Shown in pieces: positions 1-64,000 of a stretch of DNA of 64,000 nt. The position numbers were made by a program, and so were the translations under genes. A model generated the notes under the pieces. It did no database searches, had not been told where the DNA came from, and saw only the letters and a program-made list of their open reading frames with translations. Positions within the stretch are counted from its first letter, which is position 1. Each line of letters starts with the position of its first letter. The stretch is from Promethearchaeota archaeon (GTDB lineage: Archaea > Asgardarchaeota > Lokiarchaeia > Sigyniarchaeales > SOKP01): assembly GCA_019058365.1 (NCBI GenBank), contig JAHPZE010000017.1, positions 22,830 to 86,829 of the forward strand, in the 5' to 3' direction.

Positions 1-681
1 CCTTCTATGTTCTAAATTAAATATATACGAACGACTTTTTTTTAATATCTCTGAAAGCCAAGATTTTCCTCCTCCTCCTTTAATATATCGATTAAAAATG
101 AATAATAACTTGTTTAAAAAATCATCATTGCATTTCTTTTTATTGTAATCACCTAAAACCTCCAAAAAAGAATTATAGATTAGGTTATAGTTTGAAAAAA
201 TTTCTACATGTTCAGATATTTTTTTAATGGATTTTGGACGAATAACTAAATTAGTGGGTCTCTTATTTGATAATTCAAGCTGATACATCCATCTTTTTAC
301 TATATCCAAACTAACTCCCAAAATTTTAGTAATTTCAGATGCCACAATACGACCTTTAAACCGACGAAGCTTTACTCCCCCCGTAATAGTAAGATTAAGA
401 CATTTTTTTGAGGATTTTTCAAATTCCACGATCTCAGACTCAAGAATATAGATTAAATTAAATAATCTTTTTACAAATATAGTTTCAGTATTATCATTCT
501 TTCTAATAGGGTATTTCATTTTTTTACAAGATTGTACAGTTAGTACACTTTGGGGCGGATTGTGGTGAGATGTTATTTTGGGGGTAAGATATATAGGAGG
601 TTTGATGGAAGATGGAGTAGATGTTACTTTAGATGAGTAGGGATTAGGACATTGAACCTTATTTTGATCATCATAAAACAT
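1..681 (-). CDS. Partial HTH-containing protein (runs off the left edge; not in ORF track)
   Basis: Hand translation from ATG at 681 stays open to base 1 (227 codons). Pro/Ser-rich N-terminus, then two HTH-like segments, ASEITKILGVSLDIVKRWMYQLE and GKSWLSEILKKSRSYIFNLEH. Alternative start at the internal MKYPIRK. Confidence 0.6.
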   Translation of the reverse strand, partial: MFYDDQNKVQCPNPYSSKVTSTPSSIKPPIYLTPKITSHHNPPQSVLTVQSCKKMKYPIRKNDNTETIFVKRLFNLIYILESEIVEFEKSSKKCLNLTITGGVKLRRFKGRIVASEITKILGVSLDIVKRWMYQLELSNKRPTNLVIRPKSIKKISEHVEIFSNYNLIYNSFLEVLGDYNKKKCNDDFLNKLLFIFNRYIKGGGGKSWLSEILKKSRSYIFNLEHRR

Positions 682-876
682 AGTATTATTTTTTTTTTGA
701 AAAACATTAATGTCTTTATCTTTAAAAATTTATAATTTATTTATAATTACTCATAGAAAATAGTAATTTATTTAAAAAGGATTTAAAAAGGATCTTTTTT
801 GATTTAGGATCCTTGTTTCTATACAAATGATTAATAGTATTGAATTTAGAAAGTGAGATATCTATTTAAGATAACA

Positions 877-1641
877 TTAGGAATATTTTGCTAACACTTT
901 CTCTATCATATTTCTTCCTTTAGTAGTAATGTAAATTTTTTCATTATTACGGATAACATATCTCTTTTCTTCTAATCTTCTCAGAGATGTATTGATATTT
1001 GAGTTAGTATGTAATTTTATCGAGGATTTAAGAGTGTTTATATCGGTCATACCGTTTTCTTCGAATAGAAGTAATGTCAATATTTCGTTAGCTGCAGATA
1101 AATCTAATGAAACAAAATTTTTGTTATCGAATTTTTCAATAAATGGGATTGGTTCTGAATTTATCGAATTAATAAGTTCCAAATTCTGATCAGAATTTAA
1201 GGGAGAATATAAACGCACCATTTCAGAAAGGCACCATTTTGCAGTAGAAATAACATATTTAGCATCAATTTTATTTGCAATAATGTCTGATATGTGGGCA
1301 CCATCTCGACTATTCCTAAATCTATATGCAATATATAATGAATCAGCAACAAGTGATTTAACATATTTTGAAATAACTTGATTATTTACTGCTTTTTCTA
1401 AACGTTCTCTTATTTTTGTTAAATCGGGACTTGAAGCTTTAGTATTTCTTACTAAATAATCTAATATTTGATAAAAATTTTCAACAAACTTCCCCAATTT
1501 TACGAGAACTGATTCAAAGTCATTTATTAAAAATTTTAAAACCATTCCTTCATAAATTTTAATTAATTTCTCTACTTCATCAATATTTGCAATGGATTTA
1601 AAAATTACAATGATATCCTTAGACTTTTCTAATTCATTCAT
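877..1641 (-). CDS. HEPN-like helical domain + C-terminal winged-helix protein (putative RNase effector)
   Basis: RNSRDGAH (R-x6-H) motif in an all-helical N-domain. C-terminal NSNINTSLRRLEEKRYVIRNNEKIYITTKGRNMIE is a typical wHTH end. Overlaps the upstream gene by 8 nt. Confidence 0.6.
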   Translation of the reverse strand: MNELEKSKDIIVIFKSIANIDEVEKLIKIYEGMVLKFLINDFESVLVKLGKFVENFYQILDYLVRNTKASSPDLTKIRERLEKAVNNQVISKYVKSLVADSLYIAYRFRNSRDGAHISDIIANKIDAKYVISTAKWCLSEMVRLYSPLNSDQNLELINSINSEPIPFIEKFDNKNFVSLDLSAANEILTLLLFEENGMTDINTLKSSIKLHTNSNINTSLRRLEEKRYVIRNNEKIYITTKGRNMIEKVLAKYS

Positions 1642-2098
1642 TTTCCTTAATCAGATTTTGCGTATAATCAATTCCCATTTTGGTTAATTCAAATCCCTTT
1701 TTCGACTCAATATCAGTGGAACTTCTTAGGAATCCTCTCTTTATCAAGCCATTTAAAGTATCTGTCATGTTTTTTGGTTTTACAGCTCTCACTTGATCAA
1801 ATCCATTTTTAATGTGATCAATATTAAACCCAATAATGTCTTCGTAGGTAAATAAATAGTAGCAAACAATGATAGCAGTATCTGCATAAGTTTTGGGATT
1901 TATTTTAGCTATTAATTCAGGTAGAGAAATATGTTCTTTAACTTTACTAGTTTCTCGTTTTTTGTCTAAATCATCTTGTTTCAATAAAAAAGGGAGGATT
2001 AATTTAAAAGTTTCAAGTCTATATTCATCCTCAACTCCTATTATAATATCTAGAGCTTTCTTGATATTCTTCTTAATCAATTCTTCAATATCTTTCAT
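1634..2098 (-). CDS. Winged-helix protein
   Basis: PKNMTDTLNGLIKRGFLRS...GFELTKMGIDYTQNL wHTH pattern, preceded by a short N-terminal helical hairpin. Confidence 0.6.
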   Translation of the reverse strand: MKDIEELIKKNIKKALDIIIGVEDEYRLETFKLILPFLLKQDDLDKKRETSKVKEHISLPELIAKINPKTYADTAIIVCYYLFTYEDIIGFNIDHIKNGFDQVRAVKPKNMTDTLNGLIKRGFLRSSTDIESKKGFELTKMGIDYTQNLIKENE

Positions 2099-2112
2099 GA
2101 TAACACCATTTT

Positions 2113-2670
2113 TTATTCATCAAGTTTTTCATTAAAAGATTTTAAAAATTCATCAATTGCATGTATATTCAATCTATATTCTCCCCGCCCAGTTCTCTTG
2201 AGTATATTTAATTTACTTAAATCCGAAACGCGAGCAGTAATTTGTTTTTTATTTAAAGTCAGTTCATCATCTAAATCATCAAGAGAGATAATTTCATTAT
2301 CACGTAAATTTTCCTCAAAAAGCATTTTTTTCTCAAGGGAAATTAGTACTATCTGTTCTGTATTTGTTAATTTATCTAAGCTTATTTTTCGGATAATATC
2401 TCCATCATTTGTAAATTTGAATAAATTACTTGCTATATGTTTTATATTTTTAATTGCTTCAGAGGAATTAGTAATCAAAATAGAGGGTTTTTTTTCAGTT
2501 TCATTAACTTTTTCATCAATATGCACAGATTTCTTAGTATCAAATTTTTTTTTGAAAATTTCAATAAAATTGGAAAAATTATCAAGAATAATATTAGGAT
2601 CATCAACTTCTATATTATCTTCAATTTCTAATTTAAAACCTTGAAAATCCGCAAATATTTTATAGTTCAA
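2113..2670 (-). CDS. Winged-helix protein
   Basis: ISLDDLDDELTLNKKQITARVSDLSKLNILKRTGRGEYRLN wHTH. ATGA overlap with the upstream gene. Confidence 0.6.
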   Translation of the reverse strand: MNYKIFADFQGFKLEIEDNIEVDDPNIILDNFSNFIEIFKKKFDTKKSVHIDEKVNETEKKPSILITNSSEAIKNIKHIASNLFKFTNDGDIIRKISLDKLTNTEQIVLISLEKKMLFEENLRDNEIISLDDLDDELTLNKKQITARVSDLSKLNILKRTGRGEYRLNIHAIDEFLKSFNEKLDE

Positions 2671-3314
2671 ATATTATCACCTTTTTGCTCAACTAATTCT
2701 CTAATTAAGTTTCGAGCTTTTAACATACCTTGATTTGTAATTCGATATGTTTTTCCTTCAATTTTTATAAATTTAGAATAATCTCCCCTGAAAGCTTTGT
2801 TCGAAGCTGTGGGATCTATATCAGATTTAATTAAAATTGGAGTTAATGACTGAGAACTCATTTTATCCATTTGATTAATCACTTTATTTGCATAAAGAAT
2901 TAAAAGAATTGCAATCCTTTGAGTTTCGGTTCTTGTATCTCTTTTAATAATTAATAAAATTGGAGGTACTTCATCATCAGTTCCAAAATCATAAACCATT
3001 TCAATTTTATCAGGAGCTATTTTTGAATCATATGAAATTTTTTGACATTTATTTAAAGATCCTTCGTTTCTGATCATTTTGGAAGGCAGAACACTTGTTG
3101 TTATTTCATTAAATGTATTTTCCCTTACATGTGGTTCTACCATTTCGATACTTGGGTTCTTAAATATATCATCATGGCGATCAAAATACTCGAGAAGATC
3201 TTCTAAAAATTCGAATAAATTTCCTTCATACTTATTAATTCCTAGTTTTACTAATACATTATAAATTTTGAATTCCAAATTAATGTCTAACATACTAATA
3301 TCATAGTTTTTCAT
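2667..3314 (-). CDS. Winged-helix protein, first gene of the operon
   Basis: C-terminal MSSQSLTPILIKSDID...KFIKIEGKTYRITNQGMLKARNLIREL wHTH pattern. Confidence 0.55.
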   Translation of the reverse strand: MKNYDISMLDINLEFKIYNVLVKLGINKYEGNLFEFLEDLLEYFDRHDDIFKNPSIEMVEPHVRENTFNEITTSVLPSKMIRNEGSLNKCQKISYDSKIAPDKIEMVYDFGTDDEVPPILLIIKRDTRTETQRIAILLILYANKVINQMDKMSSQSLTPILIKSDIDPTASNKAFRGDYSKFIKIEGKTYRITNQGMLKARNLIRELVEQKGDNI

Positions 3315-3849
3315 TATTTATAAACTTTTGTAAAACACATATAGTTATTTAACTATTGATAATCGTATTTAAATTTGTTTCAGACAGCTAATTCCAAATC
3401 AAGATATAATTATTAAAAAATGCTGAATTAATATATTTTGAAAGAGTATAGATTCGTATTCTCTTAAAAAAAAGGAAGAGGAGAAATAATGATCCTAAAT
3501 TGTGTTAAATTATATATAAAACAAGCATTCTTTTTATATAAAATTGATAATAACACATTAAAATCTATCTATTATCGATTCTTATTAGTAAATAAAATAG
3601 GAAATAGTCGTCGCTTTTACTATAAAATAAATTCAAAATCAAGTCATAATTTATCAGATCTTAACAAATTATTTTATATAATAATGAAAGAAAGGGTCTA
3701 TTTAAAAAATTTAAAAGAATATGAAAAAATAAAAAACTAAGAAAAGAGCTAATGATTTATATTTCAATTATAACCCTATTAATATTTCGCTTTATGCTTT
3801 TGATTGGGACAAAAATATCATTTGATTAATATAAAATCTCAAACAATAA

Positions 3850-4428
3850 AGGAATAACTTCGGAATTGTGCCTTGTGCTGTTATGAGTATGTTTAGTGAG
3901 GGACTTATTCCTGCTGCTTGCGAGGTTGATATCTCCGGTTTAATAGGAATGTTAATATTACAACTTGCCTCTGAGAGTCCATCAGCTATACTGGATTGGA
4001 ACAATAATTATGGTGATGATCCAAATAAAATGGTTTTATTTCACTGTAGTAACCTTCCGAAATCATTCTTTAAAGATACAAAAATGACTATTCATCCCAT
4101 AATTGCAGATCAAAAAGGTGGAGATGTGAGTTTTGGAGCAATTCAAGGGCGTATTAAAGCTAAACCGTGTACACTTTTACGAGTGGAAACTGATGACTTT
4201 TTTGGAGAAATTAAAGCGTTAGTTATAGAGGGTAACTACACAAATGATCTATTAGACACATTTGGGGGTTATGGTGTAATAGAAATTCCTAATTTACAAG
4301 AAGTTTTAAAGATGGTATGTAAAGAGGGGTTTGCTCATCATATTGCTGCATCATTGAATGAAGTGGGAGACATAATAACTGAAGCTCTTTCTAATTATTT
4401 AGGATGGAATGTTCACACTCAATTATAA
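3850..4428 (+). pseudogene. 5'-truncated L-fucose/L-arabinose isomerase family gene (C-terminal part only)
   Basis: NNFGIVPCAVMSM..GLIPAACEVD..LFHCSNLP..EGFAHH match the C-terminal half of the family. An in-frame TAA lies just before 3850 and no N-terminal half is present upstream. Confidence 0.7.
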
Positions 4429-5970
4429 ATGAAATTCAGGTTCTAAAACGCTTTTAATCCCTTTTTGATCAATTATAACTCTAAACTTTTTATAATGGAT
4501 TTTATTTACTTTTTTTTCCTTAAATGATGTTAACTTTAAAACAAGATTTAAATGATATACTTTTGAAACGGGGATATTTTCAATCTTTTTTTTATCTACA
4601 TTCCATTTAGATATAAATTGAATTGGGTCGTCAGCATATCTTAAAAAACCTCTAACATTAAAACGAATAACGTCCGATATATCTTTTCTTCTTGTATGGA
4701 AGTGATTTATTTTTTTGTTGAACAACGTAATTTTTTTTTCATATAGAATAACATCCTCTGGTTTACCACCTTCTTCTATCGAACTAATGTTACTTGATTT
4801 CCTAATCCCTAAAATCTCAGGTGCAATCTTATCTATATTTTTAAAACTTACAATTTCTATAGATTTTCCAATTTTTTCCTTATAAAATCCATCTATAATA
4901 TCAATACGCTGATCTGGAAACATCGATCCTACTGCCTTCTGTGAAACTCCCCGAATATTCTCTTTAATTCGGTCTTTCAGCATATATATTACAACGGTAG
5001 CAATAATAAAGGGAATAGAATACATTGGAAATAATGAAAGGATTAAATAACCAAAAAATAATGAAAAAAACATAGCAACTGCAGCTGCTACTGAGTAAAA
5101 TATTTCTAATGATTGTGATTTAGGATCTTTTTTCTTTTTTTCCAAATATAAAACACTTTGTACATATTTTTTCATGATCCCTTCTTGATATGAAAAAGTT
5201 TCATTATTATCATTTTCAAGAATAATTAATGAGCTCTTTAAATATTCACGATACTGCTGCTCTTTTTCGATTACATCAATCATACTAATTTTGGTTTCGT
5301 TAGTAAATTTATCTTCAAAAGCTTTTAAAAATCTTGTAAGCCACCTTTCAATCTGTAAACTAATATATTCATCAGCAAACCGAAACGCCTCACGCGATTT
5401 TACAGGAACTTGGGAATTTAAGATCTTATTTCCTATCAATTCCAGTTTCTTTTGTAATTTTTTTATTGATTCGAGATAAGAATTTAACAAATCAGATATA
5501 TTATATTTTTTATTAAATTCATTATAGTTATTCTGCATATATTTAAATTGATCTCTTAAAGAGACTTTTGTTATATCCGCAAGTAAGCACAATTCTCTTT
5601 GAATTTTTGTTATGGTCTCCGTATTAGATCTCCCATATTCAATATCTTTCAATGCTTTCAAGATTACATTTATTGGAGAAAGGTCATTTTTCTTATCTAA
5701 TATTCCCTCTATAGGCATTTTAGGAGTTTTAAACCTTATTCGATTGTTAATGTCAGAAAAAAATTGCTCCTTACTATATGAATCCTTGTTTATCTGTAAA
5801 GAACTTGGAATAAAGAAATATGTATCAAGAAGATATGATGTTTTCTTTTTTTCGGTTATTTCCATTTTATAATCTATTTTTGACTCAAAGTTATAAAGAT
5901 CATGGCGTTCAATTGACGATTCTTTCCAATCTCTGATTTTTTCATCATCCATAGTTTTTAGAATCGTCAA
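4423..5970 (-). CDS. Hypothetical protein with two central TM helices
   Basis: 515-aa ORF with hydrophobic hairpin SVAAAVAMFF...IIATVVIYMLKDRIKE. TTG start, alternative ATG 18 nt downstream. Confidence 0.7.
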   Translation of the reverse strand: MTILKTMDDEKIRDWKESSIERHDLYNFESKIDYKMEITEKKKTSYLLDTYFFIPSSLQINKDSYSKEQFFSDINNRIRFKTPKMPIEGILDKKNDLSPINVILKALKDIEYGRSNTETITKIQRELCLLADITKVSLRDQFKYMQNNYNEFNKKYNISDLLNSYLESIKKLQKKLELIGNKILNSQVPVKSREAFRFADEYISLQIERWLTRFLKAFEDKFTNETKISMIDVIEKEQQYREYLKSSLIILENDNNETFSYQEGIMKKYVQSVLYLEKKKKDPKSQSLEIFYSVAAAVAMFFSLFFGYLILSLFPMYSIPFIIATVVIYMLKDRIKENIRGVSQKAVGSMFPDQRIDIIDGFYKEKIGKSIEIVSFKNIDKIAPEILGIRKSSNISSIEEGGKPEDVILYEKKITLFNKKINHFHTRRKDISDVIRFNVRGFLRYADDPIQFISKWNVDKKKIENIPVSKVYHLNLVLKLTSFKEKKVNKIHYKKFRVIIDQKGIKSVLEPEFHL

Positions 5971-6067
5971 TATAACATCACATTAGTTTTTATTTTAATT
6001 AAAAGGATAAAAAAGAGAAATATTCTTCACTCTCTTTTGAAATAAGAATAAATACAAATCTAAAAAT

Positions 6068-7162
6068 TTATTTTTTTCTTTTTATTGAAATCTCTTTTTG
6101 AAAAAATCCCGATTCGATTATATTACTCTTTTCAGTGTCTAAATTTGTAAGAATTTCAAATGGATAAAATTTGTGTACCTCATTTTGGTAATCTAAAATC
6201 CTATTTCTGGTCAAATATATCGAATACTCTGAAATATCACATCCAATCCATCTTCTCTTCAATTTTTCAGCTACAGCTAAAGTTGTTCCAGAACCACAAA
6301 AAAAATCAGCAATTAAATCTCCTTCATTGGATCCCAATTTAATAATTCTCTCGAGTAAACTATGATGCTTTTGAGTTGGAAACCCTGTCCATTCCTTTGA
6401 GGCTGGTTGTAAACAAGGTATTTTCCAGACATCATCTAATTTTTTATCTTTTACTGTTCGATATCTAACATGTCCATTCTTATCTTTCAGATTCTTGAGT
6501 ACGCCATCTATATTTACTCTCATCAACTGTTTTCTTGGTTTTTTACGAGGAATTCTTAATTCATTAAATGTGTAATTACTAGAATTAGAATATACTAAAA
6601 TCGTATCATAAGCCCTTGAAAGATTTTTCTTTCCGGCTGAATACTTATTATAATAATACCAAACAATATTATTAACAAACTTATTTTCTCCAAAAACTTC
6701 ATCTAAAATCAGTCGTATGTAATGATTAGCATGCCAATCAGAATGAACGAAAATTATACCTTTTTTTGACAGAATTTGCTTGAACAATAATATTCTTTCA
6801 TATAACATTTGCAAGTAGGAGCTTAAATCATTATTCCAGTGATCATAATATGCTATTGAATCATAGAATTTGTCATCTTCCTTAATTTTAATTTCATAAT
6901 TAGTTCCAGAAAAGAATGGAGGGTCAATATATATTAAATCAATTTTTTCTTCAAAGTTATTTAATAAAAAATATAATACGTCTAAGTTATTTCCCCAAAA
7001 TAATTTGTTAGACCGGAATTGAGGATTTATAAATCCTTCTAGTTTTTCCTTATCATTTAATGAATGATATTCGAAAGTTTTAAAAAAAGTAGGAATATAT
7101 TTTTTTAGATCTTCTGATTTAAGAGTATTCTCTTTTTTATTTTGCCAAATTAATTTAACCAT
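6068..7162 (-). CDS. Site-specific DNA methyltransferase (N6A/N4C, beta class)
   Basis: IDLIYIDPPF catalytic motif precedes FPTQK and the DFFCGSGTT SAM-binding motif. Confidence 0.9.
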   Translation of the reverse strand: MVKLIWQNKKENTLKSEDLKKYIPTFFKTFEYHSLNDKEKLEGFINPQFRSNKLFWGNNLDVLYFLLNNFEEKIDLIYIDPPFFSGTNYEIKIKEDDKFYDSIAYYDHWNNDLSSYLQMLYERILLFKQILSKKGIIFVHSDWHANHYIRLILDEVFGENKFVNNIVWYYYNKYSAGKKNLSRAYDTILVYSNSSNYTFNELRIPRKKPRKQLMRVNIDGVLKNLKDKNGHVRYRTVKDKKLDDVWKIPCLQPASKEWTGFPTQKHHSLLERIIKLGSNEGDLIADFFCGSGTTLAVAEKLKRRWIGCDISEYSIYLTRNRILDYQNEVHKFYPFEILTNLDTEKSNIIESGFFQKEISIKRKK

Positions 7163-7187
7163 TCTAATAATAGAAAGAAATGTTATT

Positions 7188-7919
7188 CTAAATTTCTTTA
7201 TTTTCTAATAAAGCGTCAAACTCTCGATCTGATACGAACCCCTTATTAATCATAATCTCCTTGATACTTTCGATGAGTTGGGGTGCTACTTTAGCTTCTG
7301 AAATTGTCTCCTCAAGTGAAGTAACTTTTTGCTTTAATGTTTTAATTTCATCTTCTTTTGCAGTTATTTCTTCTTTTAGACTTTCGGATTCTACATACTT
7401 ATCTGATCTTGATTTTTGTAAATCTTTTTTAAGGCTCTCAATTTCATTTTCTCTTTGTTGAAGATTATCTTTGAGTTTTTCTCTCTCTTTTTCTAAATTG
7501 GCCTTAAAATCATTTTTTTCCTCTTCTAAACTCTCGATTTTTATAGTGGACTCCTTTAATTTATTTTCTAATTCTGTAATCTTGGAATTAGATTCAGCTA
7601 ATTTAGTATCTAAATTTGATTTTACTAACCTCAGTTTGTTAAGCTCAGCATCTGCATATAGTTTCTCTTCTTTTATTCTCTCAAAATCTTTATGAGATGT
7701 AGAAAAATTCTCATTTAAAGCAGTTAATTTTCTCTCAGTTTCAGTGAATTTTTCCTTAATTGTTTTTAAATCTTCTGTAGTTCTTTCTAAATCTTTTGTT
7801 TTTTGACTTAATTGTTTTTCTAAATTATTTATTTTAGATCTGAGATCTAATAACACTTTTCCCTCAACAGATAATTTTTTATCTGGGCGTTCTTCAGCGC
7901 GCGCCCAATCGATTGACAT
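7188..7919 (-). CDS. Coiled-coil protein, paralog A
   Basis: Heptad-rich E/K/L rod with head SIDWARAEERPDKKLSVEGK and tail KGFVSDREF, both shared with 11478..12185. Confidence 0.85.
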   Translation of the reverse strand: MSIDWARAEERPDKKLSVEGKVLLDLRSKINNLEKQLSQKTKDLERTTEDLKTIKEKFTETERKLTALNENFSTSHKDFERIKEEKLYADAELNKLRLVKSNLDTKLAESNSKITELENKLKESTIKIESLEEEKNDFKANLEKEREKLKDNLQQRENEIESLKKDLQKSRSDKYVESESLKEEITAKEDEIKTLKQKVTSLEETISEAKVAPQLIESIKEIMINKGFVSDREFDALLENKEI

Positions 7920-8214
7920 TTTTGTTAACCTGATTATGAATTTTATGATATATCTATATATTTATTTTAAAATTATATACTTAATTTGAAATCATATTGT
8001 CTTTTAAAATTTTATTAAATTTTGTTTTTGAGGTGAAAAGTTGGTGTTTAACTTTCTCCTTGAAGTGTGAATTAAGAAAAATTTGTAAACCTTTTCTGAG
8101 AATTCCGATGTTGCCTTTCGGTAAAATTCCCTTATTAGTATTAATTAGGTCTTCCGCTCTATTTATTCTTTTATTGTCCCAACAGGAGCTCATCAGAAAA
8201 TTGTTAAAGGATCC

Positions 8215-10329
8215 ATGACTCCAATATCATCATATAATAGCTTGGGGTCTGTAATTGGGATAACCAATTTACACCCCATAACTACTGATAATTTATTTAA
8301 GATTTATATAGACCTTTATTTATATAAAAGTCTTTCAGGAGGTCAAGCGCATACCCAGGAAGCAGTTCTCTCAATTTTAGGTAACTTTGAGATTTTAAAT
8401 CAGAGAATAATTCTTAATGATGGTAAGTTTCAATATGACGATAGCCTTGCGAGAAGTGACGAAGAATTAAACGGGATTATAAGTAGATTAAGAACAAAGG
8501 TTGATCAAGCAAAATTTAATAAACTTTTCTATCGCGACGAAGATGGAATGCCGTTTGGAAGGAACAAATTTTCTATTAAAGAATATTTAGAAAACCTTCG
8601 GGATGTATTAATGAGTTGGCAAGAGCCTGATGAAGAGGATCGTGACAATGTTGACCATATTCTCTATTTGTCAAAATTTCTTATCGATAATCTCGAACCG
8701 TTAAGTACTGGTACCAGCAAGTTTTCTGTTTCACGTGTTGACGATAAACCTTCTGAGCTTGAAAGAGGGATGGATCTCCTTAAAGTAGCTCAGTATCTTT
8801 TTGGACCTCAAACTTTTCGGTTAATTTTATTTAGATCATTATGGTATTTTGCTAGTGATGGTAAATATAATGTTTTACCACTCTCGATTTTGCCTGAAGA
8901 TCTATCAGAGTATGTATTAGATTTAGGAATTATTTCTAGTACTCAAAGGAAGAGTACATTGACAAATGAATATATGCCATTAGCAACAGCAACTGACATT
9001 AGAAACCATATTCCATCCTTGTTATTAGGTAATTCTTTCTTTAATTTACCCGTTGACGATGGTAGCAACATAGATAGCACGTTCTATTTTGGATATGGTC
9101 CATTACCTTTTATAAGTGATTCAATTTCTATTCCAAAATTTATAGATTCCTATGAATTAAATCAATATATTGGTCGTCTAATATTTAATCAATTTGAATT
9201 ATCTTTAAACAAATATAAAATAGATAATCACATAACTGATCCTAGTGTTAGCAAAGTGAATCTTGGTATGACAGCTTATGAGGATATCTTTAGTGTTGTT
9301 GAAGACAAAGTTATAAGACATTTTACATCTAAGTCAGGAGATATTGCACAAAATCTTGAAGATGCTTTCAATATTCTTATTGAAGCAAGACGAGAATTAC
9401 TATCTTTTACAAATGATAACACAGCAAATATGTTATTAAAAGGTGTAGCAGAGGACACTCTTAGACTTCAATTTATTAAATTCTTTCAAAACCCAATAAT
9501 ATCTACAACTAAAATCTATTTCTATAGTACTCTTGTTGATGGAAAGATTCCTTGGATTGAATTTAGTAAAAATGACTTCGCAGGTAAATTTACTCAAATG
9601 ACTGGTAATACCCATGCATCTCAATGGTCTGCCTTTGATTATAATTATATTGAGCAATATAATGCGAGGGTGATTGATAATAGAGTAGATGTTCTAAAAA
9701 AGCTAATTGAATCTCAGCCCGAAGGTTCTAGAAATGTGCGAATATTTATTGGGCAAAATATTGGTAGCTCCTCAGACCTTTCAACTGATTATGGTTATCA
9801 ATACATCGAAGCAACAACTCAGTCCCCTAAATGGATCCCAAAAACGGAATTCATGACAAGTCAAGGAAAAGCGCCCTCATATATTGATGTTAGCTTTGAA
9901 GAAGGTACTTATAAAGAGTTTGAGATGCAGAAGTTGCGCTATCTTGTCCTACTTTCACTTGCAATGGAATTAAGAATGATAACAGGAGTAAGACCAAATC
10001 AAGAATATGAATTCAATTATCGAGATTTTATATTTATTATAAAGAAAGCCGATTCCAGTGTCAATGATCCGAATTATATCGCTATTTTTAATCATCATTA
10101 TATTACTCAATTAATGCCAATTCACTCATCTAGTGAAGCTCCTTCTTCTGTAAAAAGAGGTTTCACTAAAATTAACTTGGAATGTCCATATAAAAATGAA
10201 ATCTATTGGAAACAAGAATTTTCAAGACGCTGGATTGAATATAGCGACTTTATTCCATTTTGGGTTTCAGGATCTGGTCTACTTATAAATGCCTTTTCTT
10301 ATTATAAAGACTATTTTGGCTATTCTTAA
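8215..10329 (+). CDS. Large hypothetical protein, possibly the C-terminal part of a longer decayed gene
   Basis: 704-aa ORF with no motif I recognise. D/S/T-rich composition unlike its Lys-rich neighbours. The frame stays open 22 codons upstream of the ATG and then hits several stops. Confidence 0.7.
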   Translation: MTPISSYNSLGSVIGITNLHPITTDNLFKIYIDLYLYKSLSGGQAHTQEAVLSILGNFEILNQRIILNDGKFQYDDSLARSDEELNGIISRLRTKVDQAKFNKLFYRDEDGMPFGRNKFSIKEYLENLRDVLMSWQEPDEEDRDNVDHILYLSKFLIDNLEPLSTGTSKFSVSRVDDKPSELERGMDLLKVAQYLFGPQTFRLILFRSLWYFASDGKYNVLPLSILPEDLSEYVLDLGIISSTQRKSTLTNEYMPLATATDIRNHIPSLLLGNSFFNLPVDDGSNIDSTFYFGYGPLPFISDSISIPKFIDSYELNQYIGRLIFNQFELSLNKYKIDNHITDPSVSKVNLGMTAYEDIFSVVEDKVIRHFTSKSGDIAQNLEDAFNILIEARRELLSFTNDNTANMLLKGVAEDTLRLQFIKFFQNPIISTTKIYFYSTLVDGKIPWIEFSKNDFAGKFTQMTGNTHASQWSAFDYNYIEQYNARVIDNRVDVLKKLIESQPEGSRNVRIFIGQNIGSSSDLSTDYGYQYIEATTQSPKWIPKTEFMTSQGKAPSYIDVSFEEGTYKEFEMQKLRYLVLLSLAMELRMITGVRPNQEYEFNYRDFIFIIKKADSSVNDPNYIAIFNHHYITQLMPIHSSSEAPSSVKRGFTKINLECPYKNEIYWKQEFSRRWIEYSDFIPFWVSGSGLLINAFSYYKDYFGYS

Positions 10330-10442
10330 AATTCTATAAAAATGTTTTTTTATATTTATTCTATATTAAATTCGTTGAGAGTAAACATTTAAGAATGTAT
10401 TAAATTATTTTTTAATTAAAGAATTTACACATTAAATTCAGT

Positions 10443-11432
10443 ATGCAAGAATTCAGAATCAATGATTATATCTCTCTCTCTCTTAAGGGTGAGAAGACCA
10501 TTATTTATGTGAATAATGAAGAGTTTATGCAATGTAAATCATTATTGTTAAATATTCCAACTGATAATGCTCAATTTTCTAACTTATTCAAATCTATTGA
10601 CGAAGCTGCAGAGATTTTTCAATGGTCGGAAGATAAGCAGGAAACTTTTGAATATGCATTATCATCTGAAGTAGAATTCTGGGGTCATTGCAGCAATTTA
10701 CAGGCATGGGTGGAGAGTGATTATGACACTCGGTTATTACATAGTAATCTGGCGTTTCCACTTTTAAGAAAGTTGGGTGCCATTGGAGAACCAAAAGCAG
10801 CAAGAGTTTTTAAACTTGAGATTCTAAGACGTTTTAATGAAGGTAATAATATAACTAGAGAATTTTTAATTGAGAACGAGTATTTAGATTATCTAGAAGA
10901 GGAAGACGTTAGGAGTTCTCTACTCATAGAGGAAGTATTGCTACTTGAAGATTTAGAGAAATATCTGCAGAAAAGTATTACTTTGACAGAATATTTAGAA
11001 GGAATTACCGATGGATTAGCTGTAGACTGTTACTATATTGAGGATTACAAGATTATCGGTCTGAAAATCCGCACCCTTACAATTGATGTAGTTCCAGAAT
11101 TAATTGGGAAGTTTAAGAATCTAAGATACTTAAATCTATCTCATAACTACCTCAAATATTTACCAGCATCAATTGGAAAGTTAAAGAATTTGGAGATTTT
11201 GAATCTTGCACGTAATGAATTTGAGAAGATACCATTATCATTTAGGAACCTTGAAAAATTAAGAGAGCTAAATTTAAAATACAATAAGTTAAGGAAGGTC
11301 CCTTCGATGTTAGGGAACATTAAAACGCTCTATCTATTATACTTAGATGATAATCCTATAGATTACTTTCCAAAAAAACTTGGAAATCTTATGAAAGAGG
11401 ATAAAAATAGTAGGTATAAAAATGTAAGATAA
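10443..11432 (+). CDS. Leucine-rich repeat protein with Loki-type N-terminal domain
   Basis: C-terminal LxxLxLxxNxLxxLPxxIGxL repeats. N-terminal EFWGHCSNLQAW..DTRLLHSNLAFPLL domain. Confidence 0.9.
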   Translation: MQEFRINDYISLSLKGEKTIIYVNNEEFMQCKSLLLNIPTDNAQFSNLFKSIDEAAEIFQWSEDKQETFEYALSSEVEFWGHCSNLQAWVESDYDTRLLHSNLAFPLLRKLGAIGEPKAARVFKLEILRRFNEGNNITREFLIENEYLDYLEEEDVRSSLLIEEVLLLEDLEKYLQKSITLTEYLEGITDGLAVDCYYIEDYKIIGLKIRTLTIDVVPELIGKFKNLRYLNLSHNYLKYLPASIGKLKNLEILNLARNEFEKIPLSFRNLEKLRELNLKYNKLRKVPSMLGNIKTLYLLYLDDNPIDYFPKKLGNLMKEDKNSRYKNVR

Positions 11433-11477
11433 CAATTTTACATTAAAATATTTGAATAAAAATAGATCATATGAGTT

Positions 11478-12185
11478 TTAATCTTTTATTTCATTGAGGA
11501 GCGGTTCAAGTTCTTTATCAGATAAGAATCCCTTAATCTCTAATAATTGCTTAATTTTTTCAATTGCTTTTTTAGCGTTTATGGCTTCAGACATTTGAGC
11601 TTCAAACGCTTTATATTTTTTAATTTGCTTATCATTAAATTTTATTTCATCATTTAATTTCTTCTTTAGATCCTCAATTTGAATATTAAGGTGTTGGATT
11701 TCTTCATTTTTTTTTAAAAGTTCATTTACTTTATTCAACATCTCTTCTTCTTTTTTTTGAATATCTTTATCCTTAACTAATACTATTTGTTCCATTTTGG
11801 ATGATTTTTCAATATTGAGATTTGATTGAACTTCCAGATTTGTAATTTTTTCAATAGCTTCATTGAGTTTCTCTTCTAAATTGGAATTATCAGATATCAA
11901 TTTAGCAAGTTCAATATCTGTATGCAATTTTTCTTGTTTAACTTCATCCAAAGATTTTCTAGTAGAGGATTTTCTTTCTGTAAGTTCAGTTAAACTTCTT
12001 TCACGACCTGCTAACTTGTCTTTAGTTTCATTTAATACACGTATAGTTTTATCTAATTTCTGTTGATTTTGCTTCAATTCTAATTCTAATTCTTTAATTT
12101 TAGATCTAAGTTCTAATAAAAATTTTCCTTCTATGGATAATTTCTTATCTGGTTTTTCCTCGGCTTTAACCCAGTCGATTGAAAT
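11478..12185 (-). CDS. Coiled-coil protein, paralog B; probable true start ATT at 12185 (track start 12077 is internal)
   Basis: In-frame extension ISIDWVKAEEKPDKKLSIEGKFLLELRSKIKELE aligns with the N-terminus of paralog A. Tail KGFLSDKEL. Confidence 0.75.
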   Translation of the reverse strand: MSIDWVKAEEKPDKKLSIEGKFLLELRSKIKELELELKQNQQKLDKTIRVLNETKDKLAGRERSLTELTERKSSTRKSLDEVKQEKLHTDIELAKLISDNSNLEEKLNEAIEKITNLEVQSNLNIEKSSKMEQIVLVKDKDIQKKEEEMLNKVNELLKKNEEIQHLNIQIEDLKKKLNDEIKFNDKQIKKYKAFEAQMSEAINAKKAIEKIKQLLEIKGFLSDKELEPLLNEIKD

Positions 12186-12313
12186 TTTTCCATCACCATC
12201 AAATTGAATTTTTGTTATAATTTAAAGATAAAATAATTATGTATAAAAATTAATTATTTCAGTTTAAGAAAATATTGAATCATTAAAATAACATAATGTT
12301 TAATTTTCATTAA

Positions 12314-13117
12314 ATGGTTAAAATTTCTCTTGGAACAGCTGGATGGGATTACAAAGATTGGGTTGGTCCATTCTACCCAAAAAAGTTGGAAAAATCCCAT
12401 CAATTAGAATTTTTTTCTAATTATTTCAATATTGTGGAAATTAATTCAACATTCTATAACATGCCATCTGAAAATATGGTAATTAACTGGTATAATCGTG
12501 TGTCCGAACATTTTCGTTTTGTTGTTAAACTATGGCAAAAAATAACACATGATCTTAATAATTTTGAAATAAACCAAAGGATTCTTGAATTTTTTAGTAG
12601 AATTAGACCATTACAAGGAAAAATCTCTGGATTTCTTCTTCAATTTCCACCATGGTTTAATTTTTCAGAAAAGCATCTAGAACAATTGAATAATTTATTC
12701 AAGACACTTCCATCTGAGAATAAATACATAGTTGAACTAAGAGATAATTCTTGGTTTAAACATGAAATTCTTTCAAATTTTATAAATGGGAAAAATGTAA
12801 TATTCGGAACCACTTATATGCCAAATATTACGCCATATTACATGCTAAATCAAAATTTTTATTATATAAGGCTAATTGGAGATAGAGAACTCACGATTTT
12901 TAATCGAATTCAAAGAAATCAAACAGAAGCTTTAAATGACCTTTATAAGAATATTCAAAACTTAGTGAAAATCTCAAATGTCTATGAAATTTTTATTATT
13001 GTCAATAATCACTTTCAAGGTTTTGCCCCAGAAAGTGTGAATAATTTAAAAAAGAAATTCGGGTTATCCTATCGTAATTTTAACAAACAAAAAAGCTTAA
13101 TAGACTTTACTTTATAA
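12314..13117 (+). CDS. DUF72 family protein
   Basis: GTAGWDYKDW.GPFYP, VEINSTFY, LQFPP, VELR..SW, YIRLIG and NN motifs. Confidence 0.9.
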   Translation: MVKISLGTAGWDYKDWVGPFYPKKLEKSHQLEFFSNYFNIVEINSTFYNMPSENMVINWYNRVSEHFRFVVKLWQKITHDLNNFEINQRILEFFSRIRPLQGKISGFLLQFPPWFNFSEKHLEQLNNLFKTLPSENKYIVELRDNSWFKHEILSNFINGKNVIFGTTYMPNITPYYMLNQNFYYIRLIGDRELTIFNRIQRNQTEALNDLYKNIQNLVKISNVYEIFIIVNNHFQGFAPESVNNLKKKFGLSYRNFNKQKSLIDFTL

Positions 13118-13181
13118 TCCATTTAAAATTTCCCTAATGAATAAGAAAATTTTAAATATTGGCGGTTATTAACTATTTTTT

Positions 13182-14429
13182 ATGGATTTTATTGATAATT
13201 TAAAGAAATTAGGTAAGAATTGGCGGTTATTAGCTCTTGTAATTTGGCTATTAATAGGAGTAGCTATAATTCCTTATCCTAATCCTGTTGTTTCTTTGAT
13301 TGGTATTATAATATTTTTTCCGTTTTTAGTCTTTTTAATGTTCTTATTTTTGCTCTCTCTTGTTTCTAAGAAAAGTATTTTTGAGTACCCTCCTTGGAAG
13401 ATAATTTTATTTTTACTTGTCTCCTTACCAATTATGGCATTAATTTCAATCGTTCTAATACTTTTATTTATCATTTCTGTTATTACCTATTTCCTCTTTA
13501 CATCTTGGTTTATCTTATATGGGTGCTTTTTAATTGGGAGAAGAGTTGATAAACAGGCATTAAAAACAGTAAAAGCAAAGGCTTTTATAAGAACCCTTAT
13601 TTTTATTGGTGGTTTAACTGCGTCCATTATTTTCTTATATCTCTTCATTATAGCACCCAAATTATTCGATTTTTCAGTTATTAGTGACACACCAATGCCG
13701 TGGTATTTAAATGGAGTATATATACTTGTTGGAGCAATTCTTATTGGACTTGCTATTACAATTGTTGTCTATAAGTTTCATAAAGTCTTTAATGGATGGT
13801 TTGGAATATTTGCAATATTGGTTTCTTTCTATACACTATTTCTGGTTATAAAGATTTATCTTGGTCTAGCTCCTACAAAAACTACTGGATTTGGTCCAAT
13901 TTGGGCCTATCTTACCATGATAATCCCTGATCTACTTATCATATTTTATTCTCTAAGTACTCTTATGGGTTCACAAGCAGAATTCTTAAGCAAAAAGCTA
14001 AAAAGGTTTGAGCTAGATACTGTAATAATTTGGTTAATTCTCTCAAAGGTAACATATGAATTCATACATTATTTTCCATATGATCTTTTAAGTGGTATTC
14101 AAATTCCTTGGATTCAGTGGTTTGCTGATAATATAGATAATGATCTTATTAATCAAGTAAAAAATATTGCTGTATTAGGGTTTTTTGTACTCCTTTTAAT
14201 AATAATAGGATTATATGAAATCATGAAATATTCTGAAGGAAAGTTAAAAGCAAGAAAAGAGGAAAAGGTTAAATTAAGCGAAATTATATTCCCCGAACCT
14301 ACTATTGAAGAACCTGAAATAATTACTGAGGAAAGCAAAACAATCGATGATATTGATGTAGCTATTTCCAAAGAAGACGATTTTAAGGAAAAAAATAATA
14401 ATGAATCAGAAAAAGATTTAACTTTTTAA
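13182..14429 (+). CDS. Polytopic membrane protein with acidic C-terminal tail
   Basis: About 9-10 hydrophobic segments and an E/D-rich C-terminus. Confidence 0.8.
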   Translation: MDFIDNLKKLGKNWRLLALVIWLLIGVAIIPYPNPVVSLIGIIIFFPFLVFLMFLFLLSLVSKKSIFEYPPWKIILFLLVSLPIMALISIVLILLFIISVITYFLFTSWFILYGCFLIGRRVDKQALKTVKAKAFIRTLIFIGGLTASIIFLYLFIIAPKLFDFSVISDTPMPWYLNGVYILVGAILIGLAITIVVYKFHKVFNGWFGIFAILVSFYTLFLVIKIYLGLAPTKTTGFGPIWAYLTMIIPDLLIIFYSLSTLMGSQAEFLSKKLKRFELDTVIIWLILSKVTYEFIHYFPYDLLSGIQIPWIQWFADNIDNDLINQVKNIAVLGFFVLLLIIIGLYEIMKYSEGKLKARKEEKVKLSEIIFPEPTIEEPEIITEESKTIDDIDVAISKEDDFKEKNNNESEKDLTF

Positions 14430-14580
14430 ATATGATAAATTGCATGAGTTTATTAAACTCTCTTTTTTTTATATTTGAAACAATAATTCAAAAAAAATTA
14501 CTAATTCCTCATAGATTAATAGTTTAATAATTAGTTTTATAAACACTAATTCAAAAATTGTCTTACGTAAATTCTAATTA

Positions 14581-15108
14581 GTGTTTTATATGAGTAATTT
14601 AGAACCCAGAACTGTAGAAATCTTTCTAAAGAAATTTGAGAAATTATCTCTCAAAATTGAACAGTTAACAGACGAAATTTCAAAAATGAAGACTAAATTA
14701 GATAAGAATTATAAGGTTAATAGAACATTTGGACTGAAATCAGTAAGAAACTCTCAACAACTTGACTTTGCAAGGGATGTCATGGGAATTGGAAGCCCTA
14801 CTAAAAGATACTTATTATCTCTAAGAGCAATTACCGAAGAATGGAAAGGAAGAAAAAATGATTTTCTAATAACTGTAAGACAACAAGAAAAAGAAACCCA
14901 TATGGATTTGAAAGCGCTTGGCATCAGGATTCCCGTCAATGATATCAAGAATATTCGTGTTTTAGCTAAACAAATACTCTCATTATTATATATATCATGT
15001 GAATTGCAGGGAATTGCTATTAATGAGATCTTAAGAGAGATAATCACTGAGATAAATAATGAAGGGCAGAAAATGGTCCAAGAAATTAAACAAAAATTCA
15101 TTCTTTAA
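14581..15108 (+). CDS. Hypothetical protein with N-terminal coiled coil
   Basis: 175-aa ORF with protein-like composition; alternative ATG starts at 14590. Confidence 0.7.
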   Translation: MFYMSNLEPRTVEIFLKKFEKLSLKIEQLTDEISKMKTKLDKNYKVNRTFGLKSVRNSQQLDFARDVMGIGSPTKRYLLSLRAITEEWKGRKNDFLITVRQQEKETHMDLKALGIRIPVNDIKNIRVLAKQILSLLYISCELQGIAINEILREIITEINNEGQKMVQEIKQKFIL

Positions 15109-15189
15109 GATTTCTTCAATAATCACCATTCATTTGCCTTTTTCACAGAGAAAAAGTTAAAAAAGTTCTTAAAATATAAAATTTAAATT

Positions 15190-15211
15190 TCGTGAAACAA
15201 GAATTTCACGA
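15190..15211. promoter_or_regulatory. Perfect inverted repeat TCGTGAAA-N6-TTTCACGA, candidate operator
   Basis: 8-bp perfect arms about 125 nt upstream of the crotonase gene. Confidence 0.4.
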
Positions 15212-15336
15212 TCAAATTACTAAATTTGCCAGTTTATCATTTTTAAAGTTTAAAAAACCAAAAATAATATATTTTGTTCATATTAAGGATTAATCATTAG
15301 AAATTAAATTATTTAAAATGTATGAAGGATTAAAAA

Positions 15337-16125
15337 ATGGAGTATAAAGAGATAGTTTTTGAAAAAAAGGATAGAATTGCCCGTATAACCATCAATCGGC
15401 CTCAACGTTATAATGCATGCAATCTTCGCGCTGTCCATGAATTGATTGATGCATTTGATCATTGTTGGGACAATGAAATTGGAGTTGTCGTTTTTACAGG
15501 AATAGGTGAGAAAGCATTTTGTACTGGTGGCGATCAGACAACACGTGAGAAGGGTGGTTATGAAGGAGAACTTTTATTACCACTTGAAGTTGGCTGGCAA
15601 CGAGTAACACATTTAATAAGAACCTTACCTAAACCTGTTATTGCACGTGTAAATGGTTATGCCATAGGGGGAGGACATGTATGGCATGTCAATTGTGATC
15701 TGAGTATTGCAGCAGAACACGCACAATTTGGACAAGCAGGACCTCGTGTTGGTTCATTTGATCCTGGATATGGAACAGGAGATTTAATGCGTGCTGTGGG
15801 GATAAAACGTGCGAAAGAAATTTGGTATCTGTGCCGTAGATACACAGCACGACAAGCTTTAGAAATGGGGCTTGTAAATATGGTAGTCCCATATGACAAA
15901 CTGGATGAGGAAGTAGATAACTGGTGTCAGGAATTGTTAGAGAAGAGCCCTACAGCTCTTAAAATGCTAAAATATGCTTTTTTAGCTGAAACTGATGGAG
16001 TAACAGGCATAACCCAACTAGGAGTTGGGGGCTTATCTATGTATTATAATACAGACGAAGCCATGGAGGGTAAAAATGCCTTTATAGAAAAACGTAAAGC
16101 CGATTTTAACCAATTTAGAAGATAG
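15337..16125 (+). CDS. MenB/BadI-type crotonase (DHNA-CoA synthase or 2-ketocyclohexanecarboxyl-CoA hydrolase-like)
   Basis: AFCTGGDQ, GYAIGGGHV, GQAGPRVGSFDPGYG, GIKRAKEIWYLCRRY, EAMEGKNAFIEKR. Confidence 0.85.
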   Translation: MEYKEIVFEKKDRIARITINRPQRYNACNLRAVHELIDAFDHCWDNEIGVVVFTGIGEKAFCTGGDQTTREKGGYEGELLLPLEVGWQRVTHLIRTLPKPVIARVNGYAIGGGHVWHVNCDLSIAAEHAQFGQAGPRVGSFDPGYGTGDLMRAVGIKRAKEIWYLCRRYTARQALEMGLVNMVVPYDKLDEEVDNWCQELLEKSPTALKMLKYAFLAETDGVTGITQLGVGGLSMYYNTDEAMEGKNAFIEKRKADFNQFRR

Positions 16126-16181
16126 AAACAAAGAAATTAATTTCTTTTTATCACAGTTATAAGTATCTTTAACTCAGTTAA

Positions 16182-17930
16182 TTATTTTTTTATTAAGATT
16201 AATCTATCTTCTTCAATAACAATTTTATCTTTATTTAAAGGACTATAATTATAAGTAATTTTCATTGTATTCACTATAAGAGTCCCTAAAAAGCTTAATT
16301 TCAATGTATTAAACAGATCATTGATCATCTGGAGATCCTCTGGAATGGAGACCCCAAAAAAAGGATTGAGAAATAAATATAAAGCGGCTCCAAATATTAT
16401 TCCAATAAAAAGGCTAACTATATTATTAAATGGAATTATCAACATGATCAAAAGGAGTATTGTTAAATTAGGGATTAATCTATAGATTCGAAAATTGTAT
16501 TTAATCTTGAGTTTTCGTTTAAGTTGAATTAAAATAAAGGGCAAAAGAAATAATGCTGAAATTAGCATTACAATACCAATACCTAAAATTCCAAAAAAGA
16601 AAATAAAAATTGGTGCCGTCGTTAGAATTATTAGAAGTGTTATTGAGAACCCTATTGCAGCTAAATTAGCATTGCCTGATCCTATCAAAGCATTCCCAAA
16701 TAATGTTGAGTATCCATAAAGAAATTGTCCAATTATAATCAAGATAAATAAGGTTTGAGCCATAGCAAATAGATTACTATTAAAAACAGTCCCTTTATAA
16801 AAAAAATCTCGATGTAAGTAAAGTAATATTTCTTTAGACAAAGCGACCATTGCTGTTAAAAAACCTAAAGCTAAAATACTTGAAATTCGTGTAGATGCAT
16901 TTATTGACTCTTCGATAGTGTCATGATACTTTTTAACAGATGCTTCAGCAATTTCAATATTTAATGGAGCAGAATAGTACAGAATCACAGATTTTACTGC
17001 ACCATAGGCCATCAACACAGTTAATAAACTCAGACCTAAATTTTGATATGAAGTGTCTGTGAAAATTGTCAAATATACAGCAGCAATCAAGAATAAGATA
17101 TATTCAAAAAATTTAGAATTCTGAATATTGGTTATCATAGAATACATTGAATTTTTCAGATAAATCAGGATTTGATAATTTTCAATAAGTTCTCCAACTT
17201 CAGGAGAAGCTCTTTTCCTCATGTTTCGAGTTCTTAAACTTGCTCTAAAAATCTCGATAATTGAATAAGGAGTTAATCGCTTAAAGAAATAAATTAATAG
17301 ACTTATTGTTATTATATTGAAAAATGGATAAAACGCAAACAAAAAAGGATCTAAACCATAAGTAATAAAAATAATACCTAATGGTAAAATAAAAATTCCA
17401 TTAAAAATTGATGCAAAAGCAATTATGTCATATCTGTTTTTAATCTCTAATCCTATTTGAAACATAAAAGTACCATAGATTAAAAATGAAGAAAAACCAG
17501 AAGCAAAGATGCATTCTCTTAACAAATTATTTGTTAAAAAAGATCCAAAAATAAAGGGAATAGCTATCATTGTTAATCCTAATCCCAATCCAATTATGAA
17601 TAATAACTTTGAATATGTTGTAGCTTTGATCCGTCCAAGTTCTTCATTTATAACAAATGCTGCTTTAATTTCGGCAATAAAATATCGGGAAATTCCAATT
17701 CCAATTAAGCTTAAAATTCCATTAATTGCGGTTGTTAAACCAAAATAAGTTAATCCCGACCAATTCGTTCCTAAAATAATAAAAATCCAGATACAACCCG
17801 CATTAATTAATGAAAAAAGCATAGTGAGAGAGCCTGAAGTAATTGCACGCGAACTTCCTTCCTTTTCAAAAAATTTCTTATCTCTTTTAAATTTAAATTG
17901 AGATCTTTCTTTATCTTTTGATATTACCAT
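16182..17930 (-). CDS. MOP/MATE superfamily flippase-like membrane protein
   Basis: About 14 TM segments in two halves; ALIGSGN..LAAI motif in the second half. Confidence 0.65.
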   Translation of the reverse strand: MVISKDKERSQFKFKRDKKFFEKEGSSRAITSGSLTMLFSLINAGCIWIFIILGTNWSGLTYFGLTTAINGILSLIGIGISRYFIAEIKAAFVINEELGRIKATTYSKLLFIIGLGLGLTMIAIPFIFGSFLTNNLLRECIFASGFSSFLIYGTFMFQIGLEIKNRYDIIAFASIFNGIFILPLGIIFITYGLDPFLFAFYPFFNIITISLLIYFFKRLTPYSIIEIFRASLRTRNMRKRASPEVGELIENYQILIYLKNSMYSMITNIQNSKFFEYILFLIAAVYLTIFTDTSYQNLGLSLLTVLMAYGAVKSVILYYSAPLNIEIAEASVKKYHDTIEESINASTRISSILALGFLTAMVALSKEILLYLHRDFFYKGTVFNSNLFAMAQTLFILIIIGQFLYGYSTLFGNALIGSGNANLAAIGFSITLLIILTTAPIFIFFFGILGIGIVMLISALFLLPFILIQLKRKLKIKYNFRIYRLIPNLTILLLIMLIIPFNNIVSLFIGIIFGAALYLFLNPFFGVSIPEDLQMINDLFNTLKLSFLGTLIVNTMKITYNYSPLNKDKIVIEEDRLILIKK

Positions 17931-18092
17931 AAATAGTGGGCATTCTCTAAGTAAATTACAGATATTGAATTAAAGGATTATAAAAAACTTTTAGCTTTAA
18001 AAATATTAATCTAAACGGAAGGAGCTACCCTAGTTTATTTATCATATAATAAAAGAGGTTTTTAAAAATAATAACCTTCTTAGCATTATTAC

Positions 18093-18293
18093 TTGGTAAA
18101 AAAAGTTGAACTGTCCAAAATGAGTAAAGAAGTTATTTGTGAAAATTGTGGCGAAAATACGTCATCAGAATTATACGAATGTGCAGATTGTTTTACCCAA
18201 ATATGCGAAGAGTGTGGGAATATTTGTAAAAAATGCGGAGAATACCTATGTGATGGATGTTATCATGATCATAAGAAGAATTGTAAGAAATGA
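18093..18293 (+). CDS. Small Cys-rich zinc-finger protein
   Basis: Five CxxC pairs plus terminal HxxxC in 66 aa. ATGA overlap with the next gene. Confidence 0.75.
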   Translation: MVKKVELSKMSKEVICENCGENTSSELYECADCFTQICEECGNICKKCGEYLCDGCYHDHKKNCKK

Positions 18294-18694
18294 AAGGTAC
18301 TTACATCTTAGTTGTTTTCATACAAAAAAATATTGAACTTAATATCGGTGCTCTTGGTAAAATTAAATTTAAAAAAGGTTTTTACTTATATATAGGTTCA
18401 GCTATGGCAAATTCTGGCTCAACAACACTAATTAATAGAGTCAGAAGACACATATCTCCCTCAGAGAGTAAAAAAATACGTTGGCACATCGATTATTTGC
18501 TTCAAAGCAAATTTGCCTCTATTTACCGTATATATTTAATTCCTTCTCTTCAGAATCTAGAGTGCTTAATAGCGAATGAATTATTAAACATATCAGATGG
18601 CTACATTAATAAATTTGGATCATCAGATTGTCTTTGTAAATCCCATTTGCTTTATTTTAAAGAGTTTAAACCATTAAAAAAATTAATCCAATAA
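18290..18694 (+). CDS. DUF123 / GIY-YIG (Uri superfamily) nuclease
   Basis: KGTYIL, GFYLYIGSA, RVRRH, WHIDYL, FGSSDCLCKSHL. Confidence 0.9.
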   Translation: MKGTYILVVFIQKNIELNIGALGKIKFKKGFYLYIGSAMANSGSTTLINRVRRHISPSESKKIRWHIDYLLQSKFASIYRIYLIPSLQNLECLIANELLNISDGYINKFGSSDCLCKSHLLYFKEFKPLKKLIQ

Positions 18695-19163
18695 ATAAGA
18701 CAATATCTATCATAATTTCCACTAAAACAGCTTTTTTTACATAAATCCAAGTTGGGAGCCAAAAAAGTGTTTTTTCTCTAATTTTATCTACAAACCTATG
18801 GAAAAAGTTGTTATGATGATAATCTATTTTCCCATTTGTATTTCTCCTTCTTTGAATTCGTCTTACTATTGTCCAATCCCAAATATCTGGTAAATTAGCA
18901 AATATAATTCCTAAATAGTAGAAAAAAAAAGGAATTATTGCTATATAACCAACAACGCGTACACTAATATTCCAAAAAACCCAGAATTTATCATCCCAAT
19001 GTGGTTCAGGAGTATGATAGGTAATTTTTGAAAATGCATCAACAATAAAATGGGATAAAAAAGCAATGATTACGGTAAGTAAGAAGTTAAAGGGAAAAGT
19101 AAAAAACATAAAACATAAAATTTGAATGAACACACCAATTAAAACGTGAGTGATTAAATTCAT
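18666..19163 (-). CDS. Membrane-bound metal-binding hydrolase-like protein, paralog 1
   Basis: THVLIG, SHFIVDA, NLPD and FH motifs in TM context. Confidence 0.7.
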   Translation of the reverse strand: MNLITHVLIGVFIQILCFMFFTFPFNFLLTVIIAFLSHFIVDAFSKITYHTPEPHWDDKFWVFWNISVRVVGYIAIIPFFFYYLGIIFANLPDIWDWTIVRRIQRRRNTNGKIDYHHNNFFHRFVDKIREKTLFWLPTWIYVKKAVLVEIMIDIVLFIGLIFLMV

Positions 19164-19199
19164 AGTTTTTTCAATTAATAGACTTATAACACTTTAAAG

Positions 19200-19261
19200 A
19201 AATGATAATTATAAAAATCCTTAAGTTTAGAAATAATTTTTTATTAAGACATATTATTTAG
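19200..19261. repeat. 62-bp identical direct repeat, copy 1
   Basis: aaatgataattataaaaatccttaagtttagaaataattttttattaagacatattatttag, identical to 19785..19846. Confidence 0.9.
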
Positions 19262-19748
19262 CAAATAAAATTCCAATAATTAAAGCAATATCAATTAATA
19301 TTTCTGATATTGTTGCCTTTTTATTATAGGTCAAATTAGGAAGCCAAAAAAGGGTTTTTTTTCTAATTTTGGCTATAATGCTATGAAAAATGTGATTATA
19401 CCTCCAATTAATTTTCTCTTTTTTAATCATTCTTGTATAAAGTAGCCTTAGAATAACCCAATCGATAAGATCAACTAAATTTGCACAAAGTATTCCCAAA
19501 ATAAATGGGTAAAAAAGAAGTATTAAAATACCTCCAGAGCCATACGTAATTATTTGCCATGAAAGCCAAAATAAATCTCCTTTTTGAGGATCAGGAGGAT
19601 GATATGCAATAAGAACAAAAGCATCAAGAATAAAATGAGAAAAGAATGTAAATAAGATGGTAAAAACAATGTTAAATGGAAATATAAAAATCATAAAGCA
19701 ATAAATCTGAATAATTATACCAGTTAAAACATGCGTTTCCAAATTCAT
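19254..19748 (-). CDS. Membrane-bound metal-binding hydrolase-like protein, paralog 2 (tandem duplicate)
   Basis: THVLTG, SHFILDA, NLVD, FH and KIRKKTLFWLP shared with paralog 1. Confidence 0.7.
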   Translation of the reverse strand: MNLETHVLTGIIIQIYCFMIFIFPFNIVFTILFTFFSHFILDAFVLIAYHPPDPQKGDLFWLSWQIITYGSGGILILLFYPFILGILCANLVDLIDWVILRLLYTRMIKKEKINWRYNHIFHSIIAKIRKKTLFWLPNLTYNKKATISEILIDIALIIGILFAK

Positions 19749-19784
19749 TATCTTTTTAGTTAAAAACTTTATGATACTTTAGAA

Positions 19785-19846
19785 AAATGATAATTATAAA
19801 AATCCTTAAGTTTAGAAATAATTTTTTATTAAGACATATTATTTAG
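19785..19846. repeat. 62-bp identical direct repeat, copy 2
   Basis: Identical to 19200..19261 (period 585 nt). Lies in the divergent promoter region shared with the SDR gene. Confidence 0.9.
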
Positions 19847-19901
19847 GACATATTATTTTGAACTAAAAATAAATAATTAATTAATAAGAGGGAAAAATAT
19901 T

Positions 19902-20843
19902 ATGGGAATGCTTGAAGGTAAAACTGCTATTATAACCGGTGCAGGACGCGGTTTAGGGCATGAAGAAGCTTTAGCTATGGCTAGAGAAGGTTGTAATTTA
20001 GTTATTAACGATTTAGGTGCTGCTTTTGATGGGAGTGGTGCTGAAACTAAGGTTGCTGACCAAGTTGCTGAAGAATGTAAAAAATTAGGAGTAAAAGCGG
20101 TAGCAAATTATGATTCCGTAACTGATTTCAACAAAGCGAAAGCTATGATTGATCAAGCCATTTCAGAATTCGGCAAATTAGATATTCTTGTAAATAATGC
20201 GGGTATTTTAAGGGATAGAATGCTCTTCAATATGTCAGAGCAAGAATTTGATGATGTTATCGCTGTGCATTTAAAAGGTACATTTAACATGACTCGCCAT
20301 GCTGCTGCCTACTTTAGAGAAAAAGGGAAAGCCAATGAAGCTTTGGGAAACTTTGGAAGAGTAATTAATACTGCATCTGATGCAGGTTTAACGGGGAATG
20401 TAGGACAGACTAATTATGGAGCCGCAAAAGCAGGTATCGCCGCTTTCACTATGAACGCTGCAGCAGAATTAAAAAAATATGCGACTGTCAATTGTATTGT
20501 TCCATTAGCACGAACTCGTTTAACTACAGATGCTACTCCGCAAATGGTTGAAATAATGAATAAACTCGATGAAACTGGACTTGATGTCTTCAATCCTACT
20601 AATGTAGCACCAATGGTTGTATTTTTAGCATCAGATAATGCTAAAAAGATTAATGGAGAGGTATTTAGAGTAGTAGCTGATCGTGTTATGCTATTCCAAG
20701 GATGGCATACTGTTAACCAAATTAAAAATGATCATAAACCCTTTACACCGCAATTAATTGCCGAAAGGATTAGAGAATTAATGAAAGGCGCACCAAAAAA
20801 AGAAAATTTATACGCTCTTCTTGGCGATTTAGTTAAGATGTAA
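19902..20843 (+). CDS. Short-chain dehydrogenase/reductase (MFE-2-like 3-hydroxyacyl-CoA dehydrogenase type)
   Basis: TGAGRGLG, VINDLG, NNAGILRD, YGAAK. Confidence 0.9.
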   Translation: MGMLEGKTAIITGAGRGLGHEEALAMAREGCNLVINDLGAAFDGSGAETKVADQVAEECKKLGVKAVANYDSVTDFNKAKAMIDQAISEFGKLDILVNNAGILRDRMLFNMSEQEFDDVIAVHLKGTFNMTRHAAAYFREKGKANEALGNFGRVINTASDAGLTGNVGQTNYGAAKAGIAAFTMNAAAELKKYATVNCIVPLARTRLTTDATPQMVEIMNKLDETGLDVFNPTNVAPMVVFLASDNAKKINGEVFRVVADRVMLFQGWHTVNQIKNDHKPFTPQLIAERIRELMKGAPKKENLYALLGDLVKM

Positions 20844-20903
20844 TTTAATTTTAATACTATTTTTTTCTTTATTTTTTTTTAATCATAATATATTGTTAAA
20901 GAG

Positions 20904-21182
20904 TTACTCTAACTTATCCGTAATTTCTTTGAAAATATGATAAATAATTAAAATTATTTTATCAAAAACTTCTTCAGACATATCAGCACTATTAGTCTTT
21001 AACTTATTTAAAAGATAATCTAATTTATTTAGAGCAGCACTGAGATATAAGATATCATCTTTATTATTTGCTCTTTTAACTCGAGTTTTTAAAAATATTA
21101 TCTCACTTATAAGCATATTAACTAATTTTTCTTTTCTTGATTCAACAAACACATTATATGGCAATAAGATTGTTTTGCTCAT
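20904..21182 (-). CDS. Small helical hypothetical protein
   Basis: 92 aa, GAGGTT SD-like element upstream. Confidence 0.6.
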   Translation of the reverse strand: MSKTILLPYNVFVESRKEKLVNMLISEIIFLKTRVKRANNKDDILYLSAALNKLDYLLNKLKTNSADMSEEVFDKIILIIYHIFKEITDKLE

Positions 21183-21350
21183 TTTTTAACCTCAGAACTA
21201 ATTTTATTCTTAGTTATTAAGAGAATAAGACTGAATTAATTTCTTTTAGAGTCCAATTATTGAGTTCTATTATTTCATTCAAAAAAAAAGTGTAATTGAC
21301 ATTACATCATATAAGAATAAAATTATTATTATTATAGTATTTTTAATACT

Positions 21351-21866
21351 TTATTTGTCAATTAAATCTTCAAAGAAAGCATCGTCATAACGTTCTTCTT
21401 TCTTCTCTTTTTTCTCTTCTTCTTTGAATTCTTTATACATAAAACGAGCACCAATTATCATCGCAACAATACATCCAATAACTAATCCATATATAGACCT
21501 TGCCAAGAAAGAATAGAAGAAGAATTCAACTGTAACTGTATTTATGTATAGAATTGCATCTACAAGAGTAGTAGAAAGTGCTGAAATCAATCCACCAATG
21601 ACGACCACGATAATGTTAATTTTTGTAATCGATTGTTCTTCTTTTCGATATTTTGTGGTATAAATTACACCACCTATTGCTCCAATTAAAAATTGATAAT
21701 CAACATAAGTAAAATACCCAAGTAAAAATTCAAGAATGCCATAAATATAATAAATTAAACGGATTATTGTATATGAAAAAAAAGTAAGAGAGACAAAAAC
21801 AACTATCCCAAATTTTACGTTATTTTTTTTCGCATAATCAGAAATGACAGAAATATTATCCACCAA
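21351..21866 (-). CDS. 4-TM membrane protein with charged C-terminal tail
   Basis: Four hydrophobic segments; tail EEEKKEKKEERYDDAFFEDL. Confidence 0.7.
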   Translation of the reverse strand: MVDNISVISDYAKKNNVKFGIVVFVSLTFFSYTIIRLIYYIYGILEFLLGYFTYVDYQFLIGAIGGVIYTTKYRKEEQSITKINIIVVVIGGLISALSTTLVDAILYINTVTVEFFFYSFLARSIYGLVIGCIVAMIIGARFMYKEFKEEEKKEKKEERYDDAFFEDLIDK

Positions 21867-21958
21867 GTTAAGTTTTAAGAAAATAAAATGATCAGATTTT
21901 TTTTAAAGAGTTAAAAATTTAAAAAAACAATAATATAAGAAAGTTGCTATTATTTTAG

Positions 21959-22105
21959 TTATTTGTTCGCACTTGGTATATCTTTCCCTTTTGTAATAGC
22001 TTCTTTTGCAACTTTTTTTGCTAAATAAAGAGGATCAGCCAAGCTTTTTAGCGCATCAAATGCCTCTTTAAATAAATTCTTAGCTTTATCCCCTTCTTTT
22101 CCTAT
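21959..22105 (-). CDS. Putative 48-aa helical small protein with non-canonical (ATA) start
   Basis: (I)GKEGDKAKNLFKEAFDALKSLADPLYLAKKVAKEAITKGKDIPSANK*. GGAGTGG SD-like motif upstream; no in-frame ATG/GTG/TTG at the N-terminus. Confidence 0.4.
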   Translation of the reverse strand: MGKEGDKAKNLFKEAFDALKSLADPLYLAKKVAKEAITKGKDIPSANK

Positions 22106-22190
22106 AAAAATCCACTCCTATACTGATAATATTTTAGATGAATTTAGTCACATTAAATGTTAAAGCCTAAATATCTATGTCTATGTCTTT

Positions 22191-23336
22191 CTAAGGAAAA
22201 CCCAGAGTCACATAAGTTGGTACAAAAAGAGGTGATTTAATTTGAGGGAATTTTAAATTTGCTTTCAATTCTTTAATCATTGTTACATTAGCTTTGATTT
22301 TTAAGAAATTCATATTATTAAGAGCTCTGTTTAAATCTTTATCTTTTAAAGGTGATACATACATTAAAACAGCTAAAGATCGTCGTGTTGAAGCTTTTAA
22401 AATCTTGTCTAATAGATATATATATCCAAGAACGAGATCTTTAGAATTATCATATATACTCTTCTCTAGAAATATTTCATGAATTATTCCTATTCTTATC
22501 TTTATTCCAAATTTAAAAGAATGAATATACTGGTGGGTGATTACTGAGCCCCCTATTATCTTTCCATTTTTTCTAATAACTATATAAGTTGGTTTTTGCT
22601 GTGCTGCTGGAACTTTTACTCTTGCCCATAAAAACTTTGTTTCATTATATTTTGGAAATCCTTCATAATATTTTGGATTGATCTTATTTATCTTATTCAT
22701 ATATTCAAAGTGTTTCTTATTGTAATTAATTTCATATGAAAATTCTTTAAAACCGCGATAAAATTTCAGCCTTATTCTATTTAGAAATCTAGGTATGTAC
22801 GAAAAAGCACAAAAGATCGGAAAAAAAAGAGCAAGAGCATAAACATTCTTAATAAGCTGTATTATGTTTGGAAATTGAATAAAAAGAGCTCCAATATCAA
22901 CATCAAAATATCCTAATTTTTGATAAATTCTTTTTCTTGCAAAACCATTAAATCCTGCAGAAAGTATTGAAAAATCACATTTTTTCTGTTTCATATATTC
23001 AATTGACTTTTCCATTAATTTTGTTGCTATTCCCCTATTTGTGTAATCTGGAAGAGTTGAAACATCATTTATATCACCTATTAAATACATATTCTTACCA
23101 ATAGGTACCATCTCTATTAAATTAACAATTACAGCACCTACAATCTTCTCTTTATTAGTATCTTCAGCAATTTGACACATCTCTGGTTCAAATCCTGGAG
23201 ATTTAACATATCTCCAGTTCCAATTATTAGGAGTTCTTACAAACCCACTGCCATTTTGTTGGAATGCTAAGTTAAATAAAGTGGCTAATTGTTTTTCATC
23301 ACCTTCTCGATAATGTCGAAATATTATATCATTCAT
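22191..23336 (-). CDS. GNAT family N-acetyltransferase
   Basis: DVSTLPDYTNRGIATKLM acetyl-CoA motif; IYQKLGY. Confidence 0.85.
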   Translation of the reverse strand: MNDIIFRHYREGDEKQLATLFNLAFQQNGSGFVRTPNNWNWRYVKSPGFEPEMCQIAEDTNKEKIVGAVIVNLIEMVPIGKNMYLIGDINDVSTLPDYTNRGIATKLMEKSIEYMKQKKCDFSILSAGFNGFARKRIYQKLGYFDVDIGALFIQFPNIIQLIKNVYALALFFPIFCAFSYIPRFLNRIRLKFYRGFKEFSYEINYNKKHFEYMNKINKINPKYYEGFPKYNETKFLWARVKVPAAQQKPTYIVIRKNGKIIGGSVITHQYIHSFKFGIKIRIGIIHEIFLEKSIYDNSKDLVLGYIYLLDKILKASTRRSLAVLMYVSPLKDKDLNRALNNMNFLKIKANVTMIKELKANLKFPQIKSPLFVPTYVTLGFP

Positions 23337-23486
23337 TAGATTTTGCGGTTATTTTTTTATTTTTATGATAATGAATTAGGAAAAATTAGCTTTTTTAAGC
23401 AAGATTCCTATACTTAAATATAATTAAAACTTACATAATAATTAAAGAATTAATATTCTCAATAACACAAATGTGAATTGAGTTAA

Positions 23487-23840
23487 ATGAGTGAAAGAAT
23501 AACTGAAATTCTCGATAGTTTAAAGGCAATAAAAGGGGTTCACGGTGCAGCACTAATTGAGAAATTTGGATTAATAAAAGGAAGTGCTTTACCTGGTTGG
23601 GTTGATCCAGAAGCTGTTGCGGCAATGGTTACATTAATTTTGAAAGCTAGCCAGAGAGCAACTAAAGAACTGGAACAAGGCCAATTTTTCAGTGCCATTA
23701 TAGAATCTGAAAAAGGTAAAATCCTTTTTAGCGAAATTAAAGGAAATATTTTATCTATCATTACAACGCGTGAAGCAAAATTAGGTATAATAAACTTAAA
23801 ATTGGATGCCGCTAGCAGCGCGCTAGCATCGTTAATTTAA
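23487..23840 (+). CDS. Roadblock/LC7 (MglB-like) domain protein
   Basis: GVHGAALIEKFGLI..AVAAM..ELEQGQF..IIESEKGKI..AKLGII pattern, 117 aa. Confidence 0.9.
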   Translation: MSERITEILDSLKAIKGVHGAALIEKFGLIKGSALPGWVDPEAVAAMVTLILKASQRATKELEQGQFFSAIIESEKGKILFSEIKGNILSIITTREAKLGIINLKLDAASSALASLI

Positions 23841-23979
23841 TTTTTTTATTCTTCTTTTTGACAAATTCGACCCTATAAGAATTATTAATATCTTTAAAAT
23901 TCTTATTTAAGATTTAAATGATTAATTGAAAACTTAATTAAATAAAATTATTTTATAAAAAAATATTGAGGTGATTTAA

Positions 23980-24882
23980 ATGACTATTATTAATTCTGAA
24001 GGTAAATATGATGATAAATATTATCTCATTGATGCAATGACAATGGGATTGCCCAAATTCTGTGCAATTTATATTATTGAAAATAATGGGATGCGAGTAA
24101 TGATTGATGTGGGAGAAACATTAAAGGCTCGTAAAATTATTAAAAAAGTTAAAGATTTCGGTCTTTATCCTATTGATAAAATCATATTAACTCATTCTCA
24201 TTGGGATCATGCCCAAGGTATAGCTAAAATGATTAGTTCTATGAAAGATTGTAAAATTGAAGTCTTAGCTTCTGAAAATGCAATAGATAATCTAAAACAT
24301 CCTGAAAAAATGATGAAAGGATTTGAAAATTTCGGAGATGTATACCCATTTGAACAAGTGACACCTTTAAAAGAGGGTGATATCATTAATATAAATGGAT
24401 TGGAATTAGAAGTAATGAACTTTTTTGGACATACAATGGATTCTATCGCTTTATTTGATAAAACAAATAGGAATATATTTGTTGGCGATGCAATAATTAA
24501 CAGATTAGACGAGAATGCTTTTTTTGTCCCTCTCATGCCTCCTGAATTTAATGAAAAAGAACTTTTAAATACATTCAACAAATTAAGAGCTATGAAAGAT
24601 GAGTTGAATTCAATATCTATAAGTCATTTTGGTGTATGGAAAGGCGATCATTTTACACAAATAATTAATGAAATGGAGGATCTATATTTTAAAGCCAAAA
24701 ACTTGCTTATTAAATCATATAATGAGAATCCTTCAATTGAATATATAACAAGTAAATACTGCCAAACATTATTACCTAAATCAACATCACAAACTGAGCA
24801 ATTATTTGTCATTCTTATTGGAATGATGGTTAATGGTTTAAAGTATTGTGGATTTATAGACACAACATCTATTTCACATTAA
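23980..24882 (+). CDS. MBL-fold metallo-hydrolase
   Basis: THSHWDH, GHT, VGDA, SHFG. Confidence 0.9.
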   Translation: MTIINSEGKYDDKYYLIDAMTMGLPKFCAIYIIENNGMRVMIDVGETLKARKIIKKVKDFGLYPIDKIILTHSHWDHAQGIAKMISSMKDCKIEVLASENAIDNLKHPEKMMKGFENFGDVYPFEQVTPLKEGDIININGLELEVMNFFGHTMDSIALFDKTNRNIFVGDAIINRLDENAFFVPLMPPEFNEKELLNTFNKLRAMKDELNSISISHFGVWKGDHFTQIINEMEDLYFKAKNLLIKSYNENPSIEYITSKYCQTLLPKSTSQTEQLFVILIGMMVNGLKYCGFIDTTSISH

Positions 24883-24905
24883 TTAAAATATAATTTTATT
24901 TTTAA

Positions 24906-26375
24906 TTAATTTATTATCCCTTTTTCTTTTAGAATATCAATAATTATATTTCGAGTTATATGTGGGTCAGCTTGTCCCTTTGTTTTGGTCATGACTCTTC
25001 CTATTAAAGCTTCTATTGCTTTGGGATTTTCACAACAGTCTTTAATAATCTTGGGATTTTCTTCAATTACTTCAAAGCTTAAATTCTTAAGGAGTATATC
25101 ATCAGAAACTCTTTTTTTACCTTTTTTTTCAAGTATTTCAGAGATAGAGAAACCCCCCATCATATCATTAATAAGTGTTTTAGCAATCTTTGTTGTTATA
25201 TTTCCTTCATTTACATATCTGATTAAATCGACTATTTGGTGAGGGTGAAGTTTTGTATCTTTTATTATTTTATTTTTTTCATTTAACCATCTATATATAT
25301 CATTCATCAACCAATTGCAGTACTGTTTGTATTCATTTGGTCCAAATGAAGCGTCTGAATTTACTCCGTCCTCATAAAAATCAGCAATATCTTTATCTAA
25401 AACTAAATTATCTGAATCAAATTCTGATAAATTATAATCCCTCTGAAATCTTCTCGATCTCTCATTTGGCATTTCTGGTAATTTATCTTTAACTTTTTGA
25501 ATAAAAATATCATTAATTTCTATTGGAACTAAATCTTGCTCTGGAAAATAGCGATAATCTGCCTCAAATTCTTTTGTTCGCAATGAAATTGTGATTCTTC
25601 TTTTATCATCCCAATGCCTTGTTTCTTGTATTAAGGTTTTTCCTCTTTTTAGCAAATTTTTCTGTCTGATATTTTCATGCCTTAACGCTCGTTCTACTTC
25701 CCTGAAACTATTGATATTTTTAACTTCACTACGTTCATGTCCTCTTATTGAGATATTAGCATCTACTCTCACTGATCCTTCAAGATCGAGATTTGAAATT
25801 CCAGAATACTGAATAATTGATTTAATTTGTTTTAAAAATTCACGAGCTTCTTCTGGTGAGGCTAATACAGGTTCTGTTACTATCTCTATTAAACAAACTC
25901 CTGATCTATTATAATCTACTAAAGTATAAGGTGATGTTGCTATACTTCCTTTATGAACAAGCCTTGCTGGATCTTCTTCTAAGTGAATTCGATTTAGTAT
26001 TATATCTTTTTTTTGTGAATTTAATTTAATGGTAATTTGTCCTCCATCTGCAAAAGCCTTCCCTCCCGCTTTATTATACTGACTTATTTGAAAACCTTTT
26101 GCTAAGTCTACATAAAAATATTGTTTTCTGAAGAACCAAAACTGGTGATTTATTTTACAATTTAATGCGATTGCTAATCTGGTTGCGAATTCTATAGCTT
26201 TCTTATTTACTACTGGAAGTGAACCTGGTAAGCCTATACAAATAGGGCATACATGCGAATTTGCTTCTGTACCACGATAGTCATTGCTACAGCTACAAAA
26301 AAGTTTTGTTTTAAGATTCGTCAATTGAATATGGACTTCAAGTCCAATAATCACTTCATTATTTTGATTATCCAA
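24906..26375 (-). CDS. gatB: Asp-tRNA(Asn)/Glu-tRNA(Gln) amidotransferase subunit B
   Basis: IGLEVHIQL..TKLFC, GLPGSLP, HLEEDP, DYNRSG, EVKNINS, DYRYFPEQDL. Confidence 0.97.
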   Translation of the reverse strand: MDNQNNEVIIGLEVHIQLTNLKTKLFCSCSNDYRGTEANSHVCPICIGLPGSLPVVNKKAIEFATRLAIALNCKINHQFWFFRKQYFYVDLAKGFQISQYNKAGGKAFADGGQITIKLNSQKKDIILNRIHLEEDPARLVHKGSIATSPYTLVDYNRSGVCLIEIVTEPVLASPEEAREFLKQIKSIIQYSGISNLDLEGSVRVDANISIRGHERSEVKNINSFREVERALRHENIRQKNLLKRGKTLIQETRHWDDKRRITISLRTKEFEADYRYFPEQDLVPIEINDIFIQKVKDKLPEMPNERSRRFQRDYNLSEFDSDNLVLDKDIADFYEDGVNSDASFGPNEYKQYCNWLMNDIYRWLNEKNKIIKDTKLHPHQIVDLIRYVNEGNITTKIAKTLINDMMGGFSISEILEKKGKKRVSDDILLKNLSFEVIEENPKIIKDCCENPKAIEALIGRVMTKTKGQADPHITRNIIIDILKEKGIIN

Positions 26376-26379
26376 ATCA

Positions 26380-27858
26380 TTAACCTCCTTTTGTAACTGG
26401 AGCTATTTTTCGATAAATGTTTAGTTCTTGTTCTAATTGATATCCAATATTAAGAATTCCTTTTTCATCAAAATAATTTCCTATAATTTGAAAACCTATG
26501 GGTAAATTATGACTATCAAAACCACATGGAATAGATAATGCGGGGATACCAGCTAGGTTAACGGGACAGGTTAAAATGTCTGCTATATACATCTGTAAAG
26601 GATCATCAATAAATTCTCCCACTTTAAAAGCTGTGGAAGGCATTGTAGGACAAACAATCACATCACATTTTTTAAATGCCTTAACAAAATCATTTTTTAT
26701 TAAAGATCTTACTTTAAGAGCCTTTATGTAGAACATATCATAATAGCCCGCGGATAAAGCATAAGTTCCTAAAAAAATTCTCCTTCTTACTTCTTGTCCA
26801 AATTTCTCACCTCTAGTTCTACTGAAAACATCATACACATCACCAGAAAGATTATCGCTCATATTACCATATCTTAAACCATCATATCTCGCTAAATTTG
26901 AGCTTGCCTCACTCATGCATAATAAATAATAAGTTGCAACTGCATAATCAAGATGCGGTATTGATATATCAACCAGTTTAGCTCCTAAACTCTTTAATTT
27001 ATCAATTGATTTCCTTACAGCACCCTCTACTTCATGGTTTACTCCTTCTCCAAAAAATTCTTTTGGTACCCCTAAAATCTTCTTATCGATTGGCTTCTTT
27101 AAATTTTCGGTATAATCATCTATTTTAATATCAACTGAAGTGGAGTCTAGTGGATCTTTACCCGATATAATTTTAAGCATCAATGCTGAATCATAAACAC
27201 ACTTAGTAATAGGGCCGATCTGATCTAACGAATTTGCAAATGCAATCAACCCATACCTAGATACTCTTCCATATGTAGGTTTTAAACCGACAGTTCCACA
27301 AAATGCAGCTGGACATCGAATACTCCCCCCTGTATCGCTTCCTAAAGCTAATATTGCTTGCCCTGATGCGATACTTGCTCCAGAACCTCCACTTGAACCC
27401 CCAGGGATTCGTGAAATATCCCATGGATTATATGTAGGACCATAACAACTATTTTCTGTAGAACTACCCATCGCAAATTCATCCATATTAGTATTACCTA
27501 TATGGATTGCTCCTTCTTGCTCAACTAACCGTTCAATCACAAATGCACTATAAGGGGGATAATAATCTTTTAATATTTTCGAACTGCAAGTAGTTGGAAA
27601 ATTTTTAATGGAAATAAGATCTTTATTTGCTAATGGTAAACCATAGAGTTTGCCAATTTTCTTACCTTTTTTTAAATTATTATCTAGTAGTTCTGCTCTC
27701 TTTAATGCCTTGTCTTTAGATAAGTTAACGAATGAATGTAACCTTTGCTCGGTTTCTTCTATTCTTTGAAAAGAAGCTCCTAATAATTCTTGAATTGAAA
27801 GCTCCTTATTCTTAATTTTTTCTAATAATTCATATGCCATATATTCATAAAATTTCAT
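26380..27858 (-). CDS. gatA: Asp-tRNA(Asn)/Glu-tRNA(Gln) amidotransferase subunit A
   Basis: Amidase signature NMDEFAMGSS, PGGSSGGS, GSDTGGSIR; SSNLARYDG. Confidence 0.97.
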   Translation of the reverse strand: MKFYEYMAYELLEKIKNKELSIQELLGASFQRIEETEQRLHSFVNLSKDKALKRAELLDNNLKKGKKIGKLYGLPLANKDLISIKNFPTTCSSKILKDYYPPYSAFVIERLVEQEGAIHIGNTNMDEFAMGSSTENSCYGPTYNPWDISRIPGGSSGGSGASIASGQAILALGSDTGGSIRCPAAFCGTVGLKPTYGRVSRYGLIAFANSLDQIGPITKCVYDSALMLKIISGKDPLDSTSVDIKIDDYTENLKKPIDKKILGVPKEFFGEGVNHEVEGAVRKSIDKLKSLGAKLVDISIPHLDYAVATYYLLCMSEASSNLARYDGLRYGNMSDNLSGDVYDVFSRTRGEKFGQEVRRRIFLGTYALSAGYYDMFYIKALKVRSLIKNDFVKAFKKCDVIVCPTMPSTAFKVGEFIDDPLQMYIADILTCPVNLAGIPALSIPCGFDSHNLPIGFQIIGNYFDEKGILNIGYQLEQELNIYRKIAPVTKGG

Positions 27859-27961
27859 TGGACCCGAGCTAAAATTATTAAAACGTATTATGATAAATAA
27901 AAAATAGTTAATAATTAATATTTAAGTATAACATCTATTTTTTTATATTAAGGTGCCTTTC

Positions 27962-29263
27962 TTACGGAGATTTGCGGAGCATAGTTCGTGCGAATGGGAT
28001 TGCATCTTTAATATTATCTATCCCACAAAGCCACATAACGACTCTTTCAACGCCCACACCATATCCAGAATGAGGTACACTTCCATAACGTCTTAATTCA
28101 AAATACCAATCATAATTCTTTGGATCTTCACCATCAGCTTCTAATCTTTTCATCATATCATCAACTAATAGGCTTCTTTCTGAACCTCCAATGATCTCGC
28201 AATATCCTTCTGGAGCTAACATGTCAAAACATAATGCTTCCTTAGGATTTTCTTCACTTGGAGGTTTATAAAAGCCCATGATTTCTGTGGGATAATGTGT
28301 GACAACCACAGGTACTTTAAAATGATCTGCTATTTTTGCTTCTTCAATAGTCCTTAAATCCTTACCCCAAGGAACATTCATCTTATATTTTGTATTAAGG
28401 ATATCTAAAGCTTCGGAATATTTTATAGTAGGATATTCAGCTTCTGCATAGTGCTCTAACAATTTAATATCTCTCTCTAAAATATCTAGTTCTTTTTTAT
28501 TATGCTTCAATACTTGTTTCACAATAAACCTGATTTCATCCTTAGCTACTTCAGTAACTTCATCAAGTTGCATCCAAGCTGCTTCCATTTCAGCCATCCA
28601 AAACTCTGTCAAATGTCTCGAAGTTTTTGATTTTTCTGCTCTGAAAGTTGGTCCCATATTATAAATTTTCCCTAATGAAAAAATACCCGCCTCAGCATAT
28701 AATTGCCATGTTTGACTGAGATATATTATATCATTAAAATATTTAACTTCAAATAAAGTAGCTCCACCTTCAGATTGGCTAGGTTGGAAAATAGGAGCAT
28801 CAAATTCATAATAACCATGGCTTCTAAAAAATTCATGTATAGCTCCAACGACTGTATGTCGGATTTTTAAAATTGCATTTAATTTCCTTGATCTTATCCA
28901 TAGATGTCTATTGTCATATAAAAGTTCAGGCGACTGATGTTCTGTAATTGGAAACGGTTCAGCAATTTGAACGATTTGTAAATCTGATACAGAAACTTCA
29001 TAACCTGTAGGAGCTCTATCATCCCTTTTTAACTCACCTGAAACTTTAACCGAAGATTCAATAGTTAAATTTTCAGCTTTTTCAAAGATCTCTGGATTTT
29101 TAGCCTTAGAAATAACACACTGAATAATATCTGATTCATCTCTTAACACAATGAATATAAATTTATTCGACTTTCTTTCTCTATAAACCCAACCTCTTAA
29201 ATTAACTATACCAGAAGTTTTTTTAAGAATTTCCCCAATTGGTGCATATTTTGATTCCTTCAT
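27962..29263 (-). CDS. asnS: Asparagine--tRNA ligase
   Basis: OB-fold N-terminus, RHLWIR, FRAEKSKTSRHLTEFWM, EIIGGSER (AsnRS type rather than AspRS SGxQR), PHSGYGVGVER. Confidence 0.9.
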   Translation of the reverse strand: MKESKYAPIGEILKKTSGIVNLRGWVYRERKSNKFIFIVLRDESDIIQCVISKAKNPEIFEKAENLTIESSVKVSGELKRDDRAPTGYEVSVSDLQIVQIAEPFPITEHQSPELLYDNRHLWIRSRKLNAILKIRHTVVGAIHEFFRSHGYYEFDAPIFQPSQSEGGATLFEVKYFNDIIYLSQTWQLYAEAGIFSLGKIYNMGPTFRAEKSKTSRHLTEFWMAEMEAAWMQLDEVTEVAKDEIRFIVKQVLKHNKKELDILERDIKLLEHYAEAEYPTIKYSEALDILNTKYKMNVPWGKDLRTIEEAKIADHFKVPVVVTHYPTEIMGFYKPPSEENPKEALCFDMLAPEGYCEIIGGSERSLLVDDMMKRLEADGEDPKNYDWYFELRRYGSVPHSGYGVGVERVVMWLCGIDNIKDAIPFARTMLRKSP

Positions 29264-29391
29264 TATTATACAAACTAGTAACTATATAACTTTGCATTAT
29301 ATTTTTAAAGATTATATCTATTTAAAAATGAGATTTCTAAAAAATTTGACTGAATTATTAAATACTTTGATATTAAATAAACGCCTAAATG

Positions 29392-30177
29392 CTAATCTTC
29401 TTCTTGTTTTTTGAGAAGATATTTAGAGAAGATATTCATATAAAGACACTCTTCAGGAGCCATTTCTGGAGTTAATTGAGGGCTTTCAGTAAACTCAACT
29501 TTGCTATTCCTTATTATTACTATTGGAGTCTGCTGATCAGCCTCACTTAATAGAAATTGAGCGGCACTCGATAAATCATCTGCTATTGCTCTCATTGTTA
29601 TTTCCATCGGTCTTTTAAAAAGATCTGGTTGACCTCGTAGATCTTCAACTGGTTCAAATCCTGCGGTGGCTATTGCTATACCAATTGTTCCTTTTCTAAG
29701 AGGCTGAACTCGTGAATCTGCAATAATTACACCAAAATTATTGATTTTAAACTCCTTCCTTAATTCTTTCCAAAAATTCCATACAACCATTTTTAGGTTT
29801 TTTGGTAAGAGAACAACATTACCAATACCCGCATTAGATTGATCAATACCAGCATTAGCTATAAGAAAATCATTAACTTTTGCTAAGATCACATGTCTCA
29901 TTCCTCCCAAAATCATCGATGCTTCTTGTAATATTAGCTTTACATATCTTTCATCCATGTCATATTCGTTTGCTAACTTTTTAGCCTGTTCTGAGACCTT
30001 CTCGATTTCCGATAACTTTACAACTCTTCCTTGAGACGTAGCAACTACTTTTTCCGCAATTACAATGATATCTCCTTCAATTAAGGATTGTTCTTGTTCT
30101 TTAATAGTCTGAATAATAATTTGTAATAAAGGATCATTTTTCTTGATAAGAGGAAGCTTAATTGAAAATAGTTCCAT
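29392..30177 (-). CDS. cofE: Coenzyme F420-0:L-glutamate ligase family
   Basis: GDIIVIAEKVVATSQG, ANAGIDQSN, VIIADS..PLRKG, DLRGQPDLF, EADQQTPIVIIR. Confidence 0.88.
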   Translation of the reverse strand: MELFSIKLPLIKKNDPLLQIIIQTIKEQEQSLIEGDIIVIAEKVVATSQGRVVKLSEIEKVSEQAKKLANEYDMDERYVKLILQEASMILGGMRHVILAKVNDFLIANAGIDQSNAGIGNVVLLPKNLKMVVWNFWKELRKEFKINNFGVIIADSRVQPLRKGTIGIAIATAGFEPVEDLRGQPDLFKRPMEITMRAIADDLSSAAQFLLSEADQQTPIVIIRNSKVEFTESPQLTPEMAPEECLYMNIFSKYLLKKQEED

Positions 30178-30287
30178 TACACATTATAAAATAATCCTTA
30201 TTTTATATCTCTTATCGTCCTTACAATCTTAAAGCTATATAGTTAAGAAATAAGATCTTTTTCTAAAATTATTATAAGTTTATTGAA

Positions 30288-30800
30288 TCATTCAAATGAT
30301 ATTTCAAAAATGCATGTTTTATCCGCATCTGGTCTGTTCTTAATAGATTGAACTTTTATATTAGGATTAATCTTTTTAAAATAATGAGTGTGAATTTTAG
30401 TACAACCGTGGATACAAGAAACTTTTGCAAGTTTTCCATTTTTAGATATATAATCATCTAAATCTAATTGAATCATAGAATTCCAATTTGGACAATTTTT
30501 ATACTCCCATCTTAATGATTCTGGAGTTTGATTAATATTTTTAGGAATATATCCATTAATTTTACTCACTTGAGTTAACACTTGTCTTGCTTTTTCAATA
30601 TCACTCCCCTTTGGTTCAATCAATTGATATAGTAAATCCACAGCAGGAGGCATTAATTCATCCCACATTTCCATTTCTACTTCAATAATACCTTTTGGCC
30701 CCAATTTTTTATATGCGTACCAGGACCATCCATTAGAAATATTATAAAGCATTTGCAATCTCACAATATCGATCATTTTTTTTGTTAGTTCTTTTACCAT
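30288..30800 (-). CDS. V4R-like / DUF6125-like small ligand-binding protein
   Basis: CP, C..GC, F..INP and PDADKTCIFEI pattern. Confidence 0.55.
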   Translation of the reverse strand: MVKELTKKMIDIVRLQMLYNISNGWSWYAYKKLGPKGIIEVEMEMWDELMPPAVDLLYQLIEPKGSDIEKARQVLTQVSKINGYIPKNINQTPESLRWEYKNCPNWNSMIQLDLDDYISKNGKLAKVSCIHGCTKIHTHYFKKINPNIKVQSIKNRPDADKTCIFEISFE

Positions 30801-31306
30801 AAATTTTTCTCCCTATGCTATTTTATTATAGAAATTATCAATAATTTTTGAATAACAAAAGGTTGTTATAATAAGTGTTTAATTAAGATAGAATTTTAAA
30901 GATATTTAAATCCAAATGGTAAAAGGTTTCTAAAATAAATTTTATATTTATAACTGACAATTTATTTTATACTTAAGATCAATATAAAAATATCTGGCAA
31001 AGATTTTTCAAGATTTTTATGAAAATTTTCATCATTAGTTTTAATTCTTCTTTCTCTCCTAATCTGAAGAGTCTAAATAATAAAGTTCATTAGTATATAT
31101 TTAATTAAAATAGTGTTTATTATCATTTTAAAAAAAAATTAATTATTTTTCTTTTAACAAGAACTTTTCAATAAATTTGGTAAAAAACCCCAAAATAAAA
31201 CGTGAATGAACCAAATACTAAAATACCACTATATAATAATAGAATTATTATTTCTAAAACAAATAATATATATTTTATTTATAAATTATCATGTTTGTAT
31301 TAAATT

Positions 31307-32188
31307 ATGACAAAGATATATACTAAAATACATGATATTTTGGAGATTGGTGATAATTTTCCCACGGTAATAATGGGAGTCATAAATTTAAGCCCTGAAT
31401 CATTTTATCAAGGATCAGTTTATGTGGAACCTGAAAAGATTAGAGATGCAGCTTCCGAAATGATAAAGAATGGGGCTCAGATACTTGATATTGGTGGACG
31501 TTCTACAGCTCCTTGGTCTGAAAAAATCACTATTGATGAAGAAGTAAATCGTATGAGAACAGCTATAGAAACAATATGTAAAATCATTCCAGATAATATA
31601 ATAATCTCTGTTGATACTCAATATCGCGAAGTTGCTGAAAAAGCTTTTGATATTGCCTCCAAAGCAAAAAGGAAAATTATAATAAACGATGTTAGTTGTT
31701 TAAAGACTGATCCTGATTTAACAGATTTTATAATTACTAAAGACCTTCCAATAATTATTATGGCGTCGAAAAAAGTTCCAGGAGATCTGTGTACTATGGA
31801 TGAAATTATTAAAGAATTCGACTATACCATTAAAAATCTAAAAAGGAAAGGCTATGATGAAAATAAGATTATTTTAGACCCAGGAATAGGTCACTGGATT
31901 GAGCAAAAAACTCATATATCTGATTTAAAGATAATAGGGAATCTCCAAAAACTTAAAAAATTCAATAAGCCGATATTGGTAGCTATTTCAAGAAAATCAT
32001 TTATAGGAACAACTCTAAATATTTCTGAACCAGAAAAAAGATTAAATGGAACCCTTGCTGCTACGTCAATTGCAGTTTATAAGGGAGCCCATATTGTACG
32101 AACTCATGATGTAACACCCCAACTCTTAGAATTCGTAAAAATATCTAAAGCCATTTATGATTTTACTGAAAATCGCCAATCACCATGA
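31307..32188 (+). CDS. folP: Dihydropteroate synthase
   Basis: MGVINLSPESF, DIGGRSTAP, ISVDT, INDVS, ILDPGIG, SRKSFIG, IVRTHDV. Confidence 0.92.
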   Translation: MTKIYTKIHDILEIGDNFPTVIMGVINLSPESFYQGSVYVEPEKIRDAASEMIKNGAQILDIGGRSTAPWSEKITIDEEVNRMRTAIETICKIIPDNIIISVDTQYREVAEKAFDIASKAKRKIIINDVSCLKTDPDLTDFIITKDLPIIIMASKKVPGDLCTMDEIIKEFDYTIKNLKRKGYDENKIILDPGIGHWIEQKTHISDLKIIGNLQKLKKFNKPILVAISRKSFIGTTLNISEPEKRLNGTLAATSIAVYKGAHIVRTHDVTPQLLEFVKISKAIYDFTENRQSP

Positions 32189-32738
32189 ACGAAATTGGAA
32201 AATATTTGTTTATTAATATTTTAAATTTTTAAATTCCCTCTGAAGATTCTAATGGATTTTTTGATAAAATTCATAGTTATAAATTATGTATTCTTATTGG
32301 GATTTTCTCAGTATCTATAATAATATTACTAAAAAAAGAATATAATAATTAAATTTCTTTTTCTTACTTTTTTACTACGATAAATAGTGAGAATTTATAA
32401 TCTGATTAAACTAATTTAAGAAATTAGAAAAATGGCTGTAATACTTTAAAAGAGTATGCAATAGCATATTTATTTTTTAAAAATTTTCTATTAAAAATGG
32501 AGCTTACAAATTTAAAATCCTCAAGATCCAATTAATTCTTTCAAAATTTATCAAATTGGAGGGACATTTAAATCAAATAGGTAAATCTACATGAAGATAT
32601 TAGACTATTGAATGTCAAAAAAGAGCACTAATATTTAAAAGCGTGTATTACCACTTGTTACTTAGTAAATTGTTAAAATTTCATTTAGATTTGAATAATT
32701 TTACTTTTACAAATTAAATTATATAAACTTGTTTTCTT

Positions 32739-34763
32739 ATGCCCGGCAAATCTTCTAATCCCGATTCTTATGATGCGGATGATATTAAGGTTTTGAAAGG
32801 TCTTGAGGGCGTTAGAAAACGTCCTGCTATGTATATTGGTTCAACAGGTAAAACAGGCCTCCATCATCTCATTTTCGAGGTTTTAGATAATTCTGTAGAC
32901 GAAGCGATGGGAGGGTATGCTGATGAGATAAAAGTCACTCTTAATAAAAATAATTCAGTTCAAATATATGATAATGGACGAGGAATTCCGATTGATATCC
33001 ATCCTGAATTTAATAAACCCGCTCTAGAAGTTATTATGGAATATCTACATTCTGGTGGAAAATTTGATAATAAAAGTTATAAAATTTCAGGTGGTTTACA
33101 TGGCGTTGGGTTATCAGTCGTTAATGCATTAACAGAATGGATGGATGTAGAAGTGTGTCGAGACGGTTTACTTTATACACAAAAATTTTCAAAGGGAAAA
33201 AAAGCCTTGGATCCAGTAATAATAGAAACTGATAAAAAGGAAACTTATACTAAAATAGGATTTTATCCTGATAAAGAAATTTTTGAGTTTGAACTAAATG
33301 AACCTATATTTAATGCTCATACTATTATTAATAGAATGCGAGAGCTCGCGTTTCTTACTCCACATACAAGATTTGAAATTAATAATAAAATTAATAATGA
33401 AAAAGAAGAATTTCACTATGAAGGCGGCATTAAAGAATTCATCTCTTACTTAAATAAAGACAAACAACCATTACATAATGATATTATTTTTGTTAGTGAT
33501 TCTTATAAGGATGAGGATGACGAAACAATATTCTGCGATTTTGCTATGCAATACAATCAAGGATATCAAACAAACATTTTAACCTATGCAAATACAATCA
33601 ATACCATTGAAGGTGGAGTTCATTTAACTGGATTTAAATCTGCACTTACGAGAACTTTTAACTCCTATATAGAGAATTTTATGGAGAAAAAGTATAAAGG
33701 ACATATTTTAAGTGGAGCCGATGCAAGAGAAGGATTATCAGCAGTCATTTCTGTTAAACTTCATGACCCTCAATTTGAAAGTCAAACTAAGATTAAACTA
33801 GGAAATCCTGAAGTTCGGCAAATTGTAAGTCAAATTGTCACAGATAAATTAACTCAATATTTTGAAGAGCATCCAGAAACGGCTAAAAAAATCGTCTTAA
33901 AAACTATTAATGCAAAATTAGCTAGAGAAGCAGCTCAAAAAGCAAGAGCATTAATCCGGAGGAAATCAGCATTAGATAGCGCTAGGATGCCAGGAAAACT
34001 TGCTGATTGTTCATCAAACGAACCCGAGAAAGTAGAACTTTTCATTGTGGAAGGCGATTCGGCTGGAGGACCCGCAAAACAAGGAAGAGACAGAACATAT
34101 CAAGCGATTCTTCCCATTAGAGGGAAAATTCTCAATGTTGAAAAAGCTAGAATAGATAAAATATTACAAAATAATGAAATTCAAGCCATTATTAAAGCCT
34201 TAGGAGTTGGATTTCAAGAAGCTATTTTACCAAATGGAAATAATGGCGAATTAGAAGAAAATGGGGAAGAGACCGAAGAAAGTTTCGATTTAAGTAAGTT
34301 AAGATATCACAAGGTCATTATCATGTGTGATGCTGATGTCGATGGATTTCACATTGAAACTTTACTACTTACCTTCTTTTTTAGGTATTTAAGACCTTTA
34401 ATAGATGAAGGTCATTTATATATTGCTGTACCTCCCTTATATAAAGTATCTTATAAAAAAACAAAAGAGTATGTTTATTCAGATAAAGATAAAGAAAGCC
34501 TTCTTGATACTATGAAAACTAAATACCAATTAGAAAAAACAGAAAAAATTGCTGTGCAAAGGTATAAAGGGCTAGGGGAAATGAACTCAGATGAACTTTA
34601 CGAAACAACTATGAAGAGAGATACTCGAAGACTTAAGAAAGTTACTTATGAAAATTATATTGAAAATGACTTAATCTTTACGAAGTTAATGGGTAAGGAG
34701 GTAAAAGCTCGTAAAAAGTTTATTATTAGTAATTTTGATGAAGTTAATATATTAGATGTTTAA
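32739..34763 (+). CDS. gyrB: DNA gyrase subunit B
   Basis: LEGVRKRPAMYIG, DNGRGIP, GGLHGVGLS, PGKLADC, EGDSAGG, DADVDG, QRYKGLGEM. Confidence 0.97.
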   Translation: MPGKSSNPDSYDADDIKVLKGLEGVRKRPAMYIGSTGKTGLHHLIFEVLDNSVDEAMGGYADEIKVTLNKNNSVQIYDNGRGIPIDIHPEFNKPALEVIMEYLHSGGKFDNKSYKISGGLHGVGLSVVNALTEWMDVEVCRDGLLYTQKFSKGKKALDPVIIETDKKETYTKIGFYPDKEIFEFELNEPIFNAHTIINRMRELAFLTPHTRFEINNKINNEKEEFHYEGGIKEFISYLNKDKQPLHNDIIFVSDSYKDEDDETIFCDFAMQYNQGYQTNILTYANTINTIEGGVHLTGFKSALTRTFNSYIENFMEKKYKGHILSGADAREGLSAVISVKLHDPQFESQTKIKLGNPEVRQIVSQIVTDKLTQYFEEHPETAKKIVLKTINAKLAREAAQKARALIRRKSALDSARMPGKLADCSSNEPEKVELFIVEGDSAGGPAKQGRDRTYQAILPIRGKILNVEKARIDKILQNNEIQAIIKALGVGFQEAILPNGNNGELEENGEETEESFDLSKLRYHKVIIMCDADVDGFHIETLLLTFFFRYLRPLIDEGHLYIAVPPLYKVSYKKTKEYVYSDKDKESLLDTMKTKYQLEKTEKIAVQRYKGLGEMNSDELYETTMKRDTRRLKKVTYENYIENDLIFTKLMGKEVKARKKFIISNFDEVNILDV

Positions 34764-34810
34764 ATCTAACTTATTTAATTAAAATATATCATAATAAAAA
34801 GGCGTTATAA

Positions 34811-37249
34811 TTGACTTCAGAACAGATAGAAGAGATTTTATTAAAAGATGAAATGCAAAGCAGTTATATCGATTATGCTATGAGTGTGGTCGTTGGAAGA
34901 GCCATTCCAGATGTTAGAGATGGGCTCAAACCTGTTCATAGACGGATTATTTACGCTATGGCTCAAAATAATTGGTATTATACAAGTTCACACGTAAAAT
35001 GTGCTAGAATTGTTGGTGAAACCCTAGGTAATTATCATCCTCATGGTGATATGGCTGTGTATAATGCATTGGTGAGAATGGGACAAGACTTCTCTTTAAG
35101 GTACCCTTTAATCCATCCTCAGGGGAATTTTGGTTCTATTGATGGAGATCCTCCAGCAGCTTACAGATATACTGAAGCAAGATTATCGCAAATATCAAAT
35201 GAATTAATTGAAGATATTGATAAAGAAACCGTAGATTTTCAACCTAATTTTGACAATAGTACTTCTGAACCTTTATATTTGCCAGCTAAACTTCCTAATA
35301 TTCTCTTAAATGGTACTAAAGGAATTGCTGTAGGAATGGCAACCTCCATGGCACCACATAATTTGACAGAAGTCTGTAATGGGATTATCTCAACCATAGA
35401 TGATCCTGATATTTCTATAGAAGAACTAATGGAAATAATTAAAGGTCCTGATTTTCCCACAAGTGGTATAATCACTGATACTAATGGAATCTATAATGCG
35501 TATCATACGGGAAATGGAACCATAAATATTAGTGGAAAGATTGAAACTGAAATAAAAGGCAATAAAACTAGTTTAATAATTACTGAAATTCCTTATCTAG
35601 TTAATAAAACTGATTTAATTGAATCTATTGCGAAATTAGTAAAAGATGGAGTTCTTAAAGATATCAGAGATTTACGTGATGAATCTGATAGAAAAGGTAT
35701 GCGTATTGTATTGGATTTATCTGCAAAAGCTCAGCCTGTTATAATTAAAAATATCCTTTTTAAAAGGACTAGACTTCTAACAACTTTCAACATATCTAAT
35801 CTGGTTCTAATTAATAATGGGAAACAACCGAAAATTCTCAATCTCAAAGAGATTATTAATGAATATATTGACCATCGATTAATTATGATCTCAAAAAGAA
35901 CTGAATATCTTCTTAGAAAAGCACAGGAAAGACTTCATAGAGTTGAAGGATTATTAATTGCATTAAATAACATTGATAATGTAGTAAATTTAATTAAAAG
36001 TTCAAAAGATACAAATGAAGCAAAAAACAAATTAAAAGCATCTTATGAGTTAAGTGATATTCAAGTTCAAGCCATTTTAAGTATGCCTTTGTCTCGATTA
36101 ACTAATTTGGAGCAACAAAAATTAGTTGATGAACAAAACTCATTACAAATAGACATTAATAAATACAACAAAATTCTAAAACAAAAGAAACTTCGTCTAA
36201 ATATAATTAAAACTGATTTAAATGACTTAATTAAGAAATACGGAGATGAAAGAAAGACAAAAATAAAAATGGTTGAACACCATGAAGTTAAAGAAATTGA
36301 ACAAAAAGATTTAATTAAAAAGGAAACTACTATTGTAATTTTCACAAAAAATCAATATATTAAAAGAATCTCTTTAGAAGAATACCAGGCTCAAAGACGT
36401 GGTGGTCGTGGGAAAAAGAGTATGACTGTGCGAGAAGAAGATTTTATTACCGATTTATTTGTAAGCACTACCCACGACACAATTTTAATATTTACTTCGA
36501 AAGGTAGGGTTTATTCAATAACTTGTTTTGATATTCCTTTACAGACACGAACCGCACGAGGTAAACCTATTATTAATTTTATCTCTCTACAATCAGGTGA
36601 AAAAATTTCAGCTATGATTCCAATTAATAATTTTAATACTAATGAAATGCTTATTATGACAACTAAGAAAGGAATTATTAAAAAGACTCCTTTAAAATTA
36701 TTCTCAAAATTTAAAAGTACGGGAGTAAGAGCTCAAAGAATAAGGCCTGATGATGAATTAATAAGTGTTAAAAGACTCTCCAATGAACTTCAGGATATAT
36801 TTATTGCCACTAAATTAGGATATGCAGTTAGATTTGATGAAACTGAATTACGAGAGTTAGGACGTAATTCTATGGGAGTGAAAGGAGCAGAATTAAGAGA
36901 AAATGATGAAGTTATTGATACTCTTCTCGTGTCTGATGATGATATAATATTAACCCTCACTCAAAATGCTTATGGTCAAAGAACATATGTGAAAGAGTAT
37001 CGTAAAACTGGGCGTGGAGCTAAAGGTGTCCGTAATATCTCATTGGATAAAATAAAAGATGATAAAGTCATTGCCATTAAAATTGCTAAACATATGGATA
37101 TATTAATAGGAACAGAACAAGGTCAAATGATAAGAGTGCCTGTTGATTCAATAAGAATAACCCATAGAACTGCTAAGGGTGTAAGAGTAATTAAACTTTA
37201 TGAAGATGATTTTGTTGTAGCAATTGGAAAATGTGAACAAGAACCTTAA
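34811..37249 (+). CDS. gyrA: DNA gyrase subunit A
   Basis: DGLKPVHRR, YHPHGD, AAYRYTE catalytic Tyr, GyrA-box QRRGGRG, C-terminal beta-pinwheel repeats. Confidence 0.97.
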   Translation: MTSEQIEEILLKDEMQSSYIDYAMSVVVGRAIPDVRDGLKPVHRRIIYAMAQNNWYYTSSHVKCARIVGETLGNYHPHGDMAVYNALVRMGQDFSLRYPLIHPQGNFGSIDGDPPAAYRYTEARLSQISNELIEDIDKETVDFQPNFDNSTSEPLYLPAKLPNILLNGTKGIAVGMATSMAPHNLTEVCNGIISTIDDPDISIEELMEIIKGPDFPTSGIITDTNGIYNAYHTGNGTINISGKIETEIKGNKTSLIITEIPYLVNKTDLIESIAKLVKDGVLKDIRDLRDESDRKGMRIVLDLSAKAQPVIIKNILFKRTRLLTTFNISNLVLINNGKQPKILNLKEIINEYIDHRLIMISKRTEYLLRKAQERLHRVEGLLIALNNIDNVVNLIKSSKDTNEAKNKLKASYELSDIQVQAILSMPLSRLTNLEQQKLVDEQNSLQIDINKYNKILKQKKLRLNIIKTDLNDLIKKYGDERKTKIKMVEHHEVKEIEQKDLIKKETTIVIFTKNQYIKRISLEEYQAQRRGGRGKKSMTVREEDFITDLFVSTTHDTILIFTSKGRVYSITCFDIPLQTRTARGKPIINFISLQSGEKISAMIPINNFNTNEMLIMTTKKGIIKKTPLKLFSKFKSTGVRAQRIRPDDELISVKRLSNELQDIFIATKLGYAVRFDETELRELGRNSMGVKGAELRENDEVIDTLLVSDDDIILTLTQNAYGQRTYVKEYRKTGRGAKGVRNISLDKIKDDKVIAIKIAKHMDILIGTEQGQMIRVPVDSIRITHRTAKGVRVIKLYEDDFVVAIGKCEQEP

Positions 37250-37254
37250 GAGAA

Positions 37255-37617
37255 TTAACTCTTTTGTTTAAGATATGGAATTAGACAGAGAAAATTTAAA
37301 CTACTTTTACCTACATTATCTATTCCATGTTTTTCATTAGGGGGAATATATACAAAATCACCTTCATTAGCTATCTCAACTTTCCCTTTGTCATTATAAA
37401 ATTTCCCAGTTCCAGATAACACATAAATTTCGTGATCTTCTGGATGATTATGAAGAGGAACATTTTGCCCTGGTTTAACTTCAATTCTTCTCATTGCGAA
37501 ATTTCTTGCACCTAAATTTTCATCGATCAACCATCTGATATAAATTCCATCCACTTTAGTACCATCAGCTAAAACTGCCTCTTTTTCTTCAACTTCTTTA
37601 TAATTCTTTTTTAACAT
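37255..37617 (-). CDS. Cupin domain protein
   Basis: PLHNHPEDHEIYVLSG and IPPNEKHGIDN. Confidence 0.9.
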   Translation of the reverse strand: MLKKNYKEVEEKEAVLADGTKVDGIYIRWLIDENLGARNFAMRRIEVKPGQNVPLHNHPEDHEIYVLSGTGKFYNDKGKVEIANEGDFVYIPPNEKHGIDNVGKSSLNFLCLIPYLKQKS

Positions 37618-37749
37618 AATAAAAAAAAAATTTTTAATCTATTAAAATTATAGCTTGTTAATTTTCATATGACAGTTTTATAAAGAAAAAAAAATTAAAT
37701 TCTTATAACACTTATAAGCGAAATTCACTCAATTTTTAAGGATAGAAAA

Positions 37750-39117
37750 ATGGAACTTAAAGAAATCCTTAACCAAATCCCAGAATATAAAGAATTCATG
37801 ACAATTTCTGAATTAGATGCTTCCAGTAAAAAACTAGCCGAAAAATTTAATTATGTAGACTTGAAAGAAATTGGAAAATCGCGAGAAGGACGAACAATAT
37901 ATTGTCTAAAAATAGGTGAGGGGAAAAAAAATGCGCTTCTATTTGGATTTCCACATCCCAATGAACCAATAGGGAGCATGAGTCTAGAGTTTTTATCATG
38001 TTTTTTAGCAGAAAATCCTGACTTTACAAAAAATTCAGGGTATACGTGGTACTTAATTAAAGCAATTGACATCGATGGTGCGATTCTTAATGAAGGATGG
38101 TTTAAAGGAGAATTCAATCCTTTAAAATATGCTAAGAATTATTATAGACCTGCAACCTACCAACAAGTTGAATGGACTTTCCCAGTCAAATATAAAAAAT
38201 TTAGCTTTAACTCTCCACTACCAGAAACTCGAGCCTTAATGGAATTATTGAATTTAATAAAACCTAAATTTATGTATAGTCTTCACAATTCTAGCTTTGG
38301 TGGTGTATACTTCTTAATTTCATATGAAATAGGAAATTTACATACTGATTTAGTTGATTTTGTTACCAGAGAAAATTTACCTTTGCATTTAGGAGAACCC
38401 GAATTATCCTCTATGATAAAATATCATGATGGGTTCTTTCAATCAGCTGGTATTCAAGAAATTTATGATTCCTTGGAAGTTGAAGGTGTTGAAAATCCTC
38501 AACAAGTCCTTAAGACGGGTACTAGTTCGTTTGACTATCTTAAAAAAATCGTAGGTAAAGAATCTTTTTCTTTTGGTTGCGAAATTCCCTATTTCTATGA
38601 TAAACGTATAGCAGATTGCTCTTTAACCGATTTAAATAGGAAAAATTTGCGGATAGAATCATTAGAATATATAAAAGATATTTATTAACATTCAAAGAAG
38701 ATATTTAGGTCAATAAGAAAATATTGTAATAAGAATACACGAATTTATACGGTTGTAGAGGATTACCTTTGGAGAAGAGGATCAACTCTTAGTCTTCAAA
38801 TACATGAAGCAAAAACTTCTTCTTATTATGATGGGAAAGCTACAGTTGCTCAAGCTTTTGATCTGAATGTCTCAAAAAGATGGTACGATTTACTATATGT
38901 CTCGATGATTACAAGATTATGTAATGAAGCTATTTCAAACCATCCGGAAAATGAAGTTGAAATTATTGTAATTAAAAAAAACTTCGAGAACTGGATTGAA
39001 CAAAAAATCAATGAATTATTTAAGGGTATTAAGTATGAAATTATTCCAATCCAAAAATTGGTCCGAATTCAAATTGGAAGTGTCTTTATTACTTTAAGAA
39101 ACTTATCAAAAGAATAA
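37750..39117 (+). pseudogene. M14 zinc carboxypeptidase family gene with a single in-frame TAA
   Basis: HPNEP, SLHNS and CEIPY motifs. After TAA at 38686-38688 the same frame continues stop-free (HSKKIFRS...KATVAQAFD...) into 38905..39117. Confidence 0.85.
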
Positions 39118-39238
39118 TAGCAAAAATTATTTAGATGATTATTTAATTTGATATAAATAATAAGGAATTGTCATTATTGTAGTATTTATATTATTATATC
39201 ATATTAAAAATAAATTAAGAAGGAAATTAATATTAATT

Positions 39239-40162
39239 ATGACTACAATTGGATTTGATCAGTCACATAATAATAAATTAACTATTGAAAATACTACTTT
39301 TGCAGACTTTGTTCAATATCTGTTTGATTCGGATTTTAAATTAGGAAAAATAGAAGCTGGAATTACTAAGGAAAAATTAAATAAATATGATCTTTTTATA
39401 ATCGGGGTCCCAAACTTAGGTCCCAATTTGGATACGGATGAAATAAATGATTTAGTTAAGTATGTTGAGAATGGTGGGAGTCTTCTTGTAATAAATGATG
39501 GGGGTGGCGATTATGAAAATAAAAATAATCTCTCTGAATTAACTAAAAATTTTGGAATAAGATTTAATTCTGATCGCTTGTTTGATAATAAATTTTTTTC
39601 AGAAAAAAATTCCCATCCTATAATTCAAGATTTTAAAAGTCACTTTATTACAAGAGATATATTTAAAATTATTCATTCTAATGGCTGCACTTTAATAATT
39701 GATAAATCTATTGAAAACAGTGATATTGATGTTAACAGTATTGCATTTTCATCGGAAACTACTTCATGGCACAAAATCTTTAATGGGCAAGAATGGCAAG
39801 AAAAATCAGAACAACACCAACCAATTATTGCTGCTACACATTATAGTTTAGGGAAGGTAATCATGATAGGTAATTTATCAATCTTTTCTAATTTAAACAA
39901 ATCATATGGTATAACTGCTGCTGATAACTTTAAATTAATTACTAATATGATTTCTTGGTTATTAAATAAAGTTGGAACCGAAGAAGAACAATTAGTAAAG
40001 CCTGTATATACAACCGTTGCTATTAACCAAGATTTGTTTTATTGGATTAAAGAAATGATAAACAAAGGAAAATGGAAAAAGCTTGATGATGTAATTAATT
40101 TTGCATTAAACGTAACTAAAATCAGAATGAAGGAAGTAGAGAAAGATGGTAAAAGTGAATAA
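39239..40162 (+). CDS. GATase1-like (DUF4350/IFT52-N-like) domain + C-terminal ribbon-helix-helix
   Basis: FDQSHN, YDLFIIGVP, LVKYVENGGSLL, LGKVIMIGNLSIFSN..DNFKL..N..SWL; tail TTVAINQDLFYWIKEMINKGKWKKLDDVINFAL. Confidence 0.65.
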   Translation: MTTIGFDQSHNNKLTIENTTFADFVQYLFDSDFKLGKIEAGITKEKLNKYDLFIIGVPNLGPNLDTDEINDLVKYVENGGSLLVINDGGGDYENKNNLSELTKNFGIRFNSDRLFDNKFFSEKNSHPIIQDFKSHFITRDIFKIIHSNGCTLIIDKSIENSDIDVNSIAFSSETTSWHKIFNGQEWQEKSEQHQPIIAATHYSLGKVIMIGNLSIFSNLNKSYGITAADNFKLITNMISWLLNKVGTEEEQLVKPVYTTVAINQDLFYWIKEMINKGKWKKLDDVINFALNVTKIRMKEVEKDGKSE

Positions 40163-40676
40163 AGACCAATTATTAATTGGGCTTATTGGTGATACTCATA
40201 TACACACTCTAGAAGGAGATATCCTACTAAATATATTAGATGATTTTAAAGAAAAAGATATTGATTATTTATTTCATGTGGGAGATTTTACAAGCTACAA
40301 AGTATATAAAAAACTTCAAGATATTTTTGGTAACGAAAAAGTTATTGGAATTGTTGGGAATATGGATGACTCAAAAATATCGAAAGAATTACCTAAAAAA
40401 ATAGAATTAGATTTATTTGGACATAAAATTTTTATAACTCATGGTGAAGGCGGACCACACAATATTATTAAACGTTTAAACAGAAGATTTGAATTATCTG
40501 AATATGATATCATCATTTTTGGTCATGTCCACCATCCTTTTAATGAAAAATGGAGAGATGGAAGATTATACCTTAGTCCAGGCACACCAACCGATAAAAG
40601 ATTCACTGATATTAATTCTTATGGGTATCTCAAAATATCTAAAGAAAAAGTTGAGCCAAGCATTATTTATTTATAG
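40146..40676 (+). CDS. YfcE/MJ0936 (Vps29-like) metallophosphoesterase
   Basis: GDTH, HVGD, GNMD, THG, GHVH, SPG. Confidence 0.9.
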   Translation: MVKVNKDQLLIGLIGDTHIHTLEGDILLNILDDFKEKDIDYLFHVGDFTSYKVYKKLQDIFGNEKVIGIVGNMDDSKISKELPKKIELDLFGHKIFITHGEGGPHNIIKRLNRRFELSEYDIIIFGHVHHPFNEKWRDGRLYLSPGTPTDKRFTDINSYGYLKISKEKVEPSIIYL

Positions 40677-40696
40677 CAAGAAAATTCTATTAAAAA

Positions 40697-41131
40697 ATGA
40701 ATTCGAAGAAAAAATTCCTTGAAATGGAAATTAGTAATATTCAACCTAGTCAATTATATATAAGCAAACAGAAACTTGCTAAAGTAAAGGAAAAATTTAA
40801 TCTTGAAGATATATCGACATTGGATATAATTCCAATCAAGAAAATAAGAAAAAACATATTTTATACTGATGGCCATACTAGGGCATTTGCCGCTTATCAA
40901 GAGGGTCTTACAAAAATCCCTATAATTTGGGAAGATGAGGAATTAGATTGGGAAATGTATGAAATTTGTATAAAGTGGTGTAAAGATGCAAGTATATTTT
41001 CTATTGCTGATCTTACTAATCGAGTCGTTGATCAAAAAGAGTATGAAATTCTATGGTATAAACGGTGCGATGATTTACATAAAAAATTGGAAATAAATCG
41101 AACACAGAAAAAAAACATAAAAAATTTCTAA
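40697..41131 (+). CDS. ParB/Srx-like domain protein
   Basis: IQPSQLYIS and DGHTRAFAAY..G motifs. Confidence 0.7.
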   Translation: MNSKKKFLEMEISNIQPSQLYISKQKLAKVKEKFNLEDISTLDIIPIKKIRKNIFYTDGHTRAFAAYQEGLTKIPIIWEDEELDWEMYEICIKWCKDASIFSIADLTNRVVDQKEYEILWYKRCDDLHKKLEINRTQKKNIKNF

Positions 41132-41216
41132 GACAAAGTTTTATAAAAAATAAATTAAAAATATCCTAATTGTAATCATTAGATTCAAATATGTAAAAAA
41201 GAATAATTATATTAGA

Positions 41217-41651
41217 ATGGATAAAGAAAGAATTAAGAGGTATAAAGAAAAACAAGAAAAATTGAGTGAATATTTAAGTTATCTTAAAGAGTGGACTCAA
41301 GATTTAAAGGTAGAAGATTTTAATAAAACTAATATAAAAGACCAATTCTCAATTTATCATGCCTTTCAGATTGTAGTTGAAATAATTACTGATTTATCTG
41401 CTATGGTTGTAAAAGATTTAAAAAAAATTCCTAAAGATGATTACTCTAATTTAGAAAGTTTAATCAAAGATAAAATTATAAATAAAGAATTATCTTTACG
41501 TATTAAAGAAGCTAATGGATTAAGAAACAGAATAGTTCACGATTATAACAGCATTGAGGATGATATAGCCTATAAGAGTATATTAAATATTTTAAATAGT
41601 GTTAAACAATTTAAAGAGATAGTCGACGAATGGTTAAAAAAGAACAAATAA
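41217..41651 (+). CDS. HEPN (DUF86/HepT-like) RNase toxin
   Basis: GLRNRIVHDY (RX4HXY) motif. Confidence 0.9.
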   Translation: MDKERIKRYKEKQEKLSEYLSYLKEWTQDLKVEDFNKTNIKDQFSIYHAFQIVVEIITDLSAMVVKDLKKIPKDDYSNLESLIKDKIINKELSLRIKEANGLRNRIVHDYNSIEDDIAYKSILNILNSVKQFKEIVDEWLKKNK

Positions 41652-42025
41652 CTCAGATTTATAATGATTTTCAAGAGATTTTTAATAAAAAAGATATTTT
41701 AGGTGTTTTATTATACGGTTCAGTAGTAAGAGATACAGAAACCAAAAAAAGTGATATAGATATTTGTGTTGTAGCTCCTAATGAAGATAAACATCAATTA
41801 ATTTCTTTTCTTTTACAAAATATTAATGTGAATATAAAAAAATATGATGTTAGGCTTTTTTCTGAATTACCTTTATATATTAAAATTCAGATAATTGAAA
41901 AGGGTATCTTGATTTACTCACCAGATAATCTCGAATTATATGAATACTTTTACCCTTACCGAAAACTATGGGCAGATCAAAAACATCGACAAGACATTTC
42001 AAAGGAAGAACTTTTATCGATTTAA
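41630..42025 (+). CDS. Minimal nucleotidyltransferase (MntA-like antitoxin)
   Basis: LYGSVVRDTETKKSDIDICV (GSX10DXD). Overlaps the HEPN gene. Confidence 0.9.
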   Translation: MVKKEQITQIYNDFQEIFNKKDILGVLLYGSVVRDTETKKSDIDICVVAPNEDKHQLISFLLQNINVNIKKYDVRLFSELPLYIKIQIIEKGILIYSPDNLELYEYFYPYRKLWADQKHRQDISKEELLSI

Positions 42026-42073
42026 AAAAAACTTAAGCTAGGAAGAATTTACCTATAATAGATAAAGATTAGA

Positions 42074-42697
42074 TTATGCAGCTTCCATAGATTTTCCTGA
42101 AAGCTTCTTGTAATGATTGAGTACTGCTTGCCGAGCTGCGTATACAAAAGCTCTCTTAACGTTTATTCCTTGAATAGCTATTGTTTCATAAACAAGCACA
42201 TGATTTAGTTTCGCAGTATCGAGAGCTTGACGTATTTTAGCTATTTCTACAATATCCTCTAAATCTCGTTTATTTGCAAGTACAACTGTAGGTACTTCCG
42301 GAGGATCAAATGCTTTTTGTGGTATCAATTTATCGCCATAAAATCGGAGTAACTCCTTTAAACTCCAGATATTTTCTCCCCATTGATCTATTAAAGAATC
42401 CCACGTAAATATTACAGCATCTGTACCCTTTAGAACAGTTTGGCGTTGAAATTTGTGACGTCTCTGGCCTGCGACAGTATAAACTTGAAATACTACATTT
42501 GAAACCCTTGCTACAACCCTATCAAAAAATAATGTTCGTCCAGTAGGATCTTGGATTTGTTGCATATCCCCTGTGGCAAGACCTTCTCGCTTATAGACCC
42601 AATCTAGCGCAGTGGTCTTTCCACCTAAACTTGGGCCATAAAAACAAATTTTAAACACAAGGGTTCCATCTCCCCGACGACTTGGCAAATATATCAA
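42074..42697 (-). CDS. MglA/Arf-like small GTPase
   Basis: G1 GPSLGGKTT, G2 TGRTLFFD, G3 TVAGQ, G4 NKRD, G5 ETIA. Confidence 0.88.
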   Translation of the reverse strand: MIYLPSRRGDGTLVFKICFYGPSLGGKTTALDWVYKREGLATGDMQQIQDPTGRTLFFDRVVARVSNVVFQVYTVAGQRRHKFQRQTVLKGTDAVIFTWDSLIDQWGENIWSLKELLRFYGDKLIPQKAFDPPEVPTVVLANKRDLEDIVEIAKIRQALDTAKLNHVLVYETIAIQGINVKRAFVYAARQAVLNHYKKLSGKSMEAA

Positions 42698-42929
42698 TCC
42701 TCGCTTTTAAAAAATATAAAATTATAAATTAAATCTTATTAATTCTATAAAACTCTTGTAATATAAAAATTTGCAAAAGAAAAGTTTTGCTATTTTTAAA
42801 TATTGAAAGGATTATTTGTATATGTATTTACTTCTAATACCCAAATATCATATCTTCGTTCTTAAAAAGTGACGTGAATTATTGTCTGGAATTAAGAGTT
42901 TTGATTTTTTGTTTTTCTAATTTTTCTTT

Positions 42930-43195
42930 TTGAGAATATTAGAAAGTAAGTTTTTTCAAGGATATAAGGAATTTAGGATTATCTATAATAAAGAGAGTCC
43001 TAAAAATATCTTTGGTGTTGGTAAACCTTCTTTAGAACATATTTATATAATTGAACAATCATTAGATGATTTTTTATTTTTGATGTAATTAAACAATGGA
43101 TCAGTAAATTGAGATCTGTAAAGGAACCATTAGAAGATGATATTAAAGATGAATTTTTAACTGAATTAGAAAATTGGAAAGAAAAATTTGGTTAA
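42930..43195 (+). pseudogene. Degraded gene remnant with frameshift
   Basis: GYKEFRIIYNKESPKNIFGVGKPSLEHIYIIEQSLDDF, then a frame change in the T-tracts near 43070-43082, then DVIKQWISKLRSVKEPLEDDIKDEFLTELENWKEKFG*. Confidence 0.4.
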
Positions 43196-43205
43196 ATAAC
43201 TGTTC

Positions 43206-44354
43206 TTAATAAAAAGGATTATGATAATTCTTCTTCTCTTTTTTATATAGTGTTCTTAATTTGATTTCTTTATCAATTAATCCCTCTATATTACATAAAT
43301 ATTCATATTCATCTTTTAAACACAGAGTTATAGCAACTCCTTTTTTACTCATTCGTGAAGTACGCCCTATACGATGAACATAATTATCGGGAAACTTTGG
43401 TACATCATAATTAAATACATGCGAAATGTTATCAATATCAAGACCTCTAGCTGCTACATCAGTGGCAATGAGTAAATTAATTTTATGTGTTTTAAATTCA
43501 TCTAATATTTTTTCTCTCTGAAATTGTGATAAATCTCCTGAAATTATGCCTACTCTGAAATTTGTGCCTTTATATGATTTTAATCTCTTTTCTAACCACG
43601 TTGCTGTTTTCTTTGTATTTACAAATACTAATGCATGGTTTGGTCTTTCAATCTTTAAAACTTGAGTAAAGGTTTTGAATTTCTCTTCAAATCTTTCAAC
43701 TAAATAATAGACTTGAGTTGTATTTCCAACAGTTAAACTGTCTCGACTTAAATTTAAAAATTCAAATTTATTCTTAGTATATTTTTGGACCAACTTTCTC
43801 ATATCAGAATCCAAAGTTGCCGAAAAAAGCATAAATTGGTATTCTGTTTGGACCTTACTAAGAATGTATTTCACATCTGGAGCAAAACCCATATCCCAAA
43901 GTCTGTCACCTTCATCGAGGACGACGAACCGAACATTTCTGAATGAGAGTTCTTTTCTTTTATAAAGATCAATTACTCTACCCGGTGTACCAACAATTAT
44001 ATTGACACCATTCTTTAATTTCTGAATTTGATCATTTATAGAAACCCCGCCATATATAGTCATTGACTTAATTCTCGGATTTCTTAAATCCTTTATAACA
44101 CTATTAATTTGCTTTGCAAGCTCTCTTGTTGGCACTAAAATTAAAGCTTCATTATTTACATATTTTAGCTGTTCGATAATAGGCAGAATATAAGCCAATG
44201 TCTTTCCAGTACCCGTCTTAGATTGAGTCATTAAATGATGACCCTCAATAATCAAGGGTATCGCTTCTTTTTGGACAGGAGTAGGATAAATTATGTTATT
44301 TCTTTTTAAAGCGACAACATTTTTTTCGTTAATTCCTAAATCTTCAAAATTCAA
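43206..44354 (-). CDS. DEAD-box family RNA helicase (motif II = DEGD)
   Basis: Q-motif PTPVQ, TGTGKT, PTRELA, TPGR, DEGD, SAT, ARGLD, HRIGRTSR. Confidence 0.93.
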   Translation of the reverse strand: MNFEDLGINEKNVVALKRNNIIYPTPVQKEAIPLIIEGHHLMTQSKTGTGKTLAYILPIIEQLKYVNNEALILVPTRELAKQINSVIKDLRNPRIKSMTIYGGVSINDQIQKLKNGVNIIVGTPGRVIDLYKRKELSFRNVRFVVLDEGDRLWDMGFAPDVKYILSKVQTEYQFMLFSATLDSDMRKLVQKYTKNKFEFLNLSRDSLTVGNTTQVYYLVERFEEKFKTFTQVLKIERPNHALVFVNTKKTATWLEKRLKSYKGTNFRVGIISGDLSQFQREKILDEFKTHKINLLIATDVAARGLDIDNISHVFNYDVPKFPDNYVHRIGRTSRMSKKGVAITLCLKDEYEYLCNIEGLIDKEIKLRTLYKKEKKNYHNPFY

Positions 44355-44606
44355 TTTTAATATTCACTAATAACTTACTTTTTTACGCTCTTCTTCAATT
44401 AAGAAAAATAAATTATAAAAGATAAAGGTTTGCTTTAAGAAAAATTAGTTTGTAATAAAACTAGATTCTAAAAAAAATTATAAACTACGTTTTAGAAAGA
44501 ATTTTCTGTAAATCAATATATTGTATTTTTTCAATAAAAAGATTTAAAATTAGCAGTTGGATTTTTTATATTGAAACTTTATAAAATATTTGATGAGGGT
44601 GATTAA

Positions 44607-45011
44607 ATGGGTAGAAAAGGTCCAACTTGGTTTGGTATAGATTTAAGTAAAAAACAAGCAACAAATTTATTTATTTTATCGTTAGCAGGTATATTTTTGG
44701 TATCGATGATTTTACTACCATTAATCTTTTCATTCATTATGTCATTGAGATCTGCCATTTTGTATGAAAATTTTGAAATGTGGATCGAATATTCTTTGTT
44801 GTATATGTTGCCTTATTTATGTATCCTAATTATCATTTTAATTATTATAATCTACTCTCTTGTAAGAAGTAGAAAGATTGCAATGTTTTATTCAGAGGTA
44901 ATAGACACCAAAAAGTCTGAATCAAGAGTACTTTCGTTCTGTCCAAACTGTGGTAATAAAAGAATGGGAGAAGAAAAATTTTGTAGAATTTGTGGAGAAG
45001 AACTGAACTAA
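44607..45011 (+). CDS. 2-TM membrane protein with C-terminal double zinc ribbon
   Basis: FCPNCG...KFCRICG. Confidence 0.85.
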   Translation: MGRKGPTWFGIDLSKKQATNLFILSLAGIFLVSMILLPLIFSFIMSLRSAILYENFEMWIEYSLLYMLPYLCILIIILIIIIYSLVRSRKIAMFYSEVIDTKKSESRVLSFCPNCGNKRMGEEKFCRICGEELN

Positions 45012-45051
45012 CTTCTGATAATAACTACTAAATTAATAAATTAGATGATTT

Positions 45052-47241
45052 TTAAATAATTTGTTTAGTAAGTTGCTCTATTTTAGTTAATTTTTGATTC
45101 AAAATCATCTTTACTTTCTCAGAAGTTATGTTTGGGTTATTCATGACTAAATCATAGACTAATAACTCACATTTCTTGCCCGTCTTTGCTAATTTCTGAT
45201 GTAAAATATCATTTTGGTCATAAATAGGAATTGGAAACATGAATGGTCTTTTATGAATATGGCGTGAACTTTTTATTAATTTTATATTCCTGGATAAATT
45301 AGGGTCATTTAATATTGCTGATAAGTAATATGCTTCATTCTCTGAAGTAGTGGAATAATAATAATTTTCAGATCCAATAATAACTTTTTGTTTCTCATTA
45401 TTTATAACAGCAGCTTTCAAATTTGATCCACTTGCGTTATAAACAACAATATAGGACGTATTATTTATCTGTTTCTTAAGCTTATTCCAATAATTTAAGT
45501 TTGCAAACAATGTGTTGATTCTACTAGTTTTCTTCTTATTTTTTTTATAAATATTATTCATTTCTTCATAAAACATCAGGGCTTTGGGGTAACTCTGTAA
45601 AAAATTTAAATCTAAATCAAATTGTTCATTAATGGGGAGAAATACATTTCTCTTACGTTTTATAAAGAAAGGAACAAGATCCATATTTAGAAACGTTTTA
45701 AATTGAAATCTTTTTTCAATCTCTTTTTCTTTAAATTGAAATTTCCATTCCGTTTTTGCACGTGATAAAACATCCGAATCAGAAATAATTATTAGGTTAC
45801 CATTTGTTTTCTGCTTTCTTTCAAAAAATATTAATGTTCTAGGAACTAATGTAGCACCTTGAAAGAATTTTTCTTTATATGAACTATTTTCTAATTTATT
45901 TAAGGTTTCTAACTCTTCAATAGGCAATAATAGTTTAGCACCATCATTTTCGATTTTTAAACTCGAATAAAATTTTTCTTCTCTTAATTCTAAACTATCA
46001 TTAAATAATTTTGTTTTTATTGGATATTTATCATCAATCAAAATATTATTATTTTTTCCCACAAACTCCGCTTTCAAACATATATGATTTACATTAAAAA
46101 AATAATTCTTTGGAAAATCCCAAATTTCTAAATTTTTGTTGAAAATAGAAAAAGCTCTAAACTTATGGCAATGATCTCCGTCAATTACGCTTTTGGGCAT
46201 TACAAAAAATACTTTCGCATTCTTTTTTAAAAAATTTGAAGGGATTGCATAAAAAAAAATTGCAGCTAATTCAATATGGGTAATATATTGACTGGGTGGC
46301 TTTATTCCTAAATTTTCTGATAAATCTCGAATTTTAATTTGATATTCCTTTAATTGTAGATCCTTATATGTCAACCAAGGTGGATTTCCAATTACTAAAT
46401 CGAATGAATTACTCATATTTTTGATATTAATATCAGTTTCCTTATCATATAGCTCAGGAAACAAAGAATCAATAAGAAAAATGTTAAGCTTCGGGATTTT
46501 AAGATTTTTTGAAGTAAAATATTCAAAGATCAATAAAAGAATATTTGTTTTTGTTGTCATAATAGCCAAAGGATTAATATCAAAACCATATACCTTTGAG
46601 ATTGCTTTAAATTTTAAAGCTGCTGATTCATGAGAATCTAGAATTTTAAGTAAGATATTGATTAAAAAATTTCCCGAACCACATGAAGGGTCTAAGGTTT
46701 TTGAACCAATTATGTAAACTTCATTAATCATTTTCTGAACAAGTTTTGAAGGAGTATAGAATTCCCCTATCTTATGTCTAGTATCTGGAAGAAATATTTC
46801 TTGATATATATCACTGAAAATGTCTTGTTGTGCATAATTTGAGAATTTAATTACACTATATATTTTTGTAAATAACTCTTTATTAAAATTAGTCCAAAAT
46901 AAATAATAGTATTCGAATATCCTTAATTCTTTCAGACTATTTGTGAGATACACCTCATAGACTTCGTCTAATTCGAGATTTTTACTAGAGTATAATTTAG
47001 AAATAACTAAAATTTTTAAAATTAGAGAAAAATAAGTATGTTTCAAAAATAGATCTGAACTAATTTCAAATCCGTAGATATTTGAAAAGATTTTTCTCCA
47101 CCGTGTAAAGCTTTGTTCATAGGATATTTGATTTTTAGATTGTTTTTTTAGAAAGGCTATAGATTGCTGATAAATTTCAGAGCTCTTGCCTAATTTTTCA
47201 GAAATAATGTGAGAGCTTATTAATTGTTTATTTTCTACCAT
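45052..47241 (-). CDS. N6-adenine DNA methyltransferase, gamma class (type IIG-like MTase + TRD; no nuclease domain seen)
   Basis: GEFYTP, LDPSCGSGNFL, GFDINP, VIGNPPW; C-terminal TRD-like region. Confidence 0.85.
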   Translation of the reverse strand: MVENKQLISSHIISEKLGKSSEIYQQSIAFLKKQSKNQISYEQSFTRWRKIFSNIYGFEISSDLFLKHTYFSLILKILVISKLYSSKNLELDEVYEVYLTNSLKELRIFEYYYLFWTNFNKELFTKIYSVIKFSNYAQQDIFSDIYQEIFLPDTRHKIGEFYTPSKLVQKMINEVYIIGSKTLDPSCGSGNFLINILLKILDSHESAALKFKAISKVYGFDINPLAIMTTKTNILLLIFEYFTSKNLKIPKLNIFLIDSLFPELYDKETDINIKNMSNSFDLVIGNPPWLTYKDLQLKEYQIKIRDLSENLGIKPPSQYITHIELAAIFFYAIPSNFLKKNAKVFFVMPKSVIDGDHCHKFRAFSIFNKNLEIWDFPKNYFFNVNHICLKAEFVGKNNNILIDDKYPIKTKLFNDSLELREEKFYSSLKIENDGAKLLLPIEELETLNKLENSSYKEKFFQGATLVPRTLIFFERKQKTNGNLIIISDSDVLSRAKTEWKFQFKEKEIEKRFQFKTFLNMDLVPFFIKRKRNVFLPINEQFDLDLNFLQSYPKALMFYEEMNNIYKKNKKKTSRINTLFANLNYWNKLKKQINNTSYIVVYNASGSNLKAAVINNEKQKVIIGSENYYYSTTSENEAYYLSAILNDPNLSRNIKLIKSSRHIHKRPFMFPIPIYDQNDILHQKLAKTGKKCELLVYDLVMNNPNITSEKVKMILNQKLTKIEQLTKQII

Positions 47242-47345
47242 TTTTTATTTCATAAATAGATAGTTCTCGATTGCTCCAATTTGATTGTATAGCTTAAAAT
47301 AAGATATTAATTTTTTTAAATATAAGGTGAAAATAGAAAAATTGT

Positions 47346-47891
47346 TTATTTTCTCATAAATGTAGGTAACATTATGGAAAAGATTTCTGCAATCAATCTT
47401 AGTTTTGATTTTTCCTGAATTTTTGTAACGATTAAAATTGATTTTGATAATTCTTCTCTATCCAAAGATCCTCCCGAATAAATTGCTTGTTCAGTATTAA
47501 AAACTAAGAGAAATTTTACATTAGGATTATTTACAATGCTTATTCCTTGAATATTTTTTAAATCATCATAAATCGATATAAAATTTTTTGGAATAATACT
47601 TCTATCATTAGTGATTAGAAGAACTGGGATCCCTCGGTCGACTGTTCTTTTGAGTTCTTTTGCATAAAAGCTGTCAATGCGAGGAGCTACAACATTTAAT
47701 TGGTCTTTAGTTGAATTTATCAAATTTATTAGAGAATCATTAAGCACATTTTTCTTTTCTCCCCCACTTGATTCTATGTCTACCATTCCTACTAATGATA
47801 ATATCTTATTTTCCAAATTAGATATTTGCTCTTTCAAGTGTTTGTTTTCTACACGCAATTCTATCAAACGATCTGAAATTTTAATCACCAA
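47346..47891 (-). CDS. N-terminal coiled coil + degenerate PLD-like (TrmB-C-like) domain
   Basis: LINLINSTKDQLNVVAP..RGIPVLLITN..NVKFLLVFNTEQAIYSGGSL aligns with the HxKxxxxD..GSxN region but lacks His and Asp. Confidence 0.55.
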   Translation of the reverse strand: MVIKISDRLIELRVENKHLKEQISNLENKILSLVGMVDIESSGGEKKNVLNDSLINLINSTKDQLNVVAPRIDSFYAKELKRTVDRGIPVLLITNDRSIIPKNFISIYDDLKNIQGISIVNNPNVKFLLVFNTEQAIYSGGSLDREELSKSILIVTKIQEKSKLRLIAEIFSIMLPTFMRK

Positions 47892-47979
47892 CTCTTTTTT
47901 AATATCATTAATGAATAATTTAAATTAGCTTATATTAATATTTTATATTTATTGGTTTTTCCGAATGGATAAACTTAAT

Positions 47980-50586
47980 TCAAGACCAGATCTTTTTCCA
48001 TGGTTTTCCAAAAAGCAAATAACTCGAAATTGCTAAACTACTTCGTAAGTCTATATGTGTAGTACCCATTTCCGAAGTTGAATCTTTAACTTGTTCTTCA
48101 ATAAGTTTTTCCATCTTACTTGCTATAGATTGCTGACGTGCCTTCAGAAGCGAAACACCCTGACTATTTTTATTGAAGAAATTTATAAAGAAATTTGAAA
48201 TAATTTGCTTTGTCTCATCATTAAAAATTGGATAATTTTTTGAAACGATACCAGTAATTTTATTATAATCAAATTGAGCCACAATTTCACCGAAATTCCT
48301 AAGAGTATTTCTTAGCTTCTTCCCTTCGATATCATAAACTTGGGAATTAAAAAAAATAAATGGTTGGTTCTTCGATCTATTTTTATTTAAAATCTTATTG
48401 ATTTCATTAAAGGTTATTATTTTATTATCATTTATAAGGAAAAAACTATTCTTAGGACTCCATTTGGAGTAAAAAATATTTCCTACGAATACAATAATAT
48501 GGTATATATTTTTAGATAAATGTGATAAAATGTTTTCTCGTGTAGAATTAGCTCCAATTAATGTAGACATTTGATCAATCTCCTCTCTATTATTAAAGAA
48601 ATTAATAAGATAATCTAACTCATCCGCACCAGCTTGAAAAGGGAAAATTAATTCTTTCTGTTTTGTTTTTTCATTCCATTTTAAAGGATTATTAGAATTG
48701 ATTGATTCAATTACTAATACATTATACTTCTTATTAGATGGTTCTTCTGAAGAATCCTCACAATCACATCTTTCAAAAACAACACCACCAAGTGGAGGTT
48801 CACCCCCCACACTATAACCCTCCGAATATTTCAACAAGAAAAAATTATTATCATATATGAGATCAAAAGGAATTGTCATGTTGTTTAAGATAAAATATAT
48901 TTGAGGTATTAGATTCAAGCTTTCGATCTTAAACGATTTAAAGAAATCTCGAATTAATTTTGGTAGAAATATATATAATAATTCACCAAATTCTTTCAGA
49001 TTGAAAAGATATTTTCGATCTTCAGATTCATAGAAAAGTTCATTGTATATTTCAATTAGTTGAGTATCATTCCAATATTCATTAGAAATAAATCCTTCAA
49101 TTATCTTATCATCAACAGAAATCATTCTATAAGAAATCATCCCTATGGAATCAATTCTCAATATTATCTGTTTAATACTAAAGTCTTCATGAAATGAAGG
49201 CAATGTTTCACTATGATCATTAAATGAGTAACTTTCTTTTTTTAACGGTTCCACCTCATTATATATGGCTACGAGATCTGTTAAAAATTTATTAAAATCT
49301 TTATCTAAATAGGGAATTATTTTTTCTGCAAGGCTAAAATTTTTTTCTTCAAATAAAGCTCGATAGAACATCATTCTCCAAAAATCACGCTGCTCTAAAG
49401 AAAAAAACATAGATTTAAATTGCCATAATATATTGCTCGTATAAAAATAATGAAAAATTTGAGCATTAGTCTTGGGTAATTTTAGATGGGTGTTTAATTT
49501 TTCAAAGGATTGGAGGAGATACTTTTTTTCCTTCATATCTACAAATTTTTTACATGCTTCCACCCATAATTCTATTAAACTATGATCATAAGATAAATCA
49601 GATTTATAAATGAACAAATCTTCTAAGAAATCGTAAATATCGAATGCTATATTAAAACGATTTCTGTTTATTGAAAAATCAATAAACTTTCGTATATATG
49701 TGACAGCATCACCATATGATTGGTATTCTTGGATTTTTGAGAAAATAACACGAATAAAAATAATAATCCAAGAATACTCACCAATGTCATTTAAATAATG
49801 AATAATTTCTTCAAGATCTACTAAAATCGTGTTAAAACTTCTTTCATTAATAGCAATTCTACTTATATTACTAAATTCGTTTTTTAAATAACCAGGAAGT
49901 CGATTTACTAATACTTTATTGATTGATTTTACAAACTCAGCGGAATCATCCATTAATTTATATTTTAAAGAAACACTCTCTAATAAGATATAGATATATA
50001 AAGCTCGTTTGCTCGGTTCTAAATTAAAGATAGTTTTCCCTAATCTTTCCATACTTAAATTGAAATATTCCGAGGGTGCAACCGACTTTCTTAAAAAGAT
50101 TTGTAATATTTGTATTTCAAATAGTTTTTGATAATCCCCTCTCTCATGTAGTTTTATTGAAAAGGAGTTAATGAATTTAGTTATCCCTTTTTGGGATAAT
50201 TCTTCCTTTTTAATGAATTCTTGAAGCAGGTTCGTACAGAAATTATTAAATAAATAAAAATCATCTAATTTTGATAAAAATGAAAAAAATCTCTTGTATG
50301 CATCAATATATCTGATTAAATTTATTTCAATTTTTCCTTCTGTATGTTGTACTAATGAATTTAGATATATCCACCAAGAATTTGAAATAATCATTATTAA
50401 TTGGTGCTTCTTCTGAGCATCTAACCAATCATTCTTCTCGATTTCAAAACTTAAATTATCAAGAATTTTAGATGCCCACTTATGATTTGCGGCATATAGC
50501 AATTTCCGAGCAGTTATAATTTTATTTTGAAAATTTGTTAAAAATTGTTGTTTTAAGTCAATGCTAACGGACATGAGAATTCGCAC
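47980..50586 (-). CDS. Alpha-solenoid + degenerate CHAT (caspase/HetF-like) domain protein
   Basis: LKEFGELLY..IPFDLIYD..ELDYL..LIGANSTRENIL..YHIIVFVGN..FIFFNSQ..G.SLLKARQ..SYLLFGKP follow the CHAT motif order; long helical N-terminus. Confidence 0.7.
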   Translation of the reverse strand: MRILMSVSIDLKQQFLTNFQNKIITARKLLYAANHKWASKILDNLSFEIEKNDWLDAQKKHQLIMIISNSWWIYLNSLVQHTEGKIEINLIRYIDAYKRFFSFLSKLDDFYLFNNFCTNLLQEFIKKEELSQKGITKFINSFSIKLHERGDYQKLFEIQILQIFLRKSVAPSEYFNLSMERLGKTIFNLEPSKRALYIYILLESVSLKYKLMDDSAEFVKSINKVLVNRLPGYLKNEFSNISRIAINERSFNTILVDLEEIIHYLNDIGEYSWIIIFIRVIFSKIQEYQSYGDAVTYIRKFIDFSINRNRFNIAFDIYDFLEDLFIYKSDLSYDHSLIELWVEACKKFVDMKEKKYLLQSFEKLNTHLKLPKTNAQIFHYFYTSNILWQFKSMFFSLEQRDFWRMMFYRALFEEKNFSLAEKIIPYLDKDFNKFLTDLVAIYNEVEPLKKESYSFNDHSETLPSFHEDFSIKQIILRIDSIGMISYRMISVDDKIIEGFISNEYWNDTQLIEIYNELFYESEDRKYLFNLKEFGELLYIFLPKLIRDFFKSFKIESLNLIPQIYFILNNMTIPFDLIYDNNFFLLKYSEGYSVGGEPPLGGVVFERCDCEDSSEEPSNKKYNVLVIESINSNNPLKWNEKTKQKELIFPFQAGADELDYLINFFNNREEIDQMSTLIGANSTRENILSHLSKNIYHIIVFVGNIFYSKWSPKNSFFLINDNKIITFNEINKILNKNRSKNQPFIFFNSQVYDIEGKKLRNTLRNFGEIVAQFDYNKITGIVSKNYPIFNDETKQIISNFFINFFNKNSQGVSLLKARQQSIASKMEKLIEEQVKDSTSEMGTTHIDLRSSLAISSYLLFGKPWKKIWS

Positions 50587-50587
50587 C

Positions 50588-51799
50588 TTATTGTTCTTTA
50601 TTTTCAGTTTGATTTAACTCTTCCTTTTCTCGAGATTGTTGAGAAGATTCATGGCTGGGATTCTGAATCCATTCTTGTTTTTGTTTCAATTTTCCCTGTG
50701 CATATAATACAGAGGATCCGATCCAGCCAATATTTTCTCTTCCAGAAACAGCAATCACATTAATTTTATCCCTTATTCTTTCTGAGAAATATTTTGATAT
50801 TTCAAATTTCAACCTTATATCTAATCCCGGTATTAAACTGCTACCCCCAACAATGATAATATTCGGTAAAAAATCTTCCCAGTTTTCACGATCCCAAAAT
50901 TTAATCACTTTTGATACAGCCTCCGGTAATCCCATATAATCAATATGAATTAAAGAAGGATTAAACATTGGTTCAACAAACAAGAATCTTTCTGAATTAA
51001 TATCTAAAGAGGTTCCATCTGGTAATTCTATGGTTCTGTTATATTTAGTAAAACCATCTTTAATTCTTTTTATTTCTCCATCTGGATCTAAAATGCATAA
51101 GGATAGTTTATTTTTGATTTCCTGTGCTATTATTTTATCAAGATATACCAATTCCCCAGAACCTTTTTTCGTTAAAATCAAGTTCAAAAGATGTCTCGTT
51201 AAATCCTTGCCAGAAATGGGAAACGTATCTCTAGCCATTGCATTTGAAAATCCATGTAAAAATGAGGTGATGTTTGTATTAACTTCACCCATATTTATAA
51301 CCACACCACTAGTTTTTTGTAATGTAGCTAATACTCCTTGATTTTCAGATAAAAATAATAGAGATGGAAAATCAAATACATTAAAAAAGATTTCTTGCAA
51401 TTTAGTTTTTTCCAATTTTGACATGTAAAAAGGTGTTATTATAATAATAGGTTGTTTAAAATGATTTTCCTCAGCGATATTTAATTGTTTATAATGATGA
51501 TAAAAGTATTTCATGAAAATATTGAGATTACCCTCTTTTTTAAATTCATGAATTTTGAGGATATTTGAGTACTTTAAAGCTTCATGTCCAAATAGATGGT
51601 TTTCAGCTTCTTTTTCTGTAATAAAGATATCCTCAAGACCATCAATTACGTCTGAAGTAAAAATAAAATCCGAATTATCAACATAAATACTTGGAGCAAT
51701 AATATCTGGGAAATCATCTCCAGCCCATCCTAATCGAAAATTTTGGCTTCCAATATCAATAATAAGTGGACGTAATTGACTTTTTTCTTCAGATGACAT
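50588..51799 (-). CDS. Divergent actin / actin-related protein
   Basis: PLIIDIGSQNFRLGWAGDDFP, SGVVINMGE, SGKDLT, ELPDG, SERF..EPMFNPS, NIIIVGGSSLIPG, WIGSSV. Confidence 0.93.
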   Translation of the reverse strand: MSSEEKSQLRPLIIDIGSQNFRLGWAGDDFPDIIAPSIYVDNSDFIFTSDVIDGLEDIFITEKEAENHLFGHEALKYSNILKIHEFKKEGNLNIFMKYFYHHYKQLNIAEENHFKQPIIIITPFYMSKLEKTKLQEIFFNVFDFPSLLFLSENQGVLATLQKTSGVVINMGEVNTNITSFLHGFSNAMARDTFPISGKDLTRHLLNLILTKKGSGELVYLDKIIAQEIKNKLSLCILDPDGEIKRIKDGFTKYNRTIELPDGTSLDINSERFLFVEPMFNPSLIHIDYMGLPEAVSKVIKFWDRENWEDFLPNIIIVGGSSLIPGLDIRLKFEISKYFSERIRDKINVIAVSGRENIGWIGSSVLYAQGKLKQKQEWIQNPSHESSQQSREKEELNQTENKEQ

Positions 51800-51847
51800 T
51801 ATTAACTATATCTTTATTTTATCTTTTCAATGTTAAGAATTTACTTG

Positions 51848-52711
51848 CTATGCTATATACTTTAACTCATGGATAAATTCATCTGTAACCCGTTTTAACT
51901 GGTATTCTTTAACTTGTAATTCAAGTAGCCCTAATACTCGCTTAAATTCGCCCGACATAGACTCAATATCAACTTCAGCAACTTTCTCAATTTCATCTCG
52001 CTTAACTTTAAATTGTTCCAAATCTACTTCTATCTTTTTAAAAATATTTGAAATACTGTTTGTTAAATCATCCGTATTCTTCTTTGTAATTTTCCGCATT
52101 TTCCTCAGTATACCAAGTATATTAGAAATCGACATCTCCCATCTATCATAACTCTCACTATAACTTGTTAGTAAACCTTCGAAAAATTCTGTTAATTTTA
52201 GATAAATACTCTCCTTTTTAATAAATGAAGGCTCTTTTTTAGTAGAAGGAACTGGTATTGATTCTTCTTCGGCAGCAACTTCTTCTTTCTTGATTAGCGT
52301 TTTAGCTGCTGATTCAGGTAAAACTTGAGGTGATGGTGGCGTAGCAGCTTTTATTTGACTTTTCTGCACTGATACTTCTGGTTTTTCTTTTTCTCCAGGA
52401 ATTACGTCAGGTTTAGGTTTTTCTTTCACCCTGGCTCTTTGAGTTAATGGAATATCCTCCATTACATACGCTTCAGCTATTTTACTTCGTGATTCATGTG
52501 TTAATTGGGGTGTGATTTTTACGTCTTTTTCCGTTTTTGGATGAAGAAATCCCTGTCCTTCAGAAACACCCTTCAATAAAGTCTGTAATGTTGTTTCCGT
52601 AGATTCTGCGGAATGTAGCGCTGAATCTAGTGAATATTCAGATATCTGATCCGGATCTTCTTTTATCTCTTGAATCTTTTTTTTCTTTTCTTTCTTTTTC
52701 TTTTTCGCCAC
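51848..52711 (-). CDS. Polybasic N-terminus, disordered linker, C-terminal coiled-coil protein
   Basis: MAKKKKKEKKKK, P/E/K-rich middle, about 120-aa amphipathic helical C-terminus. Confidence 0.8.
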   Translation of the reverse strand: MAKKKKKEKKKKIQEIKEDPDQISEYSLDSALHSAESTETTLQTLLKGVSEGQGFLHPKTEKDVKITPQLTHESRSKIAEAYVMEDIPLTQRARVKEKPKPDVIPGEKEKPEVSVQKSQIKAATPPSPQVLPESAAKTLIKKEEVAAEEESIPVPSTKKEPSFIKKESIYLKLTEFFEGLLTSYSESYDRWEMSISNILGILRKMRKITKKNTDDLTNSISNIFKKIEVDLEQFKVKRDEIEKVAEVDIESMSGEFKRVLGLLELQVKEYQLKRVTDEFIHELKYIA

Positions 52712-52761
52712 TAAAAATCCCTTCTTTTTAGATTATTAATTAGTATATTATATCTTAAATA

Positions 52762-53163
52762 TTAATCTAAGGGAGAAAATCCAACTTCTAGAGCTTCTCC
52801 CTTTTCTTTTAAAATATTTTTTAACCGATCGATATTATTCGGATTTTCAGATATAGCTGTCCACACAGCTGTTTTATCCTTCTCAACAATTACAGCTTCA
52901 CTATACACTAGACCAATGCCTTCCTCGGCAAATATATCGAGTAATTTTGCTAATGCCCCTGGAATATCTTTCATTACTACTTTTACCTTAATGAGACTAC
53001 TTTCATTTCGTAATCCAATAGGAGTAATGCGGATCTCCTTTGTTTCTGAATCGCTTACTAACATTAACTGAGAATTGGTAGTTAAACCTAGATTCTTCCT
53101 AGTTACTTTAGGTAATACTATCCGACCTCGATTATCGATTATAATTATTTTCACGTCTTTCAT
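52762..53163 (-). CDS. AbrB/MazE-type DNA-binding domain + ACT domain regulator
   Basis: IDNRGRIVLPK..RKNLGL (AbrB) and MKDIPGALAKLLDIFAEEGI (ACT). Confidence 0.85.
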   Translation of the reverse strand: MKDVKIIIIDNRGRIVLPKVTRKNLGLTTNSQLMLVSDSETKEIRITPIGLRNESSLIKVKVVMKDIPGALAKLLDIFAEEGIGLVYSEAVIVEKDKTAVWTAISENPNNIDRLKNILKEKGEALEVGFSPLD

Positions 53164-53288
53164 GAGATCCTCGCCTCATCTGTAAGGGGAGCAACCAATT
53201 CTTGGTTTAGGTGCATCTTATATTTGCAAGCCTCTATTTGATTTGCATTTTCATTTATATTTAAATGATAAAATAGATAAAAGGTCAT
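53160..53288 (-). CDS. Putative 42-aa upstream ORF coupled to the AbrB-ACT gene
   Basis: MTFYLFYHLNINENANQIEACKYKMHLNQELVAPLTDEARIS*. Its stop overlaps the next ATG (ATGA). Confidence 0.3.
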   Translation of the reverse strand: MTFYLFYHLNINENANQIEACKYKMHLNQELVAPLTDEARIS

Positions 53289-53651
53289 TATAATCAATCC
53301 TTTTTTTTTTTATACTCTATAAAAATTGTTACATTTTTTTCAACTTTCATATTTTTTACTATTGTTTTACTGCTATAAATTTATAACTATAATTCATGGA
53401 TAAAAATTGCTTATAATTATTATCAAAATTATTATTAATAACTTTAATGTAATCTTGAGCAATTAAAAAGACCATAATTGCATTAATCCATCGAAAATGG
53501 TTTAAAGTTTTATTTAAAAATTATTGATTTTATGAATAATTTATATGGAGATATATTTATTGAATTTGAGAGAATCAATAAAATCTCCTTCTCAATATTA
53601 TTATCAACAATTTTAAAACTAGAGATAAATATGATGAAGAAAAAAATAAGT

Positions 53652-55796
53652 TTATAGTCCTTCTTTATGAGCTTTCATTTTTACTGTTAAATCTCGTGCA
53701 CGTTTAGAGTACCAGACCAATAATTCTCCTGCATCTTCCGGTTCAAAATATTCCCCACCACATAATGATGCTGCGCGTGTCATTAACTCGCGATCTGGGT
53801 TACCTAGACCGACAATGTACGTGATAGTGTTTATATTATCTGCCAATTTTTTAATCTCTTCCAAGAAAATTTGCTTATCAGTAGGTACACCGTCTGTTAA
53901 AAGCACTATCATAGTTGGCTGGTCTGGATTCATCTTTTGGAACTCATTTAAAACATTATGGGCTTGTATCATCGCAGAACCCATATTTGTTGCTTGACCG
54001 TAAGAATTTCCTATTCGATCAACTATCATACGAGCTGCCTCTTCTAATACACCTTTTTTACCGCTTGCAGAATCCATATAAAAACTATTAGAGAAAGGGA
54101 GAATCTGAGCTTCATCAGCAAAGCGGATAACAGAAACCTTTTCACCAAATCCTCTCCCCACTTTCTCACTTAAGAAGAGGACTGCCGCAAAAGCTGCTGA
54201 GATTCTACGTGGTATATTTATTCCATCTTTGAAATGTTTTAAAAATTCTTGGATTTCTCGAGACTCCATTGCTGCTTTTATTCCCTCAATAGCAGGAGCG
54301 ATATTAGTCACAAAGACATCTCTAGCCATCATTGAACGACTTATATCAATTATTAAAATTGCGTTAAAAGGGACTAAACCAATAGGACTTAAAGATAAAG
54401 TTGTATTCTGGGTAACCCTCGCAAAAATATCACCAGTTAAATCAGGAACAGTGGCGATAATAGAACATGCAATATTTACAGCAGACCACCTAAGCTTTAT
54501 CCCCTTAAAGATAATATAATTTGAAATCCATCCCTTCATAGAATCTACGTTTTCACGAGCAGTACTTATGATTTCCCACATATTTTCACCTGAAATTGGA
54601 GAAATTCCTAGAGAAATACTTTGTAAAGGAATAATAGTCCTTTGATTTTTGTATACTTTTACTTCGAAACTTCCTATACCCGATGCTTCAAGAATTTCAG
54701 CATCAATAACGATAGTGTTTTCTGGTACAGATTCTAAAACTTCTACTTTCCCTGCGCCCATTGCTCCTGTAAGTTCATCTTCAAATGCAAGAATATCATC
54801 CATTTGAATTGATAAAGTATGTTGAGTTCTTGGACTAATCAAAGCATAACCCATTAGATTAGGTTGTGACTGAACTTCTAACATCAATTCTGAAGCTTGT
54901 TGTATAGGGGGTTCAGTAGAATATACAACAATTTGGTCTGCTTGAATGTTTGTATCTTCATAAGTATCCATACTCATTTTGATTTCATTCATACTAATAT
55001 TTGATGCATCTATCCTTGCTGATCCCATAGATCTTGTTAAAGGATCTTCCCAACCAATTAACATACCCTGACCAAGACCTAATTGTTGAAGAATACCAGA
55101 ACTCAATTGTACTCGACCCCCTTCTATACCATTATCTAACATAGGCGTAAGGATTATACCATTTTTCTGATTTTGTAACATGTTAATATCGATTCTATTT
55201 GGAAATGGTTCCACTGGCGCTGTTGGCTCAATTATTGGTTTTCCTATGCCTGGTTGGGGTATTTCCATAGGAGGAGGAGGACGAGATGGTAAAGGTGATA
55301 ATGAAGGTTGGGGTGCTGGTCTAGGTTGAGGTGCAGGCGTGGGTGTAAGTTGAGGTATAGGTGCTGGAGGTGGTGTAGGCAAAGGTGATAATGAAGGTTG
55401 GGATGCTGATCTAGGTTGAGGTGCAGGTGTGGGTGTAAATTGCGGTGCAGGTTGGGCTGTAGGCTGAGGTGCTGAAATAGGTTGGGTAGGTGGGACTTTT
55501 GGTATATGTAATGTTGGTTTGAGCTTTGCACTAGCGCTAGTCGGACGAACTGTTAATTCAACTCCCGAAAATTGTAACTCCTCCAACAAATTTTTTGAAA
55601 ATTGGCCAGCAAAATCTAAAATTGAATCTGAAATTTTTACGGAAGCAGTTTTTTTTAGATTATTATCAATATTTAAAATTTCTATTGAATCTCCATTCTT
55701 TACTCCTAATCGATCTGCATTTGATTGACAGATTATAACTTTATCTTTAATATCATTATTCACGTCGACAAATAGTTTGACTTCTTTTTCCGCCAT
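53652..55796 (-). CDS. Cdc48-N-like double-psi barrel repeats + Pro-rich linker + vWA domain protein
   Basis: Three barrel-like repeats (e.g. VIICQSNADRLGVKNGDSIEI), a Cdc48 domain-2-like segment (IIATVP...VTQNTTLSL), and a vWA domain with MIDAS DISRSM, ATNM, LLTDG. Confidence 0.75.
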   Translation of the reverse strand: MAEKEVKLFVDVNNDIKDKVIICQSNADRLGVKNGDSIEILNIDNNLKKTASVKISDSILDFAGQFSKNLLEELQFSGVELTVRPTSASAKLKPTLHIPKVPPTQPISAPQPTAQPAPQFTPTPAPQPRSASQPSLSPLPTPPPAPIPQLTPTPAPQPRPAPQPSLSPLPSRPPPPMEIPQPGIGKPIIEPTAPVEPFPNRIDINMLQNQKNGIILTPMLDNGIEGGRVQLSSGILQQLGLGQGMLIGWEDPLTRSMGSARIDASNISMNEIKMSMDTYEDTNIQADQIVVYSTEPPIQQASELMLEVQSQPNLMGYALISPRTQHTLSIQMDDILAFEDELTGAMGAGKVEVLESVPENTIVIDAEILEASGIGSFEVKVYKNQRTIIPLQSISLGISPISGENMWEIISTARENVDSMKGWISNYIIFKGIKLRWSAVNIACSIIATVPDLTGDIFARVTQNTTLSLSPIGLVPFNAILIIDISRSMMARDVFVTNIAPAIEGIKAAMESREIQEFLKHFKDGINIPRRISAAFAAVLFLSEKVGRGFGEKVSVIRFADEAQILPFSNSFYMDSASGKKGVLEEAARMIVDRIGNSYGQATNMGSAMIQAHNVLNEFQKMNPDQPTMIVLLTDGVPTDKQIFLEEIKKLADNINTITYIVGLGNPDRELMTRAASLCGGEYFEPEDAGELLVWYSKRARDLTVKMKAHKEGL
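55288..55442 (-). repeat. Intragenic tandem repeat (period 90 nt) encoding the Pro-rich linker
   Basis: TPTPAPQPRSASQPSLSPLP / TPTPAPQPRPAPQPSLSPLP; the DNA copies near 55290 and 55380 are near-identical. Confidence 0.85.
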
Positions 55797-56153
55797 CTTT
55801 ATATCATCTTAATTTCTGTTATAATTATGATTTAATATTTTCTCAACTTTTTAATATAATATAAGTGATTAAGCTTAAAATTTCTATCAAAAATGATCTA
55901 TTTTTCTTATAAATAATAACCTAATATCCGTGTAAGATAAGTATCTAGATTTGATATTGTTATAAACATAATTATCTTAATATTAAAGTTTAATAATTTT
56001 CATGGATAATGAAGTAAAAATTGATGAACGTAATTCCTAAGAGAAAAAAGATCTCAATGTTATTTATAAATAACAGTATATTAAAGACTAAGAATGCTCA
56101 TGATTAACTTTAAATTTTTAGGGAAATTACTCTTTTGAATAAAAATAGGCATC

Positions 56154-56546
56154 TCATTCATTTACTGGATAACGGAGACTTATCTCTTTCGAGTAATATC
56201 TAAACACTTTAACAATCTTTCCCAGATCTGCAGTTTCTCTTGAGGCTCCCATTAAAAAAAACCGACCCGCGGCGCTAAGAATTATAAATCCATTATCACC
56301 TCGCAATACAACCTCGAGCATATTTTTAAATCCCAATGTTGCAACTGCATCACTTCCTGATTGAACCACTACTGCACTAAGGCTTGAAAAGAGATCTGGA
56401 TCCAAATTATATCCCGGGATTGCGCTGAAAGCTAATCTTAAACCTTCTCGTGTAATAAGTGCTAACGCTTCGAGCTCGCTGTATTCAGTAATTGAGCTCA
56501 AGAAACTAGACAAAGCACTCGCTTCTTCAGGTGTTAAATCTGACAT
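56154..56546 (-). CDS. Roadblock/LC7 domain protein
   Basis: LEALALITREGL..DPDLFSSLSA..EVVLRGDNGFIIL pattern, 130 aa. Confidence 0.88.
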   Translation of the reverse strand: MSDLTPEEASALSSFLSSITEYSELEALALITREGLRLAFSAIPGYNLDPDLFSSLSAVVVQSGSDAVATLGFKNMLEVVLRGDNGFIILSAAGRFFLMGASRETADLGKIVKVFRYYSKEISLRYPVNE

Positions 56547-56760
56547 TTTTTATGGAAGTAAAAATTTGTTTTCAATTAATATAATCTAAAAAGTTTAGAC
56601 TTAAAAACTTATATCTCTAATATATATCCTCATAATTGCAAAGGTGTAGTATTTCACTTTAAAGAAAAATAAGGATTTAATAAATTTCTAAGAATCAGAT
56701 TTAATTTTTATACTTTTTAAATTTTAAATTATACAGAAAGTCGAGGAACGCGGTTTACTT

Positions 56761-57594
56761 TTATTTTCCTTCTAATTGCTCTTTAATTTGATCCTTTAAC
56801 AATTCTCTCTTGCTTTTAGCTTCCACTGGTTTAGATTTAGCGCCCATGCGTTTGAGAAATTCTATAGCAATTATTTTGCCATTCTCGCTCAAAACCCGTG
56901 GGGCATATTGCTCTGCAAAGAATATTCCCTCTGGAATCGCTCCAATCTTCGATATTTCTTTAGTAACCTGTTTTTCACCAAGGAATTGTTGAACTTTTTC
57001 TACAATTGAGTATGCATGATTACCTATAATAATCAGTTCTCTTTCAAAACCAGGAGGTATTTGTATTTCTTCTAATTTTTGCATTACTTGTTGGAAATCT
57101 ACTTGAGTTTGGTCTTGTACGAAGTCCGCCATAGACTCTTCACCTCGATATAACGGACCAATATTTTGAGCTGCTCTATCCTTGCTCCCTGCTATATTCA
57201 TACCTTCAGCAGGTTCTGGAGTGCCAAAAATATTCTTTTCTCGTAATGGATGCACATTTGGGCGGTCTACTACTGCAGCTTTTATTTCTTTTGCAATACC
57301 TGCTTCTGTTTGGCCACCAATTAGCTTAATAAATTCGGGATCTTCCTCACCCTCATCAAGTGGAACAACAGCATAGTGCATTCCAACTTGACCTCGAATT
57401 TCTTGAGATCTTTTAGCACCAATGAATTTTGATCTAACACTGCTTTTTACTCCTTTCCATAGATATACTTTTCTTGCATCATCAGAAACAAGAACATAAC
57501 ATTCATCCGTTTCTAAAATGTCTTTAATTGAACCCTCACTAGTCATTTCAGTGGTGGTACCATCTGGGTTGATAAGAAATAATTGTGGTGACAA
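56761..57594 (-). CDS. Single gelsolin-domain protein with unknown C-terminal domain
   Basis: LETDECYVLV..KVYLWKGVKSSVRSKFIGA..DEGEEDPEFIKL gelsolin repeat signature. Confidence 0.85.
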   Translation of the reverse strand: MSPQLFLINPDGTTTEMTSEGSIKDILETDECYVLVSDDARKVYLWKGVKSSVRSKFIGAKRSQEIRGQVGMHYAVVPLDEGEEDPEFIKLIGGQTEAGIAKEIKAAVVDRPNVHPLREKNIFGTPEPAEGMNIAGSKDRAAQNIGPLYRGEESMADFVQDQTQVDFQQVMQKLEEIQIPPGFERELIIIGNHAYSIVEKVQQFLGEKQVTKEISKIGAIPEGIFFAEQYAPRVLSENGKIIAIEFLKRMGAKSKPVEAKSKRELLKDQIKEQLEGK

Positions 57595-57775
57595 ATTTAA
57601 TCAATCTCCTTTTTTTTGTTGAAATTTAGTATTAAAAGAATTCTGAAACCTCAACTTAAGTTTTCACAATAACTAAGTTAATAATATAATAATATTAAAA
57701 ATTAATAAATCTTTATCTTGTTTTTAATTCAAGTTCTGACATCTGCTTAATAGAAAGTTATTGTTATGCAAAATA

Positions 57776-59347
57776 TTAAAAATTAAAAACACTTTTTATG
57801 GCATTATTGATATTATTGACCATATCCAATGCTGTAAAACGACTTCCAATAGTACTTTTGCAAAATTCCCCTAATATACCATTAAAAAAAGCAGCAGAAC
57901 ATGCTGACTTGAAAGGAGTATTATCCGTTGCTAAAAAGCATGCACATAAACCTGCTAATATATCACCTGTACCACCTATAGACATCTCTGGACAACCTGT
58001 TTTATTAATTTTAGTTTGCTTACCATTAGAGACATAATCAAAGGGACCTTTGATCAATAGCGTTAAGTCTAATTTTTTAGCTAAATCGCGTGTAATTTTA
58101 CTTCGATCCTTAATATTATTAAAAACTGGTAATTCTAGACCCGTCATTATTTTTAGTTCTCCTTCATGTGGAGTTAAAATAATGGGTAATCCTTTGATCA
58201 AATCAAGATGTTCCTTTACTAATTTTAACGCATCTGCATCAAGAACCATTGGTTTCTTTTGATTTTTTGAAATTTTCAACAATTCTACGAACAATTTTTC
58301 AGTTTCCTTTTCTGTCCCCAAACCAGGACCAATTACTATCGAATCTGCCCATTTAATTAATTTAGTAAGTTCATCTAATGCTTCTATATTCAACCAATTG
58401 CCTTTATTAGTTCTTATAATTATATTTGGAGAAAAACTTCTAAGTACATTGCCTATTATTTCTGGTACATATGTAATAACTAAATCTATCCCGAAATTAA
58501 TTCCCGTTAAAGAAGCATAAGCTGGAGCTCCGGAATAATTCTTAGACCCCCCTATAATTAAAATTTTCCCAAATTCTCCTTTATGAACATCTTTTCTCCT
58601 TTTTTTTAAGGTTGGTATAAAATCTCCTATACCAGTGAATAGACTAGCCTCTGGCGGAATTCCAATTGATTTTTCTATTACCTCTTTTATATAATCACTG
58701 CTACAAGACAATCCTTTTTTTCTTCTATGAAAAGTAACTACTAAATCTGCTTTAACCGCTTTATCAGAAACATCGCCAGTATTTGGATCTAATCCTGAGG
58801 GTATATCAATGGAAACTATTGTAATCCTTTCATTATCTGCTTTTTTAATATCATTTATTAAATCTATTGCAGAAGCTATAGGTTCTCTGATTTTTCCTTC
58901 TATTCCAGTCCCTAACAACCCATCGACAATTACATGATAACTTTTATCTTCTTTGATACTATTTCCTATACTAATTAGGTCTGTGGAATCTTTTACTATT
59001 TCTACATCAATAGAATAATTTAGGTTATTATAAATTATATTCCAGTTTAACTGAGCCTCTTTAGTTCGAATTTTATCTGGATCGCCGACTAAAATAACCA
59101 AAACTTTAACGTCATAAGAACATAAGTGTCTGGCAACAACGAATCCATCTCCTCCATTGTTTCCTGTTCCACAAAAAATTACTGCTTTATTATTTATCTC
59201 TAAATAACCACGATTCATAATTTTAGCTGCGACAGAATAACCCGCACATTCCATTAAGTGACTTTTAGGTATTCCAAGCCATTCTGAGTTATTATCTAAA
59301 ATTGTCATCTCTTCAGAACTAATCTTTTCGGAATTTAACGGTTTCAT
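57776..59347 (-). CDS. nnr: Bifunctional NAD(P)HX epimerase/dehydratase (YjeF)
   Basis: LMECAG, GTGNNGGDG, DGLLGTG, DIPSG, HKGEFG, GPGLG, DADAL, TPHEGE, GGTGDILAG. Confidence 0.93.
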   Translation of the reverse strand: MKPLNSEKISSEEMTILDNNSEWLGIPKSHLMECAGYSVAAKIMNRGYLEINNKAVIFCGTGNNGGDGFVVARHLCSYDVKVLVILVGDPDKIRTKEAQLNWNIIYNNLNYSIDVEIVKDSTDLISIGNSIKEDKSYHVIVDGLLGTGIEGKIREPIASAIDLINDIKKADNERITIVSIDIPSGLDPNTGDVSDKAVKADLVVTFHRRKKGLSCSSDYIKEVIEKSIGIPPEASLFTGIGDFIPTLKKRRKDVHKGEFGKILIIGGSKNYSGAPAYASLTGINFGIDLVITYVPEIIGNVLRSFSPNIIIRTNKGNWLNIEALDELTKLIKWADSIVIGPGLGTEKETEKLFVELLKISKNQKKPMVLDADALKLVKEHLDLIKGLPIILTPHEGELKIMTGLELPVFNNIKDRSKITRDLAKKLDLTLLIKGPFDYVSNGKQTKINKTGCPEMSIGGTGDILAGLCACFLATDNTPFKSACSAAFFNGILGEFCKSTIGSRFTALDMVNNINNAIKSVFNF

Positions 59348-59478
59348 AACAATTTTATTTAAGATTTTGACATAAAAAACCTTTTAGTTTCAGACTAATT
59401 TTTAATTGAAAAAAAATTTCATAAGTAAGAAGTTATTGAAATTAAATTCTAATAAAAATATATTAATGACCTAGAAAA

Positions 59479-60291
59479 ATGAGTGAAAATCTAGAAAAAT
59501 ATCGAAAGTATGGTAAAAAATTTGAGGATCTTTTACGACCTTCATCATTTCCAATTGCTATTAAATTTGTAAAAGATAAATTAGAAATTCCTAGTAATTA
59601 CAAAAAACCAAAATCTCATTTAAATCTCCAAACTTTCATATGTCAAACCTTTAAGATGGTACGAAGCTATGGCTGGACTATGGCTATGACAGAAGAGGAT
59701 TGTGCATGTAGGTTGGCGAGATATATATATGGATGGGATCCAATGACTGAAGAAGAAAAAAATTTTGGTAATATGTTCAGTGTTGGACTATATGCTAAAG
59801 ATCTAGATACAGCAAAAAAGTGGCAAGAAGAAATATATTTGGTAAAAGAAAAATATTCAGGAATTATTATTTCTCCTTTGACGAGAACAAAAATTGAGCC
59901 TGATGTTGTTCAAATCTATTGTAATGCTGCGCAAGCTATGAGATTAATACAAGCTTATCTTTATTATAAAGGAGGAATTCTTAACTTTACATCTGCTGGG
60001 CGCGGAGCATCTTGCCACGAAGGAGTTATTAAAACTTATCAAACAGATGAGCCACAATTAGTTATATTAGGAAATGGAGATAGAGTATGGGGTGGTGCTG
60101 AAGATTCAGAAATTATGTTCTCGATTCCAAAAAGTAAATTGGAAATTGTTTTAGATGGATTAGAAGCGACCCATAAGGCAGGTTTGAGATATCCAATACC
60201 AAAATATATGAACTATAATCCAGGATTCCAAAGTGCATTTGAGAAAATAGCAAAACAAAAGGCTGGAGGTACTATAGTAAAAGAAAACTAA
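59479..60291 (+). CDS. DUF169 family protein
   Basis: PIAIK, ICQ..MVR..G, CAC, PDVV.IYCN..Q.MR, ASC, GDR motifs. Confidence 0.85.
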   Translation: MSENLEKYRKYGKKFEDLLRPSSFPIAIKFVKDKLEIPSNYKKPKSHLNLQTFICQTFKMVRSYGWTMAMTEEDCACRLARYIYGWDPMTEEEKNFGNMFSVGLYAKDLDTAKKWQEEIYLVKEKYSGIIISPLTRTKIEPDVVQIYCNAAQAMRLIQAYLYYKGGILNFTSAGRGASCHEGVIKTYQTDEPQLVILGNGDRVWGGAEDSEIMFSIPKSKLEIVLDGLEATHKAGLRYPIPKYMNYNPGFQSAFEKIAKQKAGGTIVKEN

Positions 60292-60346
60292 TAAAAAGGA
60301 AAAAAAAATAGGTAAAAAATAAATTAAATATTTGAAATTTAAGAAT

Positions 60347-60673
60347 TTATAGATCAGGCATCCTTAATCCAACCATAGGCATTGCATCTACTCCTGTCAG
60401 ATAAGTCTCCACTTTGTATTTAAAACCCTCAATTTCAGAATAAGCCAATTGCATTTCTGTAATCCGTTTAATTATTTCTTCATATTTTCCTTGTTTTACC
60501 TCTGTAACGCTAAATACTTTGATACCCCTTTTAGTTGCTTTCACACCCATGGGTACCAGGTTTTTTTCTAAAGATCTATCCATAGGATATTTCTTCGATA
60601 CCTCGAGATATTTTTGTCCAATCTCTTTTTCTTTACCATAGGGAATCCAGCTTGTTGTCATAATTAATACCAT
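60347..60673 (-). CDS. Hypothetical small alpha/beta protein
   Basis: 108-aa ORF with GAGAGGG SD-like element upstream. Confidence 0.75.
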   Translation of the reverse strand: MVLIMTTSWIPYGKEKEIGQKYLEVSKKYPMDRSLEKNLVPMGVKATKRGIKVFSVTEVKQGKYEEIIKRITEMQLAYSEIEGFKYKVETYLTGVDAMPMVGLRMPDL

Positions 60674-60910
60674 ACTAATAGCCCTCTCATTATATTTTTC
60701 TTAATTTTAATTGGATTTGACGATAATTAATAGTTAAATATCTAGAAATATAAGCTTTTACAATTTCGTAAAAAATATCAAATTATAGCTCAAATATTCT
60801 ACATTAAATCAATTTTATTTAGAAAAAGTTAATTTAAATCCATTTTTTTCACCAATATTAAAGAATATATTTTTACTAAAGTTATTATAATTAAAAGTGA
60901 GTAGATTACT

Positions 60911-61909
60911 GTGAGCAAATTTCAAAAGATGGTAACTTCTGCCCAAAATGCTATGATTCATGTAATGAATTTGAATAAGGAAGATGCTGTTTTGGTTGTA
61001 ACTGACGATTCTACAAAAAGAATAGGAGAAGCTTTTTATAATGCGGCTATCAAGTATGGTTCGTCAGCACAATTATATATGTTACCCGAAAAAAATCGAC
61101 CTTTATCAGAAATACCCGTAGAAATGAATGAGTTAGCAAAAGGAAAAACAATAGTAATTAATGCATTTATAGGATTAGGCGATGAAACTCCATTTCGAGT
61201 TAAATGGATAAAAGAACTTATTGCTACTAGATCAATTCGATTAGGTCATGGTCCTGGTATTACTAAATCTATGATGATTAAAGGTCCTATGAATATTGAT
61301 TATAAAAAAATGGAAGGATTAGCAGATAAAATGATTAAAAACTTCGAGAATGCTAAAATAGCACATGTCTCAGCACCAGGAGGAACTGATATTATACTAT
61401 ATATCGAAGATCGTGGATTTTCTACAGATGTTAAAATTACTAAGGATCCTTATCTAGCGAATCTACCCTGTGGTGAAATATGGTGTGGACCCATTGAATC
61501 CAAGGGCGACGGTATTATTGTATGTGATGGTTCAATTGGTGATATCGGAAAAGTAAAGAAACCTTTGAAAATATCTGTAAAAAATGGGAAAATCAGTAAC
61601 ATCGAAAGTGAAGATCGAAAATTAGTTGAAGAAGTCGAGAGATTAATAAACTTGGATGAAGAAGCTAAAATTATCGGAGAACTTGGAATAGGTCTTAACC
61701 CAGGGGCTAAATTAAGTGGGATTTTACTTGAGGATGAAAAAGCCCTTGACACTGCTCATATTGCCTTTGGCAATAATACCGACATGGATGGTGGGCAGAA
61801 TAAATCAAAAACACATAGGGATTTCTTATTCTATAAGCCAACACTAAAAATCACTTATAAAGATGATTCAACTAAGGTTTTAATTAAAAAGGGGAAATTC
61901 TGCTTTTGA
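60911..61909 (+). CDS. M29-like (thermophilic metalloprotease) aminopeptidase
   Basis: GGTDI, NLPCGE, GELGIGLNP, LEDEK..TAHIAFG.N, HRD. Confidence 0.88.
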   Translation: MSKFQKMVTSAQNAMIHVMNLNKEDAVLVVTDDSTKRIGEAFYNAAIKYGSSAQLYMLPEKNRPLSEIPVEMNELAKGKTIVINAFIGLGDETPFRVKWIKELIATRSIRLGHGPGITKSMMIKGPMNIDYKKMEGLADKMIKNFENAKIAHVSAPGGTDIILYIEDRGFSTDVKITKDPYLANLPCGEIWCGPIESKGDGIIVCDGSIGDIGKVKKPLKISVKNGKISNIESEDRKLVEEVERLINLDEEAKIIGELGIGLNPGAKLSGILLEDEKALDTAHIAFGNNTDMDGGQNKSKTHRDFLFYKPTLKITYKDDSTKVLIKKGKFCF

Positions 61910-62465
61910 GTAATAATAATTCTATTGATTAAAACGACTTTCTAATCTAATAGATTAGAAATTTTTACTAAGGTAATCGTACATTCAGTAATTGCACATC
62001 TAAGGCGTGGAAAGCCCTCTTCAGGAAAGCTATCACGTTCAAAGTCATTTCATATTTGTTACATTTCCATTTCTGTTCTACTTACTAATATTTGAAAACT
62101 GCTTTTCTCGCTTCCTAAATCAATGTAATTATGCCTTTAATTAAAATAATAAGGAAGCTTTATTTAAAGTTTTAGGAAAAGAAAAGAGTCAAAATAGAGA
62201 TAATTCGAAATAATTTGAAGTATCCCTTAAATCAAGCATTATAAATTCTTAAAACATATTATTATTCAGATTTTTTTAGTTTTCATCTTTTTTCTGAGAG
62301 AAACGGGAAAAAGCAATATATATATAGAAAAAATTCACTAAAAATATTTATTTTTAATCCATTTTTTTAAGATGATATAATTCCGAGAAAAATGAAAGAA
62401 GATTTTCATTAAAAATATGAAATAATAATTCTCAACATTAAATTTACTAAAAAAGATTGATAAAT

Positions 62466-63608
62466 TTGAAATTTATTTCCACTTGTTTTAGGCGATATAC
62501 AAAGAAAAAATCAAAACGTATTATGTTTTGTACATCATTATTTTGTTGTATTTTAAGTTTAATTTTATTATCATCAATAAAATCTAATCTGAACAATAAT
62601 TCTGAAAATATACAGGATAATTTAATTTATAGTGAGTATGCTTTTAAATCATCAACTCCTCCTGTATTTTTAATAAATTCACCAATTAATTGTACTTCAT
62701 ATAGTAGTATTGCACCAAACTTTACATTAACAATTCTTGATGGATTAGGAAAATATTATTGGTATGAATTTTTAGAAACAGGAGAAAGTTCAGTCCCTAT
62801 TGAAATAAATGGAATTCATAATGAAAATATATCCGACACGTTTAATCAAAATTTATGGAATAAATTAACTAACGGAGATGTAACGATTAGATTTTTTATA
62901 GTTAACCCTTTAGGAAAAGTAGAACATGCTGATGTACTGGTTAGAATTGATGTTATTAAACCGTCTCTTAATACTTTATCATCTAGTATTAAATCATTTA
63001 ATTCAACAACTTTAGGTTTTATAGTCCAGATTTGGATGTCATTGATGTATGTCTTTATTTTTTTTAAGCGATATATAAAGAAAAATGAAGAACGTTTGTA
63101 CTATAGTTTAATTGTATTGTGCTACTTTTTATTATTTATCTTTTTAATTTCCACAAATCTTAATTTCGAAAGTAATTTTAAAAATATAAAGGATCATTTA
63201 ATTTTCGAAGAGAATTCCTTAAAACTATCAACTGCTCCAAGTATTAAAATTAATTCTCCAATTGACTATAATTTATACGGAAAAATAGCACCAAACTTCT
63301 CAATAACTATTATTGATGGGTTAGCAAACTGTACATGGTATGAATTCATAGAAACAGGAGAAACTTCCATACCTATTGAATTAGAAGGAGTCCTGAATGA
63401 AAATATAACAGGATCATTTAATCAAACTATATGGAATAATTTATCCAATGGAACTGCAACGATTAGGTTTTATGCAAATAACACCTTAGGAGAAGTAGGA
63501 CAAGCAGATGTTATAGTTAGAATTGATATTATTAAACCAACTCTTAATATTTTATCACCTCTTAGTGGTTATTTTAATTCAACCTCTCCAGAATATATTG
63601 TTGAGATT
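62466..63608 (+). repeat. Diverged in-frame tandem duplication, period 576 nt
   Basis: 62466..63032 aligns codon-for-codon with 63042..63608 (FRRYTKK/FKRYIKK; WYEFLETGESS/WYEFIETGETS; VRIDVIKP/VRIDIIKP). Confidence 0.85.
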
Positions 63609-64000
63609 AAGGATCCTAATTTGGATAAGATGTGGTATACATTAAATCTTAACGCTACAAAGTATTTTTTTGAAATTAATGAATCGATTAATCAAAATGG
63701 TTGGAATTTTCTACCTGATGGAATAGTTAATATTACTTTTTTTGCAAATGATACCGTTAACAATGTATATTCCCTTATAACGCAAGTTACAAAAGATACC
63801 ACTGACCCAGTAATCACAATTACTTCACCTACCGCAGGAGTATATGATGAAGCTCCTGCGTATGATATTATTATTACTGAAGCCAATTTGAATCAGTACT
63901 GGTATACACTGAATGGTGGTTCTCCGATTTATATTACCTCAATGACAGGAACGATAAATTCAACCGAGTGGGGAACCCTAGCTGATGGTTCTGTAGAAAT
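62466..64000 (+). CDS. Partial membrane-anchored surface protein with Ig-like repeats (runs off the right edge; not in ORF track)
   Basis: Open frame from TTG 62466 (or ATG 62523) to the window end. Repeats P.I.I.SP...P.F.I.I.D...WY...W..L.(N/D)G...I.F.AN, with many NxS/T sequons. Confidence 0.85.
   Translation, partial: MKFISTCFRRYTKKKSKRIMFCTSLFCCILSLILLSSIKSNLNNNSENIQDNLIYSEYAFKSSTPPVFLINSPINCTSYSSIAPNFTLTILDGLGKYYWYEFLETGESSVPIEINGIHNENISDTFNQNLWNKLTNGDVTIRFFIVNPLGKVEHADVLVRIDVIKPSLNTLSSSIKSFNSTTLGFIVQIWMSLMYVFIFFKRYIKKNEERLYYSLIVLCYFLLFIFLISTNLNFESNFKNIKDHLIFEENSLKLSTAPSIKINSPIDYNLYGKIAPNFSITIIDGLANCTWYEFIETGETSIPIELEGVLNENITGSFNQTIWNNLSNGTATIRFYANNTLGEVGQADVIVRIDIIKPTLNILSPLSGYFNSTSPEYIVEIKDPNLDKMWYTLNLNATKYFFEINESINQNGWNFLPDGIVNITFFANDTVNNVYSLITQVTKDTTDPVITITSPTAGVYDEAPAYDIIITEANLNQYWYTLNGGSPIYITSMTGTINSTEWGTLADGSVE

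Follow-up and report, generated by a model that had tools for sequence, protein, structure and literature searches.

A four-gene module made of two nested pairs

Within the window, a 64,000-nucleotide stretch of DNA from a Promethearchaeota archaeon (contig JAHPZE010000017.1, positions 22,830 to 86,829 of the forward strand), a divergent actin-related protein (Arp) is encoded beside a separase-shaped CHAT protein that carries asparagine and glutamine at its catalytic dyad positions, and the two genes are enclosed by those of an orphan protein and a dead PLD-like protein. The module consists of two nested pairs, orphan/PLD and Arp/CHAT, and is not a single Arp-centred unit. We explain it, with moderate confidence, as a non-catalytic Arp/pseudo-separase adaptor pair that is linked to an older orphan/pseudo-PLD pair.

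Five minus-strand open reading frames lie at 47346-53163 of the window with gaps of 50, 48, 1 and 88 nt (Table 1), which reproduces the co-oriented genes and spacing described in an earlier note on this DNA. The gap of 1 nt between Arp and CHAT holds for the frames as called. Because the GTG at 50586 sits within a Shine-Dalgarno-like AGGTG and orthologue starts align at Met5, translation of CHAT probably begins, judging from these sequence features, at the ATG at 50574, which would leave 13 nt (the median over 80 loci is 21 nt). A fusion of Arp and CHAT by stop read-through was considered and rejected, as the genes are in frame with a TAG only in genome G261, which we take as chance. No transmembrane segment was predicted in any of the five proteins, and a scan of the locus for sigma-70-type promoters and terminators, using models unsuited to archaea, returned chance-level results. 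The operon transcripts of MK-D1 reach 170-250 RPKM, values that are typical of most genes in the same table and do not indicate co-transcription.

Table 1. Features of the locus in window coordinates.
Feature	Position	Strand	Basis or remark
AbrB-ACT protein, PRK08577-like, 133 aa	52762-53163	-	Peripheral first gene; NCBIfam match
Orphan protein, 287 aa	51848-52711	-	Alignment; closed family
Orphan protein, C-terminal helical domain, ~120 aa	51851-52216	-	Conserved
Divergent actin-related protein (Arp), 403 aa	50588-51799	-	Pfam Actin, residues, tree
Pseudo-separase (pseudo-CHAT), 868 aa	47980-50586	-	Likely start 50574; model, Foldseek
Beta-hairpin insert of CHAT caspase-fold domain, residues 630-650	48637-48699	-	Family-specific; candidate binding element
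Codon of CHAT N703, catalytic His position	48478-48480	-	Orthologue alignment
Codon of CHAT Q749, catalytic Cys position	48340-48342	-	Orthologue alignment
Coiled coil and PLD-fold protein without HKD, 181 aa	47346-47891	-	Model, fold matches

Conserved folds with replaced catalytic residues

The Arp matches Pfam Actin (PF00022) with an E-value of 2.5e-45 (155 bits, cut-off 27) and retains the nucleotide-pocket motifs of the actin family, including the equivalents of D11, G13, G156, K213, G301 and R335. Asn was confirmed at the equivalents of actin D154 (N169; N in 63, S in 11 and D in 8 of 84 orthologues) and H161 (N176; His in none of the 84 aligned), the G158 equivalent is Gly in no orthologue, and the phosphate-2 loop is degenerate. 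The loss of usual residues does not extend to the nucleotide pocket or to Q137, which is kept in 72 of the 84 orthologues, so that slow ATP hydrolysis is possible. Loss of H161 is also not peculiar to this Arp, since other Asgard non-Lokiactin Arps in the tree set have lost it too. In the tree, which contains Asgard sequences only, the Arp and its orthologues (L. ossiferum UYP47647.1, MK-D1 DSAG12_01479) form their own clade (SH-aLRT 98), separate from Lokiactin, to which identity is ~27-29% and from which the loss of D154, G158 and H161 sets them apart. Two family-specific invariants, W302 and F338, presumably lie on the barbed-end face, judging by alignment to actin and the actin structure.

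The neighbouring protein matches the Pfam CHAT profile with an E-value of 0.003, and 33 of 55 orthologues also hit the profile (best 7e-11). Its model (pLDDT 83.5) comprises an alpha-solenoid (residues ~9-455), a pseudo-protease-like domain (~470-600) and a caspase-fold domain (~615-865), so that the caspase-hemoglobinase fold comes after a helical solenoid and a pseudo-protease domain. The best Foldseek matches are Csx29, DdvA and separase (Z 18-20), and residues 470-868 superpose on the separase protease domain (5fc2_B) with a Z of 18.3 and an rmsd of 3.8 over 282 residues. The catalytic His position is Asn in 83 and the catalytic Cys position Gln in 75 of 85 distinct orthologues, and neither His nor Cys ever occurs there; the register is fixed because a non-syntenic paralogue from another order (L045) retains both residues. 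The dead CHAT fold proposed earlier is thereby borne out, and the alignment predicts a pseudo-protease, with the His-Cys dyad replaced by Asn/Gln family-wide. Within the hairpin insert N630 and P634 are invariant and W637 and F650 occur in 84 of the 85 orthologues; the hairpin is missing in the active paralogue L045.

The PLD-like protein of the window matches PLDc_2 with an E-value of 0.005, and its model (pLDDT 83.1) shows a coiled-coil helix (residues 3-33) followed by a single PLD domain. NucT is matched with a Z of 18.5 (rmsd 2.2 over 140 residues), followed by Nuc (16.8), FAM83A (16.4), FAM83B (15.9), TrmB (14.1), TrmBL2 (12.9) and MITD1 (8.4); because the scores of the active nucleases NucT and Nuc are no lower than those of the dead domains, the fold picks no subfamily. 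The family profile matches a true TrmB protein across its C-terminal domain, and a TrmB-type N-terminal winged helix is not part of the PLD model. HxK of the HxKxxxxD motif is present in none of 97 orthologues (the register could be off by one residue), the Asn of the following G-S-x-N is also lost, and a C-terminal LPxFMR is invariant. The model and these losses agree with the dead PLD-like protein of the note.

The AbrB-ACT protein matches NCBIfam PRK08577 with an E-value of 1.6e-23, below the cut-off. Its gene lies upstream in two families and one genus (f1, f2 and g15), whereas the locus lacks it in P. syntrophicum and L. ossiferum, in their relatives and in Harpocratesius, so that the five-gene unit first proposed is not supported; AbrB-ACT is peripheral and probably a local regulator.

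The orphan protein begins with 15 Lys-rich residues, continues with a long variable low-complexity region and ends in the conserved helical domain, which contains a conserved basic stretch. Its description as polybasic fits the first 15 residues (net charge +7) but not the whole protein (+1), and the use of the poly-Lys patch as a membrane or nucleic-acid tether is unsupported, because the patch is missing in L. ossiferum and genome G136 and conservation lies in the C-terminal helix. The family is closed (81 clusters, without distant relatives); searches of the helical domain against ESM Atlas, PDB sequences and Pfam gave only weak coiled-coil noise and no usable match. An automatic UniRef label, “FlaD/E domain”, was not reproduced by searches.

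Gene order and joint loss

The synteny search across Asgard genomes that had been proposed as a check finds the order orphan, Arp, pseudo-CHAT, pseudo-PLD conserved in one Loki-type order, to which both cultured species belong: P. syntrophicum (DSAG12_01478-01481) and L. ossiferum (orphan UYP47648.1, CHAT UYP47646.1, PLD UYP47645.1). Most genomes of the family carry each gene intact and in a single copy. CHAT directly follows Arp in all 80 distinct loci holding both, often abutting or overlapping, and the pair was found only in this order; those weak CHAT matches from other orders that were checked proved to be active paralogues. In genome G134 Arp and CHAT (the latter split by a contig break) are still adjacent though the other two genes are rearranged, with the PLD gene elsewhere in the genome, and in G188, a single-contig genome, orphan, Arp and CHAT lie in order and the PLD gene is missing. 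The orphan/PLD pairing is therefore not absolute. Among intact genomes none was seen with Arp or CHAT alone, and five genomes from two genera, among them one single-contig genome, lack both genome-wide and keep orphan and PLD adjacent, as in Ca. Harpocratesius repetitus; three metagenome loci show the same arrangement. The tree requires at least two independent joint losses, which partly reflect adjacency, since a single deletion takes out two neighbouring genes. The Arp-CHAT pair is dispensable, and because orphan and PLD survive, adjacent and intact, in lineages without it, the Arp-centred scaffold of all four proteins suggested by the note is unsupported. A reading in which the four form one stable all-pseudo-enzyme complex, with nucleotide-bound Arp gating client binding by the dead separase-like protein, strikes us as doubtful; if true, archaea would have a counterpart of the eukaryotic Arp complexes and would put the separase architecture to structural use.

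A shared operon without a complex of the four proteins, with joint loss a by-product of adjacency, seems unlikely. In its favour, conservation in the window's family extends to neighbours of unrelated function (a methyltransferase and a DEAD helicase), the set of four is broken in G134 and G188, and a search of longer proteins, a weak test for fusions, found no archaeal Arp fusion, none of Arp with CHAT and no long CHAT form, which counts against the pairing too. Against it, the order of the four genes is unchanged across families whose flanks have nothing in common (vWA/methyltransferase as opposed to Hef helicase/PHP), Arp and CHAT remain joined through rearrangement, and no intact genome was seen with just one of them. 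Rate covariation over seven neighbouring genes at 24 loci was uninformative (Arp-CHAT residual correlation 0.15). A complex prediction for CHAT 250-864 and Arp 6-384, each from a 55-row alignment, gave no answer either way, with a score of 0.00 and controls not folded.

Proposed roles and alternatives

The preferred reading, an adaptor pair joined to an older pair, draws support for the pairing from dead-site residues that are fixed as Asn and Gln and do not drift. The Arp would bind nucleotide, hydrolyse it slowly or not at all and stay outside Lokiactin-type filaments. Pseudo-separase would hold it one-to-one, its solenoid and the dead but conserved groove of the caspase fold binding partner proteins and not cutting them, so that the pair might act as an adaptor in the way of eukaryotic Arps inside larger complexes. 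Orphan and coiled-coil pseudo-PLD would be the older pair, functional without Arp and CHAT, with the PLD domain serving as a dimerising binding domain like that of FAM83 or the TrmB C-terminal domain, and Arp/CHAT may be a dispensable extra in the process served by orphan/PLD.

It is about as unlikely as a shared operon alone that Lokiactin filaments are regulated by the Arp and its partners, which would cap an end or template nucleation in the manner of Arp11 (dynactin) or Arp2/3. In the window's family the operon is immediately preceded by co-oriented genes for gelsolin-like, Roadblock and Pro-rich vWA proteins, and a gelsolin-like gene follows the PLD gene in one metagenome locus, but the two cultured species have no such gelsolin cluster at the locus and genomes that lost the Arp still keep Lokiactin. 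The main text on Lokiactin co-immunoprecipitation in L. ossiferum lists profilins and gelsolins together with an ARF GTPase and BAR proteins, and no Arp or CHAT protein (PMC13716822).

Somewhat less probable still is a chromosome or nucleic-acid complex in which the orphan helix binds the Arp in the manner of HSA helices on nuclear Arps, pseudo-PLD binds DNA or RNA and pseudo-separase grips an SMC/kleisin-like linker. The nearest folds (separase and the nucleases Nuc and NucT, followed at lower scores by TrmB and the chromatin protein TrmBL2), the basic stretch of the orphan helix and the position of the operon after histone and Hef/FANCM genes in the MK-D1 family speak for it, but the orphan persists where the Arp is lost, does not match the HSA profile, pseudo-PLD has no DNA-binding HTH, and the histone/Hef context is confined to one family. 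A cFLIP-like role of pseudo-CHAT, in which it would inhibit an active caspase-like protease or be its allosteric partner, or a part in a degenerate defence system, is very improbable: the best fold matches of pseudo-CHAT are defence-linked TPR-CHAT proteins, active paralogues exist in related orders and the family has a type II-like methyltransferase downstream, but the family profile finds no active CHAT paralogue in the window's genome, PADLOC models match none of the five genes at E 0.01, no cas genes were seen at the loci, and single-copy, vertical inheritance across the order is unlike that of defence loci.

Comparison with known systems

Asgard genomes encode several Arps, and how Arps came to be subunits of dedicated complexes is a standing question of eukaryote origins. 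The Arp of the window is the orthologue, in the same clade, of L. ossiferum UYP47647.1, which has been placed among Asgard and eukaryotic ARPs and for which the accessible text gives no function, partners or gene context; Lokiactin transcripts in L. ossiferum are severalfold higher (Rodrigues-Oliveira et al, 2023; PMC9834061). With the flanking UYP47648.1 and UYP47645.1 and its pseudo-CHAT neighbour, the published Arp now has identified candidates for its partners in two cultured organisms, and deposited proteome (PXD074767) and Lokiactin co-immunoprecipitation (PXD068820) data already exist; the pseudo-CHAT and pseudo-PLD neighbours are database hypotheticals. Ca. Harpocratesius and similar genomes are natural deletion lineages for Arp and CHAT. 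In agreement with the note, which knew of no system of this make-up, a literature search lacking most subscription papers found no published description of an orphan/Arp/CHAT/PLD module.

Like separase and the TPR-CHAT proteins Csx29 and DdvA, the CHAT protein combines a solenoid, a pseudo-protease domain and a caspase-fold domain. Unlike them it belongs to a family with an Asn/Gln dyad (DdvA retains His-Cys; PMC11506125) and an extra conserved hairpin; identity to them is ~10%, and it is encoded beside an Arp and not beside CRISPR or cohesin genes. A whole family of separase-shaped proteins with an Asn/Gln-fixed dyad is thereby documented.

Dead PLD domains in FAM83 (DUF1669), MITD1 and the C-terminal parts of TrmB and TrmBL2 act in binding or dimerising. 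The PLD protein shares with them a single PLD domain without HKD, but, apart from a coiled coil of 30 residues, it carries neither an HTH or MIT domain nor a long tail, and identity to them is 9-16%.

In eukaryotic Arp complexes (dynactin with Arp1/Arp11, Arp2/3, INO80/SWR1/BAF), divergent Arps work with dedicated non-enzymatic partners. By analogy with these, the locus would combine an Arp with a degenerate phosphate-2 loop and non-enzymatic partners; among the profile matches listed and the fold matches listed for the CHAT and PLD models, no locus partner resembles a eukaryotic Arp-complex subunit. Because the Arp-CHAT pair was found only in one order, it probably parallels the eukaryotic complexes and is less likely to be their ancestor.

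Conservation and spacing of the operon

The coordinates and called gaps (50, 48, 1 and 88 nt) of the five minus-strand ORFs were confirmed, and profile scans matched gene 1 to AbrB and ACT, gene 3 to Actin (E 2.5e-45) and, both weakly, genes 4 and 5 to CHAT and PLDc_2. Although the 1-nt gap between the actin-related protein (Arp) and CHAT genes holds as called, it is probably a start-call artefact: because the called GTG sits within a Shine-Dalgarno-like AGGTG, CHAT orthologues start at Met5 of the called protein and the median gap is 21 nt (n = 80 loci), the true spacing is likely 13 nt. The second protein (the orphan), which the earlier note called polybasic, is basic only in its first 15 residues, and its total charge is +1; its orthologues in Ca. 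L. ossiferum and one further genome (G136) have an acidic N-terminus. In L. ossiferum the Arp reading frame continues without a stop for 56 codons 5' of its first ATG, GTG or TTG, and in many PLD orthologues no standard start codon lies at the conserved N-terminus (window position 47876); non-standard start codons are possible.

Of the 134 genomes in the window's family, 118 have a match to the CHAT gene, and matches also occur in both sister families of the order. Synteny is conserved: orphan, Arp, CHAT and PLD keep this order in all three families within wholly different flanks, including both cultured species, P. syntrophicum MK-D1 (DSAG12_01478-01481) and L. ossiferum. The proposed five-gene unit proved narrower: AbrB-ACT is the gene before the operon in two families and, within the third, in one genus, whereas the cultured species do not have it there. 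A search of 1.84 billion representatives gave no distant relatives of the orphan's conserved helix, which makes up a closed family. In distant lineages, a conserved helical protein of 185-191 aa lies divergently 5' of AbrB-ACT; its match to the orphan profile is weak (E 1e-5). A literature search, with subscription journals mostly outside its reach, found no described system of such make-up, in agreement with the earlier note.

The three genes upstream of the operon recur beside it across the window's family, not in that of MK-D1. Downstream, the small GTPase is very conserved (80-90% identity across the family), and the position of the methyltransferase is unusually stable for a restriction-modification gene.

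Coordinates of features in the window and in compared loci (L) and window-genome contigs (C)
Feature	Position	Strand	Remark
Gelsolin-like gene	56761-57594	-	upstream of operon
Roadblock gene	56154-56546	-	upstream of operon
Pro-rich vWA gene	53652-55796	-	upstream of operon
Type II/IIG-like DNA methyltransferase, DEAD helicase, small GTPase	42074-47241	-	after operon
Adjoining 144-aa and 131-aa ORFs	41217-42025	+	HEPN/minimal nucleotidyltransferase pair look, by eye
Helical 185-191 aa protein	L036:13520-14095; L058:7304-7876; L194:501-1058		upstream of AbrB-ACT
Helical 185-191 aa protein, window's genome	C47:59146-59721		not linked to operon
L. ossiferum Arp frame	L032:11200-12291	-	
Lokiactin-clade genes, window's genome	C39:111965-113119; C34:311878-313041		
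Divergent Arp operon, MK-D1	L180:7270-14489	-	Arp last
Divergent Arp operon, MK-D1	L181:1534-8729	+	Arp last

Non-catalytic CHAT and PLD folds

The predicted model of the 868-aa CHAT protein (pLDDT 83.5) begins with a helical solenoid and continues into two alpha/beta domains; Foldseek ranked Csx29, DdvA and separase highest, and residues 470-868 matched the separase protease domain with Z 18.3 (rmsd 3.8 over 282 residues), bearing out the proposed caspase-like CHAT solenoid. The catalytic residues are indeed missing: in a register fixed by a non-syntenic CHAT paralogue of another order, which keeps His and Cys, 83 of 85 distinct orthologues carry Asn in place of the His and 75 carry Gln in place of the Cys, and none has His or Cys at these positions. 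The protein thus shares the architecture of separase and Csx29 but lacks their dyad, which argues against its being a clan CD protease. A hairpin (630-650) is conserved in the family and absent from the active paralogue. DdvA retains the dyad (PMC11506125) and is therefore no precedent for the dead site. Along its length the CHAT model also aligns (Z about 11) with 7n6g_1N and 9ijj_B, two chains of the ciliary central pair, which may represent, as a tentative assignment, a eukaryotic structural protein with a solenoid and a caspase fold.

For the 181-aa protein, the model predicts a single coiled-coil helix and a PLD domain (NucT Z 18.5, Nuc 16.8, FAM83A 16.4, TrmB 14.1). The PLD-like fold is thus borne out, whereas the HxK motif of the superfamily is absent from every orthologue. 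Other orders of the class also have dead-PLD paralogues, encoded in operons together with longin-like and GTPase-like genes, which indicates that the dead domain predates the Arp-CHAT pair. Such paralogues (L051-L057) share a C-terminal LP.F motif with the window's PLD; their genes come either after a longin-like gene and a long gene for a coiled-coil/winged-helix protein, or after proteins of 2340-2400 aa.

An Arp with a degenerate hydrolysis loop

The suggested catalytic loss in the actin holds for the D154 and H161 equivalents (H161 and G158 missing in 84/84 orthologues, D154 in 76/84), but the nucleotide pocket is kept (D11, G13, G156, K213, G301 and R335, with Q137 in most), and the protein, rather than a dead actin, is better described as a putative nucleotide-binding Arp whose hydrolysis loop is degenerate. 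H161 is also missing from the other Asgard non-Lokiactin Arps. The operon Arps form a separate clade (SH-aLRT 98), within the actin family like Lokiactin, but distinct from it. In the searches run, none of the Arp's operon partners matched subunits of eukaryotic Arp complexes.

The L. ossiferum operon Arp is UYP47647.1, since its flanking genes are UYP47648.1 and UYP47645.1; it is one of the three ARPs in PMC9834061. Expression evidence is slight: by RT-qPCR Lokiactin is severalfold higher than the L. ossiferum Arp, and the MK-D1 operon genes reach an unremarkable 170-250 RPKM. The window's genome has six actin-family genes, two of them in the Lokiactin clade through duplication or bin contamination (6.6%). 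MK-D1 encodes two more very divergent Arps, in operons that also encode a protein of 1350-1380 aa, which in L180 has Ig-like domains, and proteins of 359-379 and 287-295 aa with longin-like N-termini by eye; a further locus (L184) has a similar layout.

Two nested gene pairs

Five genomes from two genera, among them the single-contig genome of Ca. Harpocratesius repetitus, have orphan and PLD next to each other, and family profiles found the operon Arp and CHAT gene nowhere in these genomes (completeness 76-93%). Three metagenome loci have the same arrangement. In two trees, one of orphan plus PLD and one of PLD with paralogues of other orders as the root, the lineages without the cassette do not group together. 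Harpocratesius and its relatives branch as the sister group of L. ossiferum and MK-D1 (96/95 in the PLD tree), which requires Arp and CHAT to have been lost jointly at least twice. Among variant genomes, G134 has Arp, CHAT and orphan in this order with PLD elsewhere (Arp and CHAT still joined, CHAT split by a contig break), G188 has no PLD gene and G145 a partial deletion.

The Arp-CHAT pairing is supported by their unvarying adjacency and close spacing, by their joint loss, and by non-catalytic residues that are fixed while the genes stay intact and single-copy. In the preferred reading, to which we give an even chance, Arp and pseudo-separase would act as an adaptor pair, added onto an older orphan/pseudo-PLD pair; we infer every protein contact, as well as the nucleotide state of the Arp and its role in the cell. 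The proteins might instead regulate Lokiactin ends, which is unlikely, and the main text on the published Lokiactin co-IP names no Arp or CHAT protein. That the genes share an operon without their products forming a complex seems similarly doubtful, and a chromosome-associated complex slightly more so. A protease inhibitor or defence relic is very improbable, as PADLOC gave no match and a family profile search found no active CHAT paralogue in the window's genome.

The module opens what a published Asgard Arp does, with its putative partner interaction, to direct testing in cultured organisms. The module would be of a kind already known, an Arp with dedicated non-enzymatic partners.
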